A model generated the notes under the pieces. It ran no database searches, was not told the DNA's origin, and saw nothing but the letters and a program-made list of their open reading frames with translations. From NCBI GenBank assembly GCA_963664405.1, contig OY761158.1, positions 4,512,001 to 4,576,000 on the forward strand: a stretch of 64,000 nt of DNA. The letters run 5' to 3'. Position numbers and translations under genes: made by a program. This DNA comes from Thermoanaerobaculia bacterium (lineage in GTDB: Bacteria > Acidobacteriota > Thermoanaerobaculia > Multivoradales > Multivoraceae). Below, piece by piece: positions 1 through 64,000 of this stretch. Position 1 is the first letter of the stretch. Every line of letters starts with the position of its first letter.

Positions 1-237
1 GAGCCGTGCCGTGATCAACGCCAATACGAGAAAGGGGTCAGGGTATCGGACAAGGAAATGCTGCAGCTCGCGGTGGCCAGGAGCGACTTCCTAGGAAAGT
101 GGAACTACACCCTCTCGCCGAGACCGCGAACCGAGCAGCAAGAGCTTGCCCCACAGCCTGGGCTCAGCTCACCACCACCTCCAATGCAGCGACCGCCCTG
201 TGGCGCCTCGGCCTCACACGCTCCGGCGATAATGTGA
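1..237 (+). CDS. ISAzo13-family transposase, C-terminal fragment (5' part outside window)
   Basis: Frame +1 reads ...DQRQYEKGVRVSDKEMLQLAVARSDFLGKWNYTLSP..., matching the ISAzo13 C-terminal motif Y-x-KG-x-x-VSD-x-EM...W-N-Y-T-x-x-P; TGA at 235-237. Not in the ORF track. Confidence 0.8.
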   Translation, partial: EPCRDQRQYEKGVRVSDKEMLQLAVARSDFLGKWNYTLSPRPRTEQQELAPQPGLSSPPPPMQRPPCGASASHAPAIM

Positions 238-257
238 AGTTATTTCCGCGCCGACCC
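1..257 (+). mobile_element. Right end of an ISAzo13-like IS inserted in a serine recombinase gene
   Basis: Transposase stop is followed by gttatttccgcgccgaccc|taa. Recombinase homology (EASRL) breaks exactly here; TAA 258-260 is a plausible target triplet. Confidence 0.65.
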
Positions 258-545
258 TAAGCGAGATGCCTCGATACAAAAGATCGCACCCACGCCTTGC
301 GCGCAGACCACCGCCACCAGCCGCTCGAAGCCCGGTCGCTCGACCTGGCCGCCCGCGGAGCGTCCGAGGTCCTCGTCGATGACGACCACGTCCTTGAATC
401 CTAGCTCGGAGGCGCGGTCCTTCAGTGCGTACTGACGCCGCTGACTCTCTCGGTTGTGGGCGACCTGCAGCGACGTCGACTGGCGAACGTACACCATGGC
501 AGAGCGGCTCAGATGCTCACTCGTGATCTTGGCACTCATCCTCAC
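258..545 (-). pseudogene. Large serine recombinase, N-terminal catalytic part, interrupted by ISAzo13
   Basis: KITSEHLSRSAMVYVRQS(catalytic Ser)T...QV..NRES..RQY...VIDEDLGRS...RPGFERLV...EASRL; homology ends at the IS junction. Confidence 0.85.
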
Positions 546-714
546 CCCTCTCCCGATGGTCTATCTCCTGCGCCTGTAGTGCCGCGTGGATCAGCAGATC
601 GATCAGAGCGTCCACCAACTCGCAGTGGCGAGCCGGCGTCAGCATCTCCGTCTCTGCCCTCGGTAGCGGCAACCGAATCTGCACGTTGCCCTGTAGAGCT
701 CTCGTTGCTCGCAT
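517..714 (-). CDS. Small hypothetical protein overlapping the recombinase start
   Basis: QIRLPL...ELVDALIDLLIHAA... is like the small ORFs that usually precede this recombinase class; overlaps the recombinase start. Confidence 0.5.
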   Translation of the reverse strand: MRATRALQGNVQIRLPLPRAETEMLTPARHCELVDALIDLLIHAALQAQEIDHRERGEDECQDHE

Positions 715-1030
715 CAGCAGCCTCCTCCTGTGGTCCTAGGGAAGCCAGCTTGTCGCAGACCGGTGCGAGGACAGAGTCGAGCAGCGAGCTGAGCTCGCCA
801 AGCGCAACGAGCGACGCCATCGGCGGTCCCTCGTCGAAGCTCTCGCACAGCCTCGAGTCCGCCATCCAGGCTGGCAGCTCCGCCAATGTGCCGTCGGGCA
901 GCTCGCAGGTCAAGAGCCGCTGATCGCGTCTACGGCTGTGTTTATGAACCACGAGAACCGAGCCGTACCGCGGATGCCAGCGGTAGCGGATCTCGACCTT
1001 CCTGCCAACGTGAGCACTATGTGACTGGAC
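542..1030 (-). CDS. Y4bD/Y4pK-like protein of the recombinase element (no start codon for the conserved N-terminus inside the element)
   Basis: HSAHVGRKVEIRYRWHPRYG...CELPDGTLAELPAWMAD...C resembles the Y4bD/Y4pK (DUF5372-like) family found beside these recombinases. Confidence 0.6.
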   Translation of the reverse strand, partial: VQSHSAHVGRKVEIRYRWHPRYGSVLVVHKHSRRRDQRLLTCELPDGTLAELPAWMADSRLCESFDEGPPMASLVALGELSSLLDSVLAPVCDKLASLGPQEEAADASNESSTGQRADSVAATEGRDGDADAGSPLRVGGRSDRSADPRGTTGAGDRPSGEG

Positions 1031-1470
1031 CGACCGGCATCGGCAAGTCGTATCTGGCGTGTGCTTTCGTCGAGAGAGCCTGCCGCAAGGGATCATCCAA
1101 CGCCTACTACGTCCGCACACCTCGGCTCCTGCACCAGCTGGCCGTCGGCCGAGGGGACGGCTCCTACAGTCGGCTGATGGCCCGGCTCGCTCGGCTCCAT
1201 CTCCTGGCCATCGACGACTGGCTCCTGGCGCCCCTGAAGCCCCAAGAGCGCCACGATCTACTCGAAGTCATCGAGGATCGCTCAGAAGGCGCCTCGACGC
1301 TGATCGCCTCGCAGCTGCTCGTCGAAGACTGGCACGCGGTGATCGGCGACCCGAACCAGGCCGACGCGATCTGCGATCGCCTACTACACCACGCCCACCG
1401 CATTGATCTGAAAGGGCGCTCACTGCGCGACCCGGAGGTGCCCGACGAACCCAAGGGATCTGCACAATGA
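1021..1470 (+). pseudogene. istB: IS21-family IstB ATPase, 5'-truncated just before Walker A
   Basis: VTGPTGIGKS (Walker A), LLAIDDW (Walker B), STLIASQ, ADAICDRLLHHAHRIDLKGRSLR. The upstream in-frame sequence is not IstB-like. Confidence 0.88.
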
Positions 1471-1514
1471 GCCCGTCGCTGCGCTCCGACTCCGGACCAA
1501 CCGACAGGGGGAAG

Positions 1515-1628
1515 GCCTATGGAAGCTGCCGGGTCTGCGGAAAACCCACCGCGCTGCACCCTGTTTCCCGCAGCCCTTGCAAAACGCCCCCCGCGCCCCC
1601 TCCCGCGTTTCGCACAGCTCCCACAGGC
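1515..1628 (-). ncRNA. Putative three-way-junction structured element downstream of istB (copy 1)
   Basis: On the minus strand: 14-bp P1 gcctgtgggagctg/cagcttccataggc, plus stems tgcgaaacgc/gcgttttgca and ctgcgggaaac/gttttccgcag. Same architecture as 57756-57843. Confidence 0.6.
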
Positions 1629-1697
1629 CAGGCGACGGCTAAATACGGACAAGTCAATAAGCGAAGTAGAAAAACGCCCCGGGCTCTGCCCCCTAAA

Positions 1698-1758
1698 CTG
1701 CGGCAGCTGCCGCAGCAGCGACTCTGCGAGATCCTTCTCCTTCGAGATCCTTCTCCTT
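1698..1758. repeat. 18-bp perfect palindrome and 16-bp tandem duplication
   Basis: ctgcggcagctgccgcag (1698-1715); cgagatccttctcctt twice (1727-1742, 1743-1758). Confidence 0.8.
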
Positions 1759-2034
1759 ACCAGCCGGAGCTCGTGGAAACCCTTATCAGGACCTCTACGC
1801 GTTTCGTAGGAAAGGCCACCGGAATCCGGGAGGTCGGACTCATTGGTCAGACCCCAGGCTCTTCTTAGCTGTGAGCAAGAGCGGGCTCGCGCTCACCGCC
1901 CGCTTACCAACTCAGCCCAACTGCCCCTATTCAGGCTGGTGATTCTCGATATTTAGCTGACCAATTAGTTGACCAGATGTTTGTAGTGAGAGCGTACTAT
2001 CGTTCTTTATCAGTAAGTTACAGAGATTAACGGG

Positions 2035-2084
<50 letters not shown>

Positions 2085-2093
2085 TCTTCCTCG

Positions 2094-2507
2094 CTAACGC
2101 TCGTCAGACGGATCGTGAGGCGAGCTTGCGGAGGGCGGACCGCCGGCTGCGCCAGCGCTCCTTGTAACGAATCTCGATCCACGCACAATCGCCCTCGCGG
2201 ACAGCTTGATGCGGATCGTGCGGGAGCCTCCGGCACCGTGGATAAACTGTGGAAAGTCCCGACCGTAGCCGCTGCAGCTCTGCCAGAGTCCCATGGCCCC
2301 TTCGACAACGTCGAAGCTGAGCTCGTTACCGTAGTCGAGACCGATCGATTCTCCGAGCCCAGGACTGGAGTGCGACGGCGGGCATTGGTCGACGGCCGCG
2401 AAGCTGGATGCGCCGATTAACTGTCCGGCCAGTAGAAGAGCGAGCGATATCCAGCCTTCCTTCCTCGGTTCTCGGAGACTGGGGGGTTGGCTTGCTCTTT
2501 GTTCCAC
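2094..2507 (-). CDS. Hypothetical protein, possibly secreted or truncated
   Basis: Signal-peptide-like WISLALLLAGQLIGASSFA; low-complexity C-terminus running into the att region. Confidence 0.35.
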   Translation of the reverse strand: MEQRASQPPSLREPRKEGWISLALLLAGQLIGASSFAAVDQCPPSHSSPGLGESIGLDYGNELSFDVVEGAMGLWQSCSGYGRDFPQFIHGAGGSRTIRIKLSARAIVRGSRFVTRSAGAAGGPPSASSPHDPSDER

Positions 2508-3155
2508 TCAATAATGTCTACGCGATCCGGTCTTGTTCTATTCGCCCAGCTCGCCGGTCAGCCTCCGGCGGCTCCATCTTCGGTCGGTTGGAACCAGCGC
2601 TGTCGGCGAAACGTTGTTTCTTTGAGGAGGGACTGTTTGGCTCACTCTGTTCTTGGTGCCGCGCTGCTCGTCGCTGCGACTCTGCTCGCCGAAGTGCAGG
2701 AGCGACGGGGAACGACTGAAGGGCGACTGCTCGAGGAGCTACCTCCGTTCCCAGATGCGCCACTCATCGAATCGATTCCTGCCCCTTCGAGAGTGGCCTT
2801 GGAGGGTCGGTGCCTTGCCGGAGATCGCTATCGCCTCACTCTCGAGTACGAGACCGAGGGAAGTCCGCGATACCAGGCGTTGTTGGTATACGCCGAGCCC
2901 TCGCATCGATTGCTGTTGGTGCAGTGGAACGGAAAACCTGCCGACGAGTCGATGAGGCGGATCGCGAAGGAAAGACTACTGGTAGCTTTCGAGCAGGACG
3001 CTGCGCGTCGTTACGTAACGATTCCCTTCACTCCCGTTGAGGACGACGGCCTGCTTGTCGAGATCCTGACTCTGTATGACGAGCGCATCAAGGCGATCTC
3101 CGGGAAGGTCGCTGACATGTGCAAGCTCTCAGTCGCGAATTGGGTGAGTGACTGA
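2487..3155 (+). CDS. Hypothetical exported or membrane-anchored protein (start uncertain)
   Basis: Hydrophobic stretch SVLGAALLVAATLLA followed by a globular-looking domain. Confidence 0.5.
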   Translation: MACSLFHSIMSTRSGLVLFAQLAGQPPAAPSSVGWNQRCRRNVVSLRRDCLAHSVLGAALLVAATLLAEVQERRGTTEGRLLEELPPFPDAPLIESIPAPSRVALEGRCLAGDRYRLTLEYETEGSPRYQALLVYAEPSHRLLLVQWNGKPADESMRRIAKERLLVAFEQDAARRYVTIPFTPVEDDGLLVEILTLYDERIKAISGKVADMCKLSVANWVSD

Positions 3156-3183
3156 CGCGAAGCGTCAAAGACAGGCCGGTACC

Positions 3184-3444
3184 CTAGCGGTAGACCTCTT
3201 TCCGGTGCCCGAGCTTCAGAATCACAATGATCAACGTGCTGCCGGAGATGCTGTAGAGCACCCGGTACGACCCCACTCGTACTCGGAAGACGTCCTCGTA
3301 GCCCTGAAGCTTCCTCGAACCTCGAGGACGAGGATCCCTCGCCAAGGCTCGTATCGCCGCCCCGACTCGCTCCTGTGCCGCGCGATCTAATCGGCGCAGC
3401 TGCCGTTCTGCGCTGCGGCTGATCTCGATTTCATAGATCGCCAT
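3184..3444 (-). CDS. Type II toxin, RelE/ParE family
   Basis: YEIEISRSAERQLRRL...PRPRGSRKLQG...FRVRVGSYRVLY...KLGHRKEVYR. Confidence 0.92.
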   Translation of the reverse strand: MAIYEIEISRSAERQLRRLDRAAQERVGAAIRALARDPRPRGSRKLQGYEDVFRVRVGSYRVLYSISGSTLIIVILKLGHRKEVYR

Positions 3445-3655
3445 CGAGGCCTAGCTCTGCGAGCACCTCTGCTAGTGGACGGGTGGGCTCGTGGCGAATC
3501 TGCTTCAGATCCTCGATGTCTTCGAGCTCTTCGAGGCGATCGATCAGAGCTTCCTGGATGAAGTGGCTCATCACCACTCCGTGAGATTTGCAGTATTCCT
3601 CGATCGCTCGCTTGAGGACTTCGTCGATGCGGGCGTTGATCTGGACCGTTGGCAT
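3431..3655 (-). CDS. Type II antitoxin (ribbon-helix-helix N-terminus, acidic C-terminus)
   Basis: VQINARIDE...FIQEALIDRLEELEDIEDL...LAEVLAELGL; overlaps the toxin start. Confidence 0.85.
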   Translation of the reverse strand: MPTVQINARIDEVLKRAIEEYCKSHGVVMSHFIQEALIDRLEELEDIEDLKQIRHEPTRPLAEVLAELGLDGDL

Positions 3656-3718
3656 GGACCGATGCTATCAATAGCTAGCACATGCTAGCAACTGAGGTTG
3701 GGCTGATTGAGTCCGGAT

Positions 3719-4501
3719 TCACACCACCGGGCACAATCCGCCATCGACGTTGATCGCTGTGCCGGTGATGTAGGACGCCTGGTCGGAGGCGAGGAAGCAG
3801 GCCAGATTGGCGAACTCTTCGGCATCGCCCATGCGGCCAATCGGGATCCTCTTGCCCATCGCCTCGACGAACTCGTCGAAGGTCTTGTCCGGCATTCGGT
3901 CTTGGTGGTGGCGATGCCATTGGTTGCTCACCAGCAGACCCGTGCACAGGGCGGTGACCAGAACGCCGAAAGGCGCGTACTCCTGCGCCAGCGCCTTGGA
4001 CAGCGCCATGCCGGCGGCCCGCGAGACGGAGGTCGGGGCGCTGCCCGCGCTCGGGGCCTTGGCGACGGTGGCGAGCACGTTGATCACCCTCCCCCAGCTG
4101 CGCTCGCGCATCCCCGGCATCGCCAGCCGGCAGAGGCGCACGGCGGCGAAGAGCTTGAGATCCAAGTCGCTCTGCAGGGTGGCGTCGTCGAGGGACTCGA
4201 AGGGGGAGGTAGCCGAAGTGCCGGCGTTGTTCACCAGAATGTCGACCGTTCCCAGCTCGGATTGGATCTGTGCAAACCCCGCCTTGATGGCTGCCGGGTC
4301 GCGGACGTCGGCCGCGATCGCGACCACTTTGCCGTTGCCGGCGGCGGCGATTTCCTCCCTGGCAAGAGCCAACGCGTCAGGATCGCGCGCCAGAATGCCG
4401 ACGGAGGCTCCGGATGCGGCGAAGCGCTTGGCCATCGCCAACCCGAGGCCGCGACTACCACCGGTGATGAGAGCGTTGCGTGAGTCGAGTCTGACTTCCA
4501 T
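3719..4501 (-). CDS. Short-chain dehydrogenase/reductase
   Basis: ALITGGSRGLG, DILVNNAG, ITGTAINVDGG; start MEVRLD after an SD-like GGAG. Confidence 0.9.
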   Translation of the reverse strand: MEVRLDSRNALITGGSRGLGLAMAKRFAASGASVGILARDPDALALAREEIAAAGNGKVVAIAADVRDPAAIKAGFAQIQSELGTVDILVNNAGTSATSPFESLDDATLQSDLDLKLFAAVRLCRLAMPGMRERSWGRVINVLATVAKAPSAGSAPTSVSRAAGMALSKALAQEYAPFGVLVTALCTGLLVSNQWHRHHQDRMPDKTFDEFVEAMGKRIPIGRMGDAEEFANLACFLASDQASYITGTAINVDGGLCPVV

Positions 4502-4587
4502 GAAATCTCCCCCCTCGTGGATGACTTTCTTTCTAGAGCTTGGATCAGTGCACTCTAGAAGATCCAATGAGGAATTGGGAGACTCTC

Positions 4588-4704
4588 CTAGGTGAGGCGG
4601 CTCAGGGCTTCGACGAGCTCGGTGAAATCGATGCCGAGACGGTCCAAGAACTGCAGGCTCAATCCGAGGGCGGCGAGGACCTGGATGGTTCTGCGCTCGA
4701 TCAT
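4588..4704 (-). CDS. Possible 38-aa small protein
   Basis: MIERRTIQVLAALGLSLQFLDRLGIDFTELVEALSRLT*; fills the ogt-SDR gap in the same orientation. Confidence 0.3.
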   Translation of the reverse strand: MIERRTIQVLAALGLSLQFLDRLGIDFTELVEALSRLT

Positions 4705-4833
4705 GGTCAGCGACCAAGAAGAATGTGGCTCTTGCTCGGTTCATCTCTTGGCTCCCCTCTGTTCTCTCCCGTCACCTATCTACTAGGGGAACGATGCGCC
4801 GACGTTACTGAGCTCTTGGGATTACCGTCCCTC

Positions 4834-5337
4834 CTACGCGCTGGCGAAGAGAGTTTTCTGGGCTTCCACCGCGACGCCCTCGAGCTCGAGCAGGGCTCTT
4901 TTGATCGGCAAGCCGCCGCCATACCCTGTGAGGCTTCCGTCGGAGCCGATCACCCGATGGCAGGGCAGCACGATCGGCAGGGGGTTGCGGCCATTGGCCG
5001 AGCCAACCGCGCGCGACGACCCGGGGCGCCCGATGCGCTCGGCAAGCCTGCCGTAGGAGATCGTCTGACCGTAGGGAATCTCGGCGAGGGCGTGCCAAAC
5101 ATGCTCCTGAAAAACCGTGCCGGTAGGCGCGAGCGCAAGATCGAAATCTCGCAGCTCGCCGGCGAAGTAGGCCTCGAGCTGCTCGACGGCAGCTTGCAAG
5201 CCGGCGCGATCTTGACGCCATTCAGGCTCGAGCACTTCCGGAGGCGTGCCATTGAGAAAACGGATGTGTCTCAGTCCTTCGTCGTCGCCGGCGAGGACGA
5301 TTCGGCCGATAGGGGATTGGATCTCGGTGTAGTTCAT
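4834..5337 (-). CDS. ogt: Methylated-DNA-protein-cysteine methyltransferase
   Basis: IPYGQTISY...RAVGSANGRNPLPIVLPCHRVIG with the PCHR active site; ATG overlaps the upstream TGA. Confidence 0.95.
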   Translation of the reverse strand: MNYTEIQSPIGRIVLAGDDEGLRHIRFLNGTPPEVLEPEWRQDRAGLQAAVEQLEAYFAGELRDFDLALAPTGTVFQEHVWHALAEIPYGQTISYGRLAERIGRPGSSRAVGSANGRNPLPIVLPCHRVIGSDGSLTGYGGGLPIKRALLELEGVAVEAQKTLFASA

Positions 5338-6845
5338 GACGTTGGGTCTCCATAGCTGTTCCAAAGAACGATGGCGGCATAGGCCCGCCACGGGCGCCAG
5401 GCTTCTGCTCGCTCTTCGAGCTCGCGGGGCGTTGTAGCACCCTCGCTGGCCCGCGACTTGAGTAGGCCGAGGTCACTGGACGGGAAGGCGTCGGGCTCTC
5501 CGAGACGCATCGCGACGTACTGGGCGGTCCATGCGCCGATCCCCGGTATTTGTTGGAGGCTCTCGAATAGGCGCTCGGGTCGAGCGATATCGAAGGAAAG
5601 CCGGCCGTCACAGACCGCCCCGGCGACGGCACGGATGGTTTCTATTCGCCGGCCGGTCACACCCAGGCCGTCGAGGTTGGCGTCAGCTAGGGCGTCGGGG
5701 GTGGGGAAGAGGTGGGTGAGCCCTTCGCAGTCGGTAACGACCGGGTCTCCACAGTGCGAAGCGATACGACCGGCAAGTGTTGTCGCCGCCTTGACCGAGA
5801 TCTGCTGGCCTAGGATCGCCCGCACCGTGACCTCGAAACCGTCCCACGCGCCGGGCACTCGCGATCCGAAGCGTCGAGGTAGCCAGGGGCGCAGGCGGGG
5901 ATCGCGGGCGAGGTGGCGGCGAATCAATTGTGGGTCGGCGCCGAGGTCGAAGACGCGGCGAGTGCGCTCGGCCAGCTGAAGGAGATGACTGGAGTCTTCC
6001 GATCGCACTCGCATCTCGAGCGCTGGTTTCCCCTTGACCGTGCTGACCTCTATTACCGCGGGCCGCTCTCCCAGACGTACGAGGCGGCGATATCGGCCCC
6101 CTCTGACGATCTCTACCCCGGGAGTCGCTCGTGGTCCCAGGAATCCGATCAGCGATCTCCAGTCGAGGGGCGGACGATAGCTCAACCGGAACACGAACTC
6201 CTCCTCCGGGCGAGTCGGGCGCAGCCGCCGCGCGTTGCGGCGCAGCTCGCCGGGGGAGCGAGCATAGAGCTCCTGAAAGGTTGCATTGAAGCGGCGCACG
6301 CTGCCGAAGCCGGCCGCGAAGGCGACGTCGGCGAGGCGGAGATCCGTCTCGTCGATGAGTCGCTTGGCGACGTGAAGGCGACGGGTGCGGATGACGGCCA
6401 GAGGAGACGCGCCGAGGTGGTCATGGAAGAGCCGGCTGAGATGCCTCGAGGTGATGCCGAGGCGATCGGCGACGTGGCCGACCCCGCCTTCTTCGGCGGC
6501 GCCCTCGGCGATGAGTCGCAGGGCGCGACCCACGGCGGTCGGGCCGTTGCTCCAATCCGGCGTTCCGGCGCTGAGCTCGGGTCGACAGCGCAGGCAGGGA
6601 CGGAATCCAGCTTCGGCCGCCGCCGCCGCCGACACGAAGTAGCTCACATTCTCGCGCTTCGGTGCCCGGACCGGGCACACCGGCCGGCAGTAAACACCCG
6701 TCGTGCGCACGGCGGTGAAGAAGCGGCCGTCGAAGCGGGCGTCGCGCGACAGTCGGGCCCGCTCGCACACGTCGGGGTCGATGCGTAGCGAGTGCTGAGA
6801 CGGTGGGCTCGGGCTGGTTTGCAATCTACCTCCAGTGCGAGGCAA
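5334..6845 (-). CDS. alkA: Ada-AlkA fusion (Ada Zn domain, AraC HTH, AlkA glycosylase)
   Basis: RDARFDGRFF..V.TTGVYCRPVC, FRPCLRCRP, GFGSVRRFN, AILGQQIS, IPGIGAWTAQY, WRPWRAYA. Start uncertain. Confidence 0.93.
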   Translation of the reverse strand: MPRTGGRLQTSPSPPSQHSLRIDPDVCERARLSRDARFDGRFFTAVRTTGVYCRPVCPVRAPKRENVSYFVSAAAAAEAGFRPCLRCRPELSAGTPDWSNGPTAVGRALRLIAEGAAEEGGVGHVADRLGITSRHLSRLFHDHLGASPLAVIRTRRLHVAKRLIDETDLRLADVAFAAGFGSVRRFNATFQELYARSPGELRRNARRLRPTRPEEEFVFRLSYRPPLDWRSLIGFLGPRATPGVEIVRGGRYRRLVRLGERPAVIEVSTVKGKPALEMRVRSEDSSHLLQLAERTRRVFDLGADPQLIRRHLARDPRLRPWLPRRFGSRVPGAWDGFEVTVRAILGQQISVKAATTLAGRIASHCGDPVVTDCEGLTHLFPTPDALADANLDGLGVTGRRIETIRAVAGAVCDGRLSFDIARPERLFESLQQIPGIGAWTAQYVAMRLGEPDAFPSSDLGLLKSRASEGATTPRELEERAEAWRPWRAYAAIVLWNSYGDPTS

Positions 6846-6912
6846 ATATACGCCCTCTGCGGCTCCAGGTCTGGCCGTTTTCGGACATCGTTGTCAATGC
6901 CCGATCGGGTGC

Positions 6913-7191
6913 CTAGACGACGAACTCCCGGTCCATCACGAAGACCTTGACGGTCTCCCGCTTGACCCCGTCCTCGATCATCGCGTCTTCGGTTGCGGGA
7001 GAGTCGAGGATCTCCATGTAGGTGTCGACGCTCTCCGCCTCGAAACAGACCGCGACCTCGTTACCCTCGCCCGTCGCTATGCCGATGGACCCCGACACAC
7101 TCTGACTCCTGAACAGGTCGCCGTGTGTACGAAAGCCCTCTTCCCATTTCACCAGGTCCTCCACCTGCGCCGTTATGACGATTCTGGTCAT
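6913..7191 (-). CDS. Small conserved hypothetical protein (dimeric alpha/beta-barrel-like)
   Basis: 92 aa with AGAGGAG SD; pattern VEDLVKWEEGF..H...AMIEDGV. Confidence 0.65.
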   Translation of the reverse strand: MTRIVITAQVEDLVKWEEGFRTHGDLFRSQSVSGSIGIATGEGNEVAVCFEAESVDTYMEILDSPATEDAMIEDGVKRETVKVFVMDREFVV

Positions 7192-7324
7192 CTCGTTTCT
7201 CCTCTGGTCAGAGTTCAGGTCAGGGATTCAGCATCCCAAGAAGACGATTCTACATCCGAGCCCCCTTGGGGATTACGGCCGATCCCCGACGTCGGTCTCG
7301 ACGCTGTGCTAGCTTGACGTCTCG

Positions 7325-8527
7325 ATGACAGAAGGCACAAGTCCCGCGCCTCTGACTGGCGTTGTCGTCATCGATCTGGGCCAGATCTATCAGGGTCCAT
7401 ACGCCACATTCCTGATGGCGCGGGCCGGGGCCGATGTGATCAAGGTCGAGCCACTGACCGGCGAGCCGCTGCGCCGCCGTGAGTCGGAGGGAGTAGGGCC
7501 TTCGTTCCCACTAGCTTTCCTCAACTCCAACAAGCGGGCCGTCACTCTGAATCTGAAAGAGGAAAGGGGACGGGAGCTCCTTCGCACCATGGTCGAGCGC
7601 GCCGATGTGCTGCTCGAGAACTTTGCCCCAGGGGTGATGGACCGCCTTGGTGTAGGCGCCAGAGAGCTGATGGAGCTCAATCCGCGTCTGGTATACGCCT
7701 CAGGTACGGGCTTCGGGCTTTCCGGCCCAGACCGCGACCGGCTGGCGATGGATGTCACGATCCAAGCGTCGGCCGGGGTCATGAGCATCACCGGAACACC
7801 CGAGGCTCCGCCGATGAGGGCGGGGCCGGCGATGGCGGACTTTCTTGGTGGGGTCCATCTCTACGGCGCTGTAGTCACCGCGCTCTTCGATCGGTCTCGA
7901 AGCGGGCGCGGTTGTCTGGTCGAGGTCGCCATGCAGGAGACGGTCTATCCCACCTTGTTGTCGGATCTCGGTCTTCAATACCGTGCCGGAGGAGAGCAGG
8001 CGCCGCGCCGGGGTAATCGACATGGAGCGGTGGCGCCCTACAATGTCTACGCAACCCGTGATGGTCACATCGCTCTCATTTGCACCGCAGACGCACATTG
8101 GCAGAGCCTGCTCGAAGCGATGGGCCGTCAGGACCTCGCCGACGATCCCCGCTTCGCGACGACGAGCCTACGAGCCGAGAATGAAGCGGCAACCGACGAG
8201 GCTGTGAGTGAGTGGGCGGCACGGCTGACGCGGGAAGAGGCCTACGAGATCACCCGCGCTCATCGCATCCCCAGTGCGCCGGTGCGAGATCTGAGTGAGG
8301 TGACCAACGACGCTCATATGCATCAGCGCGGCATGCTTCAGTGGGTTGATCACCCCACTCTCGGTGAAGTGGTTTTGCCGAACAGCCCCCTCCGCTTCCA
8401 TCAGCTGGAGCAGCCCGACTTGAACCCCAGCCCCGTCCTCGGCGAGCACAATAAAGAGATCTACGGCGACTGGCTCGGCCTGTCGCTCCAAGAGATCAGC
8501 GACCTGCACGACGACGGCGTGATTTGA
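7325..8527 (+). CDS. Family III CoA-transferase (CaiB/BaiF)
   Basis: PLTGVVVIDL, GADVIKVEP, NSNKRAVTLNLK, ADVLLENFAPG, catalytic Asp in LAMDVTIQA, PVLGEH. Confidence 0.95.
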   Translation: MTEGTSPAPLTGVVVIDLGQIYQGPYATFLMARAGADVIKVEPLTGEPLRRRESEGVGPSFPLAFLNSNKRAVTLNLKEERGRELLRTMVERADVLLENFAPGVMDRLGVGARELMELNPRLVYASGTGFGLSGPDRDRLAMDVTIQASAGVMSITGTPEAPPMRAGPAMADFLGGVHLYGAVVTALFDRSRSGRGCLVEVAMQETVYPTLLSDLGLQYRAGGEQAPRRGNRHGAVAPYNVYATRDGHIALICTADAHWQSLLEAMGRQDLADDPRFATTSLRAENEAATDEAVSEWAARLTREEAYEITRAHRIPSAPVRDLSEVTNDAHMHQRGMLQWVDHPTLGEVVLPNSPLRFHQLEQPDLNPSPVLGEHNKEIYGDWLGLSLQEISDLHDDGVI

Positions 8528-8609
8528 TCGCGGCCGCCTAGGAGCTCATCAGGGCCCGGGCAGACGACAGCTCTCCGTAGAGGGTATCCATTCCTCGCCG
8601 AAGCCAGGA

Positions 8610-8698
8610 GCCCATCCGTCCGCGGATGGGCGACGCGCGCCGTCCTCGGCGCCAACAGCATCGGGAATCAGAGAATGGTAATTCACCATTCTCTGATT
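8610..8698. repeat. Composite palindromic repeat, copy A (REP/BIME-like, between convergent genes)
   Basis: gcccatccg-tccg-cggatgggc; gcgccg-tcct-cggcgc (8637-8652); 14-bp stem aatcagagaatggt-aattc-accattctctgatt. Confidence 0.7.
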
Positions 8699-8805
8699 TA
8701 GTAGTAGTCGGCGCAGGAGAGAAAGTATCCGCAGTGGGGGTCACTGCAGAAGAGCTTGCACTTGCGCTCTTCCAGAGTAGCGCTACAGATCGGGCAGGTT
8801 CTCAT
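8698..8805 (-). CDS. 35-aa Cys-rich zinc-finger-like small protein
   Basis: MRTCPICSATLEERKCKLFCSDPHCGYFLSCADYY with GGAG SD; resembles CPxC small zinc-finger proteins. Confidence 0.7.
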   Translation of the reverse strand: MRTCPICSATLEERKCKLFCSDPHCGYFLSCADYY

Positions 8806-8954
8806 CAAAGACTCCACTGGTTGGAGCGGTCGGCTAGAACCGGTTTGAGGGGTCGGTGAGGTGGGCTTCGAGGACTTGGTGGTCAAGTCTGGACCTCTTG
8901 GACAGTACCTGCCTGTTCAGTCTATACGAGGCTCCGGGCCTCCGGCTGGGGAGC

Positions 8955-9515
8955 CTATGTCGTGGCAGAGTTGGCCAATCCGGTGGCCCATTCTTCGAGA
9001 CTCGTAAGAACATCCGCCGCCGCCGGCTCGTCACCAAGCTCGCTGCTGACTCGAGAGTAGCGAACGTCGCCACTCGGAAGGATGAGAAAGACTCCTCCGA
9101 GCTGGTAGGGGTTTCCTCGAATGCCGTGGCCGCGATAGCCCCCTCGCAGGGCGTTGAAGAACCGCAGCATCGTGCGCGGCCGAAAGCCCGCGAGGAGGCT
9201 CCTTTTCAATTCCGCGGCCTTGTAGCCGACGAGCTCGGGATCGACTAGGAGTCGGAAGGGCAGCCGATCTTTCCGGTCAAAGTCCGCCCCTTGCTCGGGT
9301 GTTCCGTTCCCGATCAACACCAACTCGGCCCCGAAGCGCTTGATCTCGCTGCCGATGGCGCGCAACTGCGCGACCTGGCTCTCGCAGAAGATTCAGCCGA
9401 AATGACGGAGAAATACGAGGACTGCCGGCTTGTCCTCCCAGAGGGTTCCCAGGCGAACAGGGTTGCCTTCGAGATCGTGTGCTTGCACCGGGGCAAGGGT
9501 GTGCGCAACGTTCAT
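8955..9515 (-). CDS. Peroxiredoxin-like (AhpC/TSA, PRXL2/SelU-like) selenoprotein with UxxC motif
   Basis: MNVAH...PAVLVFLRHFG-[TGA 9395-9393]-IFCESQVAQL...QLGGVFLI. The in-frame UGA is codon 41, at the first Cys position of the thioredoxin-fold CxxC; a hairpin follows. Confidence 0.85.
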
Positions 9516-9540
9516 AGCTAATAGCTTACGGGATCCCGGC

Positions 9541-10401
9541 TCAGGAGTCCCGTTGGCCCGGCGAGGCGGTTCTTTGCTCGAGCTCCCTCCACCACTTAGT
9601 TGCCCTTTCAGACCAGCGCTCGTGGAGCTCCCGAAAACGATGGGCGGCCCGACCGCCTATCCACGGCTTCGGCAGCAGGGAGGCCGGCAGCCCCGGATCC
9701 AGGAAGGGGAAAGCACGCCAGCGATGTACGAGGGTGGTCGACGCTCGAAAAACCTGATCGGCTGCCCGGGGTCTCTGCATTTCGTGAGCGGCGAGGAAGG
9801 CCTTGTATCGACCCGCGATCGCTGCCACATCCCACGCGCTACGAGCCAACTGATCGAGCCCGCCGAGAGAGCCTGGGCGGCCGCGTAAAGAGGCGACGCA
9901 ATCGGCGAGGCCAAGGTTGTTCAGCGCTTCGGCGGCCTCGAGCTCCCGCGACGGATCCGGGCTGATCCAGAGGCCGCCGCCCGCGGCACCGAAGCCGGCC
10001 CAGGCGAGTCGGGCGCGGAGCTTGCTTCGTAGCTCTCGACGTGAATCGGGCACACGGACGTGGAGCAGGATCCACTCTCCATCCCATGGCACTTTGGACT
10101 GCCCGAAGCCATAGATACGCGTGGCCCCGGCCGCTAGTACACGCTGCGTTTCGCTACTCAGCCTCCACCGAGTCTCACGACCGATGCGCTCCGGCTGAAG
10201 CCATCCGGCGGTGGCGGATCGTGCCAGGGCTTGGCGAGTCGCCTGCGCTGAGGTGCCGAGCAGTCCCAGCGCAGCCACGAAAGTGCGGGTGAACACGGGC
10301 CGACCCGCGGGATAGGCATACTCCCCCAAGACGGTCAGTAGCAAAGACCGAGCGCTGGGTCGGTCATGCCAGCGAGGTTGGTTGAGGGGGTCGCGAGTCA
10401 C
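9541..10401 (-). CDS. PaaX-family transcriptional regulator
   Basis: SARSLLLTVLGEY, RQALARS..AGWL, WDGEW, LAWAGFG, WRAFPFLDPGLPASLLPKPW; divergent from boxC. Confidence 0.92.
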   Translation of the reverse strand: MTRDPLNQPRWHDRPSARSLLLTVLGEYAYPAGRPVFTRTFVAALGLLGTSAQATRQALARSATAGWLQPERIGRETRWRLSSETQRVLAAGATRIYGFGQSKVPWDGEWILLHVRVPDSRRELRSKLRARLAWAGFGAAGGGLWISPDPSRELEAAEALNNLGLADCVASLRGRPGSLGGLDQLARSAWDVAAIAGRYKAFLAAHEMQRPRAADQVFRASTTLVHRWRAFPFLDPGLPASLLPKPWIGGRAAHRFRELHERWSERATKWWRELEQRTASPGQRDS

Positions 10402-10425
10402 AGTCCGAGAACATGCTACACTTTC

Positions 10426-10465
10426 TTGACCTTGAGATGATTATCTGTCATATATAGAAAGTTCT
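10426..10465 (+). promoter_or_regulatory. Putative boxCB promoter and regulator site
   Basis: AT-rich divergent gap with ttgacc/ttgaga -35 candidates, a -10-like catata/tagaaa at 17 nt, and imperfect inverted repeat atgat-tatct-gtcat. Confidence 0.35.
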
Positions 10466-10474
10466 TGCTACGTC

Positions 10475-12124
10475 ATGATCGACACCCGCACTGACCCCGA
10501 CTCGTATCGCCATTGGCGGCTTCGTTTCGAGCCCCCGATCGCCTACCTGATCCTGGACGTACAAGAAGAAGGCGGGCTCTTCCCGGGTTACAAGCTCAAA
10601 CAGAACTCCTACGACCTTGGCGTAGACATCGAGCTCTACGATGCCGTCCAGCGGCTGCGCTTCGAGCACCCGGAGATCCGGTCGGTGGTGATCGAGTCAG
10701 GCCGCGACCGGGTTTTCTGTGCCGGTGCCAACATCGGCATGCTGGGCACCGCCACCCACCAGCACAAGGTGAACTTCTGCAAGTTCACAAATGAGACCAG
10801 GCTGGGTATCGAAGACGCTTCCGAGGGCTCCGGTCAGCGCTATCTGACCGCGATCTCTGGGACCGCGGCAGGCGGTGGCTACGAAGTCGCTCTTGCCTCC
10901 GACCTCATTCTTCTCGCCGACGACGGCAGCTCCGCAGTATCTCTACCTGAAGTTCCCCTCCTCGGTGTACTTCCGGGAACCGGCGGCCTCACCAGGCTCG
11001 TCGACAAGAGAAAAGTGCGGCGCGACCGCGCCGATATCTTCTGCACGCTCGAGGAAGGGATGAAGGGGCGTAGAGCCCTCGAGTGGGGCCTGGTCGACGA
11101 GTTGATTCCGAAATCCCGTTTCGCAGAAGTGGTGAAGGAGCGTGCTCTGGCCCTCGCGGAGACGAGCGATAGGCCCGAGGGAGCCAAGGGAGTCGAGCTG
11201 GTCAACGTCGATCGCCAGGTTGGTGCGGATCAAATCACCTACTCCCGCTTACGGGTGGAGCTGGACCGAGAGCTCGGGGTGGCTCGTTTCGTCCTGCTCG
11301 GTCCCGACGTCGGCGCCCCCGAGAGCCTGGAGGAGGTCGAGAACCTCGGCGTCTCTTTTTGGCCTTTGGAGCTGGTGCGACAGCTCGACGACGCGATTCT
11401 CCACCTTCGTCTCAACGAGAGCCGCCTCGGGCTCTGGCTCTTCGCCAGCGAGGGCGACGCCGAACGGGTCATGGAGCACGATCGCTTTCTCGAGAGATTT
11501 CGGGATCATTGGCTGGTCCGCGAGATCCTGTTGTTCTGGAAGCGAACCTTCAAACGCGTCGATGTGAGCGCACGCACTTTGTTCACATTGCTCGAGCCTG
11601 GGAGCTGCTTCGCCGGCTTTCTCGCAGAACTGGTTTTTGCGGCCGATCGCTCCTATATGTTCGAAGGCGATCGAGAGGGCCTGGAGGCCGAGCCGGCGGC
11701 GCTGCGTCTGAGCGAGCTCAATTTCGGACCGTTTCCAACGCCCAACGGACTGACCCGGCTCGAGACCCGGTTTCTCGGCGACCCCGAACGACTCAAGGAG
11801 TCCCTGGGGTTGATCGGAGAGCCGCTAGAAGCCGGGAGGGCGGAGGAAGTCGGGTTGGTGACGATGGCGTTTGACGATATCGATTGGGATGATGAGCTGC
11901 GCATCGCCATAGAAGAGAGGGTCAGTTTCTCCTCCGACTCGCTGACCGGATTGGAGGCAAACCTGCGCTTTCCCGGGCCCGAGACCTTCGAATCGAAGAT
12001 ATTCGGACGCCTCAGCGCCTGGCAGAACTGGATCTTTCAGCGCCCCAACGCCGTCGGAGAAGAGGGTGCGCTCCGTCGTTACGGTAGCGGCCTGCGCCCG
12101 AACTTCGACTCCGAGCGAACCTAG
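10475..12124 (+). CDS. boxC: 2,3-epoxybenzoyl-CoA dihydrolase (ring-cleaving)
   Basis: YRHWRL, KQNSYDLGVDIELYDAVQRLRFEHP, KVNFCKFTNETR, GRLSAWQNWIFQRPNAVG. Confidence 0.95.
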   Translation: MIDTRTDPDSYRHWRLRFEPPIAYLILDVQEEGGLFPGYKLKQNSYDLGVDIELYDAVQRLRFEHPEIRSVVIESGRDRVFCAGANIGMLGTATHQHKVNFCKFTNETRLGIEDASEGSGQRYLTAISGTAAGGGYEVALASDLILLADDGSSAVSLPEVPLLGVLPGTGGLTRLVDKRKVRRDRADIFCTLEEGMKGRRALEWGLVDELIPKSRFAEVVKERALALAETSDRPEGAKGVELVNVDRQVGADQITYSRLRVELDRELGVARFVLLGPDVGAPESLEEVENLGVSFWPLELVRQLDDAILHLRLNESRLGLWLFASEGDAERVMEHDRFLERFRDHWLVREILLFWKRTFKRVDVSARTLFTLLEPGSCFAGFLAELVFAADRSYMFEGDREGLEAEPAALRLSELNFGPFPTPNGLTRLETRFLGDPERLKESLGLIGEPLEAGRAEEVGLVTMAFDDIDWDDELRIAIEERVSFSSDSLTGLEANLRFPGPETFESKIFGRLSAWQNWIFQRPNAVGEEGALRRYGSGLRPNFDSERT

Positions 12125-12136
12125 AAAGGACGAGTC

Positions 12137-13588
12137 ATGTCCGACGCGGTCGACTACAGCACGCGGATCCCGAACAACGTTGATCTCACCCATGATGCGC
12201 GAGTGAGGCGAGGACTCGAAAAGTGGCATCCCGGCTACCTGGATTGGTGGGGAGACATGGGGCCGCTCGGCTTTCAGACTTCGGAGGTCTATCTCCGTAC
12301 GGCTGTAGGCGTCGAGTCGAAGGGCGACGATAAATGGGCCGTATTCGACTACGTGAAGATGCCCGAGTACCGCTGGGGCGTTCTACTCGCGCCGAAGGTG
12401 GAGGGCCGCACGATCCCCTTCGGTGCCCATTACGGCGAGCCGGCTTGGCAGGAGGTGCCAGGGGAGTACCGCGCCATGTTGCGCCGGCTGATCGTTGTGC
12501 AGGGCGATACCGAGCCCGCGTCGGTGGAGCAGCAGCGTTACCTCGGAGAGACGGCTCCTTCGCTCTACGACATGCGCAATCTGTTCCAGGTCAATGTCGA
12601 GGAGGGCAGGCATCTATGGGCGATGGTCTACCTGCTGCACAAGTACTTTGGTCGCGACGGCCGTGAGGAGGCCGAGGATCTGTTGCGGCGGCGCTCCGGC
12701 AGCGAGGAGGCTCCGCGCATGCTCGGAGCATTCAACGAACAGACGCCGGATTGGTTGTCGTTCTTCATGTTCACCTATTTCACCGATCGCGACGGCAAGA
12801 TGCAGCTCGAAGCACTTGCCCAGTCTGCCTTCGATCCCCTTTCGCGTACCTGCCGGTTCATGCTCACGGAAGAGGCCTTTCACATGTTCGTCGGAGAGTC
12901 CGGCGTTGCGCGGGTTCTCGGGCGCACTTGCGCTGCGATGAAGGAGGCCGGGATCGAGGATCCTCAGGATATCGAGGCAGTGCGCGCGCTCGGCGTGATC
13001 GACCTGCCGACGATCCAGAAAAAGGCCAATCTTCACTATTCGCTGACGATCGACCTCTTTGGCTCCGAGCTTTCCACCAATGGCGCGAACTTCTTCAATG
13101 CCGGTATCAAGGGACGTTTCAGGGAAGATCGGCTCGACGACGACCACCGGTTGGCGGGAGCGACCTATCCTCTGGTCGAACGTTCCAACGGCTCTTTCGC
13201 CGTCGTTCACGAGCCTGCCCTATCCGCCCTCAACGCCCGTTTACGCGATGACTTCACGGTCGATTGCGATCACGGGGTCAAGCGCTGGAACAAGGTGATC
13301 GCCTCGTCGGGGATCGACTTCAGGCTTCGACTGCCTCACGTCGCTTTCAACCGCCAGATCGGCGAGTACAAGGACCTCGATGTGTCGCCGGACGGCGAGA
13401 TCTTGAGCCGCGAAGATTGGGAACAACGAAAAGGCGAGTGGCTACCCAGTGACGACGATCGCGCATATATCGAGTCGCTCATGGCTCCGCAGTGGACGCC
13501 CGGCGAATACGCCGGTTGGATCGCTCCGCCGATGACCCGGATCAACCACCAGCCGGGTGACTTCGAGTGGGTCCGGCTCGTTCCCTAG
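12137..13588 (+). CDS. boxB: Benzoyl-CoA 2,3-epoxidase diiron subunit
   Basis: IPNNVDL, VYLRTAV, QGDTEPASVEQQR, VNVEEGRHLWAMVYLL, FMLTEEAFHMFVGESG. Confidence 0.96.
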   Translation: MSDAVDYSTRIPNNVDLTHDARVRRGLEKWHPGYLDWWGDMGPLGFQTSEVYLRTAVGVESKGDDKWAVFDYVKMPEYRWGVLLAPKVEGRTIPFGAHYGEPAWQEVPGEYRAMLRRLIVVQGDTEPASVEQQRYLGETAPSLYDMRNLFQVNVEEGRHLWAMVYLLHKYFGRDGREEAEDLLRRRSGSEEAPRMLGAFNEQTPDWLSFFMFTYFTDRDGKMQLEALAQSAFDPLSRTCRFMLTEEAFHMFVGESGVARVLGRTCAAMKEAGIEDPQDIEAVRALGVIDLPTIQKKANLHYSLTIDLFGSELSTNGANFFNAGIKGRFREDRLDDDHRLAGATYPLVERSNGSFAVVHEPALSALNARLRDDFTVDCDHGVKRWNKVIASSGIDFRLRLPHVAFNRQIGEYKDLDVSPDGEILSREDWEQRKGEWLPSDDDRAYIESLMAPQWTPGEYAGWIAPPMTRINHQPGDFEWVRLVP

Positions 13589-13781
13589 GCTCGCAATCCT
13601 CTTCGACCTCTCTACGCTACTCCGCTCATGGTCGATCGGTGTCTTCCGCCGTCGACGATTTGCATGTATACTTATCGAAATAACGCTAAGATGACAGGTC
13701 CGACGGATCTGTCGTCTCCGCGCGTTTTTTCTGCCTGGCGCGATGCCGGCCGATCTCTCTTCTTGGGGCAGGGTGAAAATT

Positions 13782-14003
13782 ATGGCGGAACCAGAACTGA
13801 TGGAAGGAGCCGACTCCGAAGCCGCGTACGCTCTCGAGAGGGATGTACGCTGCCCAGCTTGCCGTGAGGAGATCTCGGAGCTTCGGGTCGTTCGCTTGCT
13901 TCGGACTCGAGTGAACTTCACTTCGACCTTGCCGCGAAGAGGGCGTGTGATGGCGTGCCCGCGCTGCGCGACCGTGCTTTCGGGCGAGTTGGGAAAGCTG
14001 TAG
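13782..14003 (+). CDS. Small CxxC...CxxC zinc-ribbon-like protein
   Basis: MAEPE...VRCPAC-x31-CPRCATVLS. Confidence 0.7.
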   Translation: MAEPELMEGADSEAAYALERDVRCPACREEISELRVVRLLRTRVNFTSTLPRRGRVMACPRCATVLSGELGKL

Positions 14004-14185
14004 GACGAGGCCAGGCCCTGTCCTTTTGCTCGTAGTCGCGTCCGCCGTCGGCTGCCCGATGGGCCACGGGGGGGCGACGTCGGCATTTGGGGGGTTGGCA
14101 TTCGCGCCCGTATCTGCGACAATACCCGTTCCAGGTCGTGGAGGCACCACCGCTTCCTCCTGGGATTCTCTGCCCAATTTTGAGC

Positions 14186-14214
14186 TTTACAGGAGTCCGA
14201 GAGAGCAGTAAGAT
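14186..14214 (+). promoter_or_regulatory. Sigma70 promoter of the tRNA-Thr/tuf operon
   Basis: tttaca-N17-taagat followed by a GC-rich discriminator. Confidence 0.65.
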
Positions 14215-14272
14215 TGCCCGCTCGTTGGTCAGCCCGTGGCGACTGGCGACTAGCGGGGAATGGCTTTCTTTG

Positions 14273-14347
14273 GCCCACGTGGCTCAGGGGTAGAGCACTT
14301 CCTTGGTAAGGAAGGGGTCACCGGTTCAAATCCGGTCGTGGGCTCCA
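14273..14347 (+). tRNA. tRNA-Thr(GGT)
   Basis: Acceptor gcccacg/cgtgggc, anticodon arm cttcc-ttggtaa-ggaag, ggttcaaatcc, encoded CCA. Confidence 0.97.
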
Positions 14348-14425
14348 TCGGTTCCAAATAGCAGCGCAGCGTAGAAACTAACTCCTGGAAACAGGACTGA
14401 ATACTCGAGGAGGCTTGTCACCGCC

Positions 14426-15619
14426 ATGGCGAAGGAGAAGTTCGAACGTACAAAGCCGCACGTGAACGTCGGGACCATAGGTCACGTAGATCACGGCAAG
14501 ACCACGTTGACGGCGGCGATCACGAAGACGCTGTCTGCGAAGGGTCAGGCGGACTACGTGCCCTTCGACGAGATTGATAAGGCACCGGAGGAGCGTGAGC
14601 GGGGAATCACGATCGCGACGGCGCACGTGGAATACGAGACCGATGCTCGCCACTACGCTCATGTGGACTGTCCGGGTCACGCTGACTACGTGAAGAACAT
14701 GATCACGGGTGCGGCTCAGATGGACGGAGCGGTGTTGGTGGTATCCGCTGCCGACGGTCCGATGCCTCAGACTCGAGAGCACATCGTGCTGGCGCGTCAG
14801 GTTGGAGTTCCGTTCATGGTGGTGTACATGAACAAAGTGGACACGGTAGACGATGAGGAGCTTTTGGATCTGGTGGAGCTGGAGTTGCGCGAGCTGCTTT
14901 CTTCGTACGAGTTTCCCGGGGACGACATCCCGATAGTTCGAGGCTCGGCGTTGCAGGCATTGGAGTCGGATGATCCGGATTCGGCAGAGTGCGCTTCGAT
15001 CTTCGAGCTGATGGATGCCGTGGACAGCTACATTCCGACGCCAGAGCGTTTGGTGGACCAGGACTTCCTGATGCCGATCGAGGACATCTTCACGATTTCG
15101 GGTCGCGGCACGGTGGTGACGGGCCGTGTGGATCGCGGAGTGGTGACGGTGGGCGACGAGATCGAGATCATCGGGATCCGTGAGACCCAGAAGACGGTGG
15201 TCACGGGTGTAGAGATGTTCCGCAAGCTCTTGGACCGTGGTGAGGCTGGGGATAACATCGGCGTTCTTCTTCGGGGCACGAAGAAGGACGAAGTGGAGCG
15301 GGGTCAGGTGCTGGCGAAGCCGGGCTCGATCACGCCGCATACGAAGTTCAAGGGCGAGGTGTACGTGTTGTCACGGGAAGAGGGCGGTCGTCATACGCCG
15401 TTCTTCACCGGCTACCGTCCTCAGTTCTACTTTCGGACCACGGATGTGACCGGGATCGCGGAGCTGCCGGCGGGCACCGAGATGGTGATGCCTGGCGACA
15501 ATGTGAACTTGGAGGTTGACTTGATTGCGCCGATTGCGATGGAGAAGGGCGTTCGCTTCGCCATCCGAGAAGGCGGACGCACCGTCGGTGCTGGAACTGT
15601 TACGGAGATCGTCGAGTAA
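14426..15619 (+). CDS. tuf: Elongation factor Tu (copy 1)
   Basis: [20 protein letters not shown]. Confidence 0.99.
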
Positions 15620-15626
15620 GAGATAT

Positions 15627-15702
15627 AGGCCAGTAGCTCGAATGGTAGAGCGTCGGTCTCCAAAACCGAGGGTTGGGGGTTCGAATCCCTCCTGGCCTGC
15701 CA
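15627..15702 (+). tRNA. tRNA-Trp(CCA)
   Basis: aggccag/ctggcct acceptor, tcggt-ctccaaa-accga anticodon arm, CCA end. Confidence 0.97.
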
Positions 15703-15729
15703 GACGCTTTGCCCGAGCCGGTGAACGGC

Positions 15730-15930
15730 ATGAAGTGGATAACCAAGACTCGGGAGTTCTTTAAGGAAGTCAAGGCGGAGTACAAGAAGGTCTCTTTCCC
15801 CTCCCGACAGGAGGTTATCGGCACGACCGTCGTAGTGCTTATCGCCTGTGCGATTTTCGCCGTTTATTTGTGGGTAGCGGACATCTTGATCCTTCGTATG
15901 TACCAATTCGTGATTGGAATTTTTAGCTAA
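15730..15930 (+). CDS. secE: Preprotein translocase SecE
   Basis: [27 protein letters not shown] plus TM helix; synteny. Confidence 0.95.
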
Positions 15931-16505
15931 TGGTGGACACCGTTCCAGAGAGCTCGGCGACCGCTGCCGACGCGGCGAGTCGCAAGTGGTACATCGTTCA
16001 CACCTACTCCGGTTTCGAGGAGAGGGTGAAGGAAACCCTGTCTCAGCGCGCCGAGGCCTTGGGCATGGGCGAGAAGTTCGGGGAAGTGCGGATCCCGACC
16101 GAGACTATCGTCGAGCTCCGGGGAGGCAAGAAAAGGGAGACTCAGCGGAAGTTCTTTCCCGGTTACATTCTTGTCGAGATGGAGATGTCCGACGCCGCCT
16201 GGCACGTAGTCAAGAACACTCCCAAGGTGACCGGCTTCGTTGGTACGGGTCGTATTCCCACGCCGCTCACTCAGGAAGAGGTCGATCAGATCGTCGAGCA
16301 GGTAGTTACTGCGAAGGAAAAACCCAAGCCGAAGTACGTTTTCGAGAAGGGCGAGATGGTCAAGATCGTCGATGGTCCTTTCAACAATTTCACCGGTGTC
16401 GTCGACGAGATCAACCTGGATCGCAACACTCTCAAAGTGATGGTGACGATCTTCGGTCGTCAGACACCGGTCGAGCTGGATTTCCTGCAGGTGCAGAAAG
16501 CCTGA
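15930..16505 (+). CDS. nusG: Transcription factor NusG
   Basis: [24 protein letters not shown] domain, [10 protein letters not shown]. Confidence 0.98.
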
Positions 16506-16533
16506 TCGCGCAGATCGGGCGGGAAGCAAATCC

Positions 16534-16959
16534 ATGGCGAAGAAAGTTGTCGGACAGATCAAGCTACAGATCCCGGCGGGGCAGGCCAGTCCGGCGCCTC
16601 CGGTGGGCCCTGCATTGGGGCAAGCGGGTCTCAACATCATGGACTTCTGCAAGGCTTTCAACGCCAGGACGCAGGGCGACCAGGGGCTGATCATCCCGGT
16701 CGTGATCACGGTCTATGCCGACCGCACCTACTCATTCATCACCAAGACACCGCCTGCGGCAGTGTTGCTGCTCAAGGCGGTGGGTATCGAAAAGGGGTCT
16801 GGTGAGCCCAATCGCACCAAGGTAGGCAGTGTGAACCGAGCCCAGCTCGAAGAGATCGCGAAGACGAAGGAGCCGGATCTGAACTCCGCCCATATGGATG
16901 CGGCGGTCGCGATTATCGCAGGAACCGCCCGTTCGATGGGCATCGATGTAGTCGACTGA
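16534..16959 (+). CDS. rplK: 50S ribosomal protein L11
   Basis: [22 protein letters not shown]. Confidence 0.98.
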
Positions 16960-16976
16960 GAGCGAGGTTTTCGGGG

Positions 16977-17675
16977 ATGGCAAAGGGCAAGAACTACATC
17001 AAGGCGGCGGAGTTGGTTGACGACGAGCCGTTGGATCTCGCGGACGGCATCGAGCTTGCGAAGAAGTGCTCTTTCGCAAAGTTCGATGAGTCGCTGGAGC
17101 TCGCCTTTCGCCTCGGCGTGGACCCCAAGCATTCGGACCAGATGGTTCGCGGCACGGTAGTGCTGCCGCACGGTACCGGTAGGCAGGTGAGAGTTCTGGT
17201 CTTCGCCAGTGGCGAGAACGTCAAGGTCGCTGAGGACTCAGGGGCCGACTATGTGGGCGGCGAGGACCTGGCAAAGAAAATTCAAGAGGGCTGGGTCGAC
17301 TTCGACGCCGTGGTGGCGACCCCGGACATGATGAAAGTCGTGGGCCGCCTTGGTCGCGTACTCGGTCCTCGGGGCCTGATGCCCAATCCCAAGACTGGAA
17401 CAGTAACGGCGGACGTTGCCAAGGCGCTCGATGACATCAAGGCAGGCAAGGTGGAGTTTCGCGTCGACAAGGCGGGAAACCTGCAGGCGGCAGTCGGCAA
17501 ACTCTCTTTCGAGAGTGCCAGGCTCGAGGAGAACGCTCAGGCGTTGATCGATGCTGTCTTGCTGGCGAAGCCGGTGGCTGCCAAGGGGCGCTACGTTCGA
17601 TCGGTGCATCTCTCTTCCAGCATGGGCCCGGGCATCGAGCTCGACTCGGCGACGCTGTCCAAGTTGGAAGCGTAG
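16977..17675 (+). CDS. rplA: 50S ribosomal protein L1
   Basis: [23 protein letters not shown]. Confidence 0.98.
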
Positions 17676-17693
17676 GGAGGCTAAGAGAAGAAG

Positions 17694-18221
17694 ATGGCTT
17701 TGGATCGTGACACCAAAGAGCAGTTGATAGCCCGTTATAGCGAGGGCTTCGTGAACTCGGAGAACGCGTTCATTCTCGGTTTTCGGGGCATTTCGGTGCC
17801 GCAGGCCGATGAGCTGCGCTCGAAGATCCGCGAGTCGGGCGGTGGTTATCAGGTGGTGAAGAACCGGCTAGCCTTGATCGCTCTCAAGGACAGTCAGATG
17901 GAGTGTCTCGCAGATCACTTCCAGGGTCCTACGGCAGTTGCCTATAGCGCCGACGACGCTGTTGGTTTAGCCAAGGTCCTGACCGATTTCACCAAGGACA
18001 CGCCCGTCTTGGAGTTCCGTGCGGGCTTGGTGGATGGCGTGACGGTCGCCGCCTCGGACATCAAGGCCATTGCGGAGCTACCCAGTCGTGAAGAATTGAT
18101 AGCGAAGCTCCTGTTCTTGCTTCAGTCGCCTATTACTCGCACCGTGCGAGGTCTGGCGGCCATTACTCAGCAGTTTGTTTCAGTGCTTGAGCAGATCCGA
18201 TTAGCGAAGGAATCCCAGTAA
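17694..18221 (+). CDS. rplJ: 50S ribosomal protein L10
   Basis: [18 protein letters not shown]; synteny. Confidence 0.96.
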
Positions 18222-18228
18222 GGAGAAG

Positions 18229-18609
18229 ATGATGGGCATTGCTGCAGAAGAACTCATTCAGCAGATCGACGAGATGACGGTGCTCGAGCTCAATACTCTG
18301 GTGAAGTCACTCGAAGAGCACTACGGTGTTTCGGCGGCCGCGGCGGCTGCCCCGGCGGCAGCGGCCGGCGACGGCGAAGTGGCGGCAGCCGAGGAGAAGA
18401 CCGAATTCGACGTTCACCTCACCTCGTTTGGCGACAAGAAGATCAACGTCATCAAGGTGGTTCGTGCGGTCACCAGTCTCGGTCTCAAAGAGGCCAAAGA
18501 TCTGGTCGAGTCGGCTCCCGCTCCGATCAAGGAGGGGGTTGCCAAGGACGAGGCCGAGGAGCTCAAAGCGAAGCTCGAGGAAGCCGGCGCACAGGCTGAG
18601 ATCAAGTAG
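18229..18609 (+). CDS. rplL: 50S ribosomal protein L7/L12
   Basis: [28 protein letters not shown]. Confidence 0.98.
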
Positions 18610-18788
18610 GCGCTGGTGGGGAGAACCATGGACCAGGCCGTGCGTGGAGTCCGGTTGGATTCCTGGGCGGCTCCTCGTCCTCTTTTGGTCGTACCGGGTG
18701 AAGGCCCGGCGCGACGGGTGTCGCTGCGGCGGCGCCTCGGATCAACCCATTCTCTTTTTCTCTTGTTCGGAAATGCCGAGGACCTCAT

Positions 18789-23054
<4,266 letters not shown>

Positions 23055-23106
23055 TGAACCACCTAATCGAGCAGGCCGACGAACGCTGGTCAAAGGAGGC
23101 GATTCT

Positions 23107-26100
23107 GTGCAACCGCTGACATACGAAAAGCCGCAGTCGATAATGGACTTCAACGCCATCAAGATCTCTCTGGCCTCGCCGGAGAAGATCGAGTCGTGGA
23201 GCCACGGTGAGGTCACCAAGGCGGAGACGATTAACTATCGCACCTTCAAGCCGGAGCGCGATGGTCTCTTCTGCGCCAAGATCTTCGGCCCCATTACCGA
23301 TTGGGAGTGCTTGTGCGGGAAGTACAAGCGTATGAAGCACCGCGGCGTCGTGTGCGACAAGTGTGGCGTCGAAGTGACGCGCGCTCGGGTACGCCGCGAG
23401 CGCATGGGGCATATCGATCTGGCTAGCCCGGTATCCCACGTCTGGTTCTTCAAGGGCCTGCCGAGCCGTATCGGTCATCTCCTCGATCTCTCGATGCGAG
23501 ATCTCGAGCGCATTCTCTATTTCGAGAGCTATGTGGTGATCGACCCCGGTGACACCGATCTGCAAGACAAAGAGCTGCTCTCCGAGGAGCGCTTCCGGGA
23601 GCTACGGGAGACCTACGATCCCGAGGCGTTCGAGGCTCGGATGGGCGCAGAGGCGATCAAAGAGCTTCTAACTCGCATCGATGTGGACGAGCTCAGTGAA
23701 GAGCTCCGCATCGTCATGCGTACCGACACCAGCCAGATCCGTCGCCTCAAAGCGGCGAAGCGGCTGAAGGTTGTCGACGCTTTTCGGCGCAGCGGACACC
23801 GTCCCGAGTGGATGATCCTCGACGTCATTCCGGTGCTTCCGCCGGAGCTACGTCCCTTGGTGCCCCTCGACGGCGGTCGTTTCGCGACCAGCGATCTGAA
23901 CGACCTCTACCGCAGAGTGATCAATCGCAACAATCGCCTGAAGAAGCTGCTTGAGCTGCGAGCCCCCGAGGTCATCGTGCGCAACGAGAAGCGGATGCTT
24001 CAGGAGGCGGTCGATGCCTTGTTCGACAACGGGCGGCGTGGGCGAGTGCTCAAAGGCTCGAATAATCGGCCCCTCAAATCTCTCTCAGATACTCTGAAGG
24101 GGAAACAGGGCCGATTTCGTCAGAACCTCCTCGGCAAGCGCGTCGACTACTCGGGCCGCTCGGTTATTGTTGTCGGTCCCGATCTCAAGCTTAATCAGTG
24201 CGGCCTGCCTACGAAGATGGCGCTCGAGCTGTTCAAGCCCTTCATCTACAGCTGGCTCGAGGCAAAGGAGCTGGTCGGCACCATCAAGGCGGCCAAAGAG
24301 ATGGTGGAGCGAGAAGACGACGTCGTCTGGGATGCCCTCGAAGAGGTGATCCAGGATCACCCTGTGCTCCTCAATCGCGCTCCGACCCTGCATCGTCTGG
24401 GTATCCAGGCCTTTCAGCCGGTACTGGTCGAGGGGAAGGCGATCAAGATTCACCCGCTGGTCTGTGCGGCTTTCAATGCCGACTTCGATGGCGATCAGAT
24501 GGCTGTTCATGTGCCGCTGTCACCGAAGGCTCAGATCGAGTGTCATGTGCTGATGCTGGCCTCGAACAACGTTCTGAGTCCGGCGCATGGCCGGCCGGTG
24601 GCCGTGCCGAGTCAGGATCTAGTGCTTGGCGGCTACTACCTGACCATGCCGCGCGTCGGAGCGCGCGGACAGGGCATGGTGTTTCCCGACTTCGACTCCG
24701 TGGAGCTAGCGCTGCATCAGGAGCTGGTGGAGACTCAAACTCCGATTCGGGTGCGATACACCGGCACCTATCTCGATCTGGGATCCCAATATGACGACCA
24801 GGACGTTCTGCATGCAGAGATCCAGGAGTCGGAGAACGGTCTCATCGACACGACTGTCGGGCGCGTCATCTTCAATCGCCATTTGCCTGAGCAGATCCCG
24901 TTCATCAACGGTCTGCTGAAGAAGAAGGGCCTGCAGGATCTAGTGGGTTTCTGCTACATCCATCACGGCAACGAGCTTACGGTCAAGATGCTCGATGACA
25001 TCAAGAACATCACTTTCGCGTACGCAACCCGCGCCGGTATTTCTTTCGGTGTCGACGATATGGTCATTCCCGGTACCAAGGACGCCATCATCGATCGCGC
25101 CCGCGAAGAAGTCGAAGAGATCGAGAAACAGCGCTCGAGCGGCGTGATCACGGCCGGTGAGCGGCACAACAAGATCATCGATATCTGGCATCGCGTTACC
25201 GAGAAGGTCTCCGAAGAGATGTTCCTGGAGATGCAAGAGGTCGAGCGTCAGCGCGGAGAGTTCAATCCCATCAACCTGATGGCCGACTCGGGTGCTCGAG
25301 GCTCGCGAGAGCAAGTGCGGCAGCTCGCCGGCATGAGAGGGTTGATGTCCAAGCCTTCGGGCGAGGTCATGGAAACGCCCATTACGGCGAACTTTCGCGA
25401 GGGCCTGTCGGTTCTCCAGTACTTCATTTCTACTCACGGTGCTCGCAAGGGATTAGCGGATACCGCGCTGAAGACGGCGGACTCCGGCTATCTCACGCGA
25501 CGCCTCGTCGACGTTGCGCAGGATGTGATCGTCACCGAGATCGGTTGTAGCACGATCGACGGCATCGACGTAACCGCGATCATGGAGGGTGGCGACATTT
25601 TGGAGCCGCTTCGAGATCGCATCGTCGGTCGCGTCAGCCAGGAAGAGATTCTCGACCCGATGACCGGCGAGGTTCTCCTCGAGGTCGGACAAGAGATCAC
25701 GGAGACGGTTGCGAATCGCATTCAGGGGGCTGGTATCGAGCGGGTGAAGATCCGCTCCGTCCTGACCTGTGAGACACGACGCGGTGTTTGTGCCAAGTGC
25801 TACGGCCGGAACCTGGCGACCGGAGATGCGGTCGAGATCGGCGAAGCGGTCGGTGTTATCGCTGCGCAGTCGATCGGCGAGCCGGGGACCCAGCTGACCA
25901 TGCGGACCTTCCACTACGGTGGCACCGCGAGTCGGGTATCGGAGCAGTCCAAGCACCTTGCTTCGAACCCAGGCACGGTGAAGTTCATCAACGTCTCCAC
26001 TATCGAGAGCCGCACTGGCGACCTGGTGGTCATCAACCGTAATGGCAAACTCGTCATCAGCGATGATGCCGGCAGGGAGCGCGAGCGTTACGCTCTCACC

Positions 26101-27297
26101 TATGGCTCCCATCTCCGTGTTCACGACGGCGAGCAGGTGGAGCCCGGCAAGGAGATCGTGCAGTGGGATCCGTTCACCTCGGTCATCCTCAGCGAGATCA
26201 AGGGCAAGGTCGTGTTTCACGACATCGTCGAGGGCGAGAACTTGCGCGAAGAGACGGACAAGGTTACCGGGCACGTGCAACGGATCGTGGTCGAGGCTGC
26301 GCAGAACGAGAAGCGCTCACCTGCCATCCTCGTTCAGGGGAAGAAGGGCGAGGAGCGACGTTACCTGCTGCCTTCCGGCTCCCACCTGATGGTCACGCAA
26401 GGCCAGGATGTTTATCCTGGAGAGACACTGGTGAAGATCCCGCGAGCGACGACCAAGACCAAGGACATAACCGGCGGTCTGCCTCGAGTGCAGGAGCTCT
26501 TCGAAGCGAGGACGCCGCGAGAGCCTGCGATCATCTCGGAGATCGACGGTACGGTTCGTCTCGGAGACATCGTCAAGGGAATGCGCAAGGTCGTGGTCGA
26601 GAGCGAGGCGGGGGAGCCGCGGGAGTATCTGATCCCTCGGTATATTCACGTCAACGTTCAAGAGGGCGAGAGAGTGCGGGCCGGGGACGCCTTGATCGAC
26701 GGTCCGATCAATCCCCATGACGTGCTGCAGGTTCTCGGCGAGAAGGAGCTGCAACGCTATCTCGTGGACAAGATCCAGGAGGTATACCGCTCCCAGAGCG
26801 TTGCCATCAACGACAAGCACATCGAGGTCATCGTCCGACAGATGATGCGTTCGGTGAAGATCGAGGAGGTCGGTGATACCGAGTTCCTCATCGATGAGCA
26901 GGTCGATCGCTGGCGCTTTCAGGCAGAGAACGAAAGGGTTATCGCGGCCAGTGGTCAGCCGGCCATCGGTAGGCCCATGCTGCTGGGAATCACCAAGGCC
27001 TCTCTCTCCACCGAGAGCTTCATTTCCGCCGCCAGCTTCCAGGAGACTACGCGTGTTCTCACCGAGGCAGCCATCAGTGGGCGTGTGGACTACCTGCGAG
27101 GCCTCAAGGAGAACGTGATCGTTGGCCGTCTGATCCCTGCTGGAACCGGCATGGATCGCTACCACGATCACCACATGGAGGAGGAGCCCATCTCCTTCGA
27201 CGAGGACGGCGACGGAGAGATGTTCTTCGAGTTTGGCGAAGAGGACATCCGCACCATGCCGCAGCCGGCCGTGAGCGCAGAGTCGGGAACCTCATAG
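23107..27297 (+). CDS. rpoC: RNA polymerase beta' subunit
   Basis: [13 protein letters not shown]-terminal Zn finger. Confidence 0.99.
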
Positions 27298-27334
27298 AAG
27301 AAGAAAGGGGTGGGCTTTTCGACCGTCTTTAGCG

Positions 27335-27363
27335 TTGACGGGGGGAGCCCCAACTGGTAGCCT
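27335..27363 (+). promoter_or_regulatory. Sigma70 promoter of the str operon
   Basis: ttgacg-N17-tagcct upstream of rpsL. Confidence 0.6.
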
Positions 27364-27521
27364 GCTCCGGCTATGCGCTAGGTGTCCGTGCGTTCACGGG
27401 ATGCTGCGTCTAGGAGCAGTAGTCTGGTCGCTCGCAGGACCCATTTGAGGAGGTCGGAAGGCCTCCGGTCGGTGGGCTCGGGGGGATTCGTTTCCCGAGT
27501 CACAGGAGATCTGTTAGATCA

Positions 27522-27896
27522 ATGCCTACGATTCATCAGTTGGTTCGGCATGGCCGCAAGCGTCAGGTAACGAAGACCAAGAGTCCTGCTCTGCTGGGGT
27601 CTCCTCAGAAGAGAGGCGTTTGTGTACGCGTCTACACCCAGACGCCGAAAAAGCCGAATTCCGCTCTGCGAAAGGTCGCGCGAGTCCGTCTCACTAATGG
27701 GATCGAGGTGACTACCTATATTCCAGGCGTGGGGCACAATTTGCAGGAGCACTCCATCGTCTTGATCCGCGGCGGCAGGGTCAAGGATCTCCCGGGCGTT
27801 CGCTATCACGTGGTCCGAGGCACACTCGATGCCGTCGGCGTCGAAGATCGCCGCAGAGGGCGGTCCAAGTACGGCACAAAACGCCCCAAACCTTGA
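27522..27896 (+). CDS. rpsL: 30S ribosomal protein S12
   Basis: [27 protein letters not shown]. Confidence 0.99.
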
Positions 27897-27912
27897 AAAG
27901 CAGTAGATCGAT

Positions 27913-28383
27913 ATGCCGAGACGCCGAGAAGTTCCCAAAAGAGAGATCCTGCCGGATCCACTCTACAAATCGCAGCTGGTGACGCGCTTCGTGAACGTTG
28001 TGATGCGCGATGGCAAGAAGACCGTAGCGGAGCGGATCCTCTACGATGCCCTAGGGCTGGTTCGAGAGCGCACCAATGACGATCCGATGAAGGTCTTCAA
28101 GCGGGCCGTAGACAACGTGAAGCCGGCTGTCGAAGTGAAGTCACGCCGAGTGGGTGGCTCCACGTATCAGGTTCCCGTTGAAGTCCGTCCGTCTCGCCGG
28201 CTGGCTCTGTCGATGCGCTGGATTATCCAGAACGCCAAGCGCCGGAGTGAGCGCACGATGCGAGAGAAGCTGGCGGGCGAGCTGATGGACGCGGCCGACA
28301 GCAGAGGTGCGGCGATCAAGAAGAAGGAAGATACCCACCGCATGGCAGACGCCAACAAGGCGTTCGCGCACTATCGGTGGTAG
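27913..28383 (+). CDS. rpsG: 30S ribosomal protein S7
   Basis: [30 protein letters not shown]. Confidence 0.99.
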
Positions 28384-28466
28384 TTGCTTTCGAGATTGTT
28401 AAGTAGGTCGAGTCAACGGGTCGAGTTCATATTACAAAGCTTTGACATATCTGGGTTTAGCAGGAA

Positions 28467-30548
28467 ATGGTACGCAAGGTTCCGCTGGAGCGGATTCGCA
28501 ATATCGGCATCATGGCCCATATCGATGCCGGCAAGACGACCACTACGGAGCGGATCCTGTATTACACCGGGGTGAACTACAAAATTGGAGAAGTTCATGA
28601 GGGCACTGCCACCATGGACTGGATGGTCCAGGAGCAGGAGCGTGGCATCACGATTACCGCTGCGGCCACGACTTGCTACTGGAAAGACTATCGCGTCAAC
28701 ATCATAGACACCCCCGGGCATGTAGATTTCACCGCCGAAGTGGAGCGCTCTCTCCGCGTTCTTGACGGCGCCATTTGTGCCTTCGACGCAGTTGCCGGCG
28801 TGGAGCCGCAGTCGGAGACGGTTTGGCGCCAGGCCGACAAGTATTGCGTTCCACGAATCGCCTTTGTCAACAAGATGGATCGTGTCGGTGCCGACTTTGA
28901 CCGTTGTATTTCAATGATGCGTACACGTCTCGACGCCACGCCAGTGGCGATACAACTCCCCTGGGGAAGCGAGGGCGACCTGGTTGGCGTCCTCGACTTG
29001 GTCGAGATGAAGGGTTACGCCTACGAGAGCGATAGCCTCGGCGCCGAGTTCGAGGAGCGTGAGATCCCGCACGATCTTTTCGATCACGCTCTCGAGATGC
29101 GCGAAAAGATGGTGGAGGCGGTCTCGGAGACGGACGATCTCTTGCTCGAGAAGTATCTCTCGGGTGAAGAGGTGACCAATGCTGAGCTCAAGGCGGCCTT
29201 GCGTCGCGCCACGCTCGCGAGCTCGTTGCAGCCGGTTCTGTGCGGTAGCGCGTTTCGCAATAAGGGCGTGCAGCCGCTGATCGACGCGGTCGTGGACTAC
29301 CTGCCTTCTCCCGTCGACATCCCTGTGATGGTAGGTGTCAATCCGGACGATGGGGATCGAGTGGAGCGCGGGAGCTCCGACGAGGAGCCCTTCGCCGGTC
29401 TGGTATTCAAGATCACCACAGATCCTTTCGTCGGTCAGCTCGCCTATTTCCGGGTCTACTCCGGCAGTGTGGGTACGCGCGAGAGCGTACTGAACGCGAC
29501 CCGGGGCAAGACCGAGCGGGTAGGGCGTTTGCTCAAGATGCACGCCAACAAGAGAGAAGAGATCGAGCGGGTCTGGTCGGGCGATATTGCCGCCGCCGTG
29601 GGGCTCAAGGGTGTGACGACTGGCGACACCATCTGTGATCGCGCTCATCCTATCGTTCTCGAAGCGATCACCTTTCCGGAGCCGGTGATGTCGGTTTCGA
29701 TCGAACCGCGCTCGAAGGCGGACCAAAGCAAGCTCTCGGTCGCGCTCTCGAAGCTCATGCAAGAGGATCCGACTTTCCGAGTGACCACCGAGCCCGATAC
29801 GGGCCAGACCTTGATCTCCGGCATGGGTGAGCTGCACCTCGAGATCATTACCGACCGTTTGCGTCGCGAGTTTGAAGTGCAGGCCAACGTCGGGAGGCCT
29901 CAGGTTGCCTACCGGGAGAGCGTAACGATCGAGGCCAAGGGAGAGGGCCGTTTCGTTCGCCAAACCGGCGGCCGCGGGCAATATGGCCACTGCAAGATCC
30001 GCATCAGGCCGGCCGATCCCGAAGGGCCCGATGTGGTCTTCAATAATCAGATCGTCGGTGGTGCGATCCCGCGCGAGTTCATCGGGCCGGTAGAGCAGGG
30101 GATTCGCGAGGCGACCGAGGCCGGCCCTTTGGCTGGCTACCCGCTGACAGCCGTCGAGGTCGATCTCTATGACGGTGGTTTTCATGAGGTCGACTCTTCC
30201 GAGGTGGCCTTCAAGATCGCAGGCTCGATGGCGTTGCAGGACGCCGCGAGGCATGCCGCTCCGGTTCTTCTCGAGCCGGTCATGGCGGTGGAGACCATCA
30301 CCCCCGACGACTACCAGGGCGCGGTGGTTGGCGATATCACTTCGCGCCGGGGAAAGATCAAGAGCATGGACCCGCGAGCCGGAGCACAAGTCATCAACTC
30401 CAAGGTGCCTCTCGCCGAGATGTTCGGCTACACCACGGACTTGCGTTCGCTGACCCAGGGACGGGCCAACTACACGATGCAGTTTCTGGCCTATGAGGCG
30501 GCGCCGAAGAGCGTTAGTGAGGAGATCGTCGCGAAAGCCGCTGGCTAG
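28467..30548 (+). CDS. fusA: Elongation factor G
   Basis: [32 protein letters not shown]. Confidence 0.99.
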
Positions 30549-30591
30549 GGCCACTTGCTAGAGGTTGTCGTTTAATCGGAGGAGAGTTGCT

Positions 30592-31785
30592 ATGGCGAAG
30601 GAGAAGTTCGAACGTACAAAGCCGCACGTGAACGTCGGGACCATAGGTCACGTAGATCACGGCAAGACCACGTTGACGGCGGCGATCACGAAGACGCTGT
30701 CTGCGAAGGGTCAGGCGGACTACGTGCCCTTCGACGAGATTGATAAGGCACCGGAGGAGCGTGAGCGGGGAATCACGATCGCGACGGCGCACGTGGAATA
30801 CGAGACCGATGCTCGCCACTACGCTCATGTGGACTGTCCGGGTCACGCTGACTACGTGAAGAACATGATCACGGGTGCGGCTCAGATGGACGGAGCGGTG
30901 TTGGTGGTATCCGCTGCCGACGGTCCGATGCCTCAGACTCGAGAGCACATCGTGCTGGCGCGTCAGGTTGGAGTTCCGTTCATGGTGGTGTACATGAACA
31001 AAGTGGACACGGTAGACGATGAGGAGCTTTTGGATCTGGTGGAGCTGGAGTTGCGCGAGCTGCTTTCTTTGTACGAGTTTCCCGGGGACGACATCCCGAT
31101 AGTTCGAGGCTCGGCGTTGCAGGCGTTGGAGTCGGATGATCCGGATTCGGCAGAGTGCGCTTCGATCTTCGAGCTGATGGATGCCGTGGACAGCTACATT
31201 CCGACGCCAGAGCGTTTGGTGGACCAGGACTTCCTGATGCCGATCGAGGACATCTTCACGATTTCGGGTCGCGGCACGGTGGTGACGGGCCGTGTGGATC
31301 GCGGAGTGGTGACGGTGGGCGACGAGATCGAGATCATCGGGATCCGTGAGACCCAGAAGACGGTGGTCACGGGTGTAGAGATGTTCCGCAAGCTCTTGGA
31401 CCGTGGTGAGGCTGGGGATAACATCGGCGTTCTTCTTCGGGGCACGAAGAAGGACGAAGTGGAGCGGGGTCAGGTGCTGGCGAAGCCGGGCTCGATCACG
31501 CCGCATACGAAGTTCAAGGGCGAGGTGTACGTGTTGTCACGGGAAGAGGGCGGTCGTCATACGCCGTTCTTCACCGGCTACCGTCCTCAGTTCTACTTTC
31601 GGACCACGGATGTGACCGGGATCGCGGAGCTGCCGGCGGGCACCGAGATGGTGATGCCTGGCGACAATGTGAACTTGGAGGTTGACTTGATTGCGCCGAT
31701 TGCGATGGAGAAGGGCGTTCGCTTCGCCATCCGAGAAGGCGGACGCACCGTCGGTGCTGGAACTGTTACGGAGATCGTCGAGTAG
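30592..31785 (+). CDS. tuf: Elongation factor Tu (copy 2)
   Basis: Near-identical to 14426-15619; ATG at 30592 after GGAGG. Confidence 0.99.
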
Positions 31786-31789
31786 ACCT

Positions 31790-32107
31790 ATGGACAATGA
31801 AAAAATTCGCATTCGCCTACGGGCGTTCGACTACCGCATCCTCGACACGTCTACGCACGAGATCGTGGACACTGCTCGGCGTACGGGAGCGCGGGTCGTG
31901 GGGCCGGTGCCGCTGCCGACTCATATCGAGCGCTTTACGGTAAACCGGTCTCCGCATGTCGACAAGAAGTCACGAGAGCAGTTCGAGATTCGCACCCACA
32001 AGCGTCTTCTCGACATCTTCGAGCCCACCAGCCAGACCGTTGATGCGCTGATGAAGCTCGAGCTCCCGGCTGGCGTCGACGTAGAGATCAAGGCACTCGG
32101 TAAGTAG
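31790..32107 (+). CDS. rpsJ: 30S ribosomal protein S10
   Basis: [31 protein letters not shown]. Confidence 0.98.
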
Positions 32108-32110
32108 GAG

Positions 32111-32746
32111 ATGGGGATGGAAGGCATTCTCGGCCGCAAGATCGGCATGACTCAGATCTTTGAGGAGGACGGCACCGCCGTGCCGGTGACCCTCGTCAAG
32201 GCCGGCCCCTGCGTCGTCGTGCAGCGCAAGACTTCGAAGGTCGACGGCTACGAAGCGATACAGGTCGGACTCCTTGAAGCCAAACCGGAGAAGCATGTTT
32301 CTCAGCCGGCGGCTGGCCATTTCAAGAAGGCTGGCGTGCAGCCGATGCGAAGGCTCGAAGAGTTTCCTGTCCAGGCCGACGATGAGGCCAAGGCGGGGGA
32401 TGAGCTTCGAGTGTCCATCTTTGCTGCCGACGAGTACATCGATGTGATCGCCAAGAGCAAGGGCAAAGGATTTCAGGGTGTCATGAAACGCCATGGCTTC
32501 CATGGTGGTCGCGCCACTCATGGATCCATGTTTCATCGCGGACCCGGCTCGATCGGCCAAGCGTCCGACCCCTCGCGAGTCTTTCCCGGCACCCGGTTGC
32601 CAGGGAGAATGGGTGGGAAACGCGTGACCACGAAGAACCTACGCATCGTCAAGATCGACGAAGAGAGGGACCTCCTCTTCATCAGAGGAGCCGTACCGGG
32701 ACCCAGAGGCGGATACTTGACAATCCGCAGGGCGAAGAAGGGATGA
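32111..32746 (+). CDS. rplC: 50S ribosomal protein L3
   Basis: [23 protein letters not shown]. Confidence 0.98.
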
Positions 32747-33372
32747 CGATGAAGATCTCGGTCAAGAATCTCGCCAACGAGATAGTCAGAGAGATGGACC
32801 TCCCCGAGGGCGTCTTTGGCTATCCTTACAAGGCCGATCTGATTCACGCGTCGGTGGTCGCGGTTCAGGCCGCTCAACGCAGCGGTACTCACAAGACCAA
32901 GACCCGCAGCGAAGTTAGCGGCTCTGGTCGGAAGCCTTGGCGGCAGAAGGGCACCGGCCGCGCCCGCGCCGGCGACATCCGTACTCCGCTCTGGCGCAAG
33001 GGTGGCATCGTTCATGGTCCCCAGCCGCGAAGCTACGTTTCGGGGTTGTCACGTCGCGAGAAGCGAAACGCGTTGAAGTCCGCTCTTTCACGGAAGCTCC
33101 ATGATGAGGCGATCGTCGTCCTAGAAGGTTTGGAGCTGGATACGCACCGCACGGCGGAGTTGGTCGCAGTGATGAACCGCTTGGGGGTCGATGGTAAGGC
33201 CCTTGTGGTGGACCGCGGCGACAATCAGAAGCTCGATCTCGCTTCGCGCAACAATCCGCACCTGAAGGTAGTGGATGCGCTCAGTGTGAATGTTTACGAC
33301 ATCGTAGATAGGCCTTTTCTCGTTACCAGCGAGGCGGCCTTGGGTCGCCTGATCGAGGTGCTGTCGAAATGA
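32743..33372 (+). CDS. rplD: 50S ribosomal protein L4
   Basis: KPWRQKGTGRARAG. Confidence 0.98.
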   Translation: MTMKISVKNLANEIVREMDLPEGVFGYPYKADLIHASVVAVQAAQRSGTHKTKTRSEVSGSGRKPWRQKGTGRARAGDIRTPLWRKGGIVHGPQPRSYVSGLSRREKRNALKSALSRKLHDEAIVVLEGLELDTHRTAELVAVMNRLGVDGKALVVDRGDNQKLDLASRNNPHLKVVDALSVNVYDIVDRPFLVTSEAALGRLIEVLSK

Positions 33373-33659
33373 GAATTCAAGACGTGATCCGGCGCCCCCT
33401 GATTACCGAGAAGTCGACGGAGCTGCGCGATGTGGCGAACATCGTCGCTTTCGAGGTCGATGTGGCTGCGAACAAGTTGGAGATCAAGCGGGCTGTCGAG
33501 GCCCAGTTTCAGCGCAAGGTCGCTGAGGTTCGGGTGTCGCGCTTTCGCGGTAAGGTGCGACGTCAGGGTCGCTACTCCGGCCGGAGGCCGGAGTGGAAGA
33601 AGGCCTACGTCCGCTTAGTCGAAGGTCAGAAGTCGATCGAGTTCTTCGAGGGTATGTAG
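33369..33659 (+). CDS. rplW: 50S ribosomal protein L23
   Basis: PLITEKS, WKKAYVRL. Confidence 0.97.
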   Translation: MRIQDVIRRPLITEKSTELRDVANIVAFEVDVAANKLEIKRAVEAQFQRKVAEVRVSRFRGKVRRQGRYSGRRPEWKKAYVRLVEGQKSIEFFEGM

Positions 33660-33677
33660 AAGTAGAGCGAGGTTCGG

Positions 33678-34505
33678 ATGGCACCCAAACAGAGAAAACC
33701 CACAAACCCAGGGAGTCGTTTCCAGGAATACGCGAGCTTTACCGAGCTCAGCGGCGTCGAAGCCCACAAACCTCTGGTCAAGGGGCGCAAGCGGGGCGGC
33801 GGTCGCAATAACCGTGGGCGTACCACTGTGCGCTTCCGTGGCGGCGGGCATCGTCGACGCTATCGCGAGATAGATTTCCGGCGCGACAAGCTCGAAGTTC
33901 CGGCGAAAGTAGTGAGCATTGAGTACGATCCGAACCGTACCGCCCGGATCTGCCTTCTCCACTATGCCGACGGCGAGAAGCGTTACATCCTCTGGCCCTC
34001 GGGGCTGAAGGTGGGTGATGCCGTCGCTGCCGGAGAAGATGTCGCGATCAATCTCGGCAACGCGCTCCCGATTCGCCAGATACCTCTCGGTACTCTCATT
34101 CACAATGTCGAGCTCAAACAGGGCGGTGGCGGACAGATGGTGCGTAGCGCCGGTGCAGGCGCACAGCTGATGGCGAAAGAAGGGAATGTCGCCCAGGTGA
34201 AGCTCCCTTCGGGCGAGGTTCGTCGAGTGCATATCGATTGCTACGCGACGATCGGCCGGATCGGGAATTCGGAGCATTCCAATATCGCGCTCGGCAAGGC
34301 CGGTCGCTCACGACGCCTCGGTCGGCGGCCCCATAACCGGGGAGTGACGATGAACCCCGTCGACCACCCGATGGGTGGCGGTGAGGGCAAGGCATCCGGG
34401 GGGCGACATCCCTGTTCTCCCTGGGGCATGCCGGCGAAGGGGTACCGGACAAGAAACAACAAGCGCACGGACCGCTCGATCGTGCGGCGGCGCTACCAGA
34501 AGTAG
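33678..34505 (+). CDS. rplB: 50S ribosomal protein L2
   Basis: [28 protein letters not shown]. Confidence 0.98.
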
Positions 34506-34517
34506 CTCGGGGGATTC

Positions 34518-34802
34518 ATGGCACGTTCACTCAGAAAAGGCTTCTTCATCGATCAGCACCTTCTCGACAAGGTGCAAGAGGCGAGCGGTAGCGAGCGCCG
34601 GGTGATTCGCACCTGGTCGCGGAGATCGACGATCATCCCCGACATGGTCGGGCTCACCGTCGCTGTGCACAACGGTCTCAAGTTCATTCCGATCTATGTC
34701 AGCGAGAACATGGTCGGGCACAAGCTGGGAGAGTTCGCGCAGACTCGCACCTTTCGCGGCCATATCGGCGGTCGTAGCGAGCGCAGGGGAGCCCCCCGTT
34801 AG
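34518..34802 (+). CDS. rpsS: 30S ribosomal protein S19
   Basis: [17 protein letters not shown]. Confidence 0.98.
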
Positions 34803-34840
34803 TTCGGGGCGGCAACGGCAAGGATAAGAGGAGCGAGATC

Positions 34841-35206
34841 ATGGAAGTCAGTGCGAGACTCCGCTATCTGCGAGCTTCACCTCAGAAGGTGAGGTTGGTG
34901 GCGAATCTCATTCGCGGCAAGGCCGTGCAGGAGGCTTCGAATCTTCTGTATGTGTCGAACAAGGGGGCAGCAAGGCCGCTGCGAAAGCTCTTGGGCTCGG
35001 CTGTAGCCAATGCGGAGAACCTCGACGAGCACGTGGACGTGGACAACCTCTACGTGAAAGAGATCTTTGTCGACCAGGGTCCGGTTCTCAAGAGACTGCG
35101 GCCGGCGCCGATGGGCCGCGCCTTTCGAATCCTCAAACGTCAGAGTCACGTCACCATCAAACTCGACACCCGAGAGCAGGCGTCGACGAGTAGCGGAGAA
35201 GAATAG
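34841..35206 (+). CDS. rplV: 50S ribosomal protein L22
   Basis: [22 protein letters not shown]. Confidence 0.98.
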
Positions 35207-35856
35207 TGGGTCAGAAGACACATCCGTACGGGTTCCGCCTGGTCTACAACAAGAGCTGGCACTCTCGGTGGTTTGCCGATCGCGACTACGCGACGATTCT
35301 CGAGGCCGACGTCCGACTGCGTAGCCACTTGAAGAAGCGCTTGGGTCATGCGGGGGTTAGCGAGATCGATATCGAGCGAGCCGCGGACCAGCTCAGAGTC
35401 ACCATCTACACCTCGCGGCCTGGGATCATTATCGGCCGCAAGGGGGCTGAGGTGGACAAGCTCCGAGATGACTTGATGAAGCAGATGGGGCGGCCGGTGC
35501 ACATCAATATTCAGGAGATCCAACGTCCAGAGCTCGATGCCCAGTTGGTAGCTCAATCGATCGCGGGTCAGCTCCAACGTCGCATTGCCTTCCGCCGAGC
35601 GATGAAGAAGTCGATGGAGTCCGCCTTTCGCTTCGGTGCGAAGGGAATCAAGATCATGGTGTCGGGCCGTCTGGGAGGGCATGAGATCGCCCGCCGAGAG
35701 TGGTATCAAGAGGGCCGGCTGCCGTTGCATACGCTGAAGGCGGAGATCGACTATGGCTTCGCAGAGTCGAAGACGACCTCCGGAGTGATCGGTTGCAAAG
35801 TGTGGGTCTACCGAGGTGACTTGCTCAAAGAAAGGCGTCGTCAGGCCTCTGCCTGA
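35206..35856 (+). CDS. rpsC: 30S ribosomal protein S3
   Basis: [20 protein letters not shown]. Confidence 0.98.
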
Positions 35857-35899
35857 CGCGACGTCGAGTCCCGCCTGATTCGTCCAGGAGCCAACTGCC

Positions 35900-36322
35900 A
35901 TGTTGATGCCAAAAAAGGTCAAGTACCGCAAGCGACACCGAGGTCGTCGCAGGGGGCGCGCCAAGGGCGGCGACTATCTTGCGTTCGGAGACTATGGTCT
36001 CCAGGCCCTCAGCGATGGTTGGGTTACGGCCCGCCAGATCGAGTCCGCCCGTGTCGCGATTACCCGACATGTCAAGCGTGGCGGCAAGGTGTGGATCCGT
36101 GTATTCCCCGACAAACCCATCACCAAGAAGCCGCTCGAGACTCGGATGGGAAAAGGTAAGGGAAGTCCTGAGGAGTGGGTCGCGGTGGTCAAACCGGCGC
36201 GAATCCTCTACGAGCTCGAGGGCGTCGATCCGGTGGTCGCTGAGAGAGCCATGAAACTGGCATCACACAAGCTCGGGATCAAGACTCGGTTCGTGAGCCG
36301 CCATCATGAGGTGGCGCCATGA
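35900..36322 (+). CDS. rplP: 50S ribosomal protein L16
   Basis: [20 protein letters not shown]. Confidence 0.98.
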
Positions 36323-36510
36323 AGGCTTCCGAATTGAGAGAGCTCAAGGTAGAAGAGCTGCGTTCCCGGGAGACCGATCTTGTCGAACAACTATTTGCCC
36401 TCCGCCTACAGAAGGTGACGGGTCAGATAGAGAGCCCATCGAAGCTGCGCACGACTCGGCATGACCTGGCTCGGGTGCTGACAGTTCTGACAGAGAAGCA
36501 GGCCGACTGA
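36319..36510 (+). CDS. rpmC: 50S ribosomal protein L29
   Basis: MKASELRE...LARVLTVL; synteny. Confidence 0.96.
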
Positions 36511-36544
36511 ATTCAGACAGTCGTTAGACCGCAAGGACACATTG

Positions 36545-36820
36545 ATGAGCAATACGGACACAGGGCGAGGCCGCACACAGACGTTGGTTGGCATCGTCGT
36601 CGGCGACAAGATGGACAAGACAGTTACCGTTCAGGTAGAGCTAACGGTGGTGCACCGTCTCTACCACCGCTACTCCAAGAAGACACAGAAATACGCGGCC
36701 CACGACGAGACCAATGCGTGCAAAGTCGGAGATCGCGTGGTCGTCGCCTCGATGAGGCCGATGTCGAAGAACAAGCGGTGGCGGGTGCGGGAGATTCTGG
36801 ATCGGGGCGAGGAGAAATAG
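36545..36820 (+). CDS. rpsQ: 30S ribosomal protein S17
   Basis: GIVVGDKMDKTV, RPMSKNKRW. Confidence 0.97.
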   Translation: MSNTDTGRGRTQTLVGIVVGDKMDKTVTVQVELTVVHRLYHRYSKKTQKYAAHDETNACKVGDRVVVASMRPMSKNKRWRVREILDRGEEK

Positions 36821-36823
36821 TCA

Positions 36824-37192
36824 ATGATCCAGATGGGAACAGTGCTCGATGTCGCAGACAACTCGGGCGCAAAAAAGATCGCCTGCATTACGCTGAAGGG
36901 TGGTTCTTCGGGCCGCTATGGCGCCCTGGGAGACATCATCACGGCTTCGGTCAAGGAGGCTACGCCCGATGGCACGGTCAAGAAGGGCCAAGTTGTAAAG
37001 GCGGTGATCGTGCGCACGGCCAAGGAGCATCGCCGTAAAGACGGCAGCTACATACGCTTCGAGAACAATTCGGCCGTTCTTATCGATGAAGGGCGCGAGC
37101 CGGTGGGCACGCGTGTCTTTGGTCCGGTGGCTCGGGAGCTACGCGAGCGTCGCTTCATGAAGATCGTGTCTCTGGCCCCGGAAGTGCTTTGA
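36824..37192 (+). CDS. rplN: 50S ribosomal protein L14
   Basis: [27 protein letters not shown]. Confidence 0.98.
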
Positions 37193-37202
37193 TTCGGAGG
37201 CG

Positions 37203-37529
37203 ATGATGGCGAAGTTGAAGATAAAGAAGGACGACACCGTCATGGTGATCACCGGCAGAGATCGCGGGGTGAGAGGAAAGGTCATGCGAGTCTTTCCCGC
37301 CACGGGCTCGGTGATCGTCGAGGGCGTCAATATGATCAAGCGCCATACCAAGCCGAATCCCCAGCAGCAGATCAAAGGCGGAGTGGTTGAGAAAGAGGCT
37401 CCGATTCAGGTGTCGAAGCTGATGCTGGTGTGTCCCGAGAGCGGCAAGCTCTCTCGTGTAGGTCGTAAGCGTCTAGATGACGGTACCGGCGCTCGTGTGG
37501 TGAAGAGATCGGGAGCAGTGCTCTCGTAG
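37203..37529 (+). CDS. rplX: 50S ribosomal protein L24
   Basis: [26 protein letters not shown]. Confidence 0.97.
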
Positions 37530-37555
37530 TTAGAGGGTTGCAGGAGAGAAGAAGC

Positions 37556-38170
37556 ATGGCGAAGAAGGGGCAGAAAGAGAAGGCTGCGGCCGGGAACGGC
37601 ACGGGCGGAGGCCCGGAGCCCCGCATGCGCCGACTTTACGAAGACGAGGTGCGGCCGGCTCTGCAGGAGAAGTTCGCTTTGGCGAATGTGATGGCGGCGC
37701 CGCGGGTTGAGAAGGTGGTGCTGAATATCGGCTTGGGTGAAGCCCGTCGCAACATCAAGCTTCTCGACGGTGCTATGGAAGAGCTCACTGCGATCGCTGG
37801 ACAGCGGCCGACCATCACCCGTGCGAGGAAGTCGATCGCGGCTTTCAAGCTACGTGAGGGCATGCCCATCGGCTGTAGGGTGACCCTTCGTCGCGATCGG
37901 ATGTGGGAGTTTCTCGATCGCCTCATCAACGTCGGTCTGCCGCGGGTGCGCGACTTTCGCGGAGTGCCGGCAAGCAGTTTCGACGGTCGAGGGAGCTACA
38001 CGCTTGGAATTCAGGATCACTTGATTTTCCCCGAGGTGGACTACAACAGGGTCGAGGGGACCAAAGGCATGAACATCACAATCGTCACTTCAGCGGCGAA
38101 CGACGAGCAAGCAGCCTTCCTGCTGACTGGGCTGGGAATGCCCTTCAATCGTGAAGGAGAGGCGGCTTGA
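37556..38170 (+). CDS. rplE: 50S ribosomal protein L5 (short N-terminal extension)
   Basis: [25 protein letters not shown]. Confidence 0.98.
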
Positions 38171-38189
38171 GCGCCGGGAGATCTTTTCG

Positions 38190-38588
38190 ATGACAATGAC
38201 CGATCCCATCGCCGACTACATGACCAGGATTCGTAATGCTCTGCTGGTCAATCACGATCGAGTCGAGGTTCCGCTCTCGAAGCTGAAGCTCGAGCTGAGC
38301 AATGTCCTCAAGGAAGAGGGCTACATCAGTGACTTCGAAGTCATTGAGGACAGCCCTCAATCCAGGATTCGTATTTTTCTCAGTTACGCTAAAGACGGTA
38401 GTCCCGCAATTACCAAGATGGCGCGGGTATCCAAGCCCGGGCGGCGGGTCTACCGACGGGCCTCGGAGATTAAACCGGTGCTGAGTGGCATTGGAGTCGG
38501 GATCATCTCGACCTCCCGCGGCATGCTGACGTTCGAGAAGGCTCGACAGCAGGGTGTCGGCGGTGAAGTCATCTGTGAGATCTGGTAG
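38190..38588 (+). CDS. rpsH: 30S ribosomal protein S8
   Basis: MTDPIADYMTRIRNA, SKPGRRVY, GGEVICEIW. Confidence 0.98.
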   Translation: MTMTDPIADYMTRIRNALLVNHDRVEVPLSKLKLELSNVLKEEGYISDFEVIEDSPQSRIRIFLSYAKDGSPAITKMARVSKPGRRVYRRASEIKPVLSGIGVGIISTSRGMLTFEKARQQGVGGEVICEIW

Positions 38589-38597
38589 GAGAAGGAA

Positions 38598-39146
38598 ATG
38601 TCTCGCATTGGCAAACTTCCGATCCCGGTACCCAAGGGTGTCACCGTGACCCTCGAGGGGGCCGCGTTTTTGGCGGACGGACCCAAGGGGAAGGTGTCTC
38701 TCGACGTGGTGCGTGGCATCGAGGTGCGGATAGAGGACGGCGTCGTAACTGTGCATCGCGCAGATGACACGGGTCCGTCCAGAGCAAAGCATGGTTTGGT
38801 GCGGGCACTCTTGGCGAACGCCGTACGGGGCGTCGCCGAGGGTTGGTCGAAGGAGCTGGAGATTCAGGGGGTTGGATATCGAGCCGAGTCGAAGGGACGA
38901 GATGTCCATTTCACTTTGGGCTACTCCCACCCGATCGTCTACTCGGTTCCGGAAGGCGTCGAGATCGAAGTCGATGGCAACACGCGACTCGTTGTGCGCG
39001 GCCCGGATCGTCAGGCTGTAGGTCAGGTCGCCGCCGAGATCCGTAAACTGCGAAAGCCGGACGCATACAAAGGAAAAGGCATCCGCTACAAGGATGAAAC
39101 TGTACGCCTCAAGGTCGGGAAGGCAGGCGTGAGCGGGGCAGCATAA
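38598..39146 (+). CDS. rplF: 50S ribosomal protein L6
   Basis: [20 protein letters not shown]. Confidence 0.98.
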
Positions 39147-39147
39147 G

Positions 39148-39534
39148 ATGAGTGATCTCCATAGGAAACGAGTAATACAGAAGCGAGCTCGGCGAGAGCG
39201 CGCTCATCGACGGGTCAGGGCCAAGGTCAAGGGCTCCGAGGAGCGGCCGAGGTTGTGTGTGACCAAGAGTCTGCGTTACATCTACGCTCAGGTGATCGAC
39301 GATCGCTCGGGCCGGACGCTTGCGCAGGCCAACTCACTGGAGAAAGGGCTGCGCGAGGGTCTCGACGGCGCCTGTGGCAACAAGGAGGCGGCCCGCACGG
39401 TGGGTGAGAAAGTAGCCGAGAGATCGCTCGAGCTTGGTATCAAGAAGGTGGTCTTCGATCGAGGCGGGTACGTGTACCACGGCAAGATCAAGGCTCTGGC
39501 CGACGCCGCCCGAGAGAAAGGATTGGTGTTCTAG
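39148..39534 (+). CDS. rplR: 50S ribosomal protein L18
   Basis: [27 protein letters not shown]. Confidence 0.98.
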
Positions 39535-39586
39535 GAATGCCGAGGCTTAGTAGCGATATGAAAAATGGCCAGCAAGGAGAGTTGCG

Positions 39587-40303
39587 GTGACGACAAGGGA
39601 CGCTGGCGAGCTTTTCGAACAGGTGATTCACATCAATCGTGTCACCAAGGTTGTCAAGGGGGGAAAGAACTTCTCCTTCTCGGCACTCGTGGTGGTGGGC
39701 GATGGTAACGGGCGAGTTGGCTATGGTGCGGGCAAGGCCAAGGAAGTTCCGGTGGCGATCCGAAAGGGTATCGAGATAGCCAAGAAGAACATGATCGCTC
39801 TGACGCTCAAGGGGACCAGTATTCCCCACGAGATTACTGGGGTTTACGGTGCCGGTCGGGTTCTTCTGCGCCCCGCGTCGGAAGGCACCGGGGTCATCGC
39901 TGGAGGTCCCGTCCGCGCGGTTATCGAGACTGCCGGTATTCAGGACATCCTTACCAAGTCGTTAGGGTCGAAGAACCCTCATAACGTAGTGAAGGCTACC
40001 TTCGACGGTCTTTTGCGTCTCCGCACTAGAGAACAGGCCCTGCGGCAGCGAGGCTTCGCCGACGGCGTGCGAGAAGAAGTCGTCGTCGAGCCGGCGCCAG
40101 CCGCGCCTGCCGCTGAGGCCGAAGCGAGCGCGCCTCCGGAGCCATCCGCGGCACCGGTGGTCGTCGAGTCGGTAGCTGAGGAGAGTGCGCCGGTTGTAGA
40201 GCAAACGGCTGCGCCTGAGACCACGCCCGCGGCGGAGACGGCTCCCGATGCCAGCGAGGATGCTGAGGCTGAGACCAAGACTGAAACTGAGACCAGCTCA
40301 TGA
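39587..40303 (+). CDS. rpsE: 30S ribosomal protein S5 with acidic C-terminal extension
   Basis: [24 protein letters not shown]; about 80 aa Ala/Glu/Pro/Thr-rich tail. Confidence 0.97.
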
Positions 40304-40494
40304 GCAAGATTCCGACCATCCGTATTCAGCAGACGAAGAGCGCGATCGGAAGCACGCGCAAGCAGCGCGAAGTGCTACGCACTCTGGGTCTGAGAAAACT
40401 CAACCGTGTGGTCGAGCGCCAGGACATTCCTGCCGTCCGAGGCGCGGTCACCAAGATTGCGCATCTGGTCACGATTCTCGAGGAGAAGGAATGA
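40300..40494 (+). CDS. rpmD: 50S ribosomal protein L30
   Basis: KSAIG...LGLRKLN...PAVRG. Confidence 0.96.
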
Positions 40495-40922
40495 AGCTGC
40501 ACGAGCTGGGTCCAAAAAAGGGCAGCCGCCGCGAGCGCAAGCGGGTCGGGCGAGGTCCGGGGTCGGGCGTCGGTAAGACTTCGGGCCGCGGCCACAATGG
40601 GCAGAGGTCGCGCTCTGGTTTCAGTCGCCGCGCGGGATTCGAGGGCGGGCAGATGCCGCTCGTTCGTCGGACGCCGAAGCGCGGCTTCACCAACATCTTT
40701 CGGATCGAGGTCTCGGCCGTGAATCTGTCGCGGCTCGAGGGGCTAGGAGGCGAGATCAGCCCGGAGCTGTTGCAGGAGCACGGTTTGGCTCGGGTGGGCC
40801 GGCCGGTCAAGATTCTTGGCGACGGTGAAGTTACCCAGGCTCTCAAGGTCTCGGCACACCAATTCTCCAAGAGCGCTAGAGCCAAGATCGAAGCTGCCGG
40901 AGGTAGCTGCGAGACTCTATGA
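40491..40922 (+). CDS. rplO: 50S ribosomal protein L15
   Basis: [29 protein letters not shown]. Confidence 0.98.
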
Positions 40923-42301
40923 TCGATAGCTTTCGCAATATTTTCGCGATCCCGGAGTTGCGCAAGCGGCTGGCCTTTACCTTTGGCCTGCTCGCCGTCT
41001 ACCGGTTGGGTTGCTATATCCCAACGCCCGGTATTGATCCGGACGCTCTTTTGGAGCTGATGGACTCGCTGCGGGGCACAGTGTTCGGCTTCGTCAACAC
41101 CTTTACCGGCGGCAGCCTCGAGCGGGTCGCGGTCTTCGCCCTCGGGATCATGCCCTACATCACCTCTTCGATCATCCTGCAGCTTCTCACGGTGGTGGTG
41201 CCCTACCTGGAGAAGCTCTCCAAGGAAGGTGAGCTTGGGCGCAAGAAGATCACCCAGTACACACGCTATCTGATGGTCGCGATCGCGATCGTGCAGTCTT
41301 TGGGCATCGCATTCTTCTTGGAGAACAGCCCCACCCCTGGCGGCGCTGCTCTGGTCCCCGACACCGGTTGGGACTTCCGAATGATGACGGTTCTGTCGCT
41401 CACCACCGGATGCGCTTTCGTAATGTGGCTCGGCGAGCAGATCACTGAGCGGGGAATCGGCAACGGCATTTCGCTGGTGATCTTCGCCGGTATCGTGGTC
41501 GGACTTCCGCGCGCGATTCTCACCATCATCTCTCAGGTCTCCTCTGGAACCCTCTCGGTTCTCCAGGTCGTGATCCTGGCGGTTTTCATGGTTCTTGTCA
41601 TCGCCTTCATCGTGCGGATGGAGCGAGCCCAGCGACGAATCCCAGTGCAATACGCCAAGCGAATTGTCGGGCGTCGCCAATACGGCGGCCAGAGCACCTA
41701 CCTGCCGCTGCGTTTGAATACCGGTGGAGTCATTCCGGTGATTTTCGCAAGCTCGGTGGTGACGATCCCGCAGACGATCGCGCAGATGATCCCGATCGAC
41801 TGGATGCAGACTGTCGCCGACGCGATTCAATGGGGCCAACCGGTCTACTACCTGCTCTACGTGTCAGCGATCATCTTCTTCTGTTACTTCTACGTTTCGA
41901 TCATCTTCAACCCGGCCGACCTGGCCGAGAACATGCGCAAGTATGGCGGCTTCATTCCCGGCATTCGATCGGGCCGGCGGACCGCGGAGTACATCGATCG
42001 TATTCTCACCCGCCTGACCGTTGTCGGGGCTCTCTACCTAGCGGGGGTCTCGGTGCTTCCGGAGTTCCTCATCGCAGGCTTCAAGGTGAGTGGCATCCCG
42101 TTTATCGGGCCGACTCTCGACTCGATCGCGCCCGCCTGGTTCTCGCAGGGGCTGGGGCTGAACTTCTATTTCGGCGGAACGTCGCTGCTCATCGTTGTCG
42201 GCGTGGCAATGGATACGCTCCAGCAGGTCGAGAGCCAACTGGTGATGCGCAACTACGACGGCTTCATGAAGCGAGGGAGGATGCGTGGGCGTCGTGGCTG
42301 A
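40919..42301 (+). CDS. secY: Preprotein translocase SecY
   Basis: [42 protein letters not shown]. Confidence 0.99.
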
Positions 42302-42863
42302 GGTCGTGCGGATCGTTTTTCTGGGCCCTCCCGGCTCGGGGAAGGGTACTCAGGCGGCGTTGCTTGCCGACGAGTGCGGAATGCCGGCGATCTCGACCGG
42401 AGACATGCTGCGCGGGGCGGTCACCGAGGGCAGCGATCTTGGAAGTCGCGTGGAAGGCGTTATGGCGTCTGGAGACTTGGTGAGCGACGACTTGATGGCC
42501 GAGGTAGTTGGCGACCGGCTGGCGCAAGCCGACGCAGACAACGGCTTTCTACTCGACGGATATCCGCGGACCGCTTCTCAGGCCGAGACCCTGGCTGGGA
42601 TCCTCGAAGCCGGGTCACAAACCCTCGATCATGTCGTGTTCATCGACGTTCCCGAGGAGACCCTGGTCGCTCGCGCTCTGAGCCGGAATCGCGCCGATGA
42701 CAAAGAAGAGGTGGTTCGAGAGCGGCTCCGGGTGTACCGAGAGAAAACTCAGCCCCTGGTCGAGTACTATAGGGGGCTCGGCCTGCTGCGCGAGATCGAT
42801 GGCGACCGCAGAATTGGTGAGGTCGAGACGTCGATCCGGCTTGCTCTCGAGGGAAGTGACTGA
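42285..42863 (+). CDS. adk: Adenylate kinase (short-LID type; start uncertain)
   Basis: GPPGSGKGTQ, STGDMLR, FLLDGYPRT. Confidence 0.97.
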   Translation: MGVVAEVVRIVFLGPPGSGKGTQAALLADECGMPAISTGDMLRGAVTEGSDLGSRVEGVMASGDLVSDDLMAEVVGDRLAQADADNGFLLDGYPRTASQAETLAGILEAGSQTLDHVVFIDVPEETLVARALSRNRADDKEEVVRERLRVYREKTQPLVEYYRGLGLLREIDGDRRIGEVETSIRLALEGSD

Positions 42864-43615
42864 TGGTGCTCAAGACTAAAGGCGAGATCGAGCTGATGGC
42901 GGAAGCGAACGCCATTCTCCACGAGGTTCTTGACCTGCTTGGGGAGGTGATCGCACCTGGTGTTACCACCGGCGAGCTCGACCGCATCGCGGAAGAGAGA
43001 ATAAGGGCACGGGGCGCGGCCCCCGGCTTCCTGCACTACAGGGGGTTCCCCGCGACTCTTTGCACTTCTCTGGACGACGTCATCGTCCACGGCATCCCCG
43101 ACGCTCAGCCGCTCAAGGAAGGCGCGATTCTAGGCGTCGACTGTGGTGTGCTCCATCAGGGCTACTATGGTGATGCCGCTCGGACCTTCGCGGTGGGGGA
43201 GATCAGTGCCGAGGCCGCTCATCTACTGGAAGTGACTCGCCGCTCGCTGGAGCTGGCGGTAGAGCAGGCACGACCCGGAAATCGGCTCTCCGACATAGGA
43301 CACGCTGTCGAGAGCTATGTTGTGCCGCAGGGGTACTCGGTTGTTCGTGAGTTCGTGGGGCATGGTATCGGTACGGCGCTGCACGAAGACCCTCAGATCC
43401 CGAACTTCGGGAGGCCTGGGAAGGGGCTTCGCATAGAGCCCGGAATGGTGCTTGCGATCGAGCCGATGGTCAACGTCGGTGGTCCCGGAGTGAAGGTCGA
43501 CACAGATGGTTGGACGGCTCGGACCGCGGATGGCTCGCTCTCGGCTCATTTCGAGTACTCGGTGGCGGTGACCGATGTTGGGCCGCGGATCCTCAACGGG
43601 AGTGCCACGACATGA
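42863..43615 (+). CDS. map: Methionine aminopeptidase type I
   Basis: VHGIP, GHGIG..LHEDPQ, AIEPMV, SAHFE. Confidence 0.97.
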   Translation: MVLKTKGEIELMAEANAILHEVLDLLGEVIAPGVTTGELDRIAEERIRARGAAPGFLHYRGFPATLCTSLDDVIVHGIPDAQPLKEGAILGVDCGVLHQGYYGDAARTFAVGEISAEAAHLLEVTRRSLELAVEQARPGNRLSDIGHAVESYVVPQGYSVVREFVGHGIGTALHEDPQIPNFGRPGKGLRIEPGMVLAIEPMVNVGGPGVKVDTDGWTARTADGSLSAHFEYSVAVTDVGPRILNGSATT

Positions 43616-43630
43616 AGAGAGGTTACTGAG

Positions 43631-43855
43631 TTGGCGAGTAAGGAAGACGCGATAGAGGTCGAGGCGACGGTTGTCGAAACGCTTCCCAATGCAATGTTCC
43701 GGGTCGAGCTCGAGAATAAGCACCTGGCTTTGGCGCACATCTCGGGAAAGATGAGAAAACACTTCATTCGTATCCTGCCGGGAGACCGGGTTCTCGTCGA
43801 GCTATCGCCCTATGATCCCAGTCGCGGCAGAATCGTCTATAGGCTTCGTGGATAG
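43631..43855 (+). CDS. infA: Translation initiation factor IF-1
   Basis: [20 protein letters not shown]. Confidence 0.98.
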
Positions 43856-43869
43856 AAGAAGGTGAAGAG

Positions 43870-43983
43870 ATGAAAGTACGACCCTCAGTGAAGAGGATGT
43901 GTCCGAAGTGCAAGGTCATTCGACGCCATGGCGTCATCAGGGTGATCTGCGAGAACCCTAAACATAAGCAGCGGCAGGGGTAG
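43870..43983 (+). CDS. rpmJ: 50S ribosomal protein L36 (Zn-binding C+ form)
   Basis: [37 protein letters not shown]; too short for the ORF track. Confidence 0.97.
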
Positions 43984-43985
43984 CG

Positions 43986-44366
43986 ATGGCACGCATAGCA
44001 GGAATAGATCTTCCCCCTCAGAAGCGAGTGGAAATCGGCCTGACGAGTATCTTCGGCGTCGGCCGCGTGCGCGCAGTCGAGGTCCTCGCAAAGGCCGAGG
44101 TGGATCGAGCTACGAAGGTGAAGGATCTGACCGAAGAGGAAGCCAGGCGCATTCGTAAGGTCATCCAGGACGAGGGTAGGGTAGAGGGCGACTTGCGCAA
44201 AGAGGTGACACAGGACATCAAGCGGCTGATGGAGATCGGCTGCTATCGCGGCGTTCGTCATCGCCGGGGTCTGCCGGTTCGCGGCCAGAGGACACACACC
44301 AACGCTCGCACCCGAAAGGGTCCACGACGGATGTCGGTGGCGGGCAAGAAGACGGTGACCAAGTAG
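43986..44366 (+). CDS. rpsM: 30S ribosomal protein S13
   Basis: [24 protein letters not shown]. Confidence 0.98.
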
Positions 44367-44382
44367 AGGCTGAGGAGAGGAT

Positions 44383-44781
44383 ATGGCGAAGACTGCAGAA
44401 AAGAAGAGTGGCGGCAAGCGGAAGGAGAAGCGGATCGTTCCTCACGCTGTCGCTCATATTCAGGCCACGTTCAACAACACCCTCATTTCGATTACCGATC
44501 CTGAGGGCAACATAATCACTTGGTCATCGGCTGGGCGCAGTGGTTTCCAAGGCTCCCGTAAGGGAACGCCTTTTGCTGCGCAGGTCGCAGCCCAGGGGGC
44601 AGGCCATCAAGCTAGAGACTTCGGAGTACGCACGGTTGACGTGCTGGTCAAGGGGCCGGGAGCGGGCCGTGAGTCCGCGATTCGGGCACTCCAGACGACT
44701 GGCATCGACGTCAAGTCGATCCGTGACGCGACTCCTATTCCCCACAACGGGTGCCGTCCCCGCAAGCGGCGTCGGGTGTAG
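44383..44781 (+). CDS. rpsK: 30S ribosomal protein S11
   Basis: [21 protein letters not shown]. Confidence 0.98.
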
Positions 44782-44856
44782 AGACCGAGTCTTTACCCGG
44801 TGGACATCGGCGGCGCGCCGCGTCGTCTAGCTACAGCAGAACGAAGGAGTTTACCA

Positions 44857-45846
44857 ATGCTTTGGAAGGGTTTTCAGCGCCCTCAGCTTGTTGAGGTCGA
44901 GCGCAGCACGCTGACCGATACCTACGGCAAATTTTCGGCCCAACCGTTCGAGCGCGGCTTCGCCGTGACCGTCGGGAATGCTCTTCGCCGGAGCCTGCTC
45001 TCGTCTATCGAAGGTGCGGCGATTACGGCGGTTCACATCGAAGGAGTGCTTCACGAGTTCTCCTCACTTTCGGGCGTGGTGGAGGATGTTTCCGACATCG
45101 TCCTCAACCTCAAACAGGTCCCGATTCGGCTTCACAGCGATGAGCCGAAGATCATTGCCATCGATGCGAAAGGCGCCGGCACTGTGACCGCGGGCGACTT
45201 CATTGCTGACCCTCAGGTCGAGATCGCGGACCCCTCGATGCGGATCGCTACGCTCAACGATGAGGGTACTCTCAAGCTCGAGGCTCAGGTCCAGAACGGC
45301 CGAGGCTATGTCAGCGCCGACAAGAACTTCGAAGAGACCATGGGCATAGGTTGGGTGCCGATCGACTCGGTGAACAGCCCGGTGCGCAAGGTCAACTACG
45401 CCGTCGAGTCAGCCCGAGTCGGTCGCTCGACGGAGTACGAGCGTCTGGTACTCGAGGTGTGGACCAACGGTACTGTGAAGCCTGAGGACGCGGTATCGCT
45501 TGCGTCCATGCTGCTCAAGGATCACCTCACTATCTTCATCAGCCTCGAAGAGAGCATGGTGGAGGATCCGGTCATGGAGAGCACTTCCGTGCTCTCCGGT
45601 GTAGCGGCTCTCCTCGCCAAGGAGATCGATGAGCTCGATCTCTCCGTGCGTTCTGCAAACTGCCTCAAGAATGCCAATATCCACACCCTAGGCGATCTCG
45701 TTCGCCGGACCGAGAAGGACATGCTCGAGACCAAGAACTTCGGGCGCAAGTCGCTCGAAGAGCTTCAGGATCTCCTTTCCAAGCTCGGCTTGGGCTTTAG
45801 CATGGACGTCGCGGAGCCGGAACCGGCATCGCCCGTCGTGGTTTAG
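44857..45846 (+). CDS. rpoA: RNA polymerase alpha subunit
   Basis: [37 protein letters not shown]; ATG after AAGGAG. Confidence 0.98.
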
Positions 45847-45871
45847 GGCTCAGAAGCGAGGAGCCGAAGCC

Positions 45872-46252
45872 ATGAGACATGCAGTGAAGGGTAGGAAGCT
45901 CGGGCGCACCACCGCTCATCGGCGGGCTCTTTTCCGGAATCAGCTGGCGTCACTGATGACCCATGAGAGGATCGTCACCACCTTGGCAAAGGCCAAGGAG
46001 CTGCGTCCGATCGCCGAGAAGCTGGTTACGAAGGGAAAGAAAGACTCGGTTGCATCACGCCGCCTGGTCCGCCGTTGGCTCGAGAGTCGCGACGACGTCG
46101 GCAGGCTCTTCGATCACATCGCACCCCGTTTCTCGGATCGATCCGGAGGCTATCTGAGGATCGTGAAGCTGGGGCCACGGCAGGGAGACGCTGCAGAGAC
46201 CGCTGCTCTGCAGTTCGTCGACTACGATCCGGAGCGCAAGGAAGAGGAATAG
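45872..46252 (+). CDS. rplQ: 50S ribosomal protein L17
   Basis: MRH...KLGRTTAHR, TTLAKAKELR, GGYLRI. Confidence 0.98.
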   Translation: MRHAVKGRKLGRTTAHRRALFRNQLASLMTHERIVTTLAKAKELRPIAEKLVTKGKKDSVASRRLVRRWLESRDDVGRLFDHIAPRFSDRSGGYLRIVKLGPRQGDAAETAALQFVDYDPERKEEE

Positions 46253-46253
46253 G

Positions 46254-46278
46254 CCTGGGGGGAATCGTTCTCTCCAGG
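46254..46278 (+). terminator. Hairpin after rplQ (putative terminator)
   Basis: cctggggggaa-tcg-ttctctccagg; no U-tract. Confidence 0.35.
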
Positions 46279-46379
46279 GCCGGCTGCATCGCCCGTCCGG
46301 CGTGGCTGCCGCCTGCGCTTCCGCCCTCTTGCTTGCTCGGTGAAGATCCCAGCGGCGAGGGGTCGGTCTTGGGCGCGCC

Positions 46380-48473
46380 CTAAGAAGCTGCTGCTTCTTT
46401 GGCGCGCTGCTCTTCTGCGACGATCTTCTCCTGCACCATCCGCGGAACTTCTTCGTAGCTCGAGTGAGCCATGGTGAAGCTCGAGCGACCCTGGGTCATC
46501 GAGGTCAGGGCTTGGGAGTAGTCGAGCATCTCGGCTAGAGGCACCAGGGCTCGCACGATCTGCGTACCCTCGCCTGCGGCTTCCATCCCCTGGGGGCGTC
46601 CGCGGCGTTGGGAGAGGTCGCTCATGATGTCGCCCATGAACTCCTCGGGGGTGACGACCTCGATCTGCATCACCGGCTCGAGCAAGGTCGGTCTCGCTTG
46701 TGACATGGCGTCTTTGAAGGCCATGGAACCGGCGATCTTGAAAGCCATCTCTGAGGAGTCTACGTCGTGGTACTGCCCATCGATCAGGCGGACTTTGAAG
46801 TCGACGACCGGATGAGATGTGCTGTAGCCACCCGACGCGGCCTCCTGGATCCCCTTGTCGACCGCTGGGCGATAGTTCTGGGGGATCGAGCCACCGAAGA
46901 TCTCGTCGCGGAACTCGAAGCCGGAGTCGCGAGGGACCGGCTCTACGATGATCTTGCAATCGGCGAACTGGCCGCGCCCACCGGTCTGCTTCTTGTGACG
47001 ACCGTGACCCTCGGCGGAACGAGTGATGGTCTCGCGATAGGGAACCTTGGGCGGATGGAGGATGACCTCCACCTTGAATCGGCTCTTGAGCTTCGCGACG
47101 GCGATCTCGACGTGCAGCTGGCCGCTACCTGAAACGAGATACTCGCCGGTCTGGGCATCTCGTCCGGTACCGAGCCCGATGTCTTCGTCGCGGAGACGGT
47201 GCATGGCTTCGCCGATCTTTTCGTCGTCGCCCTTGGCCTTGGGCTCAACTGCAAAGGAGATCGCTGGAGGCGGTACCTCGAACCAACCTAGGTGGACCGG
47301 GCTCTCCTTGGCGCACAGAGTGTCGCCGGTGTTCGCTGTCTTGAGCTTGGCTACCGACCCGATGTCTCCGCTGACCAGGGACGAGGTTGCCGTACCCACC
47401 TTCCCCTGCGTGGTGAGTAAAGAACCGATCCGCTCACTCTCTTCTACTCGAGTGTTCCAGAGATTGGAGTCCGAGCTCAAGGTTCCGCTGACGACTCGTA
47501 GTAGAGAGACGCGGCCGCTGAATGGGTCGTTGAGGGTCTTGAAGATGAGCGCGCTCGTCGGTGCGTCGGGAGTAGGGAGGACGTCGACTTGGGCTCCGCC
47601 AACATTGGTGGCGGGATAGTTGGCCCTGTCGGCGGGTGAGGGTGCGAGATCGACCAAGGTGTCGAGCAGCGCAGAAGTGCCGATACCGTGGAGTGCACAG
47701 CCGGCGGTGATCGGGAAGATGTCCCGGTTGGCAACCGCCTTGCGCAGTCCCCCGATCAGCTCGTCGACGCTCAAAGTGCCCTCTTCGAAGAACTTCTCCA
47801 TCAGGGCTTCGTCGCTCTCCGCGACCGCTTCGATAAGGGCGGTACGCCACTCTTCCACGGTCTCTGCCAGATCTTCCGGAATGTCGGATTCAGTCGCCGT
47901 TCCGTTACCATCCTTGGCGAACAGCAGAGCCTTGTTGCGGACCAGGTCGACCACTCCTTCGAAGCCGTGCTCCTTGCCGATCGCTACCTGGACCGGTAGC
48001 GCGCCGCGACCGAATCTCTTCACCAGGGCCTCTGCCACCACGGTCATATCCGCTCTCTCTCGATCCATCTTGGTGAGATGGAAGACGACCGGCAGCCCCG
48101 CTTGCGCCGCCATCTGCCACACCCTCTCGGTGGTGACCTCGATTCCGGAGGCGGCGTTGATGCAGACAATGGCAGCGTCGGCCGCCTGCAGACCGCTCTG
48201 GATCTCGGTCATGAAGATGGCGTATCCGGGGCAGTCCAAGAGGTTGATCTTGGTCTGCCTCCAGGGCGCGAAGGCGATCGAGAGATTGATCGAGATCTTG
48301 CGCTCGATCTCCTGCAGGTCGAAGTCTGTGGTGGCGTGTCCGTCGTCGACAGTGTTGAGTCTGTTGGTGACTCCTGCGGAGTAGAGAAGCGCACTGACCA
48401 GAGTCGTCTTGCCAGTATCGTTGTGTCCGACGATCGCGAGATTACGGATCTGTTCCGGGCCCGAGACCTGCAT
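46380..48473 (-). CDS. Elongation factor G paralogue (EF-G II type)
   Basis: Full EF-G domain layout with divergent motifs GHNDTGKT, RKISI, DCPGY, TKMD; HKKQTGGRGQF, VDSSEMAFKIAG. Confidence 0.92.
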   Translation of the reverse strand: MQVSGPEQIRNLAIVGHNDTGKTTLVSALLYSAGVTNRLNTVDDGHATTDFDLQEIERKISINLSIAFAPWRQTKINLLDCPGYAIFMTEIQSGLQAADAAIVCINAASGIEVTTERVWQMAAQAGLPVVFHLTKMDRERADMTVVAEALVKRFGRGALPVQVAIGKEHGFEGVVDLVRNKALLFAKDGNGTATESDIPEDLAETVEEWRTALIEAVAESDEALMEKFFEEGTLSVDELIGGLRKAVANRDIFPITAGCALHGIGTSALLDTLVDLAPSPADRANYPATNVGGAQVDVLPTPDAPTSALIFKTLNDPFSGRVSLLRVVSGTLSSDSNLWNTRVEESERIGSLLTTQGKVGTATSSLVSGDIGSVAKLKTANTGDTLCAKESPVHLGWFEVPPPAISFAVEPKAKGDDEKIGEAMHRLRDEDIGLGTGRDAQTGEYLVSGSGQLHVEIAVAKLKSRFKVEVILHPPKVPYRETITRSAEGHGRHKKQTGGRGQFADCKIIVEPVPRDSGFEFRDEIFGGSIPQNYRPAVDKGIQEAASGGYSTSHPVVDFKVRLIDGQYHDVDSSEMAFKIAGSMAFKDAMSQARPTLLEPVMQIEVVTPEEFMGDIMSDLSQRRGRPQGMEAAGEGTQIVRALVPLAEMLDYSQALTSMTQGRSSFTMAHSSYEEVPRMVQEKIVAEEQRAKEAAAS

Positions 48474-48567
48474 CTTTCTCTCTTCCTCCGTGCCGATAAT
48501 GAGTTGGTCACTATAGCACGGAGATCTCGCCCCTTGGCGTCCCACGGGGGGCCGCGAGCGTTCCGCG

Positions 48568-49929
48568 TCAAGCTGCCGGAGCGACCGGCTCGAGTACCTC
48601 TACTTCGCCGAAGTGCTGAAACTGTGGAGCGAGCTCGGTGGCTGGCCCGACGGCCACGATTGCGGTCGAATCGGGGTCGATGTGAGATCTGGCAACGCTC
48701 AGCAGGCGACCTTCGTCTACTGTCGAGATCTCCTCGAGACGGCGGTCGAAGTAGTCGTCCGGCAAGTCGTAGACAGCGAGCTCCTGAAGGCGTCTGAGGA
48801 TCCCTCCGTTGGTCTGGAGACCGTAGGGAAAGACTCCTTGCAGAAAGCTTCTCGTTTCCAACAGCTCCTCCTCGCTTACCGCTTCTTCTCGAAGCCGGGA
48901 CAGTTCGTGGAGAATCTCGCCGCTGGCCGCACCCGCGACGTCGTTGGCCACCGCCGTCCACACCAGGAAGGGCGCGGGACCGATGCGCTCGATAAAGGCG
49001 CTGTGTGCCCCGTAGGTGTAGCCGTTGCGCTCCCTCAAGTTGAGATTGATGCGGCTGGTGAACTTGCCGCCGAGGAGGGAGTTGAGAACCGAGAGCGCCG
49101 TGCGGTCCCGGTGGGAGCGACGTGGCCCGACGTGCCCGATGCGGATCTCGGTCTGCTGAGCATCGGGGCGATCGACGATCTTCACCTGTCGTCGTGAGGG
49201 TGGCGAGTCGAAGAGCGGCGCTTCCGTCCGAGGACCCTCTGCCAACTCGCCAAGCCTTCGCACTGCGACATCGAGCACTCGCGCCGGCTCGACGTCGCCC
49301 GCGACCAATAGGAAGGCGCCGTGAGCTTGGCTGTGCGCGCGCCAGAACGTCGAGATCTCATCCGCGCCTATGGTCTGGAGGGAGCGTTGGTCGCCCAAGA
49401 GGGTGTGTCCGTAGACGCCCTCACCGTAAAGAGTCGAGGCGAAGACCTCTTCGGCGATAGCGGTGGGCTGATCGCGCCGTCGTAGCCACTCCGCCAGTCT
49501 TTCTCTTCGCGTGCGCTCGATCTCTTCAGCCTGGAACGCAGGGTTGGTTGCCACGTCGGCCAACAGCTCGAAGGCCGTCTCCAGATGGGGAGTGAGAACG
49601 GTCGAGGCTATGGATGCAGTCGCCCATCCCGCGCCGGTTGAAAGAGTGCCGCCGACCGACTCGATGCGATCGGCAATCTCTTTCGAAGAGAGGCTCGTCG
49701 TGCCTTCTTCGAGGAGAGACGCCGCGAACGCAGCAAGACCGGGATGCGGGGCAGGATCGAAATGAGCGCCGGCGGGGAGCACGAGCTGGAGGCTCACCAG
49801 GGGGGCGTTCTCACGTCTCAGTGCGTAGACCTCGAGGCCGGTCGCCAGCTTCTGGTGAGTGAATTCCGGAAAGTGGAAGGGCTCGCCCGCATTCGACTCC
49901 GGTGGGTGTGCCCGATCCAGCGCTTTCAT
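48568..49929 (-). CDS. M16 peptidase family protein, non-catalytic subunit
   Basis: PGLAAFAASLLEEGT (no HxxEH), LGGKFTSRINLNLRERNGYTYG. Confidence 0.9.
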   Translation of the reverse strand: MKALDRAHPPESNAGEPFHFPEFTHQKLATGLEVYALRRENAPLVSLQLVLPAGAHFDPAPHPGLAAFAASLLEEGTTSLSSKEIADRIESVGGTLSTGAGWATASIASTVLTPHLETAFELLADVATNPAFQAEEIERTRRERLAEWLRRRDQPTAIAEEVFASTLYGEGVYGHTLLGDQRSLQTIGADEISTFWRAHSQAHGAFLLVAGDVEPARVLDVAVRRLGELAEGPRTEAPLFDSPPSRRQVKIVDRPDAQQTEIRIGHVGPRRSHRDRTALSVLNSLLGGKFTSRINLNLRERNGYTYGAHSAFIERIGPAPFLVWTAVANDVAGAASGEILHELSRLREEAVSEEELLETRSFLQGVFPYGLQTNGGILRRLQELAVYDLPDDYFDRRLEEISTVDEGRLLSVARSHIDPDSTAIVAVGPATELAPQFQHFGEVEVLEPVAPAA

Positions 49930-51209
49930 GCCCCTGACTCGGCGGGGAGGACGTGAATTCGTGCTCGATTGTCACAACGAAGGTAGCGTGCGGCCACGGA
50001 GCTCAGCTCCTTGGCCTCGATCTGTTGATAAAGGGCCGCCTCCCGGCCTACATCCTGTGGGCGGTCGAAGAAGGTGGTGAACTGTGAGAGAAGATCAGCC
50101 CTGCGGTCCAGAGTCTGGAGCTCGCTGAAGTAGCCGGCGAGGATCCGGTTGCGTGCGCGCTCCAACTCTTCTTCGTCGATGCCGGCGGCGGCGACCGCGG
50201 CAAGGTGGTCGTCAAGCGCTGTCTGGAGATCTCCGATCGGCGTCCCCGGACGGCAGGTCGCGACCACTTGGAAGGAGCCGCATTCTTCGGTGGGCAGGGC
50301 GTAGCATCCGACGGACTGGGCTAGCTCGCGCTCGTAGACCAGGTCGCGGTAGAAACGACTCGCCTTGCCGACGGTCAGGACGTGGGCGAGAAGATCGGCC
50401 GCGTACCAGTCTCGATCGCCGTACGCTGGCAGTCGATAAGCGAGATAAAGCCGAGGAAGTTGGACGTTGTCTTCGAGCTCCTCCCACCTTTCGCCGGTCG
50501 CCTCCAGCTTGGTGTTCTCTGGCGGCGGAACTTCATCGCCGGCTTGGAGGCTACCGAAGTAGCGGTCGACCAGTTCGAGCGCCGCCTCGGTCTCGAAGTC
50601 GCCGGCGAGGGTGAGAACTGCGTTGTTGGGTACGTAGTAGGTAGAGAAGAAATGCTGGACGTCCACTAGAGTAGCGGCAGCGATGTCTTCCATGTAGCCG
50701 ATCACCGGCCATCGATAGGGGTGACCCTCGGGGTAGAGGAGCTCGCTGAGGCGCTCGGAGGCCTTGCCGTAGGGCTGATTGTCGACCCTCTGTCTGCGCT
50801 CGTTCATCACCACCTGGCGCTGGTTCTCGAGCTTCTCAGAAGATAGTGCGTCGAGTAGGAATCCCATTCGATCCGACTCGAGCCAGAGACCCAGCTCGAG
50901 GCTGTTCGAGGGCAATGTCTCGTAGTAGTTGGTGCGGTCGAACCAGGTGGACCCGTTGGCTACACCTCCGACGCCTTGGACATAGCGGAAGTGGTCGGTG
51001 TCCTCAACGTGAGCACTACCCTGGAACAACATGTGCTCAAAGAGATGCGCAAACCCGGTCTTGCCCGGGCGCTCGTTCTTCGAACCGGCGTGATACCAGA
51101 GATTGATGGCGACGAGAGGAAGGGAACGGTCCCGGTGCAGGACAACTCTCAGGCCGTTTCCGAGCTGATGGGCTTCGCAGGCGAGCGTGGGGGGCTGGAG
51201 GTCTCGCAT
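49926..51209 (-). CDS. M16 zinc peptidase, catalytic subunit
   Basis: GFAHLFEHMLFQGS (HxxEH), NGST..DRTNYYE, LWLESDRM. Confidence 0.93.
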   Translation of the reverse strand: MRDLQPPTLACEAHQLGNGLRVVLHRDRSLPLVAINLWYHAGSKNERPGKTGFAHLFEHMLFQGSAHVEDTDHFRYVQGVGGVANGSTWFDRTNYYETLPSNSLELGLWLESDRMGFLLDALSSEKLENQRQVVMNERRQRVDNQPYGKASERLSELLYPEGHPYRWPVIGYMEDIAAATLVDVQHFFSTYYVPNNAVLTLAGDFETEAALELVDRYFGSLQAGDEVPPPENTKLEATGERWEELEDNVQLPRLYLAYRLPAYGDRDWYAADLLAHVLTVGKASRFYRDLVYERELAQSVGCYALPTEECGSFQVVATCRPGTPIGDLQTALDDHLAAVAAAGIDEEELERARNRILAGYFSELQTLDRRADLLSQFTTFFDRPQDVGREAALYQQIEAKELSSVAARYLRCDNRARIHVLPAESGA

Positions 51210-51302
51210 GGCGGAGAGCGCGCGAAGTCTAGCAGAAGGAGAGCCGGGCGAAGGGCCGGCGAGCGCTTGACTTGCGCCTTGTTTACGCTGATACTCGGGG
51301 GC

Positions 51303-51929
51303 ATGAAACAGCCTAGGAACTACCTGACGCCGCGCCAGAAAGAGGTCCTCGAGTTCATCCAGGCTTTCCAGGAGGAGAACGGCTTCTCGCCCACCCATCG
51401 CGAGATCTGTGAGCGCTTCGGCTACTCCTCGTACGGCACGGTGCACAAGCATCTGAAGCTACTCGAGGCGAAGGGCTTTCTCCGCCGAGACTGGAATCAG
51501 AAACGAGGAGTAGAGCTGACGCCCCGCCCGGACTCCCGGCCTCCCTCCCTTACTGAGCTGCCCTTTCTGGGTCGAATCGCCGCAGGCAAGCCGATAGAGG
51601 CGGTACAAGATCAAGAGACCCTCGTCGTCCCGCCGTCTCTGGTTCGAGGAGGCGACGGTGAGCACTTCGTTCTCAGGGTAGTAGGCGAGTCCATGATCGA
51701 GGAGGGAGTTCATGACGGCGACCTCGTTGTCGTTCAGAAGCGCGACACGGCCGACTCCGGCGACATGGTAGTTGCGCTGATAGACGAAGATGCAACGCTC
51801 AAGCGCTTTTACTCCGAGGGCGAAACGGTCCGCTTGCAACCGGCGAACCGGCACATGGAGCCGATCCTGGTCGCTGCCGACAAGGTTCGAATCCAGGGCG
51901 TGGCTGTGGGCCTGATGCGACGCTTCTGA
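51303..51929 (+). CDS. lexA: SOS repressor LexA
   Basis: LTPRQKEVL...PTHREI HTH, IAAG cleavage site, GESM (Ser), TLKRF (Lys). Confidence 0.96.
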   Translation: MKQPRNYLTPRQKEVLEFIQAFQEENGFSPTHREICERFGYSSYGTVHKHLKLLEAKGFLRRDWNQKRGVELTPRPDSRPPSLTELPFLGRIAAGKPIEAVQDQETLVVPPSLVRGGDGEHFVLRVVGESMIEEGVHDGDLVVVQKRDTADSGDMVVALIDEDATLKRFYSEGETVRLQPANRHMEPILVAADKVRIQGVAVGLMRRF

Positions 51930-52051
51930 GTGAAGAAACCGGGTTCGGCTCGGCGGTCTTGGAAATTCCTTCGTGTTATTGCTATTATTTGATGTCCGCG
52001 ATCTAGTCTTACGCCGAGTCGGCGCGTTTTGACTCTCGGAGAGGACAACGA

Positions 52052-53488
52052 ATGTCAGTAGCATCGATGGAACCTAGCAGTCAGCCACGGGATATCGACA
52101 CTCTGCTACGGCAGATGACCGAGATGGGGGCGTCTGATCTGCATTTGCGGCCGGCGCGCCGACCTTTGGTACGGCTCCACGGGCGTCTGCAACCGCTTGA
52201 CGGAGATCCGCTCAGGCCTGCCGACATCGGCTCCATGATGGACACCATCATGCAGCCTCATCACAAGGCCAAATTCGAGAAGAACCTCTCGGTCGACCTC
52301 GGCTACGGAATCCCTGGCTTAGCTCGGTTTCGCTGCAATGTCTTCCTCCAGCGAGGGACTCTGGCCGCCGCCTTCCGGATGATCCCGGACCAGATCAAGA
52401 ACGTCCAGGAGTTGGAGCTCCCCGAGTCGTTGATCGATTTCTGCCGACTTCCGATGGGCCTGGTGCTGATCACCGGTCCAACAGGAAGCGGAAAGTCCAC
52501 GACTCTGGCGGCGATGGTCCAGTACATCGCCGACAACTCCCCTATTCATATCGTCAGCATCGAAGATCCTATCGAGTTTCTTCTCCATGACGAGGTGGGC
52601 ACGGTCTCGCAGAGAGAGGTTGGTACCGATACTCCCGGCTTCTTCGAGGCATTGAAGAACTCGTTGCGGCAGGACCCTGATGTGATCATGATCGGAGAGA
52701 TGCGCGACCCCGAGACGGTGGCGACGGTCATCAGTGCGGCGGAGACCGGTCATCTGGTGTTCTCGACCTTGCATACCAACAACACCTCTCAGACCATCGA
52801 TCGCATCATGGACAACTTTCCTCCGGCCCAGCAACTGCAGGTGCGATTCCAGCTCTCTCAGGTTCTCAAGGGGGTCGTTTCGATGCAGCTGGTGCGGAGA
52901 CAGGATGGCTCAGGCCGCATCGGCGCCCTGGAGATCCTTCGCAACTCTCCGGACATCGAGAAGATGATCGCAACTGGAGCAACAGCTGAGGTCCTGGAAC
53001 GGATCGAGAGCTCGGTTGCGGGCTTCAAGATGCAATCGATGAACCAGTCTCTGCTTGCGTTGTTGGTCCACGGAACGATTTCTTACGATGAGGCAATGCG
53101 GCGTTCGACCGAACCCGGCGATCTAGACCTCAAGCTGCGTACCTTGTTCCCGAAATTGGTCGAGCAGGAGGACGATATGAGTAGTAGTGCCGATTTTTTC
53201 CAGATCTTCGAGCTCCTGCAGTTCCGCAAACTCTACGAAGAGCAAGACGAGCAGGGCCAGATTCAGCTCTCCGAGAAGGACGAGGTCATCGGCGATCTCC
53301 GTCAGCGCTTGGAGCATCAGGGCTCCGAGCTGGAACGGCTACGTGGTGTCCTTGGTGAATCCGAAGAGCGCTTCGAGAAGCTCGACACAGAGCAAGAGCG
53401 AATGGCGAACGAAGCCAAGGCGCGCATCGACAAGCTTCAGGAGCGCATTCGCGAGCTCAATCAGCAGGTCTCCGCTCAAAAAGCCTAG
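52052..53488 (+). CDS. PilT/PilU-family ATPase with C-terminal coiled-coil extension
   Basis: ASDLHL, GPTGSGKSTT, SIEDPIE, LRQDPDVIMIGEMRD, AAETGHLVFSTLHT; about 100 aa heptad-rich tail. Confidence 0.92.
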   Translation: MSVASMEPSSQPRDIDTLLRQMTEMGASDLHLRPARRPLVRLHGRLQPLDGDPLRPADIGSMMDTIMQPHHKAKFEKNLSVDLGYGIPGLARFRCNVFLQRGTLAAAFRMIPDQIKNVQELELPESLIDFCRLPMGLVLITGPTGSGKSTTLAAMVQYIADNSPIHIVSIEDPIEFLLHDEVGTVSQREVGTDTPGFFEALKNSLRQDPDVIMIGEMRDPETVATVISAAETGHLVFSTLHTNNTSQTIDRIMDNFPPAQQLQVRFQLSQVLKGVVSMQLVRRQDGSGRIGALEILRNSPDIEKMIATGATAEVLERIESSVAGFKMQSMNQSLLALLVHGTISYDEAMRRSTEPGDLDLKLRTLFPKLVEQEDDMSSSADFFQIFELLQFRKLYEEQDEQGQIQLSEKDEVIGDLRQRLEHQGSELERLRGVLGESEERFEKLDTEQERMANEAKARIDKLQERIRELNQQVSAQKA

Positions 53489-53498
53489 CTGGCTCGAG

Positions 53499-53617
53499 CC
53501 TCGGCGCCATGTTCCGCAGGTGAAGGAAATGATAGCCATCATTTTCCCCGATGCGCCGTCCTCGGCGCCATGTTCCGCAGGTGAAGGAAATGATAGCCAT
53601 CATTTTCTTCACCTGCG
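53499..53617. repeat. Composite palindromic repeat, copy B (tandem, 61-bp period)
   Basis: 48-bp direct repeat (53499-53546, 53560-53607); gcgccg-tcct-cggcgc (53553-53568); 19-bp hairpin 53576-53617. Confidence 0.8.
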
Positions 53618-53635
53618 CTACAATCTCTCTCCTAG

Positions 53636-53923
53636 ATGGCCCTAAGTGTCGATGAAGTAAGGAGAATTGCGCATCTGGCGCGCCTCCGCCTCTCCGCCGA
53701 GGAGGAAGAGGTCTTTGTTCCTCAGCTGGCTCAGATCATCGATTACTTCGACCAGCTGAAGGAGTACGGCTCGGAAGCGGAGATTCCAGAGGAGGCTCTT
53801 TGTCTCGAGGCCGAAGACTCGCCGGGCGAGTCTATGGATAGAGGGGCCTTCCTCTCCAACGCGCCCGATGCAATGGACACCTTCGTGCTCGTGCCACAAG
53901 TCAAGGTCACTGGAGATGAGTGA
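53636..53923 (+). CDS. gatC: Asp/Glu-tRNA amidotransferase subunit C
   Basis: EVRRIAHLARL, FLSNAP, FVLVPQV; directly upstream of gatA. Confidence 0.93.
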   Translation: MALSVDEVRRIAHLARLRLSAEEEEVFVPQLAQIIDYFDQLKEYGSEAEIPEEALCLEAEDSPGESMDRGAFLSNAPDAMDTFVLVPQVKVTGDE

Positions 53924-55412
53924 ACTTTGGAGTTGGTCGGCCGAGGAGCTGGCAAACGCAGTACGCGGGCGGGAGCTCTCGGCTGCTGAAGTCGTCGGCG
54001 CCGCGATCGAGCGAACCCAACAGGTGGAACCTCTCCTCGGCGCGTATCTCGACCGCTTCGAAGATGAGGCACTCGAGCGGGCTGCGGACATAGATCGCCG
54101 ATGCGCAGCGGGTGAGGACCCTGGGGTTCTAGCTGGGGTGCCGGTTGCGCTGAAAGACAACCTCAATCTCGAGGGCAAGCCCACGACCTGCGGCTCGAAG
54201 ATTCTCGAGGGCTATGTCTCTCTCTACACCGCGACTGCTGTCGAGAGATTGCTCGATGCCGGTGCGGTGATTCTCGGGAAGACCAACCTCGACGAGTTCG
54301 CCATGGGCTCCTCGTGTGAGAACTCCGCATTCCATCCGACCCTGAATCCCTGGAACCGGGAAACGGTCCCTGGAGGCTCGAGCGGCGGCTCGGCCGCAGC
54401 AGTGGCCGGCGGAAGCGTGCCGTTGGCACTTGGCTCCGACACCGGAGGGTCGATTCGTCAGCCCGCCGCTTTTTGCGGAGTAGTAGGCCTCAAGCCCACT
54501 TACGGCCGTGTTTCTCGTTACGGCCTGGTGGCCTTCGCATCTTCGCTGGATCAGATTGGCCCCGTCAGCCGGAGCACTCGCGATGCGGCACTCTCTCTGT
54601 CGGTTATCGCCGGAGCGGATCCGCGCGATGCGACGAGCTCTGCGGAGCCGGTCGGGGACTACCTCGCCACCCTCGAGAACGGTGTAGAGGGGCTGCGGGC
54701 CGGAATTGTAGAAGAAGTAGACACTTCCTCATTGGAGCCAGGGGTCAAGGAAAACTGGGAACAGTCGCTGCGAACATTGCAGGCCTGTGGCGTAGAGATC
54801 GAGAGAATCTCGCTGCCCCATCTGCCAGCAACGATCGCGGTGTACTACGTCATTGCCAACAGCGAGGCGAGTGCCAATCTCGCTCGCTTCGACGGCGTTC
54901 GCTACGGTCACCGAAGCGAGCAGGCGGGTGGTCTCATGGATCTCTACCTCGAGAGCCGCGAAGAGGGCTTCGGCGCTGAGGTGAAGAGGCGCATTCTTCT
55001 AGGTACCTTCGCGTTGTCGTCGGGCTACTACGACGCCTACTACGGCCGGGCCCGGAGCGTGCGTACAGCTTTGCGACGACAGTTTCAGCAGGCGCTGACC
55101 GAGGTCGATGTGATTCTCACACCAACCTGCCCGAGTGGGGCCTTCGGTATCGGTGAGAAGATCGACGATCCGCTCTCGATGTACTTGTCGGACATCTACA
55201 CAGCTCCGATAAACCTGGCGGGTCTTCCGGCTGTGGCGGTCCCTTCGGGCTTGGACTCGAAGGGTATGCCTCTGTCGTTGCAGATCGTCGGTCGTCCTTT
55301 TGAAGAGGCGACAGTCCTTCGTGTCGCTCGCGCTTTCGAGCGTGAGAACGCAACGAGCTTCTGCCCGCCATTGGGAACAGTGGAAGGCCGCGGTGCGGCG
55401 GAGGCCGGGTGA
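53916..55412 (+). CDS. gatA: Asp/Glu-tRNA amidotransferase subunit A
   Basis: GKTNLDEFAMGSS, PGGSSGGSAAAV, GSDTGGSIRQPA, NLARFDGVRYG, EVKRRILLGT. Confidence 0.97.
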   Translation: MSELWSWSAEELANAVRGRELSAAEVVGAAIERTQQVEPLLGAYLDRFEDEALERAADIDRRCAAGEDPGVLAGVPVALKDNLNLEGKPTTCGSKILEGYVSLYTATAVERLLDAGAVILGKTNLDEFAMGSSCENSAFHPTLNPWNRETVPGGSSGGSAAAVAGGSVPLALGSDTGGSIRQPAAFCGVVGLKPTYGRVSRYGLVAFASSLDQIGPVSRSTRDAALSLSVIAGADPRDATSSAEPVGDYLATLENGVEGLRAGIVEEVDTSSLEPGVKENWEQSLRTLQACGVEIERISLPHLPATIAVYYVIANSEASANLARFDGVRYGHRSEQAGGLMDLYLESREEGFGAEVKRRILLGTFALSSGYYDAYYGRARSVRTALRRQFQQALTEVDVILTPTCPSGAFGIGEKIDDPLSMYLSDIYTAPINLAGLPAVAVPSGLDSKGMPLSLQIVGRPFEEATVLRVARAFERENATSFCPPLGTVEGRGAAEAG

Positions 55413-57163
55413 GGGGGCCAGTGGTGAGAGTCGGGTGGGTCTCGGCGGCGGCGTTGACGTTGCTTGTGCTGTCACCTCCGCGGGCTGGGGCAGAATCCTC
55501 GAGGGCTCGTGTCGACGGGGCTGCAGTCGCGGTGGTCACCGACTCCAACGAGCTTTTTCTCGAGGCGCCGCCGCTGGCAAACGAGGGGTGGATCCGATTC
55601 ACTCGACGCTTCTGTGCTTCGGACCAGGCTCGCTCCGAGGTCGAGGCCTACAACGGTAAAGCCACCCGTCTGCTCCGTGGTGTTCGCTACAAGGTCCCTT
55701 TTGGGCTGCTCCATGCGAAGTATCAGTTGGCGGTGATGCAGGCGTTGTTCGCAGACGATCTCGTCGGCAGTAGCGGTTGGCGTCACTATGTTCGCGGCGC
55801 CGAAGGTCGGACAAGTGAGAGTCTGTGGTCCATCTCGCAGTGGTTCACCGGCAGCGGCGAGAATTTCTCCGAGCTGCGCCGTCTGAATGCGCTCGACGAC
55901 GAGTTCCTGGCAGAGGGTCAGGAGGTGCTCATCTCGCCGACGCTCCTGCGGCAATCGCTAGCCGCTGCGCTGCCTTCGCCAACGTCCGCGTCCTCGGAGG
56001 TGGGGCTCGAGTACGGGCGTGACCAGGGCGGGCAGTTCGCCGTCTATCGGCTGCGGGCCGGCGAGGCGCTCTATTCGAGCGTAGTCGTGCGCCTGACCGG
56101 CCGGATCCACGCAGATGACGTCAATGAGCTAGTGGAGGGTATTGCCGAGCGTAGTGGGATCTCCGACGTCCGTACCATTCCCGTCGGCTACCGAGTAAAG
56201 ATCCCTGTCGACGTATTAGCCCCCGAGTTTCTTCCCCCGGCTCATCCGCGCCGTCTCGAGTACGAAGAGGGACGGTCGGAAACGGCGAGGTACACAAATC
56301 GGGCTCGCTCGAGGGACCTGGCGGGTGTGACTGTGATCCTCGACCCGGGGCACGGCGGCCGCGATGTCGGCGCCTCGATCTCGGGCGTTTGGGAGAGCGT
56401 CTACGTCTACGACATCGCGTTGCGCGTGCGGCGGGTCCTGCAAGACCGGAGCGCCGCCAAGGTCGTGCTGACCACCAAGGACGGCGCCGAATTCAGAGTC
56501 CAGGAGAAGGACGTGCTCGGCACTTCTCGTGGTCACAAGGTGCTGACCAGGCCTCCCTACGCGATCAGTGACTCGAAGGTGTCGAGCAACCTCCGCTGGT
56601 ACCTCGCCAACAGCGTCCTTGCGCGCGCGGTCGAGGCCGACAAGCGTGCCGACAAAGTCGTCTTCGTCTCCATCCATGCCGACTCGCTCCATCCGTCCTT
56701 GCGTGGGGCAATGGTCTATGTGCCTGGCCTACTCAAGAATCCTTCGAACTATGGGAAGACCGGAGTTGTGTACAGCTCTCGCCAGGAGGTCAAGGAGAGG
56801 CCGCGAGTGACCTTCAGCCGTCAGCAGAGGGTTGAGAGCGAGGGGCTCTCCCGCGATCTCGCCGGCCACCTGATCGATACTTTCAGGGAGAACGGACTCA
56901 CAATCCACGCCAACAAGCCCGTTCGCGATCGCGTGATTCGGGCGAACCGCGCCTGGGTGCCGGCCGTTCTTCGCTTCAATGCCGTGCCGTCCAAGGTGTT
57001 GCTGGAAGTGTGCAATTTGGCCAACGCCGAGGATCGCAGACTTATTCGCACAAGCTCCTTCCGCGAGAAGGTCGCGGCCGGAGTAGCAGATGCAATCATC
57101 TCCTACTACGGCGTCCGGCAGGACCACTCCGAGCCTCCGCAGGTCGCGAACCTACGGAAATGA
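55409..57163 (+). CDS. N-acetylmuramoyl-L-alanine amidase (Amidase_3) with signal peptide and LysM-like N-terminal repeats
   Basis: ILDPGHGG.D.GA, WES, SIHAD, LLEVCNL; ESLWSISQWF and GEALYSSVV LysM-like segments. Confidence 0.88.
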   Translation: MRGPVVRVGWVSAAALTLLVLSPPRAGAESSRARVDGAAVAVVTDSNELFLEAPPLANEGWIRFTRRFCASDQARSEVEAYNGKATRLLRGVRYKVPFGLLHAKYQLAVMQALFADDLVGSSGWRHYVRGAEGRTSESLWSISQWFTGSGENFSELRRLNALDDEFLAEGQEVLISPTLLRQSLAAALPSPTSASSEVGLEYGRDQGGQFAVYRLRAGEALYSSVVVRLTGRIHADDVNELVEGIAERSGISDVRTIPVGYRVKIPVDVLAPEFLPPAHPRRLEYEEGRSETARYTNRARSRDLAGVTVILDPGHGGRDVGASISGVWESVYVYDIALRVRRVLQDRSAAKVVLTTKDGAEFRVQEKDVLGTSRGHKVLTRPPYAISDSKVSSNLRWYLANSVLARAVEADKRADKVVFVSIHADSLHPSLRGAMVYVPGLLKNPSNYGKTGVVYSSRQEVKERPRVTFSRQQRVESEGLSRDLAGHLIDTFRENGLTIHANKPVRDRVIRANRAWVPAVLRFNAVPSKVLLEVCNLANAEDRRLIRTSSFREKVAAGVADAIISYYGVRQDHSEPPQVANLRK

Positions 57164-57263
57164 TATTGATCATTTTCTTCGGCCGTCGGCCTCTGGATGC
57201 GCCGTCCTCGGCGCCTGTGTCGACTAGCCGAGGGAAATGATATTGATCATTTTCTTCGGCTAG
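57156..57263. repeat. Composite palindromic repeat, copy C
   Basis: ggaaatgatattgatcattttcttcggc twice; gcgccg-tcct-cggcgc (57199-57214); 18-bp hairpin 57224-57263. Supplies the amidase stop codon. Confidence 0.8.
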
Positions 57264-57292
57264 GGAACAAAGGCCAGCCTTCTTTTGTCTAA
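57264..57292 (+). promoter_or_regulatory. Putative ECF-type autoregulatory promoter
   Basis: GGAACaa-N17-TCTAA, similar to RpoE/AlgU-type -35/-10, 12 nt before the sigma ATG. Confidence 0.5.
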
Positions 57293-57755
57293 TTAGTAAG
57301 AGGGATGTCAGCAGCCGAGGCACTTACAGGCAGGATCTCATCGAATCCGGACCTGGATCTGGCCGATCGACATCGATACGGAGATGCCACTGCCTTCGAA
57401 GAGATTTACGAGCGTTTCGCTCCGATGGTCTACAACCTGTGCCTACGGCTCTGCGGCAACTCCTGCCGCGCGCAGGATCTGAGCCAAGAGATCTTCCTTC
57501 GCGTTTTCAAGGGACTGAAACGCTTTCGGGGCCAATCGTCTCTACGGACCTGGATCTATCGCATCGCGCTGAATCACTGTCGTAGCCGTCTGGGGCGGAA
57601 AAAGTTGCTCCTCGAAGAGTTATTGGTGGCAACGTTTGAAAAGTGAGCCGTTCACCGTTTTGAAAGTGAGCCACTCTCAGCAAGTTTGAGTGTACGGGAT
57701 TTCCTGTCTTTCTCCCTTCTTCAGTGCTTCAGTACTAGATCGTCGTCGTCGCGGG

Positions 57756-57843
57756 TGCGGTAGCTGTGGGAAACCGGTCTGCCGGTTTTCCAAGGCCTGC
57801 GTGGAAACGGTCTGCCGTTTTCCGCAGGCGGTCAGATTCCGCA
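57756..57843 (+). ncRNA. Putative three-way-junction structured element downstream of istB (copy 2)
   Basis: P1 tgcggtagctg/cagattccgca; tgggaaaccgg-tctg-ccggttttcca; gcctgcgtggaaacgg-tctg-ccgttttccgcaggc. Confidence 0.6.
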
Positions 57844-57931
57844 GCCGATTCCGGAGCGACGGCCGCGCGGAGAGGCTCGTAGAGGCCCGATCTCTGCCTG
57901 GTGCAGGCCGTAGGTACCCCTCGAGAGCGGC

Positions 57932-58684
57932 TCATTTGACTTTTCTCCGAGAGCGGGTGCGGTACGAGGAGCCCTTGGTGGTGAGGATGTGGGCATGATG
58001 CGAAAGCCGATCCAGAAGCGCCGTCGTGAGCTTTTCGTCGGCGAAGACCTTGACCCATTCTGAGAACGCCAGATTTGACGTCACGATCGTGGATTTCCTC
58101 TCGTATCGATCCGCGAAGACGTTGAAAAGGAGCTCCCCTCCAGCCCGGTCGAACGGCACAAAGCCCACTTCGTCGCAGACCAAGAGGTCGACTCGTAGAA
58201 GGCGTTGCTGGAGTCGGCGGAGCTCGCGGTGCTCGCGCGCCTCGAGCAGATCGCGGACCAAGTCGGAGACCTTGCAAAAGAGCACACGGTACCGGCGCTT
58301 CGCGGCCTCGATGCCCAGTGCAATACCCAGATGCGTTTTTCCCGTGCCGATCGGGCCGACCAATATGATGTCCTCGCCACGCTCGATGTACTCGCACGAG
58401 GCGAGCTCGTTGAGCTTCGGCTTGGAGACTCCAGACAGGGCGTTCCAATCGATCTGCTCGAGTGTCTTGTGGTCGGGGAAGCGAGCCGACTTGAGCCGGC
58501 GCTGCACGGTTCGGGCTTCTCGGTCCCGGATCTCCGTGTCTAGCAGATCGCGCAGGTAGTCCTCGTAGTCCCACTGGCCGTCCTGAGCCTGCCGGGCTCG
58601 ATCCTCGTAGTCTCGAAGGACGGAGGGAAGCTTCAAGCTCCGCAAGTACTCCTGCATCACCGCCCGACGCGCAGCCCGGCTCAT
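57932..58684 (-). CDS. istB: IS21 helper ATPase IstB
   Basis: [35 protein letters not shown]. Confidence 0.96.
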
Positions 58685-60129
58685 GACACAGACCCCTCTA
58701 GCAGCGCGTCGAAGTCAGCGGCTCGAGCGGATTCGATCTCGTGCTCTTTGAGACCCTCGGGAACCTCGTTTTTCGAGGGCTCAACAGGCCGCTCGAGACT
58801 CAGCAGGTCAAAACGACCGGCACCGAGTGCTTCCTCGAGCGCCACGGCTACATCCTCGGTCCCGTGATCCAACACCGAGCCCAGCAGTTTGGCGAACAGT
58901 CGCGCTGTTTCCAAGGCTCCATAGCGCGAGTCCAGCATCGTCCAGAGCTTGCGGTACGGCTCGCCGAGCTCGGCCAAGAGCTCCGGCGCCACTTGGCGCA
59001 CCGCCTGCGGCTTGCGAGCGAGCTCGTCGAAGTAGTGGGAATAGAGAATCTCTCGTTTCCCCCGACGGACACGGCGAGAGTGAACCTCCTCGCCGCGGCA
59101 CTGAAACGTGATCTCCTCGACTCCGATCAGCGCTGAGATCTGCAGACTCTTCCACCGTGACGGTACCGAGTAGGTCGATCCCTTCACCTGCACCATCGCC
59201 TGGCGGGATACCCGCACCACTTCCGGCGATCTGGGGTCGAACGCGAACCGCGGGAGCTCGAGCATCCCTTTCAGCTCCTCCTCCCACTTCGGCCCCGCCT
59301 TGCTGTGGAACGCCGATTCCACCGATGCGAGAACGGACTCCGCGATCTCGGTCAGAGATCGACCCCGAGGCACTGGCGTCAGATGCGCCAAGCGTAAACC
59401 CTTGCCTCGAGACTCCACGCTCCCCTTGTCGTGACCCTCACCGGGACGCGCGAAGCAAGCCTCGAACAAGTAGTGGCTCACCAACGCTTGGAATCGATCC
59501 GTCAGTACCCGCTCGACGCCCACCCGGCGACGGACGGCTGCTGTCAAATTGTCATAAACACAACGATGGGGAACGCAATCCAGGTACGCGAAGGCTCGAA
59601 CGTGACCCTCCAGAAACGACACCTGGTCCGCGCGATCGTAGAGCCAGACGAACGAACGGCCCGAGTACGGAAAGTGCATCACAAACTTCCACACCCGGTG
59701 TGCGGTGCCGTCTTCTTCGACCGTGACCTCGAAGAAGTCCACCTGCGCTTCCTCCCCAGGGCGGTGGATCAGCGGGATGTAGGCCTCCTGACGCTGACGC
59801 TTCCACTCTCGAAAGTAGCTCCGAACGGTCGTGATCCCGACCTCCAAGCCTTCCGACACCAGCTCGCTATGCAGACGACTCCCCGTGATCCGCTGCTTGC
59901 GAGTCGTCCGTCTCGACCAATCCTCAAGAAGCTCCTCCATACGCGGAGCCACCCGCTCCAGCACCATGCGACGGCGCGGTGCCAACACCACCCGCCGAGG
60001 CTCGCTCATCTCCCTGTACTTGCGAACCGTATTCCGGCTCACTCCCAGCTCAAGGGCCACCGATCGCTCGCTACGACCCTCGATCAGCACCTTGTGCCGG
60101 ATAACATGTACCTGATCCATCTTCAGCAT
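58681..60129 (-). CDS. istA: IS21 transposase IstA
   Basis: [35 protein letters not shown]. Confidence 0.96.
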
Positions 60130-60504
60130 CCTTCCTCCAGTAGCTCAGTCCTTTTTCACAAGACCAAGCTACCGTCTTTTGGCCGAGGGTGGATCACTTT
60201 CTAAGCGTTGGCTGGCTCACTTTTCGGGCGTTGCGTCCAAGTTATCGACCGAGATTGAAGAGGGCGCTCTGCCCGACCCTTCTCGGGGTCCGGAGGAGCG
60301 CCTCATGGCCAGTGACTGCGGTCGACGAGTGGCGGATGCTCTAGTGCAGCTCCCTCGTTGCTTTCGCGAGGCGGTAGTACTGCGAGACATCGAAGAGCTC
60401 TCCTACGACGAGATCGCGACAGTACTCGGAGTCCGCATTGGGACTGTCCGCTCTCGAATCGCACGTGGGCGGGACCGCCTTCGCATTGTCTTGGAGGCTA
60501 GTGC

Positions 60505-61176
60505 ATGAGCACCCACCCCGCTACGCACCTACTTTCCGCCTACCTCGACCGGGAGCTGCATGACGAAGAGAAGCAGGTCGTTGCGCGTCACGTCGAGGAA
60601 TGTAGTGGTTGCCAACATCGCCTCGACGGGCTCCGCCGCGTCATCGACGAGCTCAGAAGCATCCCTGCGGCTCAGCCTCCAGAGCTCCTGACGAGGAGGA
60701 TCGAAGGGCACCTGGCCCGTGCCTGGCGTGAGAGGCGAGTGCAGAGCCCACTCGCTCGGGGTCAGGGCGAGCTCTTGGCGCAGCCTGGTTTACGACTTGG
60801 CTTCGCGTTGGTTATTTCATTGGCCTTGATGACCTTGATCTTTGCCCAGGGACTCTCTCGTCGCGACCACAGTGGCACTACTCTGGTGGTGCCGCCGGAG
60901 GCTACAGTTGTGGATCCCGCAGAGGGTCAGAGCCTCGAGATTGGCGGGCGTGTCTTCGGCTTCCGGACGGGCCGTTGGGTCGAGGTCGGTCTCGAGACTG
61001 CGGCGACGCGTATCTTGGTAACCTCTTCAGCGGAGGCCCGTCAGCTGCTCGAAGGTCAACAGTGGCTATCAGAGCTCTTGGCTCCGGGCCGTGGGGTGGT
61101 GCTGGCTTGGGAGGGAGAAGTGCTCGAGCTCGTACCGCTCCCACAGCTCAAGAAGAGCCAGGAGAGAGGTTCTTGA
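60505..61176 (+). CDS. Zinc-binding anti-sigma factor (zf-HC2) with TM helix
   Basis: LLSAYLDREL...HVEECSGC; TM LGFALVISLALMTLIF; overlaps the sigma stop codon. Confidence 0.88.
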   Translation: MSTHPATHLLSAYLDRELHDEEKQVVARHVEECSGCQHRLDGLRRVIDELRSIPAAQPPELLTRRIEGHLARAWRERRVQSPLARGQGELLAQPGLRLGFALVISLALMTLIFAQGLSRRDHSGTTLVVPPEATVVDPAEGQSLEIGGRVFGFRTGRWVEVGLETAATRILVTSSAEARQLLEGQQWLSELLAPGRGVVLAWEGEVLELVPLPQLKKSQERGS

Positions 61177-63214
61177 TGTCGGCTACTGTGAAGCTTCCTT
61201 CGGATAGCTCGACTACGTCCCCGAGTTCCTTCCCGAGAAGCTTACGGGCTACTTCGGACTCGTAGGACAGGATTCCCTCGGTCGGCGCGCTCTCCCAGGG
61301 TCCGAGGATGCTCAGGGTCTCCTCGCCGCCGTCTCCGTCTTTGAGAACCACGGTGGTGCCTACTCGCACTGCGCTTGCGTCGATACTATCGAGCTCCAGA
61401 GGCTGTGATCGCTCGAGCTCGTCGTTGAGGTGCTGGGCGCGAGCAGTTAGATATTCGTGGCGCTGACGCGCCGACTTGTACTCGAAGTTCTCCCTTAGAT
61501 CTCCCATCGCTCGAGCCTCTTCGATGGCCCGACGATTGGCTGGGATCTCCTCCTCGAGAATGGCTTTGAGCTCGGTCCTCTTGGCGTCGATCGACCCCTG
61601 GAGCGCATAAAGGGGCTCATTGGTCTCCCGCAGGCTGGGGAAGCGCAGGAGCAGGGCATCTTCCAGTGCGCGGCGTTGATCGACTCCCAGAGCGGAAGAG
61701 CGGCGGACGTCCTCGAGTGCGTCGACCGCGTCTTCTTCGGAGAGGTGGTCGAGGAGCCTCGGGATAGTTCCACCGGACTCACAGAGTTTGCTCAACCGCG
61801 CGCGGTGGGCCGAGAAGGCGTCCTGGGACAGCGAATTGAGGATCTTCCGAAAGAGCCTTGCGCCGCCGGTCGCCCGTAGCGCCTCCTCTTCGGCGGCAGT
61901 TTCCGCGATCCATGTGAAAAGGGCCGGCGCCTTCGCCGGACGAGCGAGGCCCCTCTCTATCGTTCTCTTGAACGCTCCGGGATCCTCACTTCTGAGGCCT
62001 TCGATCAGCAATGCGACGAGCCCGACGTAGGTCTCCGAAGGGATCGCGGCCTCGTACTCCTTGATCCATTCCTTTCGGATCTCTCGAGCCAGTCTGTAGG
62101 CTTGGTCCCGCATCGCCTTAGAGTCGACCCCAGCGACGAGCTGGGCCAGGGACCCCACCGAGCCGACGAGCTCACGAGAACTTATCTCGGATTGGTTGTC
62201 GTCACGCTCCAAGGCGAGGGCGATCTCGAAAGCGAGGCCGGTCTCTTTCCCCGCCTTCCTTTTGGCGATGGCGAGAAGGTCGGCCCGCATCTTGCCAAGA
62301 AGATCGCTGTCCTGTGAGGAGGCGCGGCGAAAGAGCTCGATCTTGCGCCTGGGAGATGCAGCGTCGAACTGTTGCGACATGGCGCCACTGGCCTCTTCGC
62401 TGGTCGTGGCCCAGGTATAGGCGTTGCGCACCTCACGACTCGAGACCACCTGAGGGTGCCGCTTTGCCGTTGTCCACCAGCTGTTCCACTTCTTGAGGTC
62501 TACAAGGCCGTATAGCGCGTCGCGGATCTCGCTGGACAGCAAGGGTCGGGAAAAGCTGATGAGTAGCTGTTCGAGGAGCTCGGCCGGAGGCAGGCTCGAG
62601 AGAGTCTCGGGCTTGGTTCGCTTTCTGACCAGGAAGTGACTCTCGTCCAGCGCTTGCAAGACTTTCGTCGCCGCTCGGAATCCGACTCTGACGCTTCCCT
62701 TCCCTTCGACCTCGACCTTGAATCCCTGCAAGCCGTAATTGACTTCTTCCACACGGCCGGCGCCTTTACCCTCTAACCAGACGATGGTTCCCTCGGTGTA
62801 TTGGAGCAGGTTCTCGAGCCGAGCAATCTGTCCCCAGGTGTGGCTGGCGTCGCCTCTTCGCCCGATCTCCAGAGTCTCGATGAGGCCCTCGAGGCTCGGA
62901 TTGGCGCTGTGTAGATCTCGTAGCCGCTCCAAGGTGGCCGCGTGAAGCCGGGCTTTCGGTACTGCTACTTCGCCGACGGCCTGAAGCAGATCCAGCCGCA
63001 TCTGATGCATATCCTTGGCGATGAGCGCCTCGTCTAGAAGCTCCAGAAGAGTCCGAGCCAGTGCCGGCTGGCCTGTAGCGGACAAAGTGCGAGCGACGGA
63101 GGAGAAGAAATCGAGGTCGTCCAGATCTTCGTCGACCCTTTCGAGCCAAGCCGTTTCGACCGCGTCGAAGTCTCCGCGCTCTATCCGTTGGCGCATCTCT
63201 CGTGAAAAAGCCAT
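61148..63214 (-). CDS. Large GreA/GreB-domain transcription elongation factor
   Basis: C-terminal AIEEARAMGDLRENFEY, VRVGTTV, ILGPWES, LSYES..LLGK; about 530 aa N-terminal region with WNSWWTTAKR. Confidence 0.88.
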   Translation of the reverse strand: MAFSREMRQRIERGDFDAVETAWLERVDEDLDDLDFFSSVARTLSATGQPALARTLLELLDEALIAKDMHQMRLDLLQAVGEVAVPKARLHAATLERLRDLHSANPSLEGLIETLEIGRRGDASHTWGQIARLENLLQYTEGTIVWLEGKGAGRVEEVNYGLQGFKVEVEGKGSVRVGFRAATKVLQALDESHFLVRKRTKPETLSSLPPAELLEQLLISFSRPLLSSEIRDALYGLVDLKKWNSWWTTAKRHPQVVSSREVRNAYTWATTSEEASGAMSQQFDAASPRRKIELFRRASSQDSDLLGKMRADLLAIAKRKAGKETGLAFEIALALERDDNQSEISSRELVGSVGSLAQLVAGVDSKAMRDQAYRLAREIRKEWIKEYEAAIPSETYVGLVALLIEGLRSEDPGAFKRTIERGLARPAKAPALFTWIAETAAEEEALRATGGARLFRKILNSLSQDAFSAHRARLSKLCESGGTIPRLLDHLSEEDAVDALEDVRRSSALGVDQRRALEDALLLRFPSLRETNEPLYALQGSIDAKRTELKAILEEEIPANRRAIEEARAMGDLRENFEYKSARQRHEYLTARAQHLNDELERSQPLELDSIDASAVRVGTTVVLKDGDGGEETLSILGPWESAPTEGILSYESEVARKLLGKELGDVVELSEGSFTVADIKNLSPGSS

Positions 63215-63258
63215 GGGGCGAAAGAAGATATCAGAGGTTCACCCCTGTTAGGGGCTCA

Positions 63259-63287
63259 TTGACCAACTTCCTGACCGAGACTAGAGT
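63259..63287 (+). promoter_or_regulatory. Sigma70 promoter upstream of the RodZ-like gene
   Basis: ttgacc-N17-tagagt. Confidence 0.5.
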
Positions 63288-63309
63288 ATCAGCGGGTAGC
63301 TCCACTCCG

Positions 63310-64000
63310 ATGAGTCAACGGAAGAAGGAAGAGAGTCGTAGACTCCGGCCGTGGGAGCAGGGGCTGGATTGCGACGCAGACTCGTTTGGCGGCTGGCTTC
63401 GACGTCAGCGCGAAATGAGGGAAGTGACTCTTCGGGAGATCTCCGACGTCACTAAGATCAACCTCCGCTACCTAGAGGCGCTGGAGCTCAACCGCTTCTC
63501 TATTCTGCCCGCTCCCGTTTTCGCCCGCGGCTTCCTCAGAGAGTATGCGAGCTATGTGGGACTCGATCCAGATGAGGTCGTCAACTACTACATGCTTGCG
63601 CAGCAGGAGTCGCCTTCGGAGTCGTCTTCTTCCGGTAGCCGGTCCTCACGTCTGCACTCCTCGACTCACTGGGCTTATGGCTTGGTGGTGACCGGCGCTG
63701 TCGTTGCCCTGTTCGGGCTGGTTGCCCTTGTTTCCTTCTGGGCGGAGAGACGCGGCCCAGTCGAGGCCGATCTGCCTCCCACGGCCGCGCCGGTTTTCTC
63801 GGCCCCTCCTGTCGTGCCACCGCCCGAGGTTGTCGCCCCCGCCACCCCTCTACTGGTGACCCTCGACTTCACCGAGAACTGTTGGGTGGAGGCGATTCTG
63901 GATGAGGGCGAGCGCATCAGCGAGCTGCGGGTGCAAGGTGAGTCCTTGCGTCTCGAGGCTACGCAGTCGGTTTCGCTGACCCTTGGAAACGCAACCGGAG
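63310..64000 (+). CDS. rodZ: RodZ-like HTH membrane protein (3' end outside window)
   Basis: FGGWLRRQREMREVTLREIS..TKI..RYLEALE...LPAPVFARGFLREYASYVGLD, TM helix, CWVE...LTLGNA; not in the ORF track. Confidence 0.88.
   Translation, partial: MSQRKKEESRRLRPWEQGLDCDADSFGGWLRRQREMREVTLREISDVTKINLRYLEALELNRFSILPAPVFARGFLREYASYVGLDPDEVVNYYMLAQQESPSESSSSGSRSSRLHSSTHWAYGLVVTGAVVALFGLVALVSFWAERRGPVEADLPPTAAPVFSAPPVVPPPEVVAPATPLLVTLDFTENCWVEAILDEGERISELRVQGESLRLEATQSVSLTLGNATG

Follow-up and report, generated by a model that had tools for sequence, protein, structure and literature searches.

A strand-specific three-way-junction cassette inside one end of insertion sequences from at least eight transposase families

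The element that an earlier note on this DNA had described behind two istB genes proves to be larger in scope than noted: it is a Y-shaped structure of about 100 bases, found in many unrelated families of insertion sequences (IS) and matching no catalogued RNA family. Comparative alignments show it to behave as a discrete, strand-specific structured cassette of some 95-160 nt. Its constant features across the IS in which it could be placed appear to be its proximity to one IS end and its inward reading, and its carriers use DDE as well as DEDD enzymes.

The two copies in the window and the fold they share

The window, a stretch of 64,000 nucleotides from the genome of a Thermoanaerobaculia bacterium, holds two copies of the cassette, each in an IS21-family element (Table 1). 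Copy 2 is carried by element C, which has the features by which this family is recognised: istA followed by istB (overlapping at 58681-58684), defined ends (TG...CA) with inverted repeats, and, on either side of 57624-60239, the 6-bp direct repeat AGTTAT as a short target duplication. Element C has a second genomic copy at 6506831-6509446 (99.96% identity over 2616 bp); at the right boundary, identity between the two starts at 57624, and the cassette begins about 128 nt inside this tip. The istB gene of the other element, D, covers only positions 97-231 of the 238-position profile and is 33.6% identical to that of element C over 137 aa. As had been claimed, the two cassettes lie behind different istB genes.

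Table 1. Features of the window (positions are those of the whole stretch)
Feature	Position	Strand	Remarks
Cassette copy 1	1513-1630	-	antisense to a different, N-terminally degenerate istB; fold and covariance-model match
istB remnant of element D (second IS21-family element)	886-1470	+	Pfam IstB_IS21, E 8.9e-40
Cassette copy 2	57751-57848	+	antisense to istB of element C; fold and covariance-model match
Leader of copy 2	57741-57750	+	triplet-periodic (CGT)n, directly 5' of the closing stem
Copy 2, P0/P1 5' arm	~57754-57767	+	
Copy 2, hairpin 1	~57768-57793	+	UCUG loop
Copy 2, hairpin 2	~57795-57830	+	UCUG loop
Copy 2, P1/P0 3' arm	~57834-57847	+	
Element C, complete IS21-family	57624-60239	-	2616 bp, two genomic copies, carries copy 2
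Right (istB-side) end of element C	57624-57700		terminal inverted repeat and repeated subterminal words
istB of element C	57932-58684	-	Pfam IstB_IS21, E 1.3e-77
istA of element C	58681-60129	-	482-aa ORF, Pfam Mu-transpos_C_2; homologues with rve domains

Both copies fold into a three-way junction in which a continuous stem (P0/P1) and two hairpins meet tightly, leaving only about four nucleotides unpaired at the junction. Copy 1 has the framework of copy 2, with G-rich stretches of 21 and 17 nt as its hairpin tips. The predicted fold of copy 2 (57741-57860) reaches -66.2 kcal/mol (z -5.2) on the + strand, antisense to istB, against -53.7 kcal/mol (z -4.6) on the - strand; for copy 1 (1500-1640) the values are -73.8 kcal/mol (z -1.7) on the - strand, again antisense to its istB, and -51.6 kcal/mol (z 0.1) on the + strand. 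The framework pattern occurs twice in the window where 0.00 occurrences are expected (100 shuffles), and both of the look-alike folds first reported were located at their sites, with stem coordinates that needed correction by no more than 1-2 nt. The P1 stem had been placed rightly; in the light of the relatives, however, the closing stem is longer, about 14 bp, and in copy 2 (57754-57767 with 57834-57847) it contains 2-3 mismatches. A covariance model built from 41 relatives and searched against the whole 6.78 Mb genome matches only five sites, among them copy 1 (74.6 bits, E 9e-14; genome 4513513-4513630) and copy 2 (60.1 bits, E 3e-10; genome 4569751-4569848). Four of the five lie within IS21 elements; at the fifth, none of the three adjoining ORFs has a Pfam match.

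Covariation was assessed on two alignments, each with its own bias: the sequences of the first (A1, MAFFT) had been chosen by the exact hairpin-1 pattern and by P0/P1 pairing, and the second (A2, 32 model matches) had been fitted to the covariance model. In A1, 94.0% of the cells pair, against 83.2% after shuffling and 41-52% when partners are slid; in A2 the figure is 92.7%, with slid partners at 39-53%, and in neither did any of 500 shuffles reach the observed pairing. Compensatory double changes occur in 29 of the 34 pairs of A2, while RNAalifold returned 28 pairs, 12 of them with compensatory changes. The covariation that the earlier note had asked to be looked for is strong. On the motif strand, G-U cells far outnumber A-C cells (173:7 in A1, 102:11 in A2), which bears out, well beyond the window, the proposal that the stems are selected on the strand that in these two elements is antisense to istB. 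On the complement, the G-U pairs turn into C-A mismatches and pairing falls to 82-84%, versus 93-94% on the motif strand. These alignments support a real structure whose stems are under selection on one strand.

Words resembling GUGGGAA/UUUCCAC recur in each of the three arms, and the G-U wobble they contain is conserved. Pairs of hairpin 2 outside this word covary as well (for instance GC 13 / CG 12, and GC 14 / CG 8 / AU 3 / UA 3), and the U-run of hairpin 1 covaries away in some relatives. The hairpin tips vary freely, as the first description had it, both in their sequence and in their size, which ranges from loops of 4 nt up to inserts longer than 50 nt; many copies, copy 2 among them, have terminal loops of only 3-4 nt. 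Several caps are GCGNAGC, with all four N found, which is the consensus of unusually stable DNA mini-hairpins, and UUCG, UCCG and CUUG loops are present too. Leaders such as GTAG..., GTCGTC... and GATGATG precede many relatives. The triplet-periodic leader, together with an open frame in some copies, had raised the question of a coding sequence, a reading that we dropped because the insert lengths of hairpin 1 (7, 9, 10, 11, 12, 13, 16, 20, 21, 22 nt and more) break the frame.

Comparison with catalogues gave no name for the cassette, in keeping with the novelty first supposed. At the gathering threshold of Rfam release 15, no family was found at the element in the window or at 23 carrier loci (the window yielded two tRNAs only), and a permissive search of 57600-58000 gave chance-level hits on the opposite strand (best E 2.7-9.6). 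None of the titles and abstracts listed in literature searches describes it, and a search by sequence words returned unrelated primer matches only. Three sets of metatranscriptome contigs, and one set of DNA contigs, were compared with 57400-60400; the former gave short conserved patches only, from which neither expression nor silence follows, including 34-35 nt of a hairpin 1 homologue in contigs of 90-219 nt from other organisms.

Several simple identities were also set aside. The element is not a canonical intrinsic terminator, as only 6 of 39 non-redundant elements have a T-run or T-rich tail after the closing stem and a consensus scan of 57400-58200 found no terminator-like site; the same scan found no promoter. 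Nor is the upstream sequence a Rho-loading leader, being not consistently C-rich or G-poor (mean composition A 0.18, C 0.26, G 0.28, T 0.28). The handful of unpaired junction nucleotides and the lack of a match to any ribozyme family speak against a self-cleaving ribozyme, and an oriT-like reading was dropped by reasoning, since DNA transferred from a nick beside the cassette would lose the adjacent IS tip.

Position, orientation and exchange among insertion sequences

An exact-pattern scan gave 120 matches, mostly in Acidobacteriota, the phylum of the window, where 35 of the 151 sampled genomes are carriers; other phyla have carriers too, and a plasmid collection gave no match at blastn sensitivity. 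In 78 of the 120 matches, the 1000 nt that follow the motif in its own reading direction include the start of a transposase gene; three have such a gene only upstream. The downstream genes are of IS110, IS256, IS21, IS3, IS481, ISL3 and IS66 type, besides an unclassified rve gene, and one covariance-model match adjoins an IS4/IS5-type gene (DDE_Tnp_1). The carriers represent at least eight transposase families; some of the enzymes are of DDE type (rve, Mutator-type, ISL3, IS66, DDE_Tnp_1) and others of DEDD type (IS110). The view of the cassette as an IS21 feature does not survive this survey, all the more so as most IS21 relatives lack it: strong model matches occur in only 3 of 24 IS21 loci, and two IS21 families with 24 and 6 copies in this genome are without it. 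The idea that only copy-out-paste-in families carry it is likewise contradicted, by the IS110 and DDE_Tnp_1 carriers. Thirteen pattern matches with at least 1200 nt of downstream sequence gave no transposase match with the queries used; according to Pfam, two of them (L056, L150) have HTH domains of IS481/IS630 type, and another, L063, has a tyrosine recombinase. A weak model match (L188) adjoins a TraG-like gene.

Comparison of copies of the same IS shows the cassette to lie, by this measure, about 70-125 nt inside one IS tip, as their shared sequence begins at that distance upstream of the motif in four families (IS110, IS256, IS3 and both types of IS21). Only one end of each IS carries it, and wherever a transposase gene can be placed, it almost always reads from the tip inward. 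The strand of the gene, on the other hand, varies: IS110 genes are sense to the motif in 19 cases and antisense in four, IS21 genes antisense in 12 (istB side) and sense in seven (istA side), and IS3 genes antisense in seven and sense in two. The structure directly adjoins the stop codon of the transposase gene in IS3, IS256 and IS481 (relative starts +88 to +104), and in one IS3 lineage the element overlaps the last ~40 transposase codons; it is upstream of the gene in IS110 and ISL3 and in some of the IS21 and IS3 carriers. About one third of the placed copies are sense and upstream. The antisense placement stressed in the earlier note is true of both copies in the window but not of all carriers and, because the element sits upstream on the same strand in some families, we regard it as incidental.

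The presence of the cassette also varies independently of the rest of the IS. Among three sister IS21 elements that have their end words in common, one carries it (L195) and two do not (L196 and L217). Its sequence variants track the host lineage rather than the IS family: within one host class, motif sequences from IS110 and IS21 fall together in well-supported clades, as do those from IS256, IS3, IS21 and rve elements, and in a single genome different IS families have near-identical copies, of which some face the same way as their gene and others the opposite way. We take these patterns as showing gain, loss or exchange of the cassette among IS families of the same host lineage. A shared structure, in fixed position and orientation, whose presence differs among sisters points to a need that all these elements have in these hosts and on which selection acts.

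What the cassette may do

Our best guess, which we put forward tentatively, is that the cassette works in cis, as RNA, and stops or processes transcripts that enter across the IS end at which it lies. Such transcripts could start in host genes next to the IS, or at a promoter that the end or junction provides. They would pause, terminate or be cleaved at the very stable Y-fold, probably with the help of a host factor that recognises the word repeated in the arms, so that the IS interior would be uncoupled from outside transcription. A cassette at the left end would block read-through activation of the transposase or of the bridge RNA, and one at the right end would block antisense read-in. For this we count the strand-specific covariation, the inward orientation, the position inside the IS, the exchange of the cassette, and the upstream leaders, which have a stop codon in at least one frame in 36 of 38 cases and in all three frames in seven. 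The occurrence with DDE and DEDD enzymes alike also favours a role in expression or insulation over one in strand transfer. Against it we count that there is no canonical terminator and no clear Rho-loading site, that the cassette is at one IS end whereas an insulator would be useful at both, and that the conserved arm word and the G-U (G-T) pairs fit folded single-stranded DNA equally. The role would be that of the left-end hairpin of IS200, performed by a different, non-canonical structure; the IS200 terminator 'protects against impinging transcription' (PMC4513863).

It is also possible, if doubtful, that the cassette is best understood as an exchangeable 'accessory non-coding gene', acting as RNA or as ssDNA: a Y structure adapted to the host lineage that docks a specific host machine (RNA polymerase, nuclease, primase or primosome) at one IS end, and that spreads between IS families by recombination as sso cassettes do between plasmids.

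The main rival, which we consider rather unlikely, makes the cassette a folded ssDNA: the inward-reading strand would fold when unwound or displaced, for instance while a transposition intermediate or incoming DNA is being replicated, and recruit host primase, RNA polymerase, primosome or a structure-specific protein, in the manner of the single-strand origins (sso, ssi) of rolling-circle plasmids and ICEs. The strict strand specificity and orientation, the cassette-like exchange that tracks host lineage, the three stem elements and the GCGNAGC caps with all four N would all suit it. Under the copy-out-paste-in model, a fork entering from that end would displace the inward-reading strand. The carriers, however, include IS110, whose recombination is a bridge-RNA-guided strand exchange, and a DDE_Tnp_1 element; we know of no replicative intermediate common to all carrier families, and the UUCG, UCCG and CUUG loops are typical of RNA. 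Sites of the sso kind are orientation-specific, active only when single-stranded, and structure-dependent, with three stem-loops in pBAA1/ICEBs1 (PMC4595007).

The main idea of the earlier note, a small regulatory RNA made from its own promoter and controlling transposase or host genes by antisense pairing or protein titration, seems to us improbable. Copies at the right end do lie opposite the transposase mRNA, at its 3' end or in its 3' UTR, and are antisense to it, the overlap with the last codons in one IS3 lineage goes further still, and the transcripts of near-identical copies that face their genes in opposite senses within one genome could pair; the short metatranscriptome contigs with hairpin 1 homologues add a weak hint, DNA being possible in such libraries. 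Yet no promoter-like site appears in the scan of 57400-58200, the sense and upstream copies leave no single antisense target, and nearly every nucleotide is paired, with no seed region. The IS antisense RNAs known so far overlap the 5' end of the transposase mRNA and its ribosome-binding site, which this element does not. With no promoter-like site in that scan, and lying at the 3' end of the gene or upstream in sense, it does not resemble an antisense regulator of the RNA-OUT/art200 type.

We give little credit to a selfish or hitch-hiking palindromic repeat of the REP, BIME or MITE kind, inserted into IS ends or serving as a preferred insertion target and without function for the IS. GTAG and CGTC are the tags of the two REP super-families (PMC3733652), and 16 of 36 elements have one or the other in the 22 nt upstream, where the rate in control windows is 18.7%; 12 matches to the Y1_Tnp domain pass the cut-off in this genome, and the 13 pattern matches lacking a transposase match may be added. 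But the element is inside the IS and not at its junction, the genome has no dispersed family, and high copy numbers in other genomes are copies of one IS (single loci from G015, G073, G069, G130 and G082 have IS110 or IS3 genes). A constant inward orientation is also hard to square with random insertion, and REPs are single stem-loops of 8-9 bp stems within 20-40 bp. Membership among REP/BIME sequences was rejected on the branched 95-160 nt fold, a tag that is not adjacent to the stem, and five copies in 6.78 Mb, none within 90 kb of a Y1_Tnp match among those listed.

That the functional strand is the complement, forming an outward-facing terminator or a 3' stabiliser of the transposase mRNA, is very unlikely. 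The stop codons that abut the structure in IS3, IS256 and IS481, the complement of copy 2, which still folds at -53.7 kcal/mol, and a C-rich tract on the transposase-sense strand just before the structure in some lineages would agree with it; the conserved G-U pairs that become C-A mismatches, and the drop in pairing, would not, and in those IS where the element is upstream of the gene (IS110, ISL3, some IS21 and IS3) such a device would face outward, with no gene ahead of it. There is only a slight chance that the cassette is an array of protein sites in double-stranded DNA, in which a nucleoid or regulatory protein of the host would bind a CTGTGGGAA-like word present three times in direct and three times in inverted orientation: all three 5' arms do share a word of 8-9 nt, with its complement in the 3' arms, but positions outside the word covary to preserve pairing, and the G-U asymmetry is meaningless in duplex DNA.

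A guide-like RNA, whose variable tips would specify target or donor DNA as in a bridge RNA or crRNA, is barely credible and already largely refuted: GUUUU...GAAAC framework words do flank variable inserts, and IS110 elements, which use guide RNAs, often carry the cassette, but the loops are as short as 3-4 nt in many copies (4 nt in both hairpins of copy 2), those of copy 1 match the genome at chance level only, in the one IS110 element read (L134) the words that repeat the tips, the putative place of the bridge RNA, lie downstream of the cassette, and to our knowledge the carrier families other than IS110 are not RNA-guided. Loop length, loop matches and the word order of L134 likewise led us to reject membership among the IS110 bridge or guide RNAs.

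Known systems and what the cassette may mean

Several known systems resemble the cassette in part. The RNAs encoded by IS (RNA-OUT of IS10, art200 of IS200, the bridge RNA of IS110, omega/reRNA of IS605 and Asr9/Ssr9 of ISPpu9) are non-coding, IS-borne and strand-specific as the cassette is, and some of them occupy the same non-coding ends. Each of them belongs to one transposase family and has a defined mRNA or DNA partner. The cassette, in contrast, crosses families and is almost fully base-paired. It is a covarying structured motif of the kind collected in Rfam and occurs mainly in Acidobacteriota, as do the Rfam motifs Acido-Lenti-1 and Acido-1.

The hairpins at the left end of IS200, a terminator at nt 12-34 and a 5'-UTR stem-loop, are non-coding, IS-borne and just inside one end, and the terminator acts on transcripts entering from outside (PMC4513863), which is what we tentatively propose for the cassette. 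That hairpin is a simple bidirectional rho-independent terminator of one IS family, whereas the cassette is a strand-specific three-way junction of 95-160 nt, rarely followed by a U-tract, in at least eight families. The sso sites (ssoA, ssoT, ssoU and sso1 of ICEBs1) and the G4-type ssi sites are orientation-specific, defined by a structure of several stem-loops, and non-essential, host-factor-dependent cassettes on unrelated mobile elements (PMC4595007). The cassette shows the fold and the strand specificity, and would match such a site only if it were to exist as ssDNA. No sequence similarity was noticed, and sso and ssi serve rolling-circle or conjugative ssDNA intermediates; we know of no need for complementary-strand priming in the carrier IS families. 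REP/BIME sequences are GC-rich palindromes, sometimes preceded by GTAG or CGTC, that may act as RNA or ssDNA, and exist as extragenic single stem-loops of 20-40 bp; a genome has tens to hundreds of them, dispersed, and RAYT genes are often associated with them (PMC3733652). The cassette is three times larger, branched, interior to IS and, in this genome, away from Y1 transposase genes.

The usual description of an insertion sequence is that of two inverted repeats enclosing a transposase gene, and RNAs or structures, where there are any, are taken to be peculiar to one family. One strongly covarying structure common to DDE and DEDD elements of at least eight families is unlike this picture. 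A host factor probably reads the structure, and its identification would explain how IS are insulated from host transcription or replication, or plug into them. For IS110, a cassette that lies beside the bridge-RNA region may matter for expressing those recombinase systems. The cassette would also be a well-supported addition to catalogues of RNA and DNA motifs and, being compact and structured, a portable part for the synthetic biology of soil bacteria that have been little studied. If the reading as an exchangeable accessory cassette is true, it would represent a new layer of IS biology, a transposase-independent cis-module that adapts jumping genes to a host phylum.

The window copies and their genome

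The earlier note had placed a three-way junction, folding antisense to istB, at two sites with shared framework words behind two clearly different istB genes, and all of this stands. Each copy folds more stably when read antisense to istB (-66.2 kcal/mol, z -5.2, against -53.7 kcal/mol on the sense strand for copy 2; -73.8 against -51.6 kcal/mol for copy 1), the window has two occurrences of their common framework pattern where chance would give 0.00, and the istB genes of the two host elements, C and D, are ~34% identical. The limits of element C, drawn from the comparison with its second genomic copy, place copy 2 inside the IS, ~128 nt in from the tip on the istB side. The element ends in TG...CA, carries a 6-bp direct repeat (AGTTAT) on both flanks and interrupts an ORF with a Pfam Sigma70_r2 domain, by appearance an ECF-type sigma factor. 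At copy 1, in element D, the istB product matches positions 97-231 of the 238 in the Pfam profile. A 33-34 nt word ~28 nt past this copy has 25 genomic occurrences at 97-100% identity; its other copies lie ~500 nt upstream of istA in a 24-copy IS21 family, so that either this family cuts element D or both have a common end word.

The cassette recurs in its own genome without being a repeat spread genome-wide: 5 matches to a relaxed hairpin pattern were found in 6.78 Mb, each behind an IS21 istB, and the covariance model described below finds 5 sites. The cassette of a third divergent IS21 element has a G-rich stretch in place of the second hairpin. A fifth, variant cassette shows a covarying hairpin-1 variant (GGGAAUC/GAUUUCC) and is followed downstream by four direct repeats of a ~17-nt word and by a same-strand 311-aa ORF; since three ORFs near it have no Pfam match, its context may be an unrecognised mobile element. 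The cassette is absent from the IS21 families with 24 and 6 copies in this genome, which, judged by eye (e.g. the G000:C1:6533444 and 1094450 regions), apparently have an extra open reading frame right after istB instead.

Features of the window and cassettes of its genome (window positions unless marked otherwise)
Feature	Position	Strand	Score or match	Remark
Copy 1 cassette	1513-1630	-	74.6 bits, covariance model	behind a different istB with degenerate N-terminus
Recurrent word past copy 1	1659-1692
Sigma70_r2 ORF, parts	57305-57646; 60240 onward
Element C, IS21 family	57624-60239	-		2616 bp; 99.96% identity to second genomic copy
Copy 2 cassette	57751-57848	+	60.1 bits, covariance model	second copy of element C cassette also 60.1 bits
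istB of element C	57932-58684	-	Pfam IstB_IS21, E 1.3e-77
istA of element C	58681-60129	-	Pfam Mu-transpos_C_2
Cassette of third divergent IS21 element	genome 1881119-1881219		59.1 bits, covariance model
Variant cassette	G000:C1:6487252-6487384 (L164 1501-1633)	-	53 bits, covariance model	no IS family assigned

Structure, covariation and the folded strand

A scan of one genome per species for the exact hairpin 1 framework gave at least 120 matches in at least 119 loci; those listed belong to Acidobacteriota (101), Gemmatimonadota (5), Myxococcota (3), Chloroflexota (2), Pseudomonadota (2) and further phyla with a single match each. Three listed matches (2 Bacteroidota, 1 Lachnospiraceae) lie in coding sequence and look like chance. 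The aligned flanks reveal a conserved unit larger than first described: a closing stem of ~14 bp (10-bp outer plus continuous 4-bp inner), whose 5' arm is followed by hairpin 1, an AG linker, hairpin 2 and a GG or GU linker. A similar word, CUGUGGGAA, is found in all three 5' arms and its complement in the 3' arms. Hairpin tips vary as freely as had been claimed, from loops of 3-4 nt to inserts of >50 nt, some very G-rich. On the folded strand, G3-G6 runs in expanded tips (window 1576-1618 (-), L070, L086, L094, L104, L123 and L155) occur in several independent lineages, are C-rich on the transposase-sense strand and could form G-quadruplexes. In their shortest form, hairpin-1 caps read GCGNAGC or CCGNAGG, with each of the four bases found at N; they are C-G-closed GNA triloops (L041, L044, L052, L059, L066, L094, L118, L123 and others; own genome 1881136-1881156), the consensus for DNA mini-hairpins of exceptional stability.

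Covariation was strong in two alignments, as expected of the selected stems that the earlier note had proposed. For the first, 10 elements were dropped by hand beforehand as weak or chance matches, and the full-length elements (88-130 nt) were cut to 39 by removing near-duplicates (>93% similarity); with the two window copies, 41 were aligned with MAFFT. Of the 28 pairs predicted by RNAalifold, 12 show compensatory changes. In the full 34-pair structure, 94.0% of cells are paired, against 83.2% in shuffled columns (0/500 reach the observed value) and 41-52% when partners are slid, with double changes in 14 pairs. Only elements with the outer stem paired at 11 or more of 14 positions were retained, and the invariance of hairpin 1 is uninformative here because the search pattern fixed it; hairpin 2, involved in neither selection step, covaries strongly (e.g. 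CG 19, GC 7, AU 7, UA 5). A covariance model, built against this pattern bias, was run on 151 genomes sampled within the window's phylum and matched 35 of them and 32/106 genera at E <=0.001 (34/150 genomes without the unpublished G049), with up to 26 copies per genome. The second alignment holds 32 model matches, of which 4 come from loci in the window's own genome and 28 from loci in the phylum sample, an unpublished locus and a duplicate being excluded. It has 92.7% of cells paired and double changes in 29/34 pairs, again with 0/500 shuffles reaching the observed value and 39-53% for slid partners; being fitted to the model, it favours the structure, and the margins are still large. In it, hairpin 1 covaries too (AU 19, UA 8, CG 3, GC 1 at one pair).

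The strand preference noticed in the window, where A-C mismatches become G-U pairs on the antisense strand, extends to both alignments: G-U and A-C cells stand at 173:7 and 102:11, and in the complement reading pairing drops from 93-94% to 82-84%. Each arm has one conserved G-U; that of hairpin 1 is G-U in 24, A-U in 7, unpaired in 1 and G-C in 0 of the 32 elements of the second alignment. It follows that selection acts on the single-stranded form of the strand that the earlier note had called antisense.

Carriers, position and exchange

Neighbouring ORFs were clustered and scanned with Pfam (30 cluster representatives, 40/61 further candidates, 44/48 ORFs beside model matches), and representative transposases were searched with tblastn around the pattern matches. 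A transposase gene starts no more than 1000 nt downstream, as read on the motif strand, in 78 of the 120 listed matches and lies upstream only in 3; 13 with 1200 nt or more of sequence downstream have no match to the transposase queries, 23 are too near a contig end to judge and 3 are the chance matches.

Transposase families beside the listed pattern matches
Family	Same strand (cassette upstream of gene)	Opposite strand (cassette after stop)
IS110	19	4
IS256	0	14
IS21	7 (istA side)	12 (istB side)
IS3	2	7
rve, unclassified	0	6
IS481	1	4
ISL3	1	0
IS66	0	1

Among the model matches are a DDE_Tnp_1 (IS4/IS5-type) element and further cases of IS3, IS21, IS110, IS481-like and ISL3. The module is thus not specific to IS21, contrary to what had been supposed; a few model matches without a nearby transposase adjoin AcrB-like, TraG-like or CarboxypepD_reg genes. 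Copies of the same IS have common sequence from 70-125 nt upstream of the motif (IS110, IS256, IS3 and both IS21 arrangements), and the cassette is therefore internal to the IS. The constant rule is that it lies near one tip and reads inward, whichever way the gene points. Pattern and model searches of the fetched loci found no second cassette within one IS, the sole locus with two matches (L152) holding two separate IS21 copies.

Three further observations concern individual carriers and samples. In an IS3 lineage with 13-16 copies per genome (L167 424-1623 +, L170 1473-2720 -), the transposase frame continues through the complement of the whole cassette, and the last ~40 codons are thus encoded opposite the structure. 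In an IS110 element (L134 5684-6060), the left tip is followed by the cassette and the cassette by a region repeating tip words (ACCTGTACC near 5693, GTACAGGTACC near 6018), which resembles the donor-binding portion of a bridge RNA; the bridge RNA would then come after the cassette and share its strand. In run X1, summed contig depth across window 57703-57803 is ~254 over hairpin 1 and ~16-30 in neighbouring bins, which means that many other organisms in that sample carry the conserved hairpin.

Among 24 IS21 loci of the phylum sample (28 fetched minus four second copies), 3 have a strong match right behind istB on the opposite strand; weak matches lie behind istB on the opposite strand in two cases and within the gene in one. 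Three closely related IS21 elements share the istB C-terminus and subterminal and terminal words, with spacers from the istB stop to these words of ~45 nt (L196), ~140 nt (L217) and ~245 nt (L195), and the cassette is present in L195 only. Although short, and with weak resolution in some parts, the tree of the 41 elements has well-supported clades that combine different IS families inside one host class: IS110 + IS21, including window copy 2 (SH-aLRT 96), IS256 + IS3 + IS21 + rve (96), IS21 + rve (98) and IS21 + IS3 (99). When an IS110 carrier from Thermoanaerobaculia is compared with an IS21 carrier from that class, the similar stretch begins ~22 nt ahead of the outer stem and ends right after it, so the moving unit is a short leader plus the junction, ~110 nt in total.

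What the cassette may do

A literature search of titles and abstracts found no published description of such an IS-end element, and no Rfam family matches the cassette; this conserved, covarying structure in the ends of several IS families appears to be undescribed. The sole Rfam matches in the window are tRNA genes at 14273-14344 and 15627-15699. A search of a plasmid collection at blastn sensitivity gave no cassette match. The guide-like role that had been speculated on does not hold, many copies having tiny loops and the loops of copy 1 matching nothing in the genome beyond chance. Protein coding is discarded because hairpin insert lengths preserve no reading frame. Nor is the cassette a REP: its fold is branched and too large, it is found inside IS elements only, and its copies in this genome are few and lie a long way from any Y1 transposase gene. 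It does have one REP-like trait, an enrichment of GTAG or CGTC in the leader (16/36 against 18.7% of control windows).

The different transposition chemistries of the carriers make a role in strand transfer unlikely. We tentatively propose an RNA-level barrier or processing module, possible if somewhat doubtful, in which transcripts entering across the adjacent IS end would be blocked or processed by the cassette RNA. It would be analogous in purpose to the left-end terminator of IS200, which "protects against impinging transcription" (PMC4513863). Against it, the cassette has no U-tract and sits at a single IS end. The main rival, a folded single-stranded DNA signal, seems to us rather improbable: the GCGNAGC caps fit it, given their presumed stability as DNA, but the IS110 and IS4/IS5-type carriers do not. 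Such a signal would be comparable to single-strand origins, described as orientation-specific, structure-dependent, multi-hairpin cassettes (PMC4595007). An outward terminator is less likely; a canonical intrinsic terminator is rejected, with a T-rich tail after 6/39 elements only and 0 sites in a terminator scan of window 57400-58200, and Rho-loading composition in the leader was not consistent. A regulatory sRNA is also less likely, and a scan of that interval found no sigma-70-like promoter. The same goes for duplex binding sites and for a selfish repeat, both less likely readings.

Taken together, the cassette's fixed position and inward orientation, its strand-specific pairing, the word repeated in its arms and its tracking of host lineages point to a cis-element that would be read by a machine of the host.
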